64,000 nucleotides of DNA from Carcharhinus longimanus (lineage: Eukaryota), in contig JASCQW010000109.1 of assembly GCA_030264375.1 (NCBI GenBank), positions 69,119,362 to 69,183,361 of the forward strand, in the 5' to 3' direction. Positions within the stretch are counted from its first letter, which is position 1. Every line of letters starts with the position of its first letter. The notes below the pieces were generated by a model. That model was not told the origin of the DNA. It did not search any database and saw only the letters and a list, made by a program, of their open reading frames with translations. This document shows, piece after piece, positions 1 to 64,000 of this stretch. The position numbers and the translations under genes were made by a program.

Positions 1-299
1 TGGGATTTGAAGGGAAGACGATGACGTTGGGGGTCAGCCGTTGGAGGTTGCTGGGGGTGGGGAGGGGGGTGCGGTGGTGGCTGTGCGGGTGGGGAAGGTG
101 CATGTGTTTCAGGGGTCACAATAGTTGCGGTTCGGAGGTCATGGGGGCGGTTGTCGAACGTTTGTGGCGCTGGGGGGACTCAGGAATTGGGGATGTCCGA
201 AGGGTAGTTTCTTTGGTATTGCATCAGTTTGGGAAGAGGTTCAGCTGAGAGAATAATTGAATCCCGACAGTGCAGAAGGAGGCCAAGAAAACCACCTTT

Positions 300-2560
300 T
301 CTGCATTTCCATTTGAGCTTTGGTCTGCTTGAATCATATCACCTCTCATTCTTCTCAACCCCGGGCAATAAAAATACAGCTATTTAATATTTCTTCACTG
401 GACAATCCCTCATCTCAGGAAGTAAATTTCATGCACCTTTGTTGATCACCTTCTATGGAAAATGTACCTTTACATGGGTAAGGAGAAAGAAATTTCCCAT
501 ATTACTCCACATGTGGTTTCACCAATGTTCTATATAATTTCAGGGGAAAAAAAGTCATTGTGTTCTTATACTCAAAGCATCTTGTAAGACAGGCCAACAT
601 CCAATATTTCTTTTTAATTGCTTGCTGTATGTGCATTTTAGTTTTCAGTGCCTGATGAAAAAGGGCAGCCCAGTCCCGTTGAATTTCATGCTTCCGAATC
701 TCTCACCATTTAAAAAATAATCCGTGTTTCTGTTTCTCCTACTAAAGTGGATTACTTCATAATTCTCCACATTGTGCTTCAGCTGTCAATTTTTTGCCCA
801 TTCTGTTAGCCTCTCCAAATGCCCTTGAAACGTAGTTTCATTCAACTCGCAGCCAGTTTTGTGTTATTTGCTAACTTTACATCTAATATTACATTTACAC
901 CTTACCTATTCTGTTAGTTATGCCCTCAAAAAAACTCGAAGGTTGTGAAATGTGGTTTCATTTTCATAAAACCTTGTTGAGTGCATTCAATCGCACCACT
1001 GTTTTCTCACTGCTGTTATCAGGTTCTTTCTGAAAGCTTCTCGGATTTCTTGGCTGAAGGGTCTGGAGGCAAAGGACGCAGCCTCATAGTAAGGGGAAAG
1101 CAATTTAAGGAGGTATCCCTCCAGTCAGAGGATGCAGAATATTTGGACATCTCTGTCCGAGAGGGCTGTTAAGAGTCAATAGTTGGGTATGTGCTAGACT
1201 GTCATCTATAAGAATCTAGATAGTAGCACACTACTATTCATTAGTTTAAGTTCCTAGAGTTTCCTCTAACCCTTCTTAATTAGTGAGGTTACATGAACCA
1301 TCTCCCAATCTGCAGGAGCCATTTCACAATTCACGGAATATTGAAAATGACCATCAGTACCTCTATTACCTCTACAGCTACGTTTTTGACAACTCTGGGA
1401 TACAGATAAGTTCTATGGAATTTATCTGCCTTAAGTCGCAATAGTTTTTCTAGTACTTTCTTAAATTAATAGTTCAAATCTTGCAGTTCCTCATTTACAC
1501 TAGTCTGTTAATTCTATATTAATTTGCGACATGTCAAACATATCCCTCTGTGAAGACAGGCACAAAGTATTTGTTTATTTACCTGCTATTTCCTTGTTCC
1601 TCATTATAACTTCTCTTGCCTCGACTTGAAATGGCCCCATATTTGCTTTTGCTATGTTTTTCCTTTACATGCAACTGCAAAAGATTTTGCAGTCATGTTC
1701 TAAGTTTTCGCTAGCATGTTCTCTTTTATTTCCACTTTCTTCATCATTTATTTGTACTCCTTCGCAAAATTCTAAAATGCGCCAATTCTCGTGCTTATGA
1801 CATAGTGGCAACTTTATATGCTTCTTCCTTTGATCTTGCTTAATTCTGATTACTTTCATTCTCCACTGTTGGAGGACTTGTCTTGCAGAGTGTTTGTGCA
1901 TTAAATGAATGTATGTCTGTTGTAACCTACGTATTTGTTTTTTTTTAATTGTCAGCTGCTGGCATATTTTTTAACAGTTTCCCAATCTAGCCTAACGAAT
2001 ATAGCCCTCATATCTTCACTTTCCTTTGTTTAGATTTAAGGCTCTTGATTGAATTACATCACTCTGAAACTTAATGCCACTTTCTACCATACTTTTGTCA
2101 TTCCTTCCTGAAGGCTCGTTTATAAACAGATTGTTAATTATTCATTTAGATTGCATAATTATAGGTGTAAAATAATCAGTTCCCTTTTTGGTTCCTCAGT
2201 ACATTGCTCTTGAAAATCATTTTGTTTCAGTTGCAAGATATCATCCTTCACAGTATTGTTATAAACTTTATTTACCCAGTCTGTAGAATTTGAAATTCCA
2301 CCTAATTGCTATATTAGCCTTCTTAAACACAACTCCAATCTTCTGATGTGTATACTACCACTGCTGTTTGTTGGAATATAAAAACTCCCAGAAAATTTTC
2401 CTGCCTTTTACTTTTTCTTAGTTCCACCCAAACTGATTATGTCGTGATCTTTTGAATTAAGATATTCTTTTCACTACAATACTAATGTCCTCTTGAATTA
2501 CAGAACTACCCTTGCACGTTTTCCCAGCTTCCTGTCCTTTCTAAAGATCATATACCACTG
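300..2560 (-). mobile_element. Decayed CR1/L2-type LINE ORF2 fragments (RT and upstream region), with a short + strand LINE 3' piece near 1050-1220
   Basis: The pyrimidine-rich + strand resembles the reverse complement of the CR1 ORF2 pieces seen elsewhere in the window. No intact ORF. Boundaries approximate. Confidence 0.5.
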
Positions 2561-3261
2561 GATATTCAGGTACCAACTCTGGTTTACTTTTAGCACACAA
2601 AGTTGTAGCATTATGAATTGATTTAAATTGCTGTCAACCCTTTTAAAATGAAAAAAATAATCACACTTTGACATAAGACTTTGATTTAAGACTTGTAAGA
2701 AGTTTTAACCCAATGTCAGTCTAACTCGGGATCAATTATTTCTACATTGTAATCTACACTATCGAAATGGGACTTTCTCTCTCTCTGTCATGTGTGAATT
2801 TGTATCCGGATTAAAAGTCCCAAGTGTCTTCCAGCACATATTCTTGATTTTTGATGACATCTTAATTATTCCAAAACAAAATTTAAAAGGTCTGATACAT
2901 GTTGATCACCATATTAACATTACATCTCCTGCTCTCAAGCAGAAGCTAACAATTCATCTGCATGAAGTAAACAATTTTTTGAAGGTAAATTAAAGTATCT
3001 AAATCGTGACTATGCCATTGCATTATAGATCTTCAGTTCAGTTGCCAACTCATTAAACTTGCTAGAACTCTCATTACATTTGCGGTTATCTCAAAACACG
3101 AAACAAGCTCCACTCTGCTCGAGAGGAAATGCATTAATGCATCAGCCTAAAAGCTCAAGGTGCTATCAGAGAGCGCCACCTCCTCACTAGTCTGCAAGGT
3201 ATGTTGCAAAGGCTGGTTAGAATTAAACAGAGGAAAACCCAGTTTTTTTTTATGAATCACA

Positions 3262-3650
3262 GATTCGTATAGTGCAAGAGAGACCCTCCGGCCCATCGCG
3301 TCTGCACGACATGCGAGAAGCGCCTGATCTCCCATTTAATCCCAGAACTTGGCTCACAGCCTGAATGTAATGAGGTACCAAATGTTCATCCAATCACTTT
3401 TTAAAGAATGTGAGGCAACTCGCCTCGACGACCCTGCCAGGCAACGCATTCCAGATCGTCACCGCCCTCTGGGTAAAAAGAACGTTTGTCCTCGCATCGC
3501 CCTCAACTTCTTGCCCCTAACCTTGAACCAATGTCTGCTCATGACTGGCCCTTCAGCTAAGGAAATCAGTTTCTATTTATCCACTTCGTCCATGCCGTTC
3601 ATAATCTTGTACACTCCAACAAGATCGCCCCTCAATCTTCTCTGCACCAA
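3262..3650 (-). mobile_element. CR1-like LINE 3' end fragment
   Basis: The start (gaatcacagattcgtatagtgcaagagagaccctccggcccatcg) is the reverse complement of the CR1 3' tail. It is followed by the typical 'ttccagatcgtcaccgccctctgggtaaaaag' block. Confidence 0.6.
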
Positions 3651-4419
3651 CGGGGTTTAGGCGCATGGAAAATTAGAAAATCAAAATTAAAGGAGAAGGT
3701 GGGAGCGCAGGTTAGTGATGAGGGGTATTGTTCCCAGAAATTAAAAGAAAGGGATGTTAATGTCATTTTGCAAGCAATTAAATAAGGACATGGAAATTTG
3801 ATTCTGGAACAAATTCGAAGTTTTTCTGCGGAGAGTATAGAGAACCAGCATTTCGTTTCGGATTGGCACTTCCTCGGAGTAACTTAAGCAGGAGATGCGC
3901 AGATGTTTGATTAGTGATGATTTGAAAGGTTATGAAGAATGTGCAGGAAAGTGAGTTGAGTGGAGATACGATCAACTATGATGATATTGAATGGATCAAA
4001 CGGCGGAATTCTCTATTCATGCTCCTCGTCCTTATGTTCTTATGTTATCAAGGAAATTATGGATGGGCAATCAATGCTGGCCTAGCCGGCAACGCCCATG
4101 GCAATGAAGTTAAAACATTCCCATTTGAAGCACCTAAAAGTTAAGTGTTCTTGGATGCTAAGTTCCAAAACTACAGAAATTTTGTTCCATTTCTCAACAA
4201 ATGACTTGTGCACATTAATGACTGGTCGTAGTTTCCCCAGAACTTTTGTATGATACTGCAGTATGCAACATAATCCACATTATTATCAAGCTTGTCTGCT
4301 AATTTTCATCCACAATTTGAGTAATATACTCAGGAAATGATTGAAGTCATTGAAAGGGACTATGTATCGAAATGCACTCCCCTGCTGATTTATTTTCATT
4401 CTCTGGATCACAAGAACAC

Positions 4420-7400
4420 AACCCAAGAAATAAAAGCAGCAGTAGGCCACCAGGACCTTCAAACGTGATCTGACATTCAATATAATCATGGCAGATCTTT
4501 TGTGGCCTCAACACATTTCCAATGCTATTTCCCCATAACCCTATATTCCTCCATCTATCAATATTTATCCACCTTCTCGTTTAGTACTTCTAATGATCTA
4601 GCCTCTGCACCACTTGGTTAGAGAATTCGAGAGATTCATCATCTCTGTGACAAGAAATTTCTGTGCAACTCAGATTTGAAGAACCAGTAGTCGACCTAAC
4701 AGCTCTGCTCCCTTGTTCGAGACTTTCCAATTCGTGAAAATATCTCACCGTCTGCCCTGGCAGCCCTCCTCAGTACCTCATATGTTTGAATTAGATCTCT
4801 CTTCACTCTTCTGCATTCCGAGGAATACAGACCCAGACTCTTCACTCTCTCTTGATAGTATTCCAATCTCAGGAATTAGCCTAGCGAATCTCCTTTGGAT
4901 CGTTTCCAATGTAGCGGTATAATAGTTTAAGGTAAGGTAACCAAAACTATCTGCAGTACTCCAGCTGAGGCCTCACCACCACCGTGTAGAGTTGCAACTA
5001 AACGTCCCTATTTTTATACANNNNNNNNNNCTAAAGGCAAATGTCATCTGCCGTCTTAACTCTGTTGGCTTGCCTGCCAACTTTGTGTAATTCATGCACT
5101 CAGACCACCTGGATCCCTTGCTACTTCACTTACCTGCAGCCTCTCTCCATTTAGATAATAACCTAACTTTTAATTCTTATCACAGAAGAACATGAACTCA
5201 GATTTCCCCACATTAAACTCCACTTGCCAGGTTTACATTCAGTCACCCAAACTCTCTATATCCCGTTGCAGATTGCCAATATCCTGATCAAAATATGTCC
5301 TCACACCTACCTTTGATTCATCAACAAATTTGGAAAGCTTACATGCTGATCCTTCCTGCAGGCCATTAATGCAAATAGTGAACAACTGTGGGCCAAAAAC
5401 TGATCCCTGTAGTACTCCACTAGTTATATCTTTGCATTCTAAAAATAAGTCATTTGTTCCAACTCTCTGTTAACAGCGAGCCCAATTCCCTGAGTTTTAA
5501 ATTCATTCGCCAACCCCTGAGGTGGCACCTTGACAAATGCCTTTTGAATATCTAAATATATTACATGTACAGGGTCCCTCTATCTATTCCCCCGTTTCAT
5601 CCTCAAAGAATTCGAGCAAATTTGCCAAACATGATTTAACTTTCATAAAACCATGTTGAATAGGTTTGATTCAGCATTCCAAAATGATTCACGATTTCCT
5701 TCTTAAGCATTGACTCCACAGAGGAAATTTACAGCCAGAAGGAGGTAATTCGGCCCATGTTGTCCATGCCAATCTAAGAGCAATCAGTTGCCCTTTCGAA
5801 TCCCATCTTCCTGCATCCGAACCTTAGCCCTGTAGCTTAAGGTGCAGATCCAGACATTTGTAAAAAGAGTTTAGCGTCTCTGTCTCCCCCAACAGCTCGG
5901 GGGGAGAATTCCAGACTTTTGCACCCTTTGCACAAAAAAGTTCTTTCTCATGTCCCTCTGCACCTACTATCACTTATCTTGAATCTACGAACTTTGGTTT
6001 TAGAATTCTCCACCAAGCGAGAGAATTTTATTCTGTCCACGCGATCCCTCGCAATTTTGTACACCTCTATCAACTCACCCCCAGCCTGCTCTGTTACAAG
6101 GAAAATAACCCCAACAGATCCAATGTCTCCTCGTAGCTACACGTTTCTAGCCATGGCAACATTCATGTAAACCTCCTCGACACTCTTTCCAAAGCAATTA
6201 CGTCCTTCCTGTAATATGATGACCGGTACTACAAACAAGACACTAGATGCGACCACATTAATGTTTCATACAATTCCAAGGTTACATTATACTTTAATAT
6301 TTTATATTTCTGCCAATAAAAGGAATCATCCCATGTGCTTTCTTCACAATGTTGTCTACGTGAGCTGCAATCTATAGTGACATTTGTACTTGTACGTCAA
6401 GAACTCTCACTTCATTACACTTCTTAGTGTATTCCCATTTATTGTCCATTCCCTGTTTGTTCTCCCTAAATGGATTACCTCACATGTCTCCATGTTAAAA
6501 TCCATTTGCCAATTTACCACCCACTTCTCCAAACCAACATTTTGTAGATAATAGTTTTTCTTTACACTATACATTATTCATCCAATCCTTATGTCATCTG
6601 CAGATTTTCTAATTGTGCATCACACGTTTGCATCCAAATCATAAGTATATAACACACATAGCAATGGTCCCAACACAGTTTCCCGTGCTGTGTTGTTCTT
6701 TATTCTTTGAAACATCTTTCCATTCACAAGAACATAGAACATTACCATTTGTTCCCTGTTACTAAACTAACTTTTGATCCAGTTCGCCACATTCCCCTGT
6801 AACCCATGGGCTTTTACTTTTTTTGACAAATCTGCATGTACGACTTTGTCACGTGTCTTGCTAAAATCCATGTATATGACGTTCCCAACACTGTCTTCAT
6901 CAACTCTTCTCATATCCTCAAATAATGCAATCACAATTGTGAGGCAAGACTGTCCTTTAACAAATACATGTTGATCATTCCCGACAAGTCCATTTCTTCC
7001 TACACAACAATTAATCCTCTCCCTCGGGACTGATTTACTACCAATGTAAGACTAACTGCCCTAAAATTGTTTGGTATTTTCTTTGATTCCTTTTCCAATT
7101 ATGGCAATAAGTTTGTGATCCTGCAGTCCTCTGGTCGCTCCACTTTATATAGTGAAATTTGGAAGATCATTCTAAGAGCATCTACCATTCCCTCCCTGAC
7201 TTTCTTCAGCAGCATTGGATGCAATCTATCTGGCTCATCAACTTTCACGGATTCCAATACTTCGAGTACTTTCTCCCTCTTTATCATTACCCCTCCAATA
7301 TCTCACAGTGTTCATCCAGGGCTACTAAATCTGCATCAGCCATTTCCTTTGTAAATATGGAGGTACAATATTCATTTAAACCCTTCCCACTGCTTCTGCA

Positions 7401-7930
7401 TCGACACACAAGTTCCCTTTTTCATCTCTGATACGTTCCATTTTTCCTGAACTAACCTATTAAAATTATTATATTGCTGAAACAATTTTGGGTTTTCTTT
7501 AAATTTACTTGGCAATCTTTTTACCATGCAGCCTCTGGGATTTCCTCATTTTCTTTCTAACTTCACTCTGCACTGCCTATTTTCACCTTGGCTATCTGCA
7601 GTGCATTGTTATTTGTGTATATCATACACTTTATTTTTTCTGTTTTATCTTTCCCTGTAAACAATGAGGAATGGGATCGGGTGGGGTCTAGATTTAACAG
7701 TAGAGCTTTCATGCTTGGAGGGGGCATCTGTACCTTGTAAGTGTGCCAGGACTGTGATTGCATTCATAGCCTTCACTATTAAGTCATTAAAATGGATTGT
7801 AAAAGGCTGGGGCCCAAGGACCAAACCCTGTGTCACTCCACTCGTTAATTCTTGCCATCCAGAAAAAAATAAACATTTATCCCGATTCTCTGTCTTCTGT
7901 CCCTCAGCCAATCGCCTATCCAAGCTAAGA
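4420..7930 (-). mobile_element. Several stacked or nested CR1-like LINE RT fragments
   Basis: Minus-strand translations give CR1 RT motifs: 'WQELTSGVTQGLVLGPQPFTIHFNDL' (7645-7923) and 'VKVDEPDRLHPMLLKKV...PEDCRITNLLP' (7099-7287). Confidence 0.75.
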
Positions 7931-8269
7931 AATTACCTATTATGTTCAATCGATCTGAAGCACTAATGATGGTTCCCGTCTTTGATTTATGGAATGATAT
8001 TTGGCCAAGACAATGCTGCGTATTTCTATGAATGATTCAAGCTTGGCCAGAATTTTATCAATATTTGCCGTCTCTTAGATAGAAATTTGCACCAATGACA
8101 ATGGTGACAGATGGACGGCAGTTTTTCTGACCCTCATTTCATCCCGGAGGTCTGCATAATATCTAATTTGGAGCTGATGACTTGGTGATTCAGAGAAAGC
8201 GAGGTTATTTGGTTTGAGCTAATATGCAACATCAGTGTCTTTCATCTCAAAAGAAAGTGACCTTTTCAC

Positions 8270-8775
8270 GAGGAATTATTTACAGGTGCAGCATAGAAAG
8301 CATCCTTTTCGGATGTATCATAACTTGGTATGGCTCCTGCTCTGACCTAGACCACAAGAAACTACAAAGTATTGTGCATGTAGCCCAGTCGTTCATGGAA
8401 ACCAACCTCCCATCCATTGACTCCATCTACACTTCTTACTGCCTCGGAAAAGTAGGCAGAACAATTAAGGACCCCACGCATCCTGGATTGATACTTAATC
8501 TTTCTCCACCCGGAGAAAAAGATACAATAGTCCATGAGCACGTACTAACTGACTCAAGAACAGCTTCGTCCCTGCTGCCATCAGGCTTTTGAATGGACCT
8601 AGTATATATTTCTCTTCATCCTTTCTATAAATGTAACACTATATTCTCCAGCCCCTCTTTTCCTTCACCCCAATGTACTCTATGGACGGCATGCTTTTGT
8701 CTGTATAGTGCGCAAGAAACAATGCTATTCATTGTATTCCACTCCATGTAACAATAATAAATGAAATCAAATCAA
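8270..8775 (+). mobile_element. Rex1/Babar-like non-LTR retrotransposon 3' fragment
   Basis: ORF 8224-8592 reads 'YRCSIESILFGCIITWYGSC...KKLQSIV..AQ....LPSIDSIY...IKDPTHPG', the characteristic Rex1 RT C-terminus. It ends in an aataataaat(gaaat/caaat) tail. Confidence 0.75.
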
Positions 8776-9366
8776 GCGTTTGGTGTCTTAACATTTAGAA
8801 GACGTTTGTTTCGGGCTGTGTGTCAAATTTATTTTAGCGCTATCAGTTACCAAACCATCTTCTACACATATTTTATTATTTTTGATCATTTACACTTCAG
8901 ATTTTTTTCCTTCTGTATTGTGATTATTATGATCACAGTTGCAATTATGAAATGGAAAAAAAAATTGTCATTTGCCCGTCGTGATTGTCATATTGCTCTT
9001 TCTATGGCAAAATCGGTAGGCGTTTGTAAATTGAATATGTAAGAATAACTTTAATTCGCTTAAGATTTCAAAAAAGTAGGACATTTCAAATGCTTATGCT
9101 CCGAACAAAATGTTTTTAAGTTAGCTTTGACGTAAGTCGTCAGAGGAAGTTATGCTCTCCAGTTGAGAAATAATGGAATTAGTAGGAAGTCAAACAGTTT
9201 CCGAAGTGCAAAAAGAATTAAGTAATAGTTTGCAATTTAATAATGTGCGTAATTTTCTGGATTTACTGCAGTAATGGCTGAGTATTCGGTAACAACACCT
9301 AAATATCATTAACGACATCAGACGACATATTCATTTTGCTAACATGCTGCTTTCAGGTGGTTTCAT

Positions 9367-9445
9367 TGTAATTATGGACAGAGACACTTTGTGTCGCTGT
9401 CTACCAATAAGGGATTGAAACGAAGCTGGAGATCCATCACCCATC
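9367..9445 (+). promoter_or_regulatory. Pcdh variable-exon promoter module: CSE (CGCT box, CTCF-type site), CCAAT and CACCC-like box
   Basis: TGTGTCGCTGTCTACCAAT at 9390-9408, about 240 bp upstream of ATG 9634. The same motif precedes all six exon starts and resembles the clustered-Pcdh conserved sequence element. Confidence 0.9.
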
Positions 9446-9633
9446 CCCCGGCAGGGGAAAGATGACGCAGACATTTTATCGAGCATCCAAATCGCGGAGT
9501 CAGCATCTCATTACGGCTCGAGTCTACAGGAACAAGTTATTAAAAGGTATTTTCGCCCTGTGGATACAAATATCTGAGTATTTTCGAGGGTATCTGATAT
9601 TTAGTAGGAGTAAATGCAGATCAGCGACATAAA

Positions 9634-12075
9634 ATGGAAAGAACAGCTTTGTCCTCCATTTTGCTGTTTTGTATCTGTCATCTCGTTTCTGGGCAGGTCC
9701 GATATTCCATTCCCGAGGAGCTGGAGCAAGGTACTTTTGTTGGGAATATCGCAAACGACTTGGGTTTAAAATTTAAAGAACTATCAGATCTTAGCTTGCG
9801 AATCATCTCTGATCCGCATCCACAGTATTTCGAAGTGAATTTGAACAATGGAATATTATTTGTGACCAAAAGAATAGATAGGGAACAGCTGTGTAAAGAC
9901 AGCCTTACTTGCGTTATTCCACTGGAGATAGTGACTGAAAACCCTGTGAATTTGTATCGTGCTGAGGTCGAAATTCTGGATATAAATGACAATTCCCCCA
10001 GTTTCCCTAATGGTGAGATTTATTTGGACATTTTTGAATCAACTTCACCGGGTATGCGCTTCCCCTTGGAAGACGCACGCGATCCTGATGTGGGTGTAAA
10101 TTCAGTACGTACGTACCAGCTCAGTTCAAACAAGCACTTCATTTTGGAGGTACAGACTCGCGGTGAACGCAAATTAGCGGAACTCGTCCTACAAAACGCA
10201 TTGGATCGAGAAAAAGAAGCCATGCATCATTTACTGTTAACAGCCATTGACGGTGGTTCACCAGAGAGATCTGGCACTGCTCGCATTACCGTTGCAGTTT
10301 TGGACGCAAATGACAACTCACCTATATTTCACCAGTCGTTGTACACGGTCAAATTATTGGAAAACATGCCGGTGGGTACTTTGGTGATCAAACTTAACGC
10401 AACCGACACGGATGAAGGACTAAATAGCGATATAGAGTATTACCTTAGTAAGTACAATCCCGATAAAGTGCGAAAGCTCTTTACCTTGGAGCGCACAACA
10501 GGAAATCTTCGAGTGAAAGCACTGATCGATTTCGAAGAAAATAAAAGTTTTGAGATTAACGTTGTGGCGAAGGATAAAGGCTCATATGCAGTGCCTGTGC
10601 ATTGTACTGTTTTGGTCAACATTGAGGATGTAAATGACAACGCCCCAGAAGTGAAGCTAATGTCAACATACAGCACAGTCCGTGAGGGTTCTCCAGTTGG
10701 AACTATGATTGCTGTGATTAGTGTAACTGATCTAGATTCAGGGGAAAATGGAAAAGCCAATTGTCATATTCCCAGTGATCTCCCGTTTCAACTGAAATCC
10801 TCTTTTAAGGATTCCTTCACTTTGGTCACCAGGGATATGCTGGACAGAGAAGTTGTATCTAAATATAATGTTGATATTTTGTGCAAAGACTCTGGGTCCC
10901 CTTCTCTCTCTACGAACAAAACAATAGTAATTCACGTAAGAGACATGAATGACAATCCACCGCGTTTTTCGCAACCTTCGTATCGGGGCTATATTATGGA
11001 AAACAACACTCCTGGGACTTCTATTTTTTCAGTATCTGCAATGGACTCAGACTTAGACATAAATGCACGTATTTCTTACTCTATAATGAACACAAGAATT
11101 AGTGGCGTTCCTGTTTTATCATATGTTTCTATTAGTTCAGAAAACGGTACTATTTATGCCCAACGTTCGTTTGATTATGAGCAGATGAAAAACATTCAGT
11201 TCCAAGTGCTGGCACAAGATGGTGGAATAGTATCACTGAGTGCCAACGTTACAGTAAACATGATTATCCTGGATCAGAATGACAATGCACCCGTAATCGT
11301 GTCGCCTTTGCCACAGAACGGTCTTCAGATAACTGTTCCACGATCTGCTGATCCAGGCTATCTGGTTACCAAGGTAATGGCAACGGATGCTGATTCAGGG
11401 CAGAATGCCCGTCTTTCCTTTCGACTTATTCAAGATGCAAACCCGGGAATTTTCATTGTTGGACAGAGTTCTGGGGCAGTCAAAACAATTCGCCGATTTG
11501 GAAATCACGATTTTACGGTGCAAACTCTCGTTATCATTGTGCATGACAATGGATATCCAGCTCTATCAACCTCTACAACTATAGAACTCTCCATAACGGA
11601 TACCATTGCAGAAGTACATTCTGACCTGAGGAGTGTACCACAAGCTGATGAATATTCGTCAGACCTAGCATTTTATATAATAATTTCTTTAGGTGGAATC
11701 ACATTCCTTCTTATGATTGGTGTAATTGTTCTCATTGCAATGATATGCCACACGGGCCGTGGCAGCCATCTCGCAAGCTGTTGCCATTCCGGGGGCAACA
11801 ACAAGAATAAGGAGTTCAGAAATCCACACATTAACTTTCAAATAGCAACGGACTCTAATGTAATTTCCAATTGCATTGAAGTTCGCGGAACAGGATCTCT
11901 TTGCCAAACGCACAGCTACAAGGTACCTTCAGAAGAAAGGACTTCCCAGGGTTCATCTTTGGTCTTTCAACAGTGCGGGCCTCCAGAATATAGAAATTAT
12001 GTTACCAATGTTGACAATGCTTTTTCGGAATGGATTGAGACGACAGCATATAATTTCGCCAATGACACTGATGTG
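9634..12075 (+). CDS. Clustered protocadherin variable exon (signal peptide, EC1-EC6, TM, variable cytoplasmic segment); 814 codons to the splice donor
   Basis: 837-aa ORF with QVRYSIPEE, the EC1 Cys-X5-Cys motif (CKDSLTC), six cadherin repeats with DRE/DYE, DxD and DxNDN motifs, and TM 'FYIIISLGGITFLLMIGVIVLIAMIC'. Phase-0 donor GTG|GTAAGA at 12076. The read-through stop is at 12147. Confidence 0.95.
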
Positions 12076-12575
12076 GTAAGATGTTCAGTGCAACAATTCA
12101 TGAATAACTATTATATTTGCTTATCACAGGATGATAAATGGCCATGACTGCATTTGGTCAACCATGACTTAATTGTCCTTGCTGTAACACAGTTAATAGA
12201 GAGAGGTGATGGCCACTTCATAACGTATTCAGCAGTATGGCTGTAAAACTCATATATGTTTGAATAAAGCAGCTTATGTGGCTTTTAGTGACTTATTTAG
12301 AAGATAGGAATTGCACACCTCTGCAGATTGTACGGTTACCATTGTTCAGAACAGTTCTTGCATGCAAATTAATTGCAGAGTAGGTTGTTTACTTATAATT
12401 TGTATGTTGGTACCATAAGCACTATTCTTCTTCCAGTCCTTTGTAATTTACTAAATGTAATTTTTGCTGTATTGTTTCGAGGAATATGATCGTCCTTGGC
12501 TACAGAAACATGCAAACAAAGGAAACAGGCATATTGGTGCATTGGGCAGTGAAGTGAACGATAAAGTTCAATGCA

Positions 12576-13244
12576 NNNNNNNNNNNNNNNNNNNNNNNNN
12601 NNNNNNNNNNNNNNNNNNNNNNNNNNNNNNNNNNNNNNNNNNNNNNNNNNNNNNNNNNNNNNNNNNNNNNNNNNNNNNNNNNNNNNNNNNNNNNNNNNNN
12701 NNNNNNNNNNNNNNNNNNNNNNNNNNNNNNNNNNNNNNNNNNNNNNNNNNNNNNNNNNNNNNNNNNNNNNNNNNNNNNNNNNNNNNNNNNNNNNNNNNNN
12801 NNNNNNNNNNNNNNNNNNNNNNNNNNNNNNNNNNNNNNNNNNNNNNNNNNNNNNNNNNNNNNNNNNNNNNNNNNNNNNNNNNNNNNNNNNNNNNNNNNNN
12901 NNNNNNNNNNNNNNNNNNNNNNNNNNNNNNNNNNNNNNNNNNNNNNNNNNNNNNNNNNNNNNNNNNNNNNNNNNNNNNNNNNNNNNNNNNNNNNNNNNNN
13001 NNNNNNNNNNNNNNNNNNNNNNNNNNNNNNNNNNNNNNNNNNNNNNNNNNNNNNNNNNNNNNNNNNNNNNNNNNNNNNNNNNNNNNNNNNNNNNNNNNNN
13101 NNNNNNNNNNNNNNNNNNNNNNNNNNNNNNNNNNNNNNNNNNNNNNNNNNNNNNNNNNNNNNNNNNNNNNNNNNNNNNNNNNNNNNNNNNNNNNNNNNNN
13201 NNNNNNNNNNNNNNNNNNNNNNNNNNNNNNNNNNNNNNNNNNNN
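12576..13244. other. Assembly gap (about 670 N)
   Basis: Run of N. The flanks look like + strand CR1 RT sequence. Confidence 0.99.
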
Positions 13245-13829
13245 GTGATTAAGTTTGGGAGGAGGCATATGGAGTGAAAGTATACAATAAAGGCTAGAAC
13301 AATAAATGAGGTGCAGAAATTTAAAGGAACTTCGTGTATATGTACATAGATCATTAAAATGGTTCGGCATGCTGACAGGGCAGTATTGCAGGCATTGATG
13401 TCAGCCTTTTAAATGATCACAGCTCTACTCTTTGAGTAACGAAACCAAAGTTGTCTTAAACAGCTGTTTTAATGCAAACTACAGCAAGGACGCTGGACAA
13501 TACAGCACACATCTCTGTAGATTGACAGAGTGGCGCATTCCAACATGCACAATTAATTATGGTTTTCAAATTCAATTACAAGTAATTAACATATACCAAT
13601 CACAATACTTTATCCATGTTTCATTATAAGATCCAACCAGCGTGAAAACGTAATAGATTATTGCTGTAAATTATTATCGTACAGGTGACTTCCTTCCGCC
13701 TAGTTAAAGATGCCTGATTTAATGAGATTTGCCAGACTAATAGCCTTGATGTCCGTCTGTGACGGCTCTTATAAGAAGACATTTATTTTTTTCACAACAG
13801 GTTGTGTGATTTTTAAACTTATGTGATTA

Positions 13830-14385
13830 CTAACCCTTTCAGCAGTTAATAAAGCAAGTATTATATCCTGATTTAGTAATGGGGCATGAAGTACAAGAGT
13901 GAGGAGGGAATATTGAAATATATTCCACACTAGTTTGGTCTCATCTGGAGTTCTGCATCCAGTTCTCAGCGCCATACTTGAGAAAGGATGTAAAGGCACT
14001 GGAAGGAGTGGAGGAAATTCACAAGAATCATTCGCGTGGTAAACAATGTATGTACTAGGACAGATTAGAGAAGTTGGAACTGTTGTGCTTGGAGAAACAA
14101 AAAATAGCTGAGAAGAGACGTGATAGAAGTATTCGAGATCCTGAGGGGTGTGGACCGAGCAAATAGTAAGAAACTGTTCCCACTCAACAGAGCATCAAGA
14201 ACTAAAGGGCACAGATTCACAATAATAGGCAAAACTAGGACAAGTAAAATGAGATTTTGTTTTTACCCAGAGGGTTGTTTTTGTGTGAAATAAACGTCCT
14301 GAGAAGGTAGTAGAGGCAGGTTCGATCAAGGTATTCAAAAGGGAATTGGATTGCCATCCGGAATGAAAGAATGTGCAAGGTTACA
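13830..14385 (+). mobile_element. CR1-like LINE 3' ORF2 fragment
   Basis: Resembles the CR1 RT C-terminal region (ctggagttctgcatccagttc..., aaactgttcccactc, gtagtagaggcaggttcgatc). Confidence 0.6.
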
Positions 14386-14399
14386 CGTCCCCTGGTGAC

Positions 14400-14500
14400 C
14401 CGACACACCTGACGAAGGAACAGTGTTCCGAAAGCTTGTGGCGTTTACTATCAAATGAATCTGTTGGACTTTAGCCTGGTGTTGTGAGACTTCTTACTGT
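14400..14500 (+). mobile_element. Penelope-like element terminal-repeat fragment
   Basis: cacctgacgaaggaacagtgttccgaaagcttgtg...ctgttggactttagcctggtgttgtgagacttcttac. Homologous copies lie at 32870-33095 and 61277-61450. Confidence 0.65.
14406..14440 (+). ncRNA. Candidate minimal hammerhead ribozyme motif (Penelope type)
   Basis: CAC-CTGACGA-A-GGAAC(AGT)GTTCC-GAAA-GC-TT-GTG. It has the CUGANGA and GAAA cores, a 5-bp stem II, a palindromic AGCU in place of stem III, and a 3-bp stem I (CAC/GTG). Confidence 0.55.
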
Positions 14501-14529
14501 GACCTGTCACACACCCAGCCGAGAAGCTC

Positions 14530-15500
14530 TATACTTTAGGGCTCACCCAAACGGGTCAATGGTGATTCTTCCGAACTACCCTTGGTAATGGAGATTAAAA
14601 ACACCACGGAGAGTATATTTTCTACCTTTGGCGTCATCACTACTTCTTGAATGTGGCGTTCAAAATTGAGGAGTACTGTAATGTAAGAAGAGGGAGGGTT
14701 GAGACAGTAGCTGTTAGCCAGTAAGGAGGTTTCCTTGGCCATCTTTGACCTGATGCCTTGAGATTTCGTGGGGTCCAGGGTCAATTTTGATGACTCCTAA
14801 TTCACGTCGCTCCAGAATGTATGCTACTGTGCTACTACCTCTGGAAAGTCTGTCCTGCCGATGGTGCTGGGCACATTCGGGGATTTATATGTGCATTTAT
14901 TTACAGGATGTATGTTCCGCTGCCTAGTTCAGCATTTATTGCCCATTCCTACTTGCCCTTGGGAAAGTGGTGAGCAAGTCGCTTCTTTGACGGTTGCAGC
15001 CCTGAGGTGTGGGTACACCAAAAGTGTTGCTAGGGAGGGAGTTCCAGGGTTCTGTCCCAGCAACAGTGCAGGAAGACAAGATGATGAGTGACTTGACGGG
15101 GAACCTCAAGTGCCGGTGTTCCTTGGCATCTGCTGCCCAAAACAGCTGTCACAGGTTTAAAAGATGCTGTCGAAGGATCATTACTGAGTTACTGCAGTGC
15201 ATCTTGCAGATGACACACCGATCTCCCACTGTTTAACAGTGTTGGACGGGGTGAATGTCTGTGTAAACTCTGCCAATTAAGGGTACTGCTTTGCTGTGGA
15301 TGGTGTTAAGCTTCTTGTGTGTTGTTGCAATTGCACTCATCCAGGAAATTAGAGATTATTCTATCACAGTTCTAACTTGCAGGTTGCGGACAAGCTTTGG
15401 AGAGTCGGGTGGTGCGTTACTCCTGCAAAATTCCTAGCCTCTGATCTTCTGTCGTACACACATTAATGAGATATCTAGGCCACTTTATTTTCTGGTTATT
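14530..15500 (-). mobile_element. Decayed CR1/L2-type LINE fragments
   Basis: Resembles the reverse complement of LINE endonuclease/RT and tail sequence. Related pieces lie at 24600-25460 and 26810-27640. Confidence 0.45.
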
Positions 15501-15554
15501 CTAATGCCCAGGATGTTGATAATTTGGAATTCAGCGACAGCAATGCCACGATTT

Positions 15555-17095
15555 ACTCGCAACCTAGAGGGTATAGTGAGGGACACCAGGGCGGTTGCCT
15601 GCAGAAGAGAGTGGAAGTACAGAAGTCTTTGTTGCCTGCCCTCAGCCAAAGTTCTGGACATCTGCTCCGACTTGACGAGGAGCTTGCAATGAGAGATGGA
15701 GGATCCCGCTGTCGTGGTCCGCGTATGTCGAAGAGACGTAGGTAAAACGAGGAAAGAGGTTTTTTTTTAAGGAGCCTAAGGAGCTGGGCATTAAGTTAAA
15801 AAACAGGCCTTCCATGGCTATATTCTCTGGATTATTTCCTGAGCCACGTGCAAATTGGCAGAGAGTGTATACAATTAGAGAGATGAATACGTGGTTCAAA
15901 GATTTGTTTGGAGCAGTTGTTTCAGTTTCTGGGGCAGTGACGTCAGTAATGGGAAATTTGGGATGTCCTGGTGAGACTGCATACATCTGGAACTGTGCTG
16001 GGACCTGTATTCTTGCAAACCATATTACTATAGAAGTAGCTAGGGCTCTCAAAGAAAGAAATGGTGATAGGGTCGGGGAGGGCGGGGTCTGGGGGGTGAT
16101 CGGTGATCAGTAGATCTGTGAGGGGATATGTAGGGTGCAAAGCAAAAGTACATGGAAGCATGGCAGGGCACTATTTAGGTAACGAGTGTGCCAAAAAGGA
16201 AACGAGCGTACAAACATAATAAAGCAACGCATGGAGGTAAATGGGAAATTATGGTAAAAAGAGAAAAATAATGTCTCTTTGCTTAAATACACGTAGCATT
16301 CCGCACAAGATAAATGAGCTCACAACACAAATCAAGGTTAACGGATGATCTAATATAGCCATTACTGAGTCGCAGTTACAACGAGTTCAAAGCTGGGAAA
16401 TAAATATTCAGTGGTTTGTGACTTTTCGTCAGGATAGGCACGAAGGAAAGATGGATGGGGTAGCTTTATTTACAGGAGGTGGAATAAGTACGGTTGCAAG
16501 AAATGGTCTTAGATCAGAAGATATGGAATTAAGATAGGTGGAGGTAAGAAACAACAAACGGAAGACACTCGTGAGAGCAGTCTATAGCCTCCCTATTAGT
16601 AGCCATGCTATAGGACAGACAAAAAATGGGTAGATAATGAAGGAAAGTAAAAAAGGCAGTACATTAATTGTTGGTGACTTTTGAATTGTGAAAATCAAAT
16701 TGGCAGGTTTCAGCCATCAGGAAGGAATCATGGACTTTATCAGAAGTTTCCTTGAACAAATTGTTATGGACCTCACCAAGGATCAGACTGCTGTAGACCT
16801 GGTAATATGTAATGAGGCTGTGTTATTAAAATCTCAGAGCAAAAGATCTCCTAGGAAAGAATGGCAACAACAAGGTAGATTTTAGCATTCAGGTTGTGAG
16901 TGCTAAAATTGGGTCACAAACATCTGTGCGAAAATTAGAGAAAGTTAATTATAAAGCCATGAGAGCAGAGGTGGGAGGACAGAAAAAAGAGTTGAGCAGA
17001 AACTGCAGTTGATAAAAAATGATAGATGTGTATGAAAATAGTTCGTGACTAACAACAAAGACATGTCTAAGTGAGGGAGAAGGATTCCTGGAAGG
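15555..17095 (+). mobile_element. CR1-like LINE: SGNH-esterase-type ORF1 remnant followed by the ORF2 endonuclease region
   Basis: Translations 'RSLCCLPSAKVLDICSDL', 'EDPAVVVRV' and 'IFSGLFPEPRANWQRVYTIREMNTW' match the ORF1 esterase type. Next come endonuclease-like 'DLIAITES' (~16345) and 'FLEQIV..LTKDQTAVDLVICNE'. Confidence 0.7.
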
Positions 17096-17099
17096 GAAA

Positions 17100-17425
17100 T
17101 TTCATTCATTGGTGGGACATGGGCGAGACTGGCTGGCCAGCATTTATTGCCCACCTCTGGATGTCGAAGAGCAGTTGAGAGTCAACCACGTTGCTGTGGC
17201 TCTGGAGTCACACCTAGGCCAGATCAGGTAAGAAAGGCAGATTTCCTACACAAAAGGACAATAGTGAACCCGGTGGGTATTTCCGACAACTGACAATGGT
17301 TTCAACAAGATTCTTAATTCCTGATAGTTTATTTATTGAATTCAAATTCCACCATCTACTTTGGAACACTAGTGAATTTCTGGATTAATGGCCTCGCGAA
17401 AATACTGCTGGGCCATCACCTCCTC
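17100..17425 (-). mobile_element. tRNA-derived SINE, family B (tail ...gggcaataaatgctggcc...atgaatgaa)
   Basis: Reverse complement of the elements at 41454-41800 and 44073-44335. Confidence 0.75.
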
Positions 17426-18019
17426 TGGTTAAGGATCGTATTAAACAAGAAAAATATATATCATCGAAAGCCAGGGAACCGAGAAAAGTATTAGCAACAA
17501 GAATGAAGAGGGAGAGTCCCTGTTCCAACAGGGACAAAAGCTGAACGCCAGTTTTGTGAGGTGAGAGTGACTGCCGTTGACATGAATGAGTCGTTTTACC
17601 CAAAATACTATCAAGAAGCCCTAATAGAATTGGACTTGATGGGAATCAGGAGGAAAATCATCCGCTGGTTGGAATCGTGCCTCGCACAAGGAAGATGGTT
17701 GTGTTGTTGAGGTCAATCATCTCAACTTCAGGACATCAATGCAGAAGTTCCTCTCGTAGTGTCTCAGCCCTACCATCTTCAAATGTTTCATCAGTGACCT
17801 TCCTTCCATCATAAGGTTAGAAGTGGGGATGTTCGCTGATGATTGAACAATGTTCCTCGGAGAAAATGTCCTGACATTAGTTCCCCGAATCCCACACTTC
17901 CTATGGCTGAGGAAAAACACCCAAAGACAGCTTATATTTTGCAGCAGACCCTCTGACATGGTAATCATTGACAGACAAATCCAAGAATATTTCTCAGGAC
18001 AAAAACAGAAATTACTCAA

Positions 18020-19030
18020 TACGTTCATCAACTGGACCTAAGCATTTGGCTCAGTTAATCGCGAGGCTACGTGAATGGTACTCCAGCGGTTTAGATGTCC
18101 CAGAAACTTCATCCCAACCCTGCAGCTGCTTCGTGATGACTTGACTGAGTCTGTTTTGAGTTCAAGTTCTGAAACAATCCCCTTGAAAATCTGAACCAGT
18201 GCCAAGCAAAGCTCTCTGATAACACTTACAGTTTTTGCAATCTACCTGGCTGTGGTTATTCACCTTATCGAAAATCTGCCCTCTGGTGTATCAGCGGAAC
18301 ACTCTCCCATTAGTCGCCTCTATGTCACAACTGAAGTGGCCACCATAAGTATACGTGAACTACAGTTTGCGTATAACTGCAGTGTTAGTTCCCAATCTAC
18401 ATCAGATTAGCAAATCACTCTCGGTCTCTTCAAATCTAACAAAAGCGATTCGACCTGCCCTTGAATAATACCGAAATAAAGCGAACGAATCAATTCAGCC
18501 AAATCACCCACAATATATGTTGACAGAGAGATTGCAATATGTTGAACATTTCCCAAAACCTGGCCGCCACTTCTTTCAGTAATTGATCGCTTATGCAAGC
18601 TCAGTAAAAATGGCAACAAGTGCTTGCCAAAAAGCTTCTGTAAGTCTTCAAAAGGCAGAGTCGTTGCTGTCAAATGTGACATGGATTCTGCGTGCACAAG
18701 AAGGAGAGAAATCCCTCAAATCGTGACTCGGTCACATCCTCCAACCTAAATAGAAAGACCTCTGAACAAAGGCTGATGTCCTTCTTGAAGCCACCTCTTC
18801 GCGTATTCATGCAAAATATCAACAGTGAAGAATTAAACATTGCATCCAGATAACAGAACAACTCGCCCGGCATATTCTGTTTTTCCAACCCTCAAATCAG
18901 CGATGTTACATGGGATCAGAAAGAATACGCTACAAAGACTATCTGAAACTCTCCTTGAAGGGCAACAGCATGGGCTTTAATGCCAGAGAGGAGCTTGCTA
19001 CCAATTGTTTGAATTGGTAACAACTTGCCC
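18020..19030 (+). mobile_element. Decayed RTE-like LINE RT and 3' fragment
   Basis: The 3' portion reads like the RTE C-terminus (GDQKEYATKT / cgctacaaagactatctgaaactctcc, compare 'KKRYKDTLK.SL'). Heavily frameshifted. Confidence 0.5.
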
Positions 19031-20391
19031 GTCAAGCTTGACTTCAAACCCTTTAATGTTGAGGCAGAGTGGTGGTAGCTACTGAAACAAAAGGAAACAA
19101 GTTCTACACTCCGGATCTCACGACCTCTTGGGGCATTCTGCCATATGAACCTAAAAATCTGCGCCTTAAGAAACGGCCTGCTTCAGTCACATGAAAAACC
19201 AAGAGGGAAACTCACAATACTAAAAAGACCGCATCTTCAAATCAAGGAACAGTATTTGCTTCTCAAGAATGACTATGGTGCTGTTCACATGCTCTCCAGT
19301 AAACGGAGAACTAGTTAAGAAGGAAACGTTTTAGGAGACACTTTCAGGAAAATTGAAATATTTGCTGCTGTAACAATTCCTTTCTCGTTCACCTTCGAGC
19401 ATTCCGTACATTCCTCATGTAATAACATTGATAGCATTCTGATCGTTTTCATTGTATTAAACAATAGACATTTTGATTGCCATTTATAAAACTCTGGTGC
19501 ATTCTCAGTGTACGGTTGTGTCCATTGATGACAAAATACTGTGACGGTTTTACAGAGGGCACTGAAAAGATTATGCGAGAATGGGCCCAGAGACCAGTTC
19601 TTTCATTTGTAGAGTGGTAGATTCGAGAAACTGAAATAATTCTTCTTAAAGAAAGGAAGGTTGAAAGGAGGCTTGATAGGAGCGCTTCAAATCTAGAAAC
19701 ATCTAGACAATGTAGATAAAGACCAAATATTATCATTGATTTGAGTAGTGAAGCAGGCAACACTGATGTAAGTTGATTGGCAACAGAACTAACGGTGATT
19801 AAGGAAAATGTTCTTACGCATTGATTGGTTGGGATCTGGAATGCATTATCACGAGTATTTGGAATTGTGATTTTCAAGCAAAGGAAAATAAAGTAAAATG
19901 CCAACTGGTCGTGGAGATTGATTATTTGATCTTGAAGAGGGTCGACATGGAAATGTTCGAAAGGCCCTTTTCTGTGCTGTAACCAATCTATTAAGCTATC
20001 ACCTTTTTGTTGAAGGAATTCAGTTATAACTCGAGTGACCATCTAAACAAATTCCTCTCGTAAACATGGTTCTACAAGATATTTGGATCTTTGCTCTCAT
20101 ATTCTGTGTTAAGACACGATTGTATTCTAAAATTCTCAACTTTTGTTCCTTTGTCTGCAAGTCAGTAATGTTGACAAATAATTCATAATATGGCTGGAAA
20201 TAATTTGTGTTTTCAGACTTTATTTTTGGTTGTGATCAACTTCTCAGTGGTGTCGTATTTAATGTCATATATTTCCTTCTGCATTTCTCCTGTTACATCC
20301 TCAATAATAACTTACCTTTGATGCCTTTTTCAATGCCTTATATATTTGTCAATCAATACAACTACTAACTTCAACAGAATATATTGAACAG

Positions 20392-20651
20392 GTACCGTGT
20401 CAAACGAGGGGCATGCACACGGTGGGTCGTGCGTGGGCTGCTCTTGGAAGTTCCGGGAGTGGCCTAGTACTTNNNNNNNNNNNNNNNNNNNNNNNNNNNN
20501 NNNNNNNNNNNNNNNNNNNNNNNNNNNNNNNNNNNNNNNNNNNNNNNNNNNNNNNNNNNNNNNNNNNNNNNNGGTGATGCGGCGGCACGGGCTCGTTGGG
20601 CCGAAGGGCCTGTTTCCTGTGCTGGGTTGTTCTTTGTTCTTTGTTCTTTGT
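20392..20651 (+). mobile_element. Young CR1-like element mostly hidden in a gap: CpG-rich 5' piece, then the 3' tail
   Basis: The tail gggctcgttgggccgaagggcctgtttcctgtgctg...(ttctttg)n is nearly identical to 39107-39162 and to the reverse complement at 27812-27870. Confidence 0.65.
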
Positions 20652-21581
20652 TACATTGTGCTCACCCTCACGGTACAAGGTACAAAACACTTCAATAGTA
20701 GAACATCAAGGGAAAACATGGACGGAGGAACATCAAGCCATCTCTATAAAGTGCAAACATAATGTGATTAAAAACAAACAAGTCCCAATACCTTTGTGTC
20801 ATGCTTTCTCTGGCGTTAATGTAAGTGGCCACAGAGAAAGTATAATCTCGCAAAATCTCCAGATTCTGGAAAAGCCCCAAATGATTGGAAAACGACCAAT
20901 GTGTTCATGAAAGGTGATAAACAGAAAGCAGGAAAACTTTAGCCCAGATAACGTAACATCTGTCATTAGGAAATTGCTAGTCTCCACCATTGAGGAAGCA
21001 GGAGCACGACACTTAAGAAATGACAATGTAAACAACAAGCATCATCACGCTTATCAAAGACAATTTGTTTTTGACAAATGAATTAGAGTTCTTGGAGGAT
21101 GTGAAAAAAAGTACGAGTAAAATAAACGAACAGATATTTCCAAAAGGCAGTTGATAAGTTGCTACATGAAATAGATCTTTCATTATAACGCTCTGATATT
21201 GGGGTGATATGTTAGCATTGACAGAGCATTAGTAACTGGAAGTGATAAATTGGTAATTTTCGATGTTAGAAAGAGAAATTGAATTTCGGCCGAATGGAGT
21301 GTCACAGGTTCCATGCAATTTACAATAAATTTGCAATTTATATTGATGATTTGGATAAAGGGGTACAGCATATTGTCACTAAGTTTCCTGGCCATGCAAA
21401 CGTATTTGTGAAAGCATATTGTGAGCAAGGCGGAAGATACAAAGGAATGTAGATAGATTAAGTAAGTGGGGAAATTGAAGATAGGTTATAAGGAGTGCAA
21501 ATATGATGTTCTCACTTTGTTAGGATAAAAACAGAATATTAATTCAATGCTGAGAGATGACTTGGTACTCCCAAAAATTGG

Positions 21582-21712
21582 GGACAGCACGGTGGCACAG
21601 TGGTAAGCATAGCTGCATCACAATGCCAGGGACCCAGACTCGATTCCCGGCTTGAGTCACTGTCTGTGCGAAGTTTGCACATTCTCCCTGTGTCTGTGTG
21701 CGTTTCCTCCGA
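21582..21712 (+). mobile_element. HE1/V-SINE-like SINE, 5' part
   Basis: cagcacggtggcacagtggtaagcatagctgc...gggacccagactcgattcccggcttgagtcactgtctgtgcgaagtttgcacattctcc: a tRNA-like head followed by a V-domain-like core. Confidence 0.8.
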
Positions 21713-23617
21713 ATCCTAATGCATTGGAAACGGCNNNNNNNNNNAAAGTATGATGTGAAGTTTAACATACTTTTGAGTAATCAGCCCTCCCCTTTACCTG
21801 GTACAGTGGTGTGGCAAAACATCAAAACCAAACTTTAAAAACTAACTGCATAAAACTTAACTGTTAAAGTCGATGCATAGTACGCAGACAATAACGAATA
21901 CAACAAGAGACAACATGATGCACCAACCAAAAAAGTACTCACTGTTTCTGACAGCTGGTGCAAAATCCAAACAAAATTGAGTTGTGAACATTCTATGAAA
22001 TGTTATGCACATAATACTGTTATGAAGTCAATAAAAGGAATACTAATTGTATTTTCAGACCTGAGTATGAAAACAACTTTTCGAATTGCCTTTACAATTC
22101 TGCATCTGGCTATGCATATAATATCAATCTATATACTCAATGTCGCAGCCTTCCACGTCGTGAAATGTTAGTTTACGTCCATTCTGTACTAAACAGCACC
22201 AGTTGTGGATAAGAAGCCACACTCTGTCATGATAGCTCCTGCAACATTGGCTGAAAGGAACATAATAGACTGTGAAGGTGTGGGATTCGCTGTTTTGTTT
22301 TCTCCGAACCTCCTAGTCACCAGCTGAACTTTCCGTTGTTCCTCTCCTCTCCAATACCACTCTGAANNNNNNNNNNNNNNNNNNNNNNNNNNNNNNNNNN
22401 NNNNNNNNNNNNNNNNNNNNNNNNNNNNNNNNNNNNNNNNNNNNNNNNNNNNNNNNNNNNNNNNNNCAGCAAACATCCCCATGACCTTATCATGGAGGAC
22501 TGGTCATTGATGATTGTCTCCTAGTTGCTGCACTAATATCCACCAACTATCCATCCAGCACACGTTGTACAAGTCTTACTAATCTGGAGCAGTGCACTAA
22601 CGACAGAAGCTTCGCAGAGTCATAATTTGTTTTTCTCTGCCAGGCTGCTGTTAGCTCCGTTTTTTACTCTGCGTGGGTAGAACAGCTGCAAATTTTGCAA
22701 GGCAAGCGATTGTTGCAACAAGTGACAAACGTTTGGTGAATGTGGAGACCAGATAACTGCAGTTATCAACATGAAGTTGATGAAATTGCAAAGAAACTTG
22801 AAACATAATTGGATGCTGCCGATACGAATTTTCAGATAAGTGTTTGATAAAGTAAAATGTCGCTTACTCATATTGCAGCATATTGAATAAGATGGTCAGC
22901 GTCAACTTGGATAAACAATGACTTCAAGACCAAACATCTCCAGTCGTGAGAAATAGTGTTTTTTCAGATGGAAAGAGAGTTCGAGATACAGGGAGCCTGG
23001 TACAATGGGCAGGAAATTAGTAGATGGAATTTATTAGAGAGAAGTGTGTGAGGAGATGCGTTTTGGCTGGTAGGATAACCAGGAATACCATAGTTCTCAA
23101 GAGCTTAAAGTGGAAATGTGACCCTTTCGAGTGCGCAAATCTTTGAAGGCGCAATGTATTTTTGGAGAGTAAAACGTATGGAATTTAGATTTTCCGAAAG
23201 CAGGAAAGTTATGACGAACTTGTATAAAGCTCTGGTTAAGTAACAACAAGTATATTCCTTCAGGTTCTGGTCACCACAGTTGAGAACTGATGAAACATTA
23301 TCAGAATGTTCCTTAAACCTTCGTAAGTCTTGGAAGTGTATTGAATAACACTAAATTATTCTGGAAATATCCGCTTAAATCTGTAATCCTGCAGCTATGC
23401 TGAAATTATTAAACGAATGTACCTATAGAATGTTTTCTGCTTGGGCATATGGGATTCATATTTAGGGTCAAAACTTGTTACAATAGAATTTTGGAATAGA
23501 GATAGGATTTGCTTTCACTTTAGTAAAGCAAAGAAGACGAAGAACATTCAGTTATAGAAAGATTCAGCTTCTAGTTTTGACTTTTTTTTATTGAAGTTTG
23601 ACTTTAATGTAATCTCA

Positions 23618-23696
23618 TGTAGTTATAGGCTATGACATTTTGTGTCGCTGTCTACCAATAAGGTGAAGAAATCTAGCCAGTAATCCACCACCCATC
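23618..23696 (+). promoter_or_regulatory. Pcdh promoter module (CSE, CCAAT, CACCC box) of the deleted mini-exon
   Basis: Perfect TGTGTCGCTGTCTACCAATAAG starting at 23641, with the same spacing to ATCCACCACCC as in the intact genes. Confidence 0.9.
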
Positions 23697-23870
23697 CTGT
23701 CACATCAAAGGGAGGATGTAAACGTATCAGTAGCGCTTACGCAAACCAAATGCAACATCTCATCCGCCACACCTCCAGTTTCTCTAAGCTTGTCCTGAAT
23801 AACATGATAATGCAAAATATCGGTCAACAGTTCATTCACGCGCTTCGAACACATTTATTCTGCAGAAGAA

Positions 23871-24277
23871 ATGTTACGATCAGATAGTCAATGGACACTA
23901 AGCGTGCCGGCGATATCGTCCATTTTTGTGCTTTGTGTCTGGACTCTGACTTTGGGGCAGATCCGTTACTCCATTCCCGAAGAACAGGACTGAGGTGCAT
24001 CCGTAGGAAAAATCGCAGAAGATTTGGGACTGAACGTGGAAGAATTATCAAGCTTGATCATAAAGTTGTTGCAAATGTCCTTGAGGTATGCGGGAATGGA
24101 TCCTTTCCAGATGCATACCAATATAGAGTTCATTCGGCGCCACGAGCTACAACCGAGTTCATGGTTTTCAGACCCTTCTGTCTAACAACATCAGGTACGA
24201 ACCGGGAGAACAAGAGAACAGCTGTATCTGAATGTGATGGGAAAGTAACCAATGACTGGCCTCATAACATCAATGAG
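23871..24277 (+). pseudogene. Internally deleted protocadherin variable exon: signal peptide and start of EC1 fused to the cytoplasmic segment
   Basis: The frame from ATG 23871 reads MLRSDSQWTLSVPAISSIFVLCVWTLTLGQIRYSIPEEQD*GASVGKIAEDLGLNVEELS (TGA at 23991). After ~24052 another frame gives 'ANVLEVCGNGSFPDAYQYRVHSAP...NDWPHNINE', homologous to the tails of neighbouring exons. Donor GAG|GTAAGT at 24278. Confidence 0.9.
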
Positions 24278-25699
24278 GTAAGTGCTATGCATTGAAACAA
24301 AGCCAATGTAGCTCAGAAATGGAATTTGCGCAGATGCAGAGCAATTAGCCCAGTCGGAGTTAACGATCAGGTGCTGATATACCTCAATTTCTGACTTATT
24401 TTTCCAAGTTAATCGTGTTAAGTTCGTTACCATTTTGACCCACTTGTACTTGAGACAATGTAATGAAATATTCTGAAACAGTATTTCAGCTACTCGCAAT
24501 AATTTTTCTTATTGTAAACCTTTGAAAACTGAAAGGAGCTAAGAGAGTGAAGAAGGCCAGGTGGAGCTTATTTTAATTGGAAGCATTGCATGTAAAAGTC
24601 ATTTACCGTATCTTTTAGGAGATAGCAGTCAGGAGTATTTATTCATATCCATTTAGCAGGAGGGCATTCCATTCTACACCTGACTTGTGATTTGTAGATA
24701 TGCTTTATAAAAAGATTTAGAGAATCAGGATGTGTGTTACGTCCCTCAGGCTTCACATTCTTTGACATGGTCATAGCGCCAAAACATTTATGTGGCTCCC
24801 CCATTTTGGGTAAATGGTGACACTCATGTTGTTGATCCTGGGGGATTTAATAATGGTGATCTCTGTTAAAAGTGAAACGAAAATGCTTCGCCACCTGTTT
24901 GGGATAATCATTACTAATCAATTTTCTGGCTTGAACGTTATTTGCCAATTGTCAGCCGAAATATAATGTTACCCCAAGCATGTTGCATGCAGGCTTGGAC
25001 TGTTTTGTTATATCTGTGTATTGTACAATCATTAGCAAATATCCTTATATCTGACCTTAAGGTGAAGCGTTCATTCAGTACATTTGACCTATTTTGTTAT
25101 TGTATTTTATTTTGTTCCTGTGGAAGGTCACTGTTGAAGCAAATTAGCATGGTTGGGTGTAGGGAAATGCCCCGAAGAACGTTCTGGGTTGAGATATTTC
25201 CAATGACTACAACCGTTTGAACAGCCATAACTCAAGCCAGTGAAGTTTGTCATTAACTTAAATAATGCGAGGGCTCCTTGATACCAAAGGCTGCTTTGAT
25301 GTCAAAAGCTGTCACTCTTGTCATGACTCTGGAATTTTGGTCTCTTGTTCTTATTTGCTGCAAAGAGGGCTGGAGCCACGTATCATGTGCTAATAATTGT
25401 AAGTAGGTTGGAACGATGGTAATTCACCTGATTAGAATACCCTTGCACTTTGTGCCCAGGATTTTTTTTTCTAGTTGATGGCATATGAATTAGGAGAAGG
25501 AGTAACCCATTCTGACCTTCGAGGCCACCCCACAATTTAAAAATCATAGTTGATCTAATTGTAGCCTCATTGCAGTCTACCTACGATAGCCTTTCATCCC
25601 TCACTCATCAATAATCTATGTACCTCTACCTGAAAATATTCAAAGACTCTGCCGCCACTTCCTTTTGTGGAAGAAAATTCCAAAAGACTCAGGAACCTT

Positions 25700-26820
25700 T
25701 GAGAGAGAAGTACAATATGAAGTAAAATCGTCAATGTGTTCTGGAGATTGGTTCACACAGCAAAACCAGGAACTAAAGTTTACATTAACTTGACAATGAT
25801 CCTTGAAGAACAGTACTCTGTAAAGCCGATGATCATCATGGAAGATTCCATCGAAGGAATTAATTGGAAGGCAAAAGCATTGCTCATGTTGTGGCATATT
25901 TAAAAGGGCAGGCACAACATTGTGAGTTTGGTGAGTCATTAGAAGATGCTGTTCGAGATCATCTACATTTTGGTCTCCAAAATTAGGCTATCCAAAGAAG
26001 ATTGTGATATTGCTAAATATGCTCTGACTTTAAAGACATCGATAAAAATTGCAGTGTCAATGGAACTCGTTGCCATTGAGGATTTACAATTTTGTGCAGA
26101 AATGAAGGTCCACAAGTTGCTAATTGCCCATAAGAACTCAAAACAGTAACAAGCACATCGCATATGTGCCAAAATCGACCTTTCAGTGAGTGAATGCTGG
26201 GGCAAGGATAGCAGATTTAAGAATTGAGGCAAAATGGGTAACATTGCCAAAGCTTGGTGGGATAGGTTGGCTTCCCCTGAGAAGAATATTCAGAAGAAGA
26301 ATCTCGGTATCTTCAAGAAGAACAAATTGCATTCTATAAATATAATCTGCAACATTGAACAAGGAATACTGTGAAGAAGAGAATGGCCAGAAATATGATG
26401 AAGAGCTCCAACTGAACGTCTTGTCCATTTTGGATACATCAGATAGATTCTGTGTGATTCTGAAGTGGACAATCTATTAGGACGGATGGTGATACTAGTG
26501 CTGCTGTACCTTTAATGACTGAGACTACATGCCAACAAAAGCTCGAACTTTTTCCTTTATAACGAGCTGATGGGATTTTAATGACATACAAGGAAGAGAT
26601 TATGACATTAAAAGATTACATCATGGTCGATGTAGCAAACAGTGGAGTTGTCCCTCCATGCGTTCCATAGTAATTTGCTAATTCTATTTCGGAGGTCAAG
26701 TTTGGAGGAGACAAAACTTAACTGAAGTGCTGTCAACAGACTGGTCGATGCCAAAGCGCCTTCTGGATAAACACAAGAGTGTATTCGAAGAAGCATTAGT
26801 GTCAGTGAAGGGGATTCAAG
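25700..26820 (+). mobile_element. Decayed Ty3/Gypsy-like LTR retrotransposon gag-protease fragment
   Basis: Contains 'CEFGESLEDAVRDHL', 'ALTLKTSIKIAVSME', a degenerate zinc knuckle (~26195-26250, '.GKMGNIAK'), protease-like 'DGDTSAAVPLM' (~26485) and 'LLDKHKSVFEEAL.SVKGI'. Confidence 0.7.
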
Positions 26821-27809
26821 TAGGTGTGCTTGGACGGCTTGGTGCAGATAGCTCTGATGGACAAACGTTCCGCATTGCAGCTGGGAATTGGGGGCAGGTC
26901 ATTCAGCCATTTCTTGACATCAGATGGAGTGAATTTGCTTGGTTAAAGTATGGCATCTTTCAATCTGGCAACCTCAGGGGGAGACTGGAATGGATCGCTG
27001 ATCTGCAATCCTGCATACATCTGGTTGCAAATGAATCAGCCTTATCTTGTACACTGACAAGTTGGGCCACTGCGTCATTGTCAATGGAAACGCTCGGAGT
27101 ATCTCCTATACCTTTAGCTGTGTAATTGCGCACCGGCATTCATGACTTGTTGGGGAAGTACAGCAGATATTTAATCTGAAATATTAGTTGTGGGAATGTC
27201 ATTGAGGATTGACATGTCATTCGGCATGTTTTTTGTTGCTCTGTTTAACATTCATGCAATCATATATTGTAACGTAAAAAGGTTTTCTTTTCATATTTAG
27301 CTATTATGATGCTGGCATGCACTTCTTCCGTCGTCTTCGAACTAAGGTTAGTGCGCTATTTTGATGTTATGGTTGAACAATGCAGGATAATGCGGCAGTA
27401 ATTGTGTCGTACAATTTTGTTGTTGATGGCCTGCCGCGGCGCGTGAAAGCGCAATTTTAATCAGATATATTGTTTCTGAATTTATCCCACTGACCACGGC
27501 TTTACATGGTTTTCGTGAGAGTCCTTAGTGTGATGACGATAGTTTATCCCCAATCCAGCGTGGGTGCTGGTTCCATATTGACAAAACTGAAACTCTAGCT
27601 AACTCACTGGCAGGATGTCGTAAATATAGCATGGATCAACTTGCGTTTTTTTTAAATATGCAAGTACAATTCAGAGCGTCCAAGGGAACAAAACGTTGTG
27701 ATAACAAATATGACAACCAGAATAAGATTGTTGCGCAGTTATTGCTATATTTCAATGTAGTTTGGATAGATTTGCTCAAAACAAACTAGTTAATATTTAG
27801 AAACATAAT

Positions 27810-28000
27810 TTACAAAGAACAAAGAAAATTACAGCACAGGAACAGGCCCTTCGGCTCTCCAAGCCTGAACCGACCATGCTGTCCGACTGAACTAAAAACC
27901 CCCTACCGTTCCGGGCGCCCTATTCCCACCCTATTCGTGTATTTGTCAAGACGCCCTCTAAGAGTCATTATCGTTTCTGCTTCCACGTCCTCCCCCTATC
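27810..28000 (-). mobile_element. Young CR1-like LINE 3' tail fragment
   Basis: acaaagaacaaagaaaattacagcacaggaacaggcccttcggc is the reverse complement of the tail at 20590-20650. Confidence 0.7.
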
Positions 28001-29673
28001 TTACCTCCTACGTGATCCTGTTCTGAAATGTTGTGCCAGGTTGATGAAACATAGCCCGATAATAGAGTCGAATTTTAAAATGTGTAAAATGTAGGATTGT
28101 CTGTGTTAACTCAGATTTAGTTCTGAACAGAATTAAAGAATTAAAGACTTTCTACACATATATTGCACGACCGTGATCATTCGAAATACTGCAAGTTGTA
28201 TTCTATCTAATTTTTTCAGTAATTTGGAGGGAAAATAAAACTCAGGCTTTCAGCACTCTTCTTCTGGTCTTGATGGATTTTTGAAAAAATCTTGTAATAA
28301 TTGTTTTCACTTGAAATGACTAGAAATGGCATGTACAGTCAAACAAAAACGTTGTTGTTTCTATCACTGACAGGTTTTTTATACTCAGTAACAAGCTACT
28401 TTGGAATATTTATGTGTTTTCGGCTTTTACAACAAGCTTGTCCTCGTGTAAAACTTGATGGCCGAAACTTTTCTGAATCTGCAACTTTGGTACGTGTCTA
28501 GCAAGTTTATTATAAATAACTTAATCTTTGCACGTGGGATTTAAGACCAAATGATTCTACCTTAAAATTGGAATATAGATTAGGGGATCATAAAATCAAG
28601 ATGTACAGATACAATTCACTGTCATTTAGAGTCATTAGAAGTACCCTTACTCTGGTACTATACTTTTTTTATTTCATTATTTGGAATGAAATATTAAAAT
28701 GGGGCATAAATAACAGATAGGCATTTTTGGAGTACAATGGTTTATCTACCATTCTGGACAGGAGCTGAGATTTGCTCAACTGAACCACTATGGCGCTACC
28801 TCAGGATGTCTAGTGTAATTACAACGTGGAAAGTTTACATTGGCAATTTGAACGTAGGAAATAGTAATTGAAAAGACTTGGCAATGAGGTGTATCGAACA
28901 TATCAAAACAAGAAATACGTGAAATACAAATGTTTTAAGATTAATTAATATACTAAAGTTGTCATCATACTTCACCATATACTGTGAACCATTTAGTTGT
29001 AATGATTTAATGCTTCCTGTTTTCAAATGTAACGTTTTACACTTGAACTTGTCTGTAATTCTGTGAAGTTTGATTAGGATACATTAATTCCACGAGACAG
29101 ATATTATATAATTGGTATAGCACAGATATAACTGACATATCACAGACATATCTCAACTGTATTTGAAACCCTTTGACATAGTACAGGTTCCATGTTCTAA
29201 TGAGTCTTCTCACCCTCAGGTAGACACGAATATATATATATATCTAATTACAGATGAAAATGCATTTTTAAATATTAACAACATAACTGTTTGAAACAAA
29301 CACGAAAATAATTACAGTTTTAATCTGTCTTTCAAATAAAAGTGAAGAAAATGTTGAACTTGACATTGACTTTTATTTTCTAGTGTTGAAATATACTAGT
29401 CATTTGAATAGATAGTGCTTTAAATGAAGGACATGCTATTAAATTGTCTGGATTTTTTACGAGGTAAGTTTTAAGATATGCTATGTAAGCCGCATAAATA
29501 ATTTGAATTATTCCTGTCATTTAACTATTTCCTGTCGCTAAGATGAATAGAACTTCGTAGGAATAGCTGTGCAATAACTCCGTTGCAAAATACATTCATG
29601 ATCTGTGAGAAAAATAACCAAAAAGTCACAATTTTGTTATTTTCAATGTTGTTCAGCTTTAGTATTTTCTCAG

Positions 29674-29752
29674 TGCAGTTATAGGCCCAGACTCTTTGTG
29701 TCGCTGTGTACCAATAAGGAGATGAAATACGGCTGGTGATCCACCACCCATC
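29674..29752 (+). promoter_or_regulatory. Pcdh promoter module (CSE, CCAAT, CACCC box)
   Basis: TGCAGTTATAGG...TGTGTCGCTGTGTACCAATAAG (core 29697-29715), about 250 bp upstream of ATG 29956. Confidence 0.9.
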
Positions 29753-29955
29753 TATGGCCCATCCCCCAATATCCGTTGAAGGAAGCAGAAGGAATGATGA
29801 TGTTTGTACGAACAAGGCGAGTCACCTCTTCACAAGGCCTCTCCGTGTTTCATNNNNNNNNNNNNNNNNNNTGAACGATTTACTTGGCGTAAGATGCAGA
29901 ATTCTATCAGCCAGAAGAATTTGTAAGGTTTGGAACAATCATACCTGAAAAAGAA

Positions 29956-32397
29956 ATGACAAAACCGGGCAGTCGCTCGGTGCTTATATCATCCACCTTC
30001 CTGCTTTGTGCCTGGAATCTGGTTTCCGGGCAGATTCGTTACTCCATTCCCGAAGAACTGGAACACGGTGTCTTCGTGGGAGATATCGGCAAAGATTTGG
30101 GTTTGCCCGTGGAGGAACTATTACGCCGTAGATTCCGAATGGTGTCTGCTTCGTCTTTGCAATATTTGGATGTAAATCGCATGAATGGAATTTTATTTGT
30201 GAATAAAAGAATAGACAGGGAACAACTCTGTGGACAAAGTGTTACCTGTTTACTGTCTTTGGAAGCTGTAATTGAAAATCCTGTGGAGCAATACCGCGTG
30301 GAAATTGAGATTCTGGATATCAATGATAATTCTCCGAGTTTTCCGAACAGTGAAATTCATTTGGAAATTGCGGAATCAGCGATGCCTGGAGCGCGCTTCC
30401 GCTTAGAACACGCTCATGATCTTGACGGAGGAAACAATTCTATCCGCACATACCAGCTCTCTCCAAATGACCATTTTATTTTAGACGTGCAGAGTCGCCG
30501 AAAATGGAAAGTGCCCGAATTAGTCTTGGAGAGCACTCTCGACCGAGAAAAACAAACAAAACATCATTTATTGCTGACGGCGTTTGACGGTGGATTCCCA
30601 GAAAGGACAGGTACCGCGCATATAACCATTACTATCTTGGACATTAATGATAATGCACCGGTTTTTCTGCAGTCGTTGTACACTGTCAGTCTAATGGAAA
30701 ACGTACCACCGGGCACTTTGGTGATTAACCTTAATGCTACTGATATGGACGAGGGTCCTAATGGTGAGGTGCTCTACTCGTTTGGTAGTTACAATGAAGA
30801 AGACATACCTAAAATAGTGCGGATTAATTCAACATCCGGGGAGATCCAGGTAAAGGGTATATTGGATTTTGAGGAAGCCAGTATTTATGAGATTGATGTA
30901 GAAGCTAAGGATCGTAGTTCGTCACCATTATCTGCGCACTGCAATGTGCGAGTGGAGATCAAAGATGTCAATGACAATCCTCCAGATTTGATATTGAATT
31001 CAATTTCGCGTGCAATTAGTGAAGATGCTCCTATTGGTACGCTAATAGCATTGATTAGCGTTACAGACCAAGATTTCAAGAACAACGCCTATACCGATTG
31101 TTCAATCTCTCCAAACGTCCCCTTTGACCTGAAATCTTCTTTTAAAAATTCATATAGACTCATCACAAATAATGTCCTTGACCGGGAAAGCACTCCTCAA
31201 TATAAAATCACGGTCACCTGTAAGGACCGTGGATTCCCTCCCTTAGCCACCAACAAAACAATCGTTGTGCAAATTTCAGATATAAATGACAATGCGCCGC
31301 GGTTTACGCAAAATTCATATACATTTTACGTGACAGAAAACAACGTCCCTGGTAGATCCATTGGATCAGTGACAGCTTTCGATCCTGACATAGGCCAAAA
31401 TTCACAAGTGTCTTACACAATGGTGCAGAACCAGATTCAGGCTTTGCCGGTGTCTTCGTATGTTTATATTAACCCGGAAAATTGCACCATCTATTCAAAG
31501 CGTCAATTTGACTACGAACAGCTTAAAAGTTTTCAGCTCCATGTTCAAGCTCAAGATGCGGGATTGCCAATGCTTTCAAGCAATGCTGTTGTGAATGTGA
31601 TTATCCTTGATCAAAACGATAATCCTCCAGTTATAATATCGTCTGGATCAAGAAAGCATGCCAATACAAGTGTGCCTCGCTCTGCAAACCCAGGGTATTT
31701 GGCAACAAAAATCATTGCTTCGGATGCTGATTCAGGTCAGAATAGTCGATTATTATATCAAGTTTTGCAAGCCAGTGATCCAGGTCTCTTTTCCGTTTCA
31801 CCCAATTCGGGGGAAGTGAGAAGTGTTCGACGATTTAAAGATACCGACGCCAGCATGCAAACGCTACTTATCCAAGTGAAAGACAATGGATATCCAGCTC
31901 TCTCCGCCACGGCCGCTATTACTTTGACAATAGTCGAAGAAAATATCAACATTCAAGCGGATTTTACTGAACCCCACAAGAGTTCCCAAAATTCACAGAG
32001 ATTAACCTTTTATATAATAATTTCTTTGGGAGCAACTTCGCTTTTTTTGCTGGTCGTTATAATTGTGCTTGCTGTGGCTATATGCCCAACGGGCAGAGGT
32101 CCCTCTTATGGTCGGATTTGTTCTCTTACTAGTTGTTGCTGCAGCAGGGAATTAGAATATCAGAATTCAAATGTCAATGTTCAAATTGTTCGGGATTCCA
32201 ATTTAATTCCAAATATCCTCGAGGTTCGTGGAAATGGCTCACCTTCAGGTACCTACCGTTATAAAATTCGCTCAGCGCCGGAACCAGCTGAAATGTTTCT
32301 CAGTCCGCAAATGGCTGGAACTCCTGGGAGGAACGCATTGTCTGTTTCATCGCAGAGCGCAAAGCTGAATAACAACTGGTCCGATGCATTACGCGAG
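29956..32397 (+). CDS. Clustered protocadherin variable exon; 814 codons to the splice donor
   Basis: 821-aa ORF with signal peptide, QIRYSIPEE, CGQSVTC, six cadherin repeats, TM 'FYIIISLGATSLFLLVVIIVLAVAIC' and a Cys-rich juxtamembrane region. Phase-0 donor GAG|GTGAGC at 32398. Confidence 0.95.
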
Positions 32398-32869
32398 GTG
32401 AGCAGATCACACAAAAATTAACGTCTTCATGGTGAAACATAAATGCAAGAAAAGAAAGGTACTCCTGTCAGATTGATAGGCACACTGATATACTTCTACA
32501 GGTGCATTTCATCTGCTTACAACTTTCTCTGCATGTATTTCATGTGTCCAGAATTTTAGGCTTTTTTTGTTAAACAATTCCCAAGAAAAAATTATAATCG
32601 TTCTTGACAATTATGCGATTTATTAGTTTGCTAAATGCAAACAATACGTTTGATAAAAACTGCAGAAATGTATGTTAACCTTGCTGCTGCCTTAAAAAAT
32701 GGAAGCAGTCATAATCATGTGAAATTTTTCAACTTGATGTTCAGTCCTGAAGGCCGGAAAAAGTCAAACAAATAGATGAGTTGCTGCTCCTCTAGGTTCA
32801 GTTGAACTTATTCGAAAAATGGAGGAGGAGAGAATGATGTGGAGATGCTGGCGTTGGACTGGTGTGGAT

Positions 32870-33095
32870 ACAATAAGGAATCTCACAACACCAGGTTAAT
32901 TTCCAACAGGTATATTTGGTAGCACAAGCTTTCGGAGCTCTGCTTATTCATCTGGTGAATGGGGCCACCCTTCACCACCCTTCAAGCTGCTCCTTCATCA
33001 GATGAGCGGTGAAGGATGAAAGAGCAGCGCTCTGAAAGCTCATGCTACCAAATAAACCTGTTGGACTTCAACGTGTTGTTGTGAGACTTCTTACT
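32870..33095. repeat. Inverted pair of Penelope-like terminal-repeat fragments
   Basis: tctcacaacaccaggttaatttccaacagg...gctttcggagc is the reverse complement of gctctgaaagc...cctgttggacttcaacgtgttgttgtgaga. Confidence 0.75.
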
Positions 33096-33859
33096 GAAGT
33101 TCAGAGAATTCAGAATGATACCAAGCATCAAATGGCAAGTGATCAAAGCTCAGGGTCACATTTGTAGACAGAATGGAAATATTTCAAGTACAGCCGTGGG
33201 AAACATTTTATCAAATAGTCAGTAGAGTTAAAGAACTATGTATCTAACTAAGGGCTTGCGAAAAACAATAGGATTGAAACAAAAGGGATGAAAAACATAG
33301 GGGAAAATTGAAACTATAGAGAGAGGTGAATACTAAGTGCACCGAAAACAATTGGGATTATGATAAAAGGGAATATGGAACGATTTTGAAATAAGTCAGA
33401 GAACTAAGAGAACAAAGAGAAACTGTAAAGTTATATGATTAAGAAATATGAAGAGATTATTGCTGAAAAAAAGACATGCAGCCTTTCATCTTGAGCTCAT
33501 CAAGGTAACTCACAAGGTAGTGTCAGAGCAAGAGCATATTGGTTGTAGTGACAATAAATTGGTAAGATTTAATGTCCTTATGGAAAGGGATAAAGATGGA
33601 CTGAAAATAAGGTTCTTGAGTTGAGAGAATGCTGATTTTATTAGGAGACAGAATCTGGCCAAAGTTGAGTTGGAGCAGCTACTTATAGGAAGATCCACAT
33701 CAGAGCAGTCAGAATCATTCAGAAAATAAATAGAATGAGTCGAATGCCAACACGTTATTGTAAAAGTAAAGGTTGGAATCAACAAGTTCAGAGAACCCTG
33801 GATGTCAAGGGATATATAGCATTCGGTAAGGAAAAGAAGGAAAACTTAAGAAAGAAGGA

Positions 33860-35900
33860 ATTCAACACTGTATTGCAAGTGCGGCCTAACTAAGGTTCTA
33901 TAAAGCTACAACATGGCTTGCCAATCTTTAAACTCAATGCCCCAGCCAACGAGCGGAAGCATGCCAAATGCCTTCTTGTCACAGTCCTCCATTCAGAAAT
34001 GCACCCTTCCATTGTTACCCTCTGTCTTCTATGACCGAGCCAGTTCTGATTCCATCTTGCCAGCTCACCTCTGATCCTGTGAGACTTCACCTTCTGTACC
34101 AATCTCCCATGAGGGGCCTTGTCAAAGGCCTTACTGAAGTCCGTGTAGACAATATCTTACCCTCATCAATCGTCTTTGTCACTTCCTCAAAACACTAGCT
34201 CAAGTTAGTGAGACACAATCTCCTCTTCATAAAATCATGTTGCCTCTCGTCAATATGTCCACCTATTTCCAAGTGGAGTAAATCCTGTCACGAAAACTCT
34301 TCTCCAATAATTTCCCTTCCACTGATGTAAGTAAGGCTCACCAGCCTGTAATTACTTGGATTATTCTTGCTACCCTTCTGAAACAAAGGAACAACATTGG
34401 ATATTCCCCAATCCTCTGGAACCTCCCTGCAGCCAATGAGGATACAAAGATTTCTCTCAAGGCCCCAGCAAATTCCTCTCTTGGCTCCCTCTGGTGCATA
34501 TCCCATCAGGCCCTGGGGACTTGTCCACCTTAATGTTTCTCAAGAACCCCAAGAACTCCTCCTTTTTAATGTTAACGTGACACAAACAATGTACACACCC
34601 TTCCTCAGACTCATCGTCCACCAAGTCCTTCCCTTTAGTGAATACTGAGGCAAAATACTCATTTAATATCTCACCCATTTCCCCTGGCTCCATGCTTAGA
34701 TTCTCTGCCCTGTTTTTGAGTGGGGAATTCCTCTCCCTGGCTCTCCTCTTGCTCTTTATATATGTATACAATGCTTTGGGATCTTCCTTAATCCAGCTGG
34801 CCAATTACTTTTTGTAATCCCTTTAGCCCTCCTTACTCCTTGGTTAAGTTTCTTTCCACTTTCCTTGTATTCCACATTTGCTTCATGTGTTCCCAGCCTC
34901 CTAGACTCCATTGACAAATGCTTCATTTTTCTTTTTGACTAGGCTCACAATATCTCTCATCATCCAAGGTTCTCGAAACTTGCCAGACTTATCCTTCAGC
35001 CTCACAGGAATGTGCTGGTCCTGAATTCCTATTAGCTTACACTTGAAATCACCCCACATGCCTGACATTGATTTGCCCTCAAACATCTGTCCCCAAACTA
35101 CATTCTTCGGCTCCTGCTTAATAGTGTTGCAATTAGCCTTCCACAATTTAGCACCTTCCCTTGCGGACTACACTTATTTTTATCCATCATTACCTTAAAG
35201 CTTACTGATTTGTAGTCATTGATCCTAAGCTGCTTCCCTACTGATACATCGACCACCTGGCTGGACTCAATCCCCAACACCAGGTCCAGGACTATCCGTA
35301 TATTTTTTCAAGAAGCCCTCCTGGATGCTCCTTACAAACTCTGCCCCATTACAAACTCTGCCCCATTAACACATCTAGCACTAAGTGAGTCCCAGTGTTA
35401 ATGTAGGGGAAGTTAAAAGTACCCACCTCAACAACCCTTTTACACCTTGCCAAAATTTGCCTACTCTATCTTCCACTAGTTGTTTTGGAGGCCTATGCTA
35501 AACCCCCAACGTTGTGATTACATCCTTCGTATTCCTGCGCTCTACCCATGTTGCCATAATGCCTCAGTGTATGAGTCCTCCCGCAGTACAGCTGTCATGA
35601 TCTCCTTAGCCAATAATGCAACTCCCCCCACCTTTTACATCCCTTCGTTATCCCGCCTGAAACATCTATATCCTGGAATGGTAAGCTGCCAATCCTGTCC
35701 TTCCCTTACACAAATCTCTGTAATGGCAACCACATCATAATTCCAAGAATTAATCCAAGCTCTAAGTTCACCTGCCTTACCTGTTACACTTCTCGCATTG
35801 AACCAAATACACTTCAGTTCACAAGCTCTTTGATTATAAACCACACCTTGCCTCCTCTTCCTCTGAGTCTTACTGGCCCCACTTTTTAGTTCCTCTTCAG
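33860..35900 (-). mobile_element. CR1-like LINE ORF2 remnant (endonuclease to RT, internally deleted)
   Basis: Minus-strand translations: 'LKCIWFNARSVTGKAGELRAWINSWNYDVVAITE', 'KVDKSPGPDGI', 'PEDWGISNVVPLFQKGSKNNPSNYRLVSLT' and 'WLGHRRQRV'. Confidence 0.9.
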
Positions 35901-36029
35901 TTGATTCACCTTTGTTTTTGTTCCCACGCACTCCCCCACCCCCCTCCCGCCGCCACCACCACCACCACCCTTCACCCACCAAACTACCGGAAGAAAGTGA
36001 AAACTTTGGAGTGGGTATAGAAAATATTT

Positions 36030-36870
36030 CTAACAATGTTGCCTGGTGTGGAGGACCTTAGCTATGAGGAGAGGTTAGAGGAACTTGGTTTGTTCACTGG
36101 AACGTCGGTGGTTGAAGGGTGACCTGATAAAAGTCCACAAGATTATGAGGGGGCTGGACAGATTGGATAGTCAGAAGCATTTTCCCATTGATGGAAGATT
36201 CAATTACTAGGGAACATAGGTTTAAGATGCGAGGAGCAATGTTTAAAAGAGATGATCGAGGCAAGTTTTTTTTCACACAGATTTGTAGATGCTTGGAACT
36301 CTCTGCTGGAGTAGGTATTGGAAGCAGATACGAATAGTGACTTTGTAGGGCGGCGCCAGGATGTTGCCTGGACTGGAGCACTTCAGCAATGAACAAAAGT
36401 TGAATGGTCTGGCGTTGTTTTCCTTAGAGCCCAGAAGGCTGAGAGGGATGACAGAACTCAAATGATGAGGGGCATCAATATGGTATAGAAGAAGACACTT
36501 TTCCCCTTAGCAGAGCGACCAACAATCATGGGCATATATTTAAGGTATGCAGCAGGTCATGTTTTTTTTTTCACCCAGAGGCTGTCGGGAATCCAGCACT
36601 CACTGCATAAGAGTGTAGCTGAATCATAAAATCTGCAGTGCAGAAGGCAGTCATTCAGTCCATTGAGTCGGCCCATCTGAGAAGAGTTGGGAACTTTCAC
36701 AACATTTAAGAAGCATGTTGATGAGCACTTGAAATGCCATACCATAAAAGGCTATGGGCCAAATGCTGGAAATTGGATTAGGATAGATCAGTGTTTTATG
36801 GCTGGCACATATGTGAGGAGCCAAATCGCCTCTTCCTGCAGTGGAAGGTTTTATGACGCAATGATTCTAT
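36030..36870 (+). mobile_element. Two tandem CR1-like 3' end fragments
   Basis: The block 'atgttgcctgg..tggag..ctt.agc.atga' occurs at ~36037 and ~36361, each followed by typical CR1 3' sequence. Confidence 0.65.
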
Positions 36871-36899
36871 AAACCAAAATAAATGGAACAATAATCATA

Positions 36900-37740
36900 T
36901 TGCACGCAAAGAGAGTGTTGATTGGTTGGCAACTGTGCAATCCATGGGCATGCTCATCCGTCTGCAAAGGATCAGGCCTGTGTTTGACTATATGTGCCTG
37001 CTAATAAACATTGGTAGGGCAGACTGCGAGTCTAACTGATTATCTTAGCTTGGCTTTTCATGCAATTTTTAGCACAACCAAGACTGTTCAACAAGAAGTA
37101 TCCAATCGCCTAATAACATCTAATTTTTGACACCATGTTTTGAGTTTTTCAAGCTCCGGTTGGTTCAATACCGTCAGTATTTTTCACATTGTGAACAAGT
37201 AAAAGGACGTGCCGTTTGATCTGACCCCGCCAATCATTGTGTTTTACAGCATCATAACTGGTTTAATACCAGTCTTGGAATTCATATATACCACATTACT
37301 CATCTGTGTGATAGGCAGAATATCTTTCTGGCTTAACCCCAACATCCTGTTAATGAAGAATATCACTGATGTTGTTACTCTATAGTAAAAACATACAACC
37401 ACTAGCTTTACATCTTGCTCACACTGTTCAAACTCCTTACGCTCCGTACTCTGAAAAAGAGTGGACACTTTTTGTGGTGGTCTCAGTCTCATTCACGTGT
37501 TTGTACAATGTACAGTGAGCAATGATGTCATCATGCTTGCCATTATCCCACAAGATGGATTTGATGTGCATGTTTTTAATTCTAGTTTTGATGGTGGGCA
37601 AATAGTTTGGGTCTGCACCTGCGATTGCCAAACTCAAAAAAAAAGTCCAACATTAGTTGTGATGGTGTTATTAGGCAATGCTTGCTAAACAACCCTGATT
37701 GTGCTATGAACAATTGAAAATCAGTATTACCAGTTGCTTT
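36900..37740 (-). mobile_element. Decayed Penelope-like element (RT C-terminus and GIY-YIG region)
   Basis: Minus-strand 'SQKDILPITQMSNVVY' and 'AIGYFLLNSLGCAKN' resemble the PLE GIY-YIG endonuclease domain. Confidence 0.55.
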
Positions 37741-38511
37741 ATCGATAAAGGGAATCAGTGTGTAAATTGTTTTGGATCTTCAAATAACATTGAAGAATGT
37801 TTCAACTCAAGAGATTATTGCACAAGATTAGGGGATAATATGCATGCAAATACAGAAGTGATAAGCGATTTGACATGAAACTGTGGAAAATAGCGTGTAA
37901 AACGTGAAAACTAGAAAACAATAGAAAAGCAGAATACTGTTAACTGTTAAGAAACAGTTAACCGTTGGTATTCAGAGTGACTTGGGTTCCACTTTGCACT
38001 CAACATTCTGTAACTTTTTGTTAATGTGCTACATATTGCAAACGATGCATTAGTCTGTATTACAAGTAATTAGAGAATGAGATGCTTGAGATTATCTAGC
38101 AATCATATAGGACCGTGGTAAGACTATACTTGGGGATTCGTGAATTACTGTATACCTTTCCGTTATAAGTGACATCTTGATTTTAATTCAGAGGATTTTC
38201 TGTGGGACACTTTGACAAGACCAGACATCCATTCCCTAACGTTTAGAAGAATGAAGGATGATGTCATTAAATTCCGAATATTGTTGAAGGCTCCAAAGTG
38301 CATTGTACATGCTCGCACTGCTTTAATGTATTCAACAGAAATATTGATGTAGTTTGGATACCTGAGGATGCAATATGTTTGATGACAATGTGGAATGTGT
38401 AGTGGCGGTAGAAGATCAACCATTTTCTTATTGAATGACTGAGGAAGCTTAATGGACAAATGGTTCACTCCTGATCATATTCCTTTTTATTATTGGCTCT
38501 CCCTCACACAC

Positions 38512-39162
38512 GAATCCCCAATTATAGGCCGGTGAGTTTGACGTCAGTGGTAGGGAAGTTGTTGGAGAGGACTCTTAGAGATAGAACGTATACACAATTA
38601 GAGCATTGCGATCTGATTAGGGATACGCTGCGTCGCTTTGTTAAGGGGAGGTCGTGCCTTACGAATCTGGTAGAATTTTTTAAGGAGGTGACAAAAACGG
38701 TCGACGAAGGACGAGCCGTAGATGTCGTCTCTGGATTTCAGTAAGGCGTTTGACAAAGTCTCTCATGGTAGGTTGGTTGAAAAGGTTAAGGCTCATGGAA
38801 TACAAGAACAGGTGTCTGGATGGGTTGATAACTGGCTTGGTAATAGGAGACAGAGAGTAGTAGAGGAAGGGTATTTTTCGAGCTGGAGGTCTGTCACTAG
38901 TGGTGTGCCGCAGGGCTCAGTACTGGGACCTCTTCTATTTGTAATATACATAAATGACTTGGAAGAGGGAGTAAGTGGTGTGATCANNNNNNNNNNNNNN
39001 NNNNNNNNNNNNNNNNNNNNNNNNNNNNNNNNNNNNNNNNNNNNNNNNNNNNNNNNNNNNNNNNNNNNNNNNNNNNNNNNNNNNNNACAATGTTAAAATG
39101 GCGGCGCGGGCTCGTTGGGCCGAAGGGCCTGTTTCCCGTGCTGTGTTGTTCTTTGTTCTTTG
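38512..39162 (+). mobile_element. Young CR1-like LINE RT with 3' tail (middle lies in a gap)
   Basis: Contains 'NYRPVSLTSVVGKLLE', 'GRSCLTNLVEFF', '[14 protein letters not shown]' and '[23 protein letters not shown]'. CpG-rich and little decayed. Confidence 0.92.
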
Positions 39163-39399
39163 TGGTTGGTTGTCTTCCAGGAGTCCAAAGATGGCTTAAT
39201 ATTAAAGGGAATCAGTGGGTGAAGTGTTTTGGATCTTCAAATAACATGATGCCGTTTCTGAATATGAAGAATATTTGGCACGTAGAACACCTGTTGTCAT
39301 GTGGGCTGTCATGTTGAGTGCTTGGGTTAAAGCACTTTCCTTTGCTGTTTTTGTGTATTTTCTTAATTTTGCAATTTTTGGTGTCAAAGTGCTGGGATC

Positions 39400-40890
39400 C
39401 TTCCCACAGATTTTGTTGCTATCTAGTCCAGTTGCATTTCTTCATGTTGGCTTTCAGGACATCCTTGAAGTGTTTCTTCTGTCTCATACATTTACCCTGA
39501 GTTGAGCGAAGAAGATCTTCGTACCTGACACCAAAGTATATGACCAGATCCAAATGAAGCAGATGGAGCATTTTCATAGCCTTGATGCTTTGGGTGTCTA
39601 CATGTGAGAGGACACCTATGTTGGTACATCTATCCTCTCAAAAAACGTGTAACATTTTCTGCAGACATCATCGGCGGTGAGGCACCAATGCTTTGAAGTG
39701 CCTCCTATTTGCTGTACAGGGTGTCCATGTTTTAACCCTGTACTGTATTGAATGGACCACGACCACGTGATAGAGCGTAAGCTTGTTTTAAGGTGTTCTG
39801 ATCTTCACTCACTTCCTCCGATGGTGAAATGTTGTGCCAGAAGAAATCAGATGACGGTGGATTTCTTCATCAATGTTAGCCTTCCATGGAAGATAACCTC
39901 CAAGGTCCTGGAAGTACTTTATATTTTCCAGGTACTAATCATGAGTCTTAATCAATAGAGTTGTGGCTTGTGCACTTGGAGCTCACTAATAAGTGAATTT
40001 GTCATCAGAATGCTGATTGGACATCTCACCTTCTTGGATACCTGAATGACGCTTGCTTTTTACATCCTTCTGCTGAAGCAGTTGATGAAAACATTGGTTG
40101 CCTTTTGCACAGCACCTCCAAATACCATTCTCAGTAATGATAAACATAGCAGTGCATAGATTGTGATCTTGCCATAGTGTAGAGGCTTGGCCACTTCAAT
40201 GGTCCTATGAGCAAACCGTAGTGAACTTCTTGCTCTTGTTATGACCACCATGAGAGCAAGGTTTTGGGGGAGGTGCCACACAATGTTCAGTTCAATGGCA
40301 ACATAGGTGAAGGAAGATTGAGCTTCTCATTGGCTGGTATTGTGGAATAAGTTTGCAACGGCAAAGTGGTCTGAGTCATTGTGACTCAACACATCACCAA
40401 AGTTTGGCACATCATNNNNNNNNNNCATCATGATCCTCTATACAGTCATGGTAAGTTCTACCTTCTCGTATGCCTCAGGAACGCTTCCTTTTAACTCCAA
40501 GTTCCTCACAATAAACAGAGTCGCACGGAGACTTCTACCACGATCCCATTCCAAAGTTCTATTGCAGTGGGAAATTGACAATGGTAAAAGGACAGTGAAC
40601 CTGGGAGTCGACAGTCAAGAATCTTCACACAGGTGACAGATGCATGGAGGTTATTGGACACCAGTGTCGGGTCATAAGTGAAGCTGGACGGCAGCATCTT
40701 GGCTGAGCAGTCCCTTTTCAGGATAAGATTTGCTGACTCCAAAAGGGGAGGAAGCTTTTCTTGACAAAAAAGTAGGCTTTCCCACTTTCTTCTGGATGCA
40801 CCAGAGTCTTCCGCACTACGAGCATCTCCCAATCTCTTGAATTCTTCACGCAGTAGAGTCAGCCTTTCCGTCGGCATAGAGATCCAACAC
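39400..40890 (-). mobile_element. Decayed RTE-like LINE (endonuclease start near 40880, RT 3' part near 39400-39900)
   Basis: Minus-strand 'PTERLTLLREEFKRLG' resembles the RTE endonuclease N-terminus. 'RQKKHFKDVLKANMKKCN' (~39440-39490) resembles the RTE C-terminus. Confidence 0.6.
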
Positions 40891-41453
40891 TAAATCAGCC
40901 TCAAACAAAACCTGAAAAATGCTGAAAAATCTCAACAGATCTGCCAGCATCTGTGGATAGAGAATATAACCAACGTTTCAACTCTGAACGACCCTCTGTC
41001 AGAGCTGATTTGCTTTTAATTTTGACTGCAGAAGCTACCCAATAATGCAAACAGTCTAGCTTTTGTGCCAAGTTATTGTTTTATTTCGAGTATGTCTATC
41101 AGATATTCAGAAATCGCAATGTTCTCCTTAAGTTTCACAACAAGAGCCACTGACCAGAAAGGAAAAATGTGGTATTTTGATATGCCTGAAGATAATTTGC
41201 GTAGGAAGTAATAATTAGTGGTCAGTGTTAGGGAAGTTTCCTGATCATGGTTGCAGAGATGTAGGTGTCAGCATGGTTTTCAAGTAGTCATTGGTATTTT
41301 AAAATTGGACGTCTTCTCTGCAAGAAGCCACAGTTTGGAGTGAAGCCTCCGTGTGTCACTCGAAGTAAGAACCCATGGCAAAGGAAACTGAGGTAAAAAA
41401 AAACTTTGTGAAACTGCTCAACAATTAGTGGAGGGACAACAACTTCGAAAAGG

Positions 41454-41802
41454 GGGAGGTGATAGCCTTGTGGTATTATGGCTAGATTATTCATCCAGAA
41501 ATCCAGGTACCATTCTAGGACCTGGATTGGAATTCCACTATGGCAGGTAGTGGAATTTGAATTCAATATAAAATACCTAGAATCCAGTGATGATCATAGA
41601 ACCATTGTGAATTTTCGGGAAAACCCATCTTGTTCATTAATGTCCTTGAGGGGAGGAAATCGACTGCCCTTTCCTGGTCCGGCCTACAAGTGACTCCAGA
41701 GCCATACCAATGTGGTTGACTTTCAACTGGCCTCTAAAGGCAACTAGGGGTGGGCAACAAATGTTTGACAGCCAGCAACACAAATAACTCATGAATGAAT
41801 AT
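41454..41802 (+). mobile_element. tRNA-derived SINE, family B, full length
   Basis: Head gggaggtgatagccttgtggtattatggctagatt, core ggaatttgaattcaat...gtgactccagagcc...tgtggttgact, tail atgaatgaat. Confidence 0.75.
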
Positions 41803-41859
41803 TGTGACTGTGAACTTTTGTCTGGCAAAAGGTGGGCTGAGGACGGTATGCACGGGGAG

Positions 41860-42720
41860 AGTTCAAAGTTTGTGGCGACACCAAACTTGGAAGTATTTTA
41901 AATTGTGACGAGGGCAGTGTAGAACTGCAAAAGGATGTATGCAAGTTGATGGAGAGTGCAGGTGTGTGAGAGATGAAGTTAAATAAGAAGTGTGCGGTGA
42001 TGCATTTTAGTAGGAAGAACATGAGGAGTAATATAAAATATGGGTCAAGATCCTTAAGGTGATCAGGTACACACATTATTGAAAGGGGCAAGAGTATGTG
42101 CATGCATCATTGAAGGTAGCAAGTAAGTTGAAAAGAGCAGTTAATGAAACATATAATATCCTAAGTTTTATTAATAGGGACACAGAGTATAGGAACAGCA
42201 GGTTATGCTGAACTTATTCATGGCACTAGTTAGGCCTTAGTTGGCACATTATGTACATATCTGTGCTCCTCGTTATATGAATTATGCGAACGTATTGGAG
42301 AGAGTGAAGAAGAGGTTTGTTTGCAAGAATGTTCCAGGCATAAGAAACTTTAATTATCAGAATAGATATGACGGGTTGGAACTGTTTTCCTTGTAGTGGA
42401 GAAGGCTAAGAGGAAATTTGATGGAGATTTTCAAATTCATAAGCGGGCTGAACAAAATTGACAGGGAAAATTGTTCTCACTTGTAAAAGGATCAAGATCG
42501 AGAAAATACAGGTTTAAAGTGATTTGCAAAAGAAGCAAATGTGATGTGAGAAAACAAAAACTTTTTTCACACAACGGGTGGTCCGAACCTGGAATGCATT
42601 GCCTGGAATTAGATTGCAAGCAGGTTCAATTATGGCTGTCAAGAGGGCATTCGATGATGATTGGAATAGAAGCTATGTGCAGGCGTATGGGGAAAAGATA
42701 GGAGACTGTCACTAAGTCAG
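41860..42720 (+). mobile_element. CR1-like LINE RT 3' fragment
   Basis: Starts at an (F)ADDTK-like block (aagtttgtggcgacaccaaacttgg) and continues through the typical CR1 3' region. Confidence 0.7.
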
Positions 42721-43320
42721 AACGTAGGTGACCCGTGTATACACCAGCTCATCCGGTTCCCTCATGCTGTGATGAAGCATTGCCAAGCACTGTGCCACTG
42801 TACGGACTTTTTTTTTTGTTTCACTTTTCCTTTGTTTTCAGTCAACAGTGCACCTTCTCTTGCCACATCTTCATTCCCTTTGGCCCTGAAAGACGAACTC
42901 TTCTGTTTTTTTCAATCTGCCTGTCTTCGTTTTGTCCTTCTCCGATCCACCCCTTGTTCAGAATCTTTCCTAACTCCTCTCAGTTCTGAAGAAAGTTCAC
43001 AGGCTTCCTCGCTCCATAGATCCTGCCAGATTAGCAGAGTATTGGCAGCATTTCCACAGTGTACGACTAGCTAGCTTGAAAATTAAAATAAACACATGTA
43101 GCCTGTACAAAGCTTTTTATTTGGGGCCAAAAATGTGTTGTGTTATGTTAATAATGGACACAGCAAATGTAACAGATCATTTACTTGGTATCACTAAAAC
43201 AAACCAGTTATTATCAATACCTGATTTTTATGCTAGGTGCTCTCCTAAATTAATTTAATTATGACAAGACAGTTGAGATTTTCACAAATTACCCGAAGCC
43301 TAGCTTTAATATGATCTCAG

Positions 43321-43399
43321 TGTAGTTATAGGCAAAGACTCTTTGTGTCGCTGTCTACCAATAAGGGAAAGAAATTCAGCTGGAGATCCACCACCCAGC
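43321..43399 (+). promoter_or_regulatory. Pcdh promoter module (CSE, CCAAT, CACCC box)
   Basis: TGTGTCGCTGTCTACCAAT at 43344-43362. Nearly identical to 47689-47767. Confidence 0.9.
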
Positions 43400-43559
43400 C
43401 CCCAACGCTGAGAGATGAAAACAGGCAGATAACTGCCGTTCACATGAAAACACCGAGCTATCTGCTCAGAAGGTTTGAAGGTCTCCTCGCTTGTCAACGT
43501 ATCTCCTGCATTATCTGATTTACTTGCGATGGAATAACTGATAATACCGGACGCAAGAA

Positions 43560-43972
43560 ATGATGAAGACGGTAAAACACATTCCTGCAAAGGACATAAC
43601 GCTTACAGAGGGTTTTTTGATGAGAAAGACAGCCTCCATTTTGTTGCTTTGCGCCTGGAGCCTGGTTTCGGGGCAGGTTCGTTACTCCATTCCAGAAGAA
43701 TTAGAGTACGGTGCTTTGGTAGGAACAATCGCCAAAGACCTGGCATTAAATTCAGATGAGCTTTCAACTCGCAGATTCAGGTTCGTTCCCAAATCACCAT
43801 TACAATATTTTGATGTAAACCTCCAGAATGGAATATTATTTGTGAATACAAGAATAGACAGGGAAGCACTCTGCGGACAGAGTCTTACCTGCTTCCTGCC
43901 TTTGGAACTCGAGATTGATGATCCTGTGGAACAGTACGATATCGAGGTCGAGATTGTGGATATAAACGATAA
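43560..43972 (+). CDS. Protocadherin variable exon, 5' fragment (signal peptide and EC1), cut by an assembly gap; start is ATG 43560/43563 or 43620
   Basis: MRKTASILLLCAWSLVSGQVRYSIPEELEYG...CGQSLTC...EIVDIND is open up to the N run. About 10 differences in ~320 bp versus 48021-48340. Confidence 0.9.
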
Positions 43973-44072
43973 NNNNNNNNNNNNNNNNNNNNNNNNNNNN
44001 NNNNNNNNNNNNNNNNNNNNNNNNNNNNNNNNNNNNNNNNNNNNNNNNNNNNNNNNNNNNNNNNNNNNNNNN

Positions 44073-44335
44073 AGACAAATGGTGAAATTGAATTCAGTAA
44101 ACACCTGCAATTAAAAAGTTTAATGATGACCATGAAACGATTGCCGTAAAAAAAAACACATCGGGTTCACCTTTAGTGAAACAAATCTGCCGCCTTAATC
44201 TGGTCTGGCGTACATGTGACTCCGCAGCCACAGAAATGTGGTTGACTCTTAAATGCCTCTCTGAAATGGAGAGCTGTTTGGGATGGGCAATAAATGTTGG
44301 CCCAGCCAGTGACGCCCACATCGCATGAATGAATA
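44073..44335 (+). mobile_element. tRNA-derived SINE, family B, 5' end cut by the gap
   Basis: Aligns to 41540-41800 (aatggtgaaattgaattcagt...gtgactccgcagcc...gggcaataaatgttggcccagccagtgacgcccacatcgcatgaatgaat). Confidence 0.8.
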
Positions 44336-44906
44336 CAAAGAAACACTGAACAAGCGCTAGTGACCTTCTTGAAGCCAGACCCCCAAGCGTTCAGGCAGTA
44401 GCCCTGATAAAACCATATGCTGGCCTGGATATTTTACCCGGATAGCCGAAGACCCCTTTGACGTGGAATAACATCGACATTAATGACTGAGAGGAACTTG
44501 CTATTAAAAGTTTAAAAGATCGACTATTTATCCATCGAGCGTATGATGCTTTAAATCCAAAATCCTCAACAGGCAGAATGGTAGCAGAGAAGGAACAAAA
44601 GATAAACAAATTCTGCATTCCGTCTCCCGCTACCATGAAATCCTGCCCATGTGTCCGAAACTCTTTGGTCCGGAATCAATATATTTAGTTATATCCAGAC
44701 CATGGCAAAAACGCGCGATCATGTGCGGACATCATCCTGAAATTGAGGGGCGGTCTACAAGATTCGCAAGAAGCTACTTGACTTTTCATTTTGACAGTAA
44801 AAGCTGCCCCATAATACAGACATGCCTTCTGTGCAAACTTCTGATTTAGTTGCAGAAAATCTAATGGGTATCACACAAAAAAATCACAAGAAGGCATTAG
44901 ATGATT

Positions 44907-45235
44907 GGCGGCACAGTGGCAGATTGGTTAGCGATGCTGCCTTAGAGCTCCAGGGATCTGGGTTCGATTCGTGGCTTGGGTCACTGTCTATGTGGAGTCT
45001 GCACATTTTCGCCGTATCTGCTTGGGTTTCCTCCGGGTGCTCCGGTTTCCTCCCACAGTCAAAATGTGTGCGGGTTAGGTTGGCAGGCAGTGCTAAATTG
45101 GCTATAGTGTCAGGAGTATTAGCAGGGTAAATATGTGGGGTTACGGGGATAGGACCTGGGTGGGATTGTGATCAGTGCAGACTCGATGGGCCGAATGGCC
45201 TCCTTCTGCACTGTCGGAGTTTTGTGATTCTATGA
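44907..45235 (+). mobile_element. HE1/V-SINE-like SINE, full length with a CR1-derived tail
   Basis: tRNA-like head (ggttagcgatgctgcc...gggttcgattc), core gggtttcctccgggtgctccggtttcctcccacagtc, tail gcagactcgatgggccgaatggcctccttctgcactgt. Confidence 0.85.
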
Positions 45236-45514
45236 TTATTCAAATAGAAACAATGTTCAGGGGTACGGGAAAAACACGGAAATGACTTTAAGTTATACCG
45301 TAGGTGAATCGGTGGACACATGATGGTCGAATGACCTCCATCTGCACTGTCACAACTCTGTAAGGGCAAGATTTCAAAGATCGCGAGGGTGCCCTACCAT
45401 CCTTTCAGGTAATGAGTTCCAGATTCCCACCCTCCTCTGGATGAAAACGTTTTTCCTCTAATCCCCTCTAAATCCCCTGCCCCTTATCTTAAATCTATGC
45501 TTGCTAATTACTAA

Positions 45515-45810
45515 AAGTTTATTTATTAGCGTTAAAAGCTTACGTTGATACTGCAATGAAGTTGGTGTGAAAATTCCCGAGTCACCATGCTCCGTTGCCT
45601 GTTTGGGTGCACAGAGGAAGAATTTAGCATAGCCTATGCACCTAACCAGCATATCTTTTGGACTGTGGGAGGAAACTGGAACGTCCGAAGGAAACCCACG
45701 CAGACACAGGGAGAACGTGTAGAGTCCACACAGCCAGTGACCCAAGCCAAGAATCGAACTTGGGTTCCTAACATTGTGAGACAACAGTGCTAACCACAGT
45801 GCCACCATGT
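45515..45810 (-). mobile_element. HE1/V-SINE-like SINE with an alternative tail
   Basis: Reverse-complement head 'gcacag/gtggcactgtggttagcactg' and core 'ggactgtgggaggaaactgga'. Confidence 0.8.
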
Positions 45811-46391
45811 CACCCCCTCTACTGAGGGGAAAATTTCCCTCCTATCCATCCTTTGTATTGTTTTATACACTTCACTCAGGTCCTCTTTCAGCCTTCTCTG
45901 CTGCAAGGAAAATAATAACAGCCTCTCGAGCTATAACGCTCAAATCCAGGCACCACCCTGGTGAATCTCCTCTGCACCTGATCTAGTGCAGCCACTACCT
46001 TCCTATATTGGGCAACCAGAACCGTATACTGAACTCCAGCACTTTATACAGCTGTATCATATTCTCGTTTAGTAAAGACAAGTATCCCACGTGCCTTCTT
46101 TACCACCATATCTCCTTGTTCTGCTGTCTTCGGGGATCAATGGACATGCGCCTCAAGCTCTGTCTGGTCCTTTGTACTTCCTCGGGCCCGATGTTTCATT
46201 GTATATTCTTTTGCCTTGTTAAGCCACCCAAAATTCTTAACCTCATGCTTTTCAGCCTAAAATTCTATTTGCCACTTTTCTGCCTTGCAGCCAGTCCATC
46301 TTTACTGTCCTGTAATCTGAAACTAAGCTTCTCACTATTTAGCACAAAACTTTGCATCAGCTGTGAGCTTACTTGTCACACCTGCTACACT

Positions 46392-46730
46392 CATAGAATA
46401 GGATCCCTATAATGCAGAAGGAGGCCATTCGGCCCATCAAGTCTGCAAAGACTCTTTAACAGAGGATCTTACACACGCCCTATCCCCATAACCCCACATA
46501 TTTACTTGTTAATCTTCCTAAATTACACAACTTGGGACAATATGGGACGATTTAGCATAGCCAATCTACCTAACCTTTGCTCTGTGGGAGGAAACTGGAG
46601 CACCTGGAGGAAACCGTCGAAGATACACGGAGTACATGCAAACTTTACACAGTCTCTCAACCTTGGAATTGAACCTGAGCCCCTGGAGCTGTGAGGCCGC
46701 AGTGCTAACCACTGTACCACCATGCTGCCC
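46392..46730 (-). mobile_element. HE1/V-SINE-like SINE inserted in a minus-strand CR1 fragment (45370-47040)
   Basis: gggcagcatggtggtacagtggttagcactgcggcctcacagctccagggg on the minus strand. The flanks translate as CR1 RT ('QGSVLDPLLFVMYINDLD'). Confidence 0.8.
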
Positions 46731-47688
46731 ACTTTTCCACTGAGCTGCTGACATCCAGGTCATTAATGTACATTACAAACAATAAGGGATCCAGCACTGA
46801 TCCCTGCAGAGCACCACTGGACCCTGGCCTCCAGTCACAAAAACAATCTTCAACCATCGCACTCTGCCTCTTGCCATGAAGCCAATTTTGGATCCAGTTA
46901 ATCAAATTGCTCTGGATCCCATGTGGGACCTTGTCAAGACTCCTCCTGAAGTCCACGTCGGCTACATCAAGTACACTACCGTTACCTAGACGCCAAGTCA
47001 CCTCCGTGAAAAATCCAGTAGAATTTGGAAGAAACGAAATCACTTTCAGCAATTTCAAAACATATCTCTGTGAGCATTTGGTTTACTTTTATCTTCCTGT
47101 TTCACATTTTTTTCCCTTTTTAAAATCAAAAGCACACCTGCTCTAAGTGCATACTTTGTTTCTTTCTTTGTCGTGTCTATATCACTTTGGCGTTGGAAGC
47201 TGTCTTTTTAATCTCTTCTGCCTTCCTTTTGTACTTATCCCACCCATTTCTTGCTCAGAGCCCATTTACCTAACTTTTCCCAGTTCTGAAAGAAGGCACA
47301 GGCCTGAAATTAAACTCTGTTTCACACTTTGCAGATGCTGCCAGATCAGCAGAGTATTTGCAGCATTTCCACACATTACGACTGTTTGGCTTAAAAACAA
47401 AATAACACAAAACACGGGCATGGCCTTTTGTATGGCCGCAAAAATATGCTGTATTGTCTTAAAAATGTATACTGCAAATGCAATAGTTAATTTACTTGTT
47501 AACAATAAAAAGAATCATATCACCAACACATGATTTTTCTGCTAGGTGCTCTCCTAAATTTATTCAATTACGCTTATTTATTAATGTCACAAGTAGGCTT
47601 GCATTAACACTGCGGTGAAGGTACTGTGAACATCAGAAAGTTGAGATTTTCACAAATTACCTGATGCCTAGCTTTAATATGACCTCAG

Positions 47689-47767
47689 TGTAGTTATAGG
47701 CAAAGACTCTTTGTGTCGCTGTCTACCAATAAGGGAAATAAATTTAGCTGGAGATCCACCACCCAGC
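47689..47767 (+). promoter_or_regulatory. Pcdh promoter module (CSE, CCAAT, CACCC box)
   Basis: TGTGTCGCTGTCTACCAAT at 47712-47730. Confidence 0.9.
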
Positions 47768-47930
47768 CCCCAACACTCAGGGATGAAAGCAGGCAGGTTA
47801 TTGCCGTTCAAATGAATATACCGAGCTATCTGCTGAGAAGGTCTGAAGGTCTCCTTGCTTGTCAACGTATCTGCTGCATCATCTGACTTTCTTGTGACGG
47901 AATAACTGATAATACCAGACACAAGAAACG

Positions 47931-50438
47931 ATGAGGATCGCAAAACACATCCCCGGAAAGGATTTAACACGTACAGAGTGTTTCTTGATGAGAAACACGG
48001 CGTCCATTTTGCTGTTATGTGCCTGGAGCCTGGTTTCGGGGCAGATTCGTTATTCCATTCCAGAAGAATTGGAGTACGGTGCTTTGGTTGGAACAATCGC
48101 CAAAGACCTGGCATTAAATTCAGATGAGCTTTCAACTCGCAGATTCAGGTTCGTTTCCAAATCGCCATTACAATATTTTGATGTAAACCTCCAGAATGGA
48201 ATATTATTTGTGAATAAAAGAATAGACAGGGAAACACTCTGCGGACAGAGTCTTACCTGTTTTCTGCCTTTGGAACTCGAGATTGATGATCCTGTGGAAC
48301 AGTACGATATCGAGGTCGAGATTGTGGATATAAACGATAACTCCCCCAGTTTCTCCAACAGAGAAATCCGTTTGGAAATTGCGGAATCGGCCACACCTGG
48401 AACCCGGTTTATTCTGGAGGCCGCACAGGATCCTGATGTTGGAAGTAATTCTGTCCAAATTTACCAACTCGCTCCAAATGAACACTTCGTCTTAGATGTA
48501 CAGACTCTTGGAAAATGGAAAATCCCTAAACTGGTGTTGGAGAAACCTCTTGACCGCGAGAAAGAATCGTCACAACATTTGTTGCTCACTGCTGTTGATG
48601 GCGGAATACCCGAGAGGTCAGGAATTGCTGAGGTAACCATCATTATCCTCGATAATAATGATAATGCGCCAATTTTCCAACAGTCCTTGTACGTTGCTAG
48701 TTTAAGGGAAGATGTTCCACTCGGTACTTTAGTGGCAAAACTGAACGCGACTGATTTGGATGATGGGCCCAATGGGGATATTGTTTATTCTTTAAGTAGC
48801 TACAGCGAGGAAAAAATACCGGAAGTATTTAGAATTAATGAAAATTCCGGTGAAATCAGCGTAAAGGGAAATTTGGATTTTGAAGAAATACATCTTTATG
48901 AATTTCACGTGGAAGCTAAGGACAAGGGGACACCATCACTATCTGCACACTGTACTGTTCGGGTGGACATTAAGGACGTTAATGACAATGCGCCGGAATT
49001 GATTTTAAAACCAGTTTCCAATACAATCAGCGAAGATGTTCCAACAGGGACATTGATAGCACTTGTCAGTGTTACAGATAGGGACGCACATAATAACGGC
49101 CGTACAGATTGTCAGATATCCTCACACGTCCCATTTGAGCTAAGCCCATCCTTTAGAAATTCATACAGACTGACCATAAATGGCGTGCTGGATCGGGAAC
49201 GTACCCAGGAATACGCAGTGACTGTGACATGTAAAGACAAGGGAAGTCCTCCGCTATCCACAAACAAAACCATGATTGTACAGATTTCAGACGTAAATGA
49301 CAACGGACCCAGCTTTGTACAGTCTTCACACACAGTGTATGTGGCCGAGAACAACTCACCTGGAAATTCAATTGGATCAGTAACCGCTTTCGACCCAGAC
49401 ACTGAACAAAATTCCCAGATATCCTATAGAATTCAGGAAAGTGATGTCCAGGGAGCTCCAGTGTCTTCATACGTTTCAATCAACTCCAAAAATGGCATTA
49501 TCTATTCGCAGCGCTCCTTTGATTACGAGAAGATTAAAAGCTTTAAGATCCGAGTTCAAGCTCAAGATGTGGGCTTGCCATTGCTTACTGGGAACATCAC
49601 CGTCAATGTGATTATTCTTGATCAGAATGACAACTTTCCTGTCATTACAACACCTAGCGCAGTGAACCACAGTAAGACGGCTGTGCCTCGATCTGCAGAT
49701 CCAGGATCTTTAATAATGAAAGTGATTGCTTCTGATGCTGATACTGGACAGAATGCACGACTGTCCTATCAAATCCTGCAAGCCACTGACCCAGGCCTAT
49801 TTACAGTTTCACCAACCTCGGGAGAAATAAGAAGCGTTCGCCGATTTAAAGATAGTGACGCCGCCACACAAAGACTCGTCATCCAGGTAAAGGACAATGG
49901 ACACCCGCCTCTCTCCGCCAGTACAACGATTGCACTCACTATAATTGAACAGAATGAACAAATTCAGTCAGAGGTACAGCATGCTCACCGAAATGTGCAA
50001 CAATCTTCCGATTTGGCATTTTATATAATAATTTCCTTGGGAATAATATCTTTCTTACTTCTTATTGTAATAATTGTCCTTGTTATTGTCATTTGCCCAA
50101 GCGAAAGACCATCTGGCCGCACTGGGAATTGTCTTCTTACCAATTGTTGCTGTGCCAGAGAATTAGAGGCCAAAGCGAGAGGGCAGAATTCGCATGTCAA
50201 CCTTCAGGTTGTGCCAGACTCCACGTTAATTCCGAACATCCTTGAGGTTCGAGGAAATGGTTCTCTTTCAGAGCCATACCGTTACAAAATTCGATCAGCA
50301 CAAGAGGCAGCCAAGATGGAATTGATGTATTTCGCTCCAGTGAATCCAACAAGTGGATCTTCTAGGAAGAATAACAGAACATGCGCGTCAGGGCAATCTG
50401 AAAGCTTAACGAAAAACTGGCCATATTTTTCTGGTGAA
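47931..50438 (+). CDS. Clustered protocadherin variable exon (start ATG 47931 or 47988); possibly an assembly chimera of two paralogues
   Basis: 861-aa ORF with signal peptide, six cadherin repeats, TM 'FYIIISLGIISFLLLIVIIVLVIVIC' and 'LTNCCCAR'. Phase-0 donor GAA|GTGAGT at 50439. Confidence 0.95.
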
Positions 50439-50724
50439 GTGAGTATCACACGTTTCAGTAAAGAAAAAAAATGGAGGATGACAGCTTGTGGACCAGCACC
50501 TGGAAGAAACAGATAACCTAAAGTCCGGGTGCTGATCCAGCTGTTATGGACTTCCAACAATTTCTATTTTTGTCCCGCTTTGATTTTATCAAACCTCTCA
50601 ATGTATTGTTTCGTACTACATTGCAATTGAACAAATCTGATCCAGTTTATATTAGCCAAAAGCAGTCCACTAACATTGTTTAATTTCCTCCGGAATGTGT
50701 GTAGTATCAAATGTTAGGTTGTAA

Positions 50725-52922
50725 TCATAGAATCAAACAATGGAAAAGAGGTCCTTCGGCTTATTGTCTGCACATCGACACGAGAGGAACATCTTAATGA
50801 TCTGCAAAATCTCATTTAATAGTACCTGACCTATAGCCTTGAATGTTATGGTGTGCCAAGTGGTCATCCATGTACTTTTTGAAGGATGCAGCCAAATCAC
50901 TCCAACACCCTCCCAGGCACGCATTCCAGACTAGCACTACCCTCTGGTTGAGCAAAGTTTTTCCTCACATTCCTCCTAAACCCTTTCCCCTCACACTGAA
51001 GTTGTGTCCCCTCGTGACTGACCTTTCAACTAATGCAAACATCTACTTCCTTTCCACTCTCACCATGTCTCTCATAATCCTGTACTCATCAATTAGGTTG
51101 TTTGTCAGTCTTCTCTGCTCCAAAAAAATACAATCCATGTCTATCCAACTCTCTTCATAACCTCAATGTTCCATCCCAGACAATAACCCGGTAAACTTCC
51201 TCTGCACCATTTCCAATACAATCACATCCTTCCTATAATGTGGCGACCAGAACTACATACAGAACTCCAGCTGTGGCCGCAACAAAGTTCTACACACCTC
51301 CACCATGATCTCCCTGCTTTTGTAATCTATGCCTCGACTCATGGAGGCAAATGCCCCATGTGCTTTTTCACCACCCCATGAATACGCCCTTCTAACTTTA
51401 GAGATCAACGGCCAATCATGCCAAGGTCCCTTTGTTCCTCAATACTTCCTAATGTCATGCCGTTCATTCAATTCTTCCTTGTCAAATTACTCATTCCAAA
51501 GTGTATTACCTCACTCTTTTCAGGGTTAATTTCCATCTGTCATTGTTCTCCCATCTGAACAGCTATCCGTGTCTTCCTATAACCCAAGGCACTCAACCTC
51601 ACTGTTAACCACCCATCAGATCCCTGTGTCATACATGAACTTGCTAATCATCCTGCCCTTGTAGGAAACTATGTTGTTCATAAATGACGAGTAATAAGGG
51701 ACACAGCACAGATCCCCCTTGTGGTATGCCACTGGACATTGGCTTCCAGTCAAAAGAGCATCCCTTTGCCATTACTTTTTCTCTCTGAAAGCTAAGCCAA
51801 TTTTGCACCTATCTTATCAAATTACCCTGCATTTCCATGTGCATTTGCTTTCGCAGAATCATGGAATCCCTACGGTGCAAAAGAAGGCCTCTTTGTAAGT
51901 CTCCCATGTTAGACCTTGCCAAGGGCTTCGTTGGAATCCATAGAGACTAGATGAACCGAAATGCCCTCTTCTACCCACCTGGTCACCTCCTCAAAAGAAT
52001 TGTCTCATTGACAAAGCCATGCTGACTACCCCTGACTAAACCTTCTTCTCTAAGTGGAGATAGATTTTCTCCTTCAGAATTTTGCCAGTAGTTTCCCTGC
52101 CAATGACGTGAGGTTCACTAGTCTGTAGTTCCCTGGCTTATTTCTACAAGTTGTGGACCGTGTTAGCTGCTCTGCACTTGGAACTTCCTCCATGGGAAAA
52201 TGAACCTGGAGATTTGTGCACTTTTAAGTCTGTCAACACCTCCAACAACTTGTCACTCCCTATGTCAATTTGCTTAAGAGCTTCGCAGATTCTCTCCCTG
52301 AATTCCATACCTTCATCTCATTCTCTTCTGTCAAGATGGATATAAAGTATTAGTTCAACACTCTACTAATGCCCACTGACTCCACGAATAGATTATCCCC
52401 TTTGACTGTAATGGGCTCTACTCTCCCCCTTGTTATCCTCTTCCCATTGATGTATTTAGAGAATTTCGTTGGATTTTCACCACTTTTGCCAGCCAAAGAT
52501 TGTTTTTATCTTCCCTTTGCTCTCATTGTTTTTTTTTTTAACTCCACCCTGCACTTCCTGTACTCCACTAGTGCCTCCATTTATTTACTCCCCTAGCACC
52601 TGCTCTTGTATCTTGAACATCTCTGGTCATCCACGGTTCTCTGGACTTATTACTCTTTCCTATCAGCCTGAAGGGAACATGTGGGGCCTGGATCCTCTCC
52701 ATTTCCTTTTTGGACGTCCCCCACTGCCCTTGTGTGCATTTCCCCACAGATAGCTGGGTGCAGTCTACCATGGCCATATCTGACTTATTTTAATTAAATC
52801 TGTTTTCCCCCAATTCAAACAGTTTTTGCAACTTGTCCATGATCGTGTCCATAATAATCTTAAATTGTGCCATGTTGTAATCGCTGTCTCTAAAATGTGT
52901 CCAGCTCCCCTCCTCCCCAACA

Positions 52923-52983
<61 letters not shown>

Positions 52984-53640
52984 CACCACTACAACCTCCT
53001 GTCTCACTTTGTTCACGAAAATTAGGTCCAGCACTGCACTGTCCCTTGTTGGAGCAGCCGCATATTGACCTAAAAAGGTTATCCTGTGCACTTTTCTAGA
53101 AAACCACAACCCAAACTTTTAGCACTATGTTTAAGCTAATTAAAGTTGGGAAAGTTGAACTCGCCTATTATAGTTATCCTGTTGGTAATGTTTTTACACA
53201 CCTCCATGAATTGTGCTCACATTTGCTCCGCAATTCCCATCTGACCAACTGGAGTTCAATGATGAATACCTAGCAATGTGACTGTCCATTTTTTATTCTT
53301 AAACTGTATCCACAAAAACTCATTTGATGCCACTTCCAAGCTGCAAACTTTCCTTCGTGCAATAACTGACTCCTTAACTAGTAATGCAATGTCTCTTCCT
53401 CTATTACACTCTCCCCTGTTTCTCCTGAATATTTTACATCCGAAAATATTGAGCTGCCAATCCTGCACTGCCCCCCACTCCACACCTCCCGCCCCCGCCC
53501 TCAACGTCGTCGCTGCGATGGTTACTATATCAAAATTCCATCTTTCAATCCGTGCTTTAGTTCATCATTTTATCTGTAACACTCCTGCTATTTAAGTAGA
53601 GGCCCACCAGCCTTGCCTTTCTCCCTTGAAACATCCCTCT
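50725..53640 (-). mobile_element. Near-complete but decayed CR1-like LINE ORF2
   Basis: The minus strand gives endonuclease-like 'QDWQLNIFGCKIFRRNR...GRDIALLVKE' and 'PTRDSAVLDLIF', and 'KSREPWMTRDVQ'. The tail is at ~50725. Absent from the paralogous flank near 58330. Confidence 0.85.
52927..52982 (+). repeat. (CA)28 microsatellite
   Basis: Perfect CA dinucleotide run. Confidence 0.98.
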
Positions 53641-55439
53641 GACTTGATTGCTTTACTCTATTATGCTGTGTTCCTATTCTGCAAACAGTCTGTCTCCTGC
53701 TTCATGCAAGATCTCAGTAATGTGGATACTAAATACTTTAAACTGTTTACTCTTTCAATATCTAACATTTTGTTGTTAGCTGTCATCAGGCTCAAGAGTT
53801 GTCTTGTGGGCATTCCAGATATTCATTAATTAAAACTGAGCTAGAGTGAGTACAATTTACAAGTGTATTTTAAAGCAAAACTCGTGGCAAAAATTAAGAC
53901 TTTTGAATTAATCAGACAGTTTATATATACAAGATTTCAGCTGAAAGATATGTCTGTAATTGAGGCAGTTCCTCATCAACTAGACTACTCTGTAGCAAAA
54001 GGCATATATTGAAAATATATTCGACTAAACTAAAGTCCATAGTATCTTGTTCACTGCAGTTATGGAGATAGTATCATTTTATTTTTAAAACTATTTTCTT
54101 TCCATTAATTATGCCTCAGTTTTGTATTATTCATGGTATTAAGTTAAGTAACTTAAATAGACATGATTGGTTACCATGCTTATATTCTGGGGATATAATT
54201 GGAAATTTGACATGCCAACAATCAGCTGGAATGTGAGAATGGACGTAGCAACAGTGAAGTTATGTTTATTAGTTTAAAACTTTCCCTTGGAATAATACAC
54301 CTGATTAAGATACACAGCCAAATAGGAGATAAAAGTAGGCTAAATATCATGCAATAAGCTGCTGGAACAATTTACCGTGAGACATCAGATCAGAAATAAT
54401 TTCCACAATTGGTAAAGTTTCTCATCGTTCCTGAGAGAAGAGGGCTAAACAAATTTGTGCTGAGGGACATCAGACGAAACGAACTTTTACAATGAAGAGT
54501 ACACAGTAAAAGTGAAACAATACGATTACTTGTTTACTTTTATTATACTGGGGGGAAAACGCAGTAGATAATAATTGCCTACGTCTCTGGCGTTACAATG
54601 TGCATTGACAACTAATAATTTTACTGTCGCCTTCCTCCATTTCCAACAGTTACAGAGGAAGTATACTAAGTATAACAGCTCATTCTTCATGCGCCACAAT
54701 TAGATTCAGTTGACTTTCCTCTTTGGCATCTGTTTTAACTTCAGAATTGGGGAAAACTATTACTTCCTCCTACACGATGAAACATATTTCCAAACATTCC
54801 ACCCATTTCAGTGCGACACTTGCACTATCTTCTATCTTGCAATTTTTTTTAACTAAATTGATGTTTTGTCCATATTAAGAAAACTCAGTATAATTTAAGC
54901 GACAACATCTTTGGGATCTCAATTTTTTACCCTATTGTAATCCTGATATTATTTTGCTCAATAAGATCAATTACCCTCTGATCTTTTTTACTTATTCAAT
55001 TAAGTTTCTGGAGCAGTACTATAGTTTCAAAAGATTAAAGATTTTGAAAGTGATAAGGACAAGAACTTGTGAAGACATGAGAATGAGGTTTTAATTGTGA
55101 AGCATTTGTCACAACAAACCAGCAAAGCTCAGTTTGTGACTGATGAGGAATTGGGACTTGGTGCAAAATAAGATCTGGGCTATAGCATTGTGGGTCAGTT
55201 TAAGTTTATGTTTCAGGGTTGCCAGGAAAGCATAGGCAAAGCTCATGCAAAGTGTGAGAAAATGAAGGTTTCAGTGGACTGAGGAAGAAGCAAAGGCGGC
55301 TGATGGAGTTATCCTGGAGGTGCAAAAAATAATCATTGTGATATAGAGGGTATGAAATTGGAAACTGATGTGCATATCAGATATGTTGCAAACCGGCCTT
55401 CATGGGCTGAGACGGTGGCCATAAACAGGAAAAGAAAGT

Positions 55440-56290
55440 GTCTTGAAGCAATCCGTTTGTGTATGCAGCAAGACATGGACAATATTAAACTGCATGCTGA
55501 ATGGTGGCGCGTAACCACACCAGTCACACCAGTGTTACTCAAAGACCATCGCCAACAAGAGAGAATCAAACAATTTCTCCTTGACATTCAATGGCAATAT
55601 CCTCGGTGAGTCCCTCACTATCACATCTTGGGAGTTGCTATTAACCAGAAATTGAACTGGACTGGCCATATATATGTAATTACTGTAGTTACAAGAACAG
55701 TTCGGAGGCTGGGAATTCGCAGAGTAACTCACTGGCAGACTTCCAAAAAGCATGTGCATAATCTAAAAGACACAAATCAAGACTGTTGTGGAATACTCTC
55801 CACTTGTCTGGAGGGAACAGCTCCAACAACACTCACGCACCTGTAGCTACCCAGAACAACTAATCCTGGTTGACTGGCACTCCAACCACGGTATTAAAAT
55901 CCACCACGGAAGCATAGTGGTAACAATGTGCGCCATCTACTGGCTGCACTGCAGAAACTCATCAAGGTTCCTTCGACAGCACCTTCCAAAACAAGAGTTG
56001 TGCATGATGATAATCGGGACTACGTGCAAAGAGGACCTCTGCCGCCTCGGAGCGCGAGGGCAACCAGGGAACATGGGGGCATCATGCACGGGAATATCAG
56101 TCCTACTCCAAGCCATACATCATCTTGACTCGGAATTATATCGCTGTTCCTGCCCTGTTGCTGTGTCAAAATCCTGCAAATGCCACCCTACATCATTGTA
56201 GTTGTATCCATGCCATGTGAACTGCAGCGGTTAAAAATGGCAGCTAGCCACCTCATTCTCAATGGTAATTATGAATAAATAATAATTTCT
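55440..56290 (+). mobile_element. L2/CR1-type LINE 3' fragment
   Basis: RT C-terminal-like sequence ('MQQDMDNIK', 'LGVAINQKLNWTGHI', 'MEYSPLVW'), followed by a 3' UTR. Confidence 0.65.
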
Positions 56291-57231
56291 GTCCCTCATC
56301 CTACAAATTAAGTCAGACTAGCTGGTTTTAGTATGAATCCATGGGGCTTTTCAAAGGCGAAAGAGAATTTCTACCAATGGACGTCGTTAATATGTACCAC
56401 TCAAAAAAAAAAGGCTGTTTTTTTCGTTCTTTTTTAACTTGTCTTTACTCCTTTCATACTGGATGAAATCTTGTGCACTTTAAGGCACAGTTGAGGGTCA
56501 AGTAAATATTGGGTTCTGACTCTGCAGTGACTATTGGGCACACCCATCTGGAAATCTTGCTGAGGATTGAAAGACCACCTCCGTGTTTGTCGTCCATTTA
56601 AGAATGACAAGTAGGTTCCTGACTCTGCAAACAAGATTAGAGTTGGGTTCAGGCATTGTCTCGGTGTGAACGTGAGCCTTCTCCATCTCCAGGTCTTTGG
56701 AGGGGGTACGATTTATTTAAGCAACAATTATCACAGCTCTGAGGTTAACCATGTGAAAGGGAAGCTCCTCGAAAGGTCACCTGCCCACCGCAGCGGTGGC
56801 CCATTAGTGGGCGCGGATCCAGTGAGCCCAGAAGGAAGAGTGCTGGTGATTGTAGGCAACCTTCAACATTTCCAGTCAGTTACATGAAAATTACCTCTCG
56901 CCTCTGCCATTTGTCATCCGTTTCAGGTTGCCTGAAGCGAAGAAGTCTATTGAATTGGCGCGAACCTCTGTGAAATCCCTCCCACCTAAAATGCGCAATG
57001 TAAATGGAAGATTTCCTTTTTTTTTCTGTTGATGCGAGTTGGTTCCCCGCGTAAAGTGGGCCCATTGCAAGTATGATATTTCCGGGCAATTGTTCGTCAT
57101 TTAGACCACTAAATTCTCCAGGGAGGCAGTGNNNNNNNNNNNNNNNNNNNNNNNNNNNNNNNNNNNNNNNNNNNNNNNNNNNNNNNNNNNNNNNNNNNNN
57201 NNNNNNNNNNNNNNNNNNNNNNNNNNNNNNN

Positions 57232-58061
57232 TTATTCTCGATCAGAATGACAACTATCCTGTCATTACTACACCTAGCGCAGTGAACCACAGTAAGACGG
57301 TTGTTCCTCGATCTGCAGAGCCAGGATCTTTGGTAATGAAGATAATTGCTTCTGATGCTGATTCTGGACAGAATGCACGGCTCTCTTATCAAATCCTGCA
57401 AGCCACCGACCCAGGACTATTTAGAGTTACACCAACCTCGGGAGAAATTAGAAGTATTCGCCGATTTAAGGATAGTGACGGCGTCACACAAAGACTGGTC
57501 ATCCAGGTAAAGGACAATGGACACCCTCCTCTCTCCGCCAGTACAACGATTACACTCACTATAATTGAACAGGATGAACAAATTCGGTCAGAGGTTCAGG
57601 ATCCTCACCGAGATGTGCAGCAATCTTCCGATTTGGCATTTTATATAATAATTTCCTTGGGAATAATATCTTTTTTACTTCTTATTATAATAATTGTCCT
57701 TGTTATTGTCATTTGCCCAAGCGAAAGACAATCTGGCCGCACTGGGAATTGTTTTCTTACCAATTGTTGCTGTGCCAGAGAATTAGAGGCCAAAGCGAGA
57801 GTGCAGAATTCGCATGCCAACCTTCAGGTTGTACCAGACTCCACATTGATTACTAACGTCCTTGAGGTTCGAGGAAACGGGTCTCTTTCAGAACCATACC
57901 GTTACAAAATTCGATCAGCACCAGAGGCAACCAAAATGGAATTGATGTATTTCGCTCCAGTCAGTCCAACAACTTCTGGGTCTTCTAGGAAGAATAATAG
58001 AACATGCCTCTCAGAACAATCTGAAAGCTTAACGAAAAGCCGGCCGTATTTTTCTGGTGAG
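57232..58061 (+). CDS. Protocadherin variable exon, 3' fragment (end of EC5, EC6, TM, cytoplasmic segment); 5' part lost in a gap
   Basis: Open frame ILDQNDNYPVI...FYIIISLGIISFLLLIIIIVLVIVIC...PYFSGE, highly similar to 49612-50438. Donor GAG|GTGAGT at 58062. Confidence 0.93.
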
Positions 58062-59694
58062 GTGAGTATCACACGTCTCAGTAAAGAAAACAATATTGGA
58101 AGATTATAGCTTGAGGACCAGCACCTGGAAGAAACAGATAACCTAAAGTTCAGGTGCTGATCCAGCTGTTTTGGATTTCCAGCATTTTCTATTTTTGTCC
58201 CAGTTTGTTCTATCAAAACCCTCAATATATCGTTTCTTACTACGTTGCACGTTAACCAACATCGTTTTTGCCAAAAAGCAATCCACTTACGTTTCATAAG
58301 GAATTAATGCAATGTCAAATATTAGGCTTTACTGTGAATAATTAGTACTCTCATCTGTTTCTTTTTTTCCAATATCTAACATTTTGTTGTAGTCATTGAA
58401 TCATGCAGCACAGAAAATGCCCTTGAGCCTGCACATGCATAAACTGCCACAAAATATCACACTAATTCCACTTTCCAGGAATTTTCCCATATCCTTGAAT
58501 GTTGACATTTCAAGTGCTCATCTAAATACTTTTTAACGGTTGTAAGTTTTCCGGCCTCCCCTACCATCCCATGTCGTGCATTGCAGATTCCCACCACCCT
58601 CTGAGTGAAGGAATGTTTCCTCAAATTACCTCAGAATCTCCTGCCCCTCACCCTAAAGCTTTGTCCCCTCGTGGTAGTCCTCTTTACCAAGGGAAACAGC
58701 TACTGCCTACTCAGGGTGTCCAAGCCCCTCATGTTATGTTAACAATCATCAAATTCAATCACTATCTTATGGAAATCCCAGATATTAATTAATGCTGAGC
58801 TAGAACGAAGGCAATTACCTGGTATACTCTAAAGCATAATTTGTGGTATACAATTAAGACTTATAAAATAATCAAACACTTTATCTATTCATAGATTTCA
58901 ACCGTTAGATATATCTTGTAATTTTGCCAGTTCCTTGTCAGCTAGACCACGCAGCAGCAAAATATATATTCTGGAAATGGATTTGGCTACATTCAATTTC
59001 ATCGTACCTTGTTTATGTAGTTGCCTACCATGCTTATATTCTGTCGATGTGATTGGAATTTCAACATGCCCACAATATGTTGGAAGGTCATAATGGGAGC
59101 AACAGCAGTGATTGTTTGTTTGTAAATGTGATACTGTACATTTACATAATCTGCGTGATCAAGGAGCACAGACAGGAGAGATAAAACTGAACTAAATAGG
59201 ACGCCATACGTTGCTGGAAATTTTTACTCAAGGACTCCAAAGTCACTTCCAGAATGTTGCAAAGTTTCTCATCCTTGCTTCCAGAGAAGCAGAGGAAGGC
59301 TGCACATTCATTTTTACGAGTGAAAATGCTAGGGAATATCAGACGAAAATAACATGGATCAACCAAACATTTAGAAGGAAAGGTAAACATTAAAAGTCAA
59401 ACTTTTACAATTATTCATTTACATTTATGATGTGGAGTGGCGGGGCGGGGNNNNNNNNNNNNNNNNNNNNNNNNNNNNNNNNNNNNNNNNNNNNNNNNNN
59501 NNNNNNNNNNNNNNNNNNNNNNNNNNNNNNNNNNNNNNNNNNNNNNNNNNGTGGGGGTGGGGGGAGGCGGGGAGAAGGTGGGATGCAGTCGATTGTAAGT
59601 GTCTACATCACTGACACTGCAATTTGCACTGGTAACCAAATAGTTTCACTGTGGCCTTCTTCCATTTCCAACAATTGCAGGGGAAATATAATGA

Positions 59695-60425
59695 AAACAC
59701 AGAAATATAGAAGATTGGATCAGGAGGAGGCCATTTGACCCTTTCTGCCATTCATTACAATATTGGCTCAATAGCCTAATGCAGCTCAATAGCCTAATCC
59801 TGCATTTTCTCCATAAGCCTTGATCCCATTCACCCCAAGTGTTATGTCCAACCGTCTCTTGAATGTGTTCAATGTTTTGGCATCAACAACTTCCTGTGGT
59901 AATGAATTTCACAAGCTCAGCATTCTTTGAGTGAAGAAATGTCTCCTCACCTCCGTCTGAAGTGGCCCTGAATCCTCAGACTGTGACACCTGTTGCGAGA
60001 CTCCCCCACCATCGGGTATAGCGTGCCTGAACGTACCCTGTCTAATCCTGTTAGAATATTATCAGTCTCAATAAGATATCCCCTCATTCATTTGAACTCC
60101 TGCAAAAATAATCTAAATCTAATCAATCTTTCCTCATACATCAATCACGCCATTCCAATGAATCAGCTTCGTAAACATTCACGACACTCTCGCGAGAGCA
60201 AGAACAGCCACCCTCAAGAAAACGAGACAAAAACTGCGCACAATACTCTCGGTGTGGCTTCACCAAAGCCCTGTATAATTGCGACAACACATCCCTGCTC
60301 CTACAGTCGAAACCTCTCACAATGAAGGCCAACATGCCATTAGCCTTCTTTATCTCCTGCTGCATCTGCATGCTTACCTTCAGTGGCTGGTGCACACTCC
60401 CCTCTCCCAATTTACAGCCATTCAG
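59695..60425 (-). mobile_element. CR1-like LINE 3' fragment
   Basis: Minus-strand 'QQEIKKANGMLAFIVRGFDCRSRDVLSQLYRALVKPHREYCAQF'. Confidence 0.85.
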
Positions 60426-61276
60426 CTAATAGAAGTATGTTTTACTCTTGCCTCACTTGCCTTTATGAAGCCTCATACCAGCAGTGCATTCTTTCAGTGC
60501 CAGGCATTAGATTCAGTTAACTTTCCTCTTGTGACTTCTATATTTTCCATCAGAGTTGGGGCAAACGATAACTTTATTTCCACCTACACGATTAAACATA
60601 TTTCCAAACATTCCTTTCAGTTCATATAGAGCATCATGTGTACCTTCTTCAATCTTGTAAATTATTATCTAACTAAATTGATGCCTTATCTACATCTGGG
60701 AAAACGAAATATAATTTTAGTGACAACATGTTTGGGATCTCAATTTTATCCACCCAATTGTAATCCTGATATCTCTTTCGCCAGTAACAACAATTACTCT
60801 GCACCTTTTCATTTATTCAGTGAAATTTTGGGAGGAATAGTGCAGTTTCAAAGGACTGAAGAGTTTGAAAGATGTGCAAAAGATTACAACAGGTGAAGAC
60901 ATTAGAATGAGGCTTTAATTGTGAAATCTTGGTCACCGGATATTAACATAGCTCAGATTGTGTGGAATGGGTAATTGGGAGCTAGTGCAAAATTGGATAT
61001 GGGCTATCGCATTATGGATCGGTTTAAGTTTAGGTTTCAGGGCCAAGGAGGCATAAAGAGCTCATTTAAAATATGACAAAATCACGGATAAAGGTTTCAA
61101 TTGACTGAATTAGAAGCAGATGCAGCTACTGGAGTGGTCCTGGAGTTGAAAATAAGCCAGTAATTGTGATACAGAAAATATAAAACTCGAAACTACTGTG
61201 AATGCCAGATAAGTTTTAAACTGTCGTGCATGGGCTGAAATGATGGCGAGATAGATAAAGAATATGTTTGAACTCG

Positions 61277-61450
61277 TAAGAAGTCTTACAATACCGGGTT
61301 AAAGTTCAACAGGTTTTTTTGGATCATGAACTTTCAGAGCGCTGCTCCTTCATCAGGTGAGTCATCTGATAAAGAAGCAGTGCTGAAAAACCTCGTGATT
61401 CCAAATAAATTGGTTGGACTTTAACCTGGTTTTGTGAAATTTTTAACTGT
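61277..61450. repeat. Head-to-head (palindromic) Penelope-like terminal repeats
   Basis: ...gctgctccttcatcaggtga|gtcatctgataaagaagcagtgc... The arms are about 85 bp, centred near 61361. Confidence 0.75.
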
Positions 61451-61512
61451 GCCCAACCCAGTCAAACATTGGCATCACCACGTCATGATTCAAGATGGCA
61501 GCTCGCCACCAC

Positions 61513-61825
61513 ATAGGTTTCCTACAGTGCAGAAGGAGGCCATTCAGCCCATCGAGTCTGCACCGACCACAACACTACCCAGGCATTATTCCTCTAACCT
61601 CACATAATTACCCTGCTAATTCCCCTGACACTGGTGTTAATTTGGCATGGCCAATCAACGTTACCCACGCATCTTTGGATTGAGGAGGGAAACTGGAGCA
61701 TCTGGAGAAAATCCACGCAGACACCGAGAGAGCATGCAAACTCCACACCGGCTGTGGCCCGGGGCTGAAATTAAAGCTGGGTCCCTGGCACTGTGAGGCA
61801 GCAGTGCCAACCACTCTGTCGCCAC
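61513..61825 (-). mobile_element. HE1/V-SINE-like SINE
   Basis: Reverse complement of the 44907-45235 family (tail cagtgcagaaggaggccattcagcccatcgagtctgcac). Confidence 0.8.
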
Positions 61826-63565
61826 ATCACACCTATTCTTAAGGGTGAATTATAGATGGGTAACAAATGCTGCTCTAGCATCCCACGAATGAATCAAAAA
61901 CAAATAAGTGATAAGCCTTTATAATTTACAGTGGGTTCCAGAATCGGTAGTGTTAGTATGATTCCATGGGACTATTCGGAGGAGAACAGGGGATTTCTAC
62001 TTATTGACGTGGTTAATAGGTACTCCTCAAACAGCATCAGTAGAACAGATTAGATGGTTTTTGCTCTTTCCTTTATATGTAACTTTCTTTACTCTTACCA
62101 GACGGAACAACTTTGCGGCATAGTCAAGGGTTGCCTCATTACTGGGGATTGACTCTGCAATAGTTAATGGGCACAATGGCCCGGAAATCTTCCCTGAGGC
62201 GGCCAGTGAAAAGCCCACCTCCGGACTCCCAATTAGGAATTACAGGCAGGTCCCCGAGACTGCAAACTCGATCAGAGTTGTGCTCAGGCATTATCTCGGT
62301 GGGAAAGTCTCCAGGCGTCCAATGAAAAGACTAAGATTTATTTAGGAAATACAATTGTCACAGCTCTGGAGTCGCACGTGTGGAAAGGAAGCTGTGGTCT
62401 GTTGATGGCCGCGGATCCGGTGAGGTTAGAGGGAAGCGGTGACATTGATTGGAAGAAGCCGTTCGCCAACGCCATGTATCCCATCGACTTCCTCACCGCA
62501 CCTCTGTATCCTCCACCCTTTCCAACCAGCCGGCTGTAAGCTACATCCGCTGAACTGACTCGAACTTCCGCGACATCCCTTGCGCCCCTCTCAGCCAAAC
62601 TGACAAAAATGCGCCCAAGAGCACTTAGTTGTATCACGGATGATTTTATGTTGTTCCATATTCGATATGCATCCACTGAGGTTTTAAAGGTGATTCGCGT
62701 GGGAAGAGGAACATGGTTGTAGAAGGGTAGTGTAGCAAAACTTGACCCGTTATTCCGGAGTTTGTGTGATGAGTGGGTTTCATGTCTCTTCCTTGAAGCC
62801 GTTTACTTGGAAACTTACATAACGTAGTTGATGCCATTGAAAATAGTGTGCAACTTACGCTGAGGAAGAATCACACATTTTCTGAGGAAGCTTTCAACTT
62901 AACTTTCTTTTTGAGGGCTAGTTTGAAGGGGGTAGCCAACTGTTGCATGGTAAAGAGTATTTGTTAGTAGAAATATATTCCTCCATATGATTTGCAAAAA
63001 GAATTAGAAAAGCAAAAAGTACAGCCTGATGGAGTTAAAGGTTTTTTTAAGAGTGCACAGAAGCGCTGCGTTCAAGAAAAAATCATATCAAGGAGAATAG
63101 TTCTGCGTTCTCAGTGTAATAGTACGATTAAGTTCCTTAATCAATGTGAGATCTTGTTCAAATTTTATTCCCGTATCAAATTGACAAGGAATGTCAGTAC
63201 TATCAATGTTCTAACGCAATAGTGTTACAGATCGGGTTTACAAAGCACAATCACTCCAGTAAGTATTTTGGTTTTCACTCAGGCAGCCACTTTGCTGCCA
63301 GCATACATTATGCACGGAATATTTTGGTTTCCGGCAAAGTTTATTTTAATCTCCTAAAGGAAAATAAATTAGACAAAATGTTCGGCAAAAAAAGCAAAAG
63401 AATTGTTAGCATGCAACTAAAATTACATTAACTTCGTTGGCAGATAACTTGAGCTCTCCGAAAGTGCTGACGTTGTTTCAATTAATTGTGACAAGACTAT
63501 TACAGATTCAACGTGCGAAGAAATCTTTACGCTGAGAGACGACATGACTTTTAAGAAGTGCTACG

Positions 63566-63644
63566 TGTAATTGTTAGATAAGACTCGTTGTGTCGCTGTC
63601 TACCAATGAGGAATTGAAAAATGATGAGAAATCCATCAGACGTC
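63566..63644 (+). promoter_or_regulatory. Pcdh promoter module (CSE and CCAAT; downstream box diverged)
   Basis: TGTGTCGCTGTCTACCAATGAG starting at 63589. ATCCATCA sits at the conserved offset (63631). Confidence 0.88.
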
Positions 63645-63883
63645 CCGCAGCACCGCACACAACGGTAAAGAAGAAAGAGAAAGGAAAGCAGGAAGCATAT
63701 TGCGGTTGCATCTCCAGCCATCTTTGATCTTCTTCACTTCCAGTCGCTCTACCTTAGGAGGGCATGTTATTTATCAATCCTTTGCCTTTGGACTTCGCAT
63801 TAAGACAGGCGGCTCTGAGCGATATCTTTATTTTATTAACATTTACATCACAGTGCGAATGAAAGACCGTCTTCTCACAGATA

Positions 63884-64000
63884 ATGCAAACGGTGCTTTT
63901 CATTATCTTGCTTTATGCCTGGGATTTTGTATCAGCCCAGATTCATTATATGATTCCAGAAGAATTAGAAAACGGCGCCTTTGTTGGAAACATTGCTAAG
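63884..64000 (+). CDS. Start of the next protocadherin variable exon (runs off the window; not in the ORF track)
   Basis: MQTVLFIILLYAWDFVSAQIHYMIPEELENGAFVGNIAK is a signal peptide plus the EC1 N-terminus, 290 bp downstream of a CSE. Confidence 0.9.
   Translation, partial: MQTVLFIILLYAWDFVSAQIHYMIPEELENGAFVGNIAK

Follow-up and report, generated by a model that had tools for sequence, protein, structure and literature searches.

What becomes of a protocadherin (Pcdh) variable exon once its ectodomain and transmembrane (TM) segment are gone: is it simply dead, or are its promoter and the rest of its cytoplasmic tail still put to use? The question is raised by a remnant in the window, the 64,000-nt stretch of Carcharhinus longimanus DNA analysed here (contig JASCQW010000109.1, called C109 below; C109:69119362-69183361, forward strand; coordinates given without C109 are window positions). 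A first-pass annotation had proposed an isoform without ectodomain or TM, with a recent pseudogene as its fallback. We found the fallback to be the best-supported reading, given intact orthologs, a disabling lesion and an inherited reading frame. The remnant is very probably a young relic of a Pcdh-mu variable exon that was already decaying, which is also the ordinary explanation.

Genomic setting and comparison samples

The Pcdh cluster around the window spans at least 68.4-69.75 Mb of C109, and adjacent exons in the window match cartilaginous-fish Pcdh-mu proteins. Counts of paralogs, promoters and loci cover 1.06 Mb of C109 around the cluster. Eight of the 22 sequencing runs listed served as comparison samples (X1, X2, X4, X6, X10, X11, X13 and X17). 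X6, X10 and X11 represent organisms B, C and D, respectively, X2 and X4 are two samples of one other study, and X1 possibly has the same source as the assembly. The run from organism C covers 24162-24330 only, with no differences in 169 bases.

Anatomy of the remnant

The features of the remnant are as follows.

23618..23697, plus strand: Pcdh variable-exon promoter module; CSE core (CGCT box) the same as in neighbours, flanks partly diverged, GATC motif absent
23750..23887, plus strand: upstream ATGs 23750, 23804 and 23810, in the tail frame, ended by TAG 23885-23887
23871..23993, plus strand: ancestral start, with signal peptide and beginning of EC1, cut by TGA 23991-23993
23891..24277, plus strand: alternative open frame of 129 codons, a +2 reading of signal/EC1 codons fused to the variable cytoplasmic tail
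24050..24052, plus strand: deletion junction with an unmatched A at 24051, from comparison with full-length relatives
24053..24277, plus strand: final 75 codons of the variable cytoplasmic domain
24278..24283, plus strand: splice donor GTAAGT, consensus, phase 0

The two reading frames described by the first-pass annotation were both confirmed. The frame from ATG 23871 encodes a signal peptide and runs for 40 codons until TGA 23991-23993. ATG 23891, which is the A-TG inside the ancestral signal-peptide CAA TGG (Gln-Trp), opens 129 codons that reach the consensus donor GAG/GTAAGT at 24277/24278 in phase 0 (134 aa if unspliced). Neither ORF of the remnant contains a Pfam cadherin domain. The 23891 frame has no TM-length hydrophobic stretch, with a best 19-residue hydropathy of 1.14 compared to 1.98 for the signal frame.

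Downstream of the donor and on the same strand lie three exons matching the mu constant region (C109:69248014, 69279998 and 69423932), the third with 93 residues identical to Mustelus asterias P0013. The acceptor of constant exon 1 (CAG/GTGGGA) is also phase 0, and splicing from 24277 would therefore give a 266-aa frame from ATG 23891. In this predicted product, 54 new residues come first, followed by 75 from the variable tail and by the mu constant domain from all three constant exons. The constant exons stretch over 176 kb (C109:69248014-69424206), with a 144-kb intron preceding exon 3. A more distant match resembling constant exon 3 is found at C109:69818361.

The remnant shares two properties with functional Pcdh-mu variable exons, a CSE promoter about 200-300 bp before the start and a phase-0 donor 5' of the mu constant exons. 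It fails to encode six EC domains and a TM in a single frame, as 2,077 nt are gone and a stop lies at 23991. Like a tail-only isoform, it has an ATG frame that runs on into the constant domain with no TM, but a start and new N-terminus that arose or were kept by selection are not found (see below). It does carry a disabling lesion in an exon that has intact orthologs, as a pseudogene or relic would. Judged from the DNA, the remnant thus belongs with relics and not with functional mu exons, and would be intracellular-domain-like only if translated.

Orthologs and the order of events

The exon belongs to the Pcdh-mu variable exons, and its orthologs are intact in four shark lineages. Its tail groups with five orthologs at 100/98 support (S. 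torazame P0042, Heterodontus P0044, Pristiophorus P0029, Chiloscyllium P0064 and Hemiscyllium P0123). Its N-terminus groups with four of these, from catshark, horn shark and bamboo sharks, at 93/86, the sawshark match being tail-side. A similarity search of longer proteins with the tail as query returned five candidates, none significant; because it also missed the known orthologs, it is no evidence. Searching with residues 640-817 of P0042 returned four proteins and no Mustelus ortholog, in an insensitive search that missed P0064 too. An exact look-up in the protein collection found none of six window proteins and is uninformative because two intact neighbours were among those absent.

Organisms E and F are full length at this locus. 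They have 2081 letters between 24050 and 24055; their in-phase exon measures 2484 nt (828 codons) and equals Heterodontus P0044 in length. Relative to both, the net loss in the window is 2,077 nt, from EC1 residue 61 through the TM, and the deletion also takes about 37 juxtamembrane cytoplasmic residues. The left flank ends at 24050 and the right flank begins at 24052.

The first-pass annotation had asked whether related sharks carry the same deletion. It is present in X1, X2 and X4 but absent from the full-length E and F, and from the nearer organisms B and D, which are shortened otherwise. Within the same interval, B is 178 nt short, with an additional A at 24173, and D is 261 nt short, with further gaps of 1 and 3 nt. 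Because the cytoplasmic part ahead of the junction is only about 37 residues long, these losses must cut the TM or the ectodomain, and in neither organism would a protein of normal length be encodable from this exon. The B exon is in phase overall (2307 nt, 769 codons). The D exon, at 2220 nt, would be in phase too, provided that its 1-nt gap is spurious; that gap falls in a G run covered at depth 2. Both frames may therefore still be open. In B, the 178-nt loss shifts the frame and the A at 24173 restores it just ahead of a shifted-frame TAA at 24183; a compensated, shortened open exon is possible there if the loss sits close to 24052.

Codon 41 reads CGG in D, E and F, TGG in X2 and X4, and TGA in the window, whilst X6 has G at 23993. 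On this comparison, the TGA at 23991-23993 is private to the lineage of the window sample and later than the big deletion. The signal frame of X2 and X4 stays open until 24183-24185, where it stops 92 nt short of the donor. The TAG at 23885-23887 is likewise derived on the window lineage, the corresponding base in D, E and F being C.

A young relic would have formed in three steps: a mu variable exon began to decay, it then lost 2,077 bases by internal deletion, and the stop arose later in the window lineage. The promoter core and donor would persist since little time has passed, and the remnant likely makes no selected product. If the promoter fires, most ribosomes would be expected to start at or before ATG 23871. 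Translation from this ATG would end 284 nt short of the splice junction (92 nt short in X2 and X4), likely making the transcript a substrate of nonsense-mediated decay, for which the 50-55-nt rule applies. Leaky scanning to ATG 23891, which has T at -3, might yield traces of a 266-aa tail-only by-product, and 24161 is another possible leaky start.

Substitutions in the tail

Compared with full-length relatives, the tail carries the substitutions P>L, R>C, L>F, T>R, S>C, P>L, G>R and R>E, the first P>L being deduced from the position at the joint. Nine tail sites are listed at which E and F differ from the window but D does not, and at least eight of them are non-synonymous. The probability of at least 8/9 is 0.24 under neutrality, 0.046 at omega 0.5 and 0.007 at omega 0.3; since 11 of the 13 E differences are listed, up to two shared sites may be missing, and two such sites would, if both synonymous, raise the last value to about 0.05 (hand calculation). 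Through the shared changes PFSP has become PFCL and an invariant R has become E, and S. torazame P0042 has the E/F residue at 7/7 codons. The E-only and F-only tail changes among those listed comprise four non-synonymous and three synonymous, the tail being weakly constrained even in intact lineages.

The relic breaks 6/28 invariant tail residues, and two intact orthologs break 5/33 and 4/32. Because these rates are alike, tail decay ahead of the deletion is suggestive only. The substitution pattern fits neutrality and not omega 0.3, but it excludes omega 0.5, roughly the constraint suggested by the E-only and F-only changes, only marginally. It supports earlier decay without proving it. Taken together, these data suggest that the tail of this exon was already decaying before the big deletion. 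Since the deletion, 2-3 differences have accumulated in 387 coding bases compared to 12 differences across 1014 bases of flank (Fisher p = 0.37 and 0.77), a trend towards fewer in the ORF. With only 2-3 differences in the ORF, selection after the deletion is beyond the reach of this test.

Promoter and donor

The CSE is located at 23643, 228 bp 5' of ATG 23871. The 79-bp promoter had been described as essentially consensus, which holds for the 24-bp core (23640-23663) but not for the module as a whole. Amongst the CSE promoters of the 1.06 Mb, the module (23618-23697) is 21st of 30, and it has no GATC motif, whereas 26/30 have one. X2 and X4 show no differences within it. At a lineage divergence of 4-5%, the 24-bp core would survive by chance with a probability of about 0.3 and the 8-bp donor with about 0.7. 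A paralog with seven stops at C109:69541558 has a CSE that scores higher than that of the relic and keeps the donor GAG/GTAAGC. As both elements can survive by chance and this broken paralog retains them, the intact promoter core and donor do not show function. Stops were found in the matches of 12/61 Pcdh-like loci across the 1.06 Mb, some of them adjoining N gaps. A scan of the 1.06 Mb for an NRSE-like pattern gave no match, using a single exact pattern that is insensitive.

That a dying exon has been turned into an encoded intracellular domain (the soluble 266-aa protein from ATG 23891), or into a promoter choice spent on nothing, is quite improbable on this sequence; if true, null choice and Pcdh signalling without cleavage could be studied here as a natural experiment. 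The second possibility can be put more broadly: the exon is dead, and its promoter or CSE is selected as a 'null choice' or CTCF insulator that dilutes or balances promoter choice in the mu subcluster. This would agree with a core identical to that of the neighbours, an intact donor and the lack of X2 and X4 differences. It would also agree with the binding of CTCF by mammalian CSEs, where promoter-associated sites insulate upstream promoters (available text of PMC7811963), and with the promoter competition and enhancer sharing proposed for mouse Pcdh-alpha (available text of PMC4151104). However, survival of the core by chance in roughly 30% of cases, the modest rank of the module and its missing GATC motif weaken the argument, and other broken exons retain CSEs equally well. 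For a mammalian alpha exon to be chosen, an exonic CTCF site some 700 bp downstream is required as well (available text of PMC7811963); a deletion like this one would have removed it if mu exons had such a site. We therefore consider selection on the promoter unlikely.

A possible hybrid origin

A young relic could also have been assembled from two old tandem copies, with the 5' half of one and the 3' half of the other. Such a hybrid would still be a relic. Organism D hints at two diverged copies, differing from the window at 27/271 bases on the 5' side compared to 4/279 on the 3' side (Fisher p = 9e-6; 23780-24330). By contrast, E and F differ from the window symmetrically (p = 0.28 and 0.87), as do B (45/751 and 34/649) and X2. 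The 5' and 3' halves of the remnant fall with the same set of orthologs, and no second close copy was found in the 2.68-Gb genome, the best other match being 84% and covering the promoter only. Because the E, F, B and X2 comparisons are symmetric, the depth-2 contig of D is a likelier hybrid than the window remnant, for which a hybrid origin is distinctly unlikely. The D contig may fuse two diverged copies, as a hybrid gene or as an assembly chimera, hinting at an old tandem duplicate.

Origin of the alternative frame

The Arg-rich N-terminus, taken as new by the first-pass annotation, proved to be the +2 reading of EC1 codons. ATG 23891 and its stop-free +2 frame are already present in full-length E and F once the listed differences are applied (17/20 of the 5'-side differences for E and 16/20 for F). 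An ATG-open +2 frame of 46-47 codons also occurs in 3/29 intact paralogs, and the neighbouring exon at 29956 reads SLLHSRRTGTRCLRGRYRQRFGF in its +2 frame, which is Arg-rich and almost identical. R+K residues in the +2 stretch number 12 in 30 for the relic, whereas the 29 paralogs have a median of 6 and reach 10 at most. Such an outcome was uncommon amongst 57,000 similar deletions simulated in 19 intact paralogs: 3.4% produced an out-of-frame fusion that stayed open as far as the donor and added at least 40 new residues; counting any ATG, the share was 16%. Because the open +2 frame predates the deletion, its fusion to the tail was a 1-in-3 event for this exon. By these measures the open alternative frame is not much beyond chance, and both ATG 23891 and the Arg-rich frame look inherited, not selected.

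The derived TAG at 23885 detaches three upstream in-frame ATGs from the tail frame. Intact paralogs carry 2-6 upstream ATGs each, and the upstream ATG count was for this reason dropped as a case against translation. Changes in the 23891 frame on the window lineage (four non-synonymous, one synonymous) look neutral. Neutral substitution, stops or frameshifts in related samples had been named in advance as signs against a coding frame; of these, substitutions that look neutral were seen, and the frame is open in three samples.

A functional soluble isoform of 266 aa from ATG 23891, putatively acting like a gamma-secretase-released intracellular domain without cleavage, is very unlikely. The frame is open, in phase 0 and lacks a TM-length hydrophobic stretch, its openness is shared by three samples, and the TGA that arose later leaves a shorter competing first ORF. 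Intracellular domains released from cPcdhs can enter the nucleus (available text of PMC7339444 and PMC7811963). Against this, the ATG and frame are older than the deletion, the substitutions appear neutral, and the frame would be expected to stay open through 3-4 substitutions with a probability of 0.87-0.90. An ATG in better context also lies upstream. Constant exon 3 already encodes RKKKKRTKRSEKR, so the Arg-rich start would be superfluous for import.

The deletion junction

X1, X2 and X4 each contain the entire stretch within a single contig that crosses the junction, with 1 difference to the window in X1, and 14 and 15 over 1401 bases in X2 and X4, respectively. Contig depths at the junction in X2 and X4 are similar to those of their other contigs. 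As these samples are up to 1% apart and all span the junction in single contigs, it is not an assembly error. The absence of about 2 kb near 24052 with no N gap, reported in the first-pass annotation, was thus borne out, at 2,077 nt net against E and F, and the check it had set for an assembly deletion came out negative. There is no N between 22467 and 29853. A purely artefactual loss, which might be suspected from the many N gaps elsewhere in the assembly and from a junction palindrome containing AAGCTT and GATC, has a practically negligible chance of being correct, given that X2 and X4, which come from a different study and are about 1% diverged, each span the junction with one contig (depths 21.9 and 15.9).

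The palindrome is perfect over 12 bp (24047-24058) and is completed by the unmatched A. A Hi-C ligation or restriction-site artefact at this site was considered and ruled out by the independent samples that cross it. No sign of repeat-mediated deletion was found: the two sides of the joint share no letters, and 23600-24400 contains no long repeat, the deleted letters themselves not being readable. The palindrome may be a trace of templated end-joining, or chance.

Comparison with known protocadherin systems

The human alpha, beta and gamma clusters are each depicted with relic and pseudogene variable-region sequences (available text of PMC7766791), and the anole has 14 pseudogenes compared to 71 intact exons (available text of PMC2764143). 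The accessible portions of PMC4977153, PMC8787164, PMC4978886 and PMC2926608 deal with general Pcdh organisation and add nothing further on relics. Like the human and anole relics, the shark remnant is a disabled variable exon in a tandem array, with intact orthologs elsewhere and lineage-specific degeneration. Unlike them, it results from one internal deletion that kept both ends (promoter core, start, tail and donor) and has an ATG frame into the constant exons. Described Pcdh pseudogenes mostly carry point stops or 1-nt indels instead.

The remnant resembles exons of the cartilaginous-fish mu subcluster (Callorhinchus milii mu5 P0031 and mu7 P0067) in grouping with mu orthologs and lying upstream of the mu constant exons. 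It differs from them in lacking EC1 from residue 61, EC2-6, the TM and about 37 cytoplasmic residues, and in its stopped signal frame. Its predicted 266-aa product would be soluble and combine part of a variable tail with the whole constant domain, as does the gamma-secretase-released CTF2 of alpha and gamma Pcdhs (available text of PMC7339444 and PMC7811963). Unlike CTF2, it would be a direct translation product whose first 54 residues are out of frame and from which the juxtamembrane part is missing. In sharks, a mini-exon of this type, running from promoter to donor, was not found described in the literature searched, which lacks key primary papers.

Short variable exons have reportedly been seen in the zebrafish Pcdh-alpha cluster, although we found no paper on them in the literature searched. 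The shark locus offers a well-bracketed snapshot of the death of a Pcdh variable exon, from full length in E and F, through trimmed in B and D and gutted in three samples, to stopped in one. It also indicates that an intact promoter core, a donor and an alternative frame are weak evidence of function in Pcdh clusters. If brain tissue translated the spliced frame, a Pcdh intracellular domain would arise naturally and independently of cleavage, and the locus would test whether an empty promoter choice alters the neuronal identity code.

Other incomplete exons in the cluster

Three segments of the window (43304-44114, 47672-50516 and 57234-58109) are closely related young paralogs, with 91% and 88% aa identity to the exon at 47931. 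The pieces at 43560 and 57234 each stop at a 100-N gap; their middles are absent from the assembly, not shown to be deleted. In the next subcluster, two broken exons keep CSE promoters, at C109:69541558-69543765 (seven stops) and C109:69567350-69569383 (several frameshifts). Fragmentary or frameshifted Pcdh exons at various stages of decay, with no CSE match, were found at C109:69054185-69056400, 69502216-69504016, 69549042-69549464 and 69557934-69558053. The variable exons in C109:69607451-69753273 also lack a match to the CSE pattern used, unlike most upstream exons, and may have a variant promoter motif.
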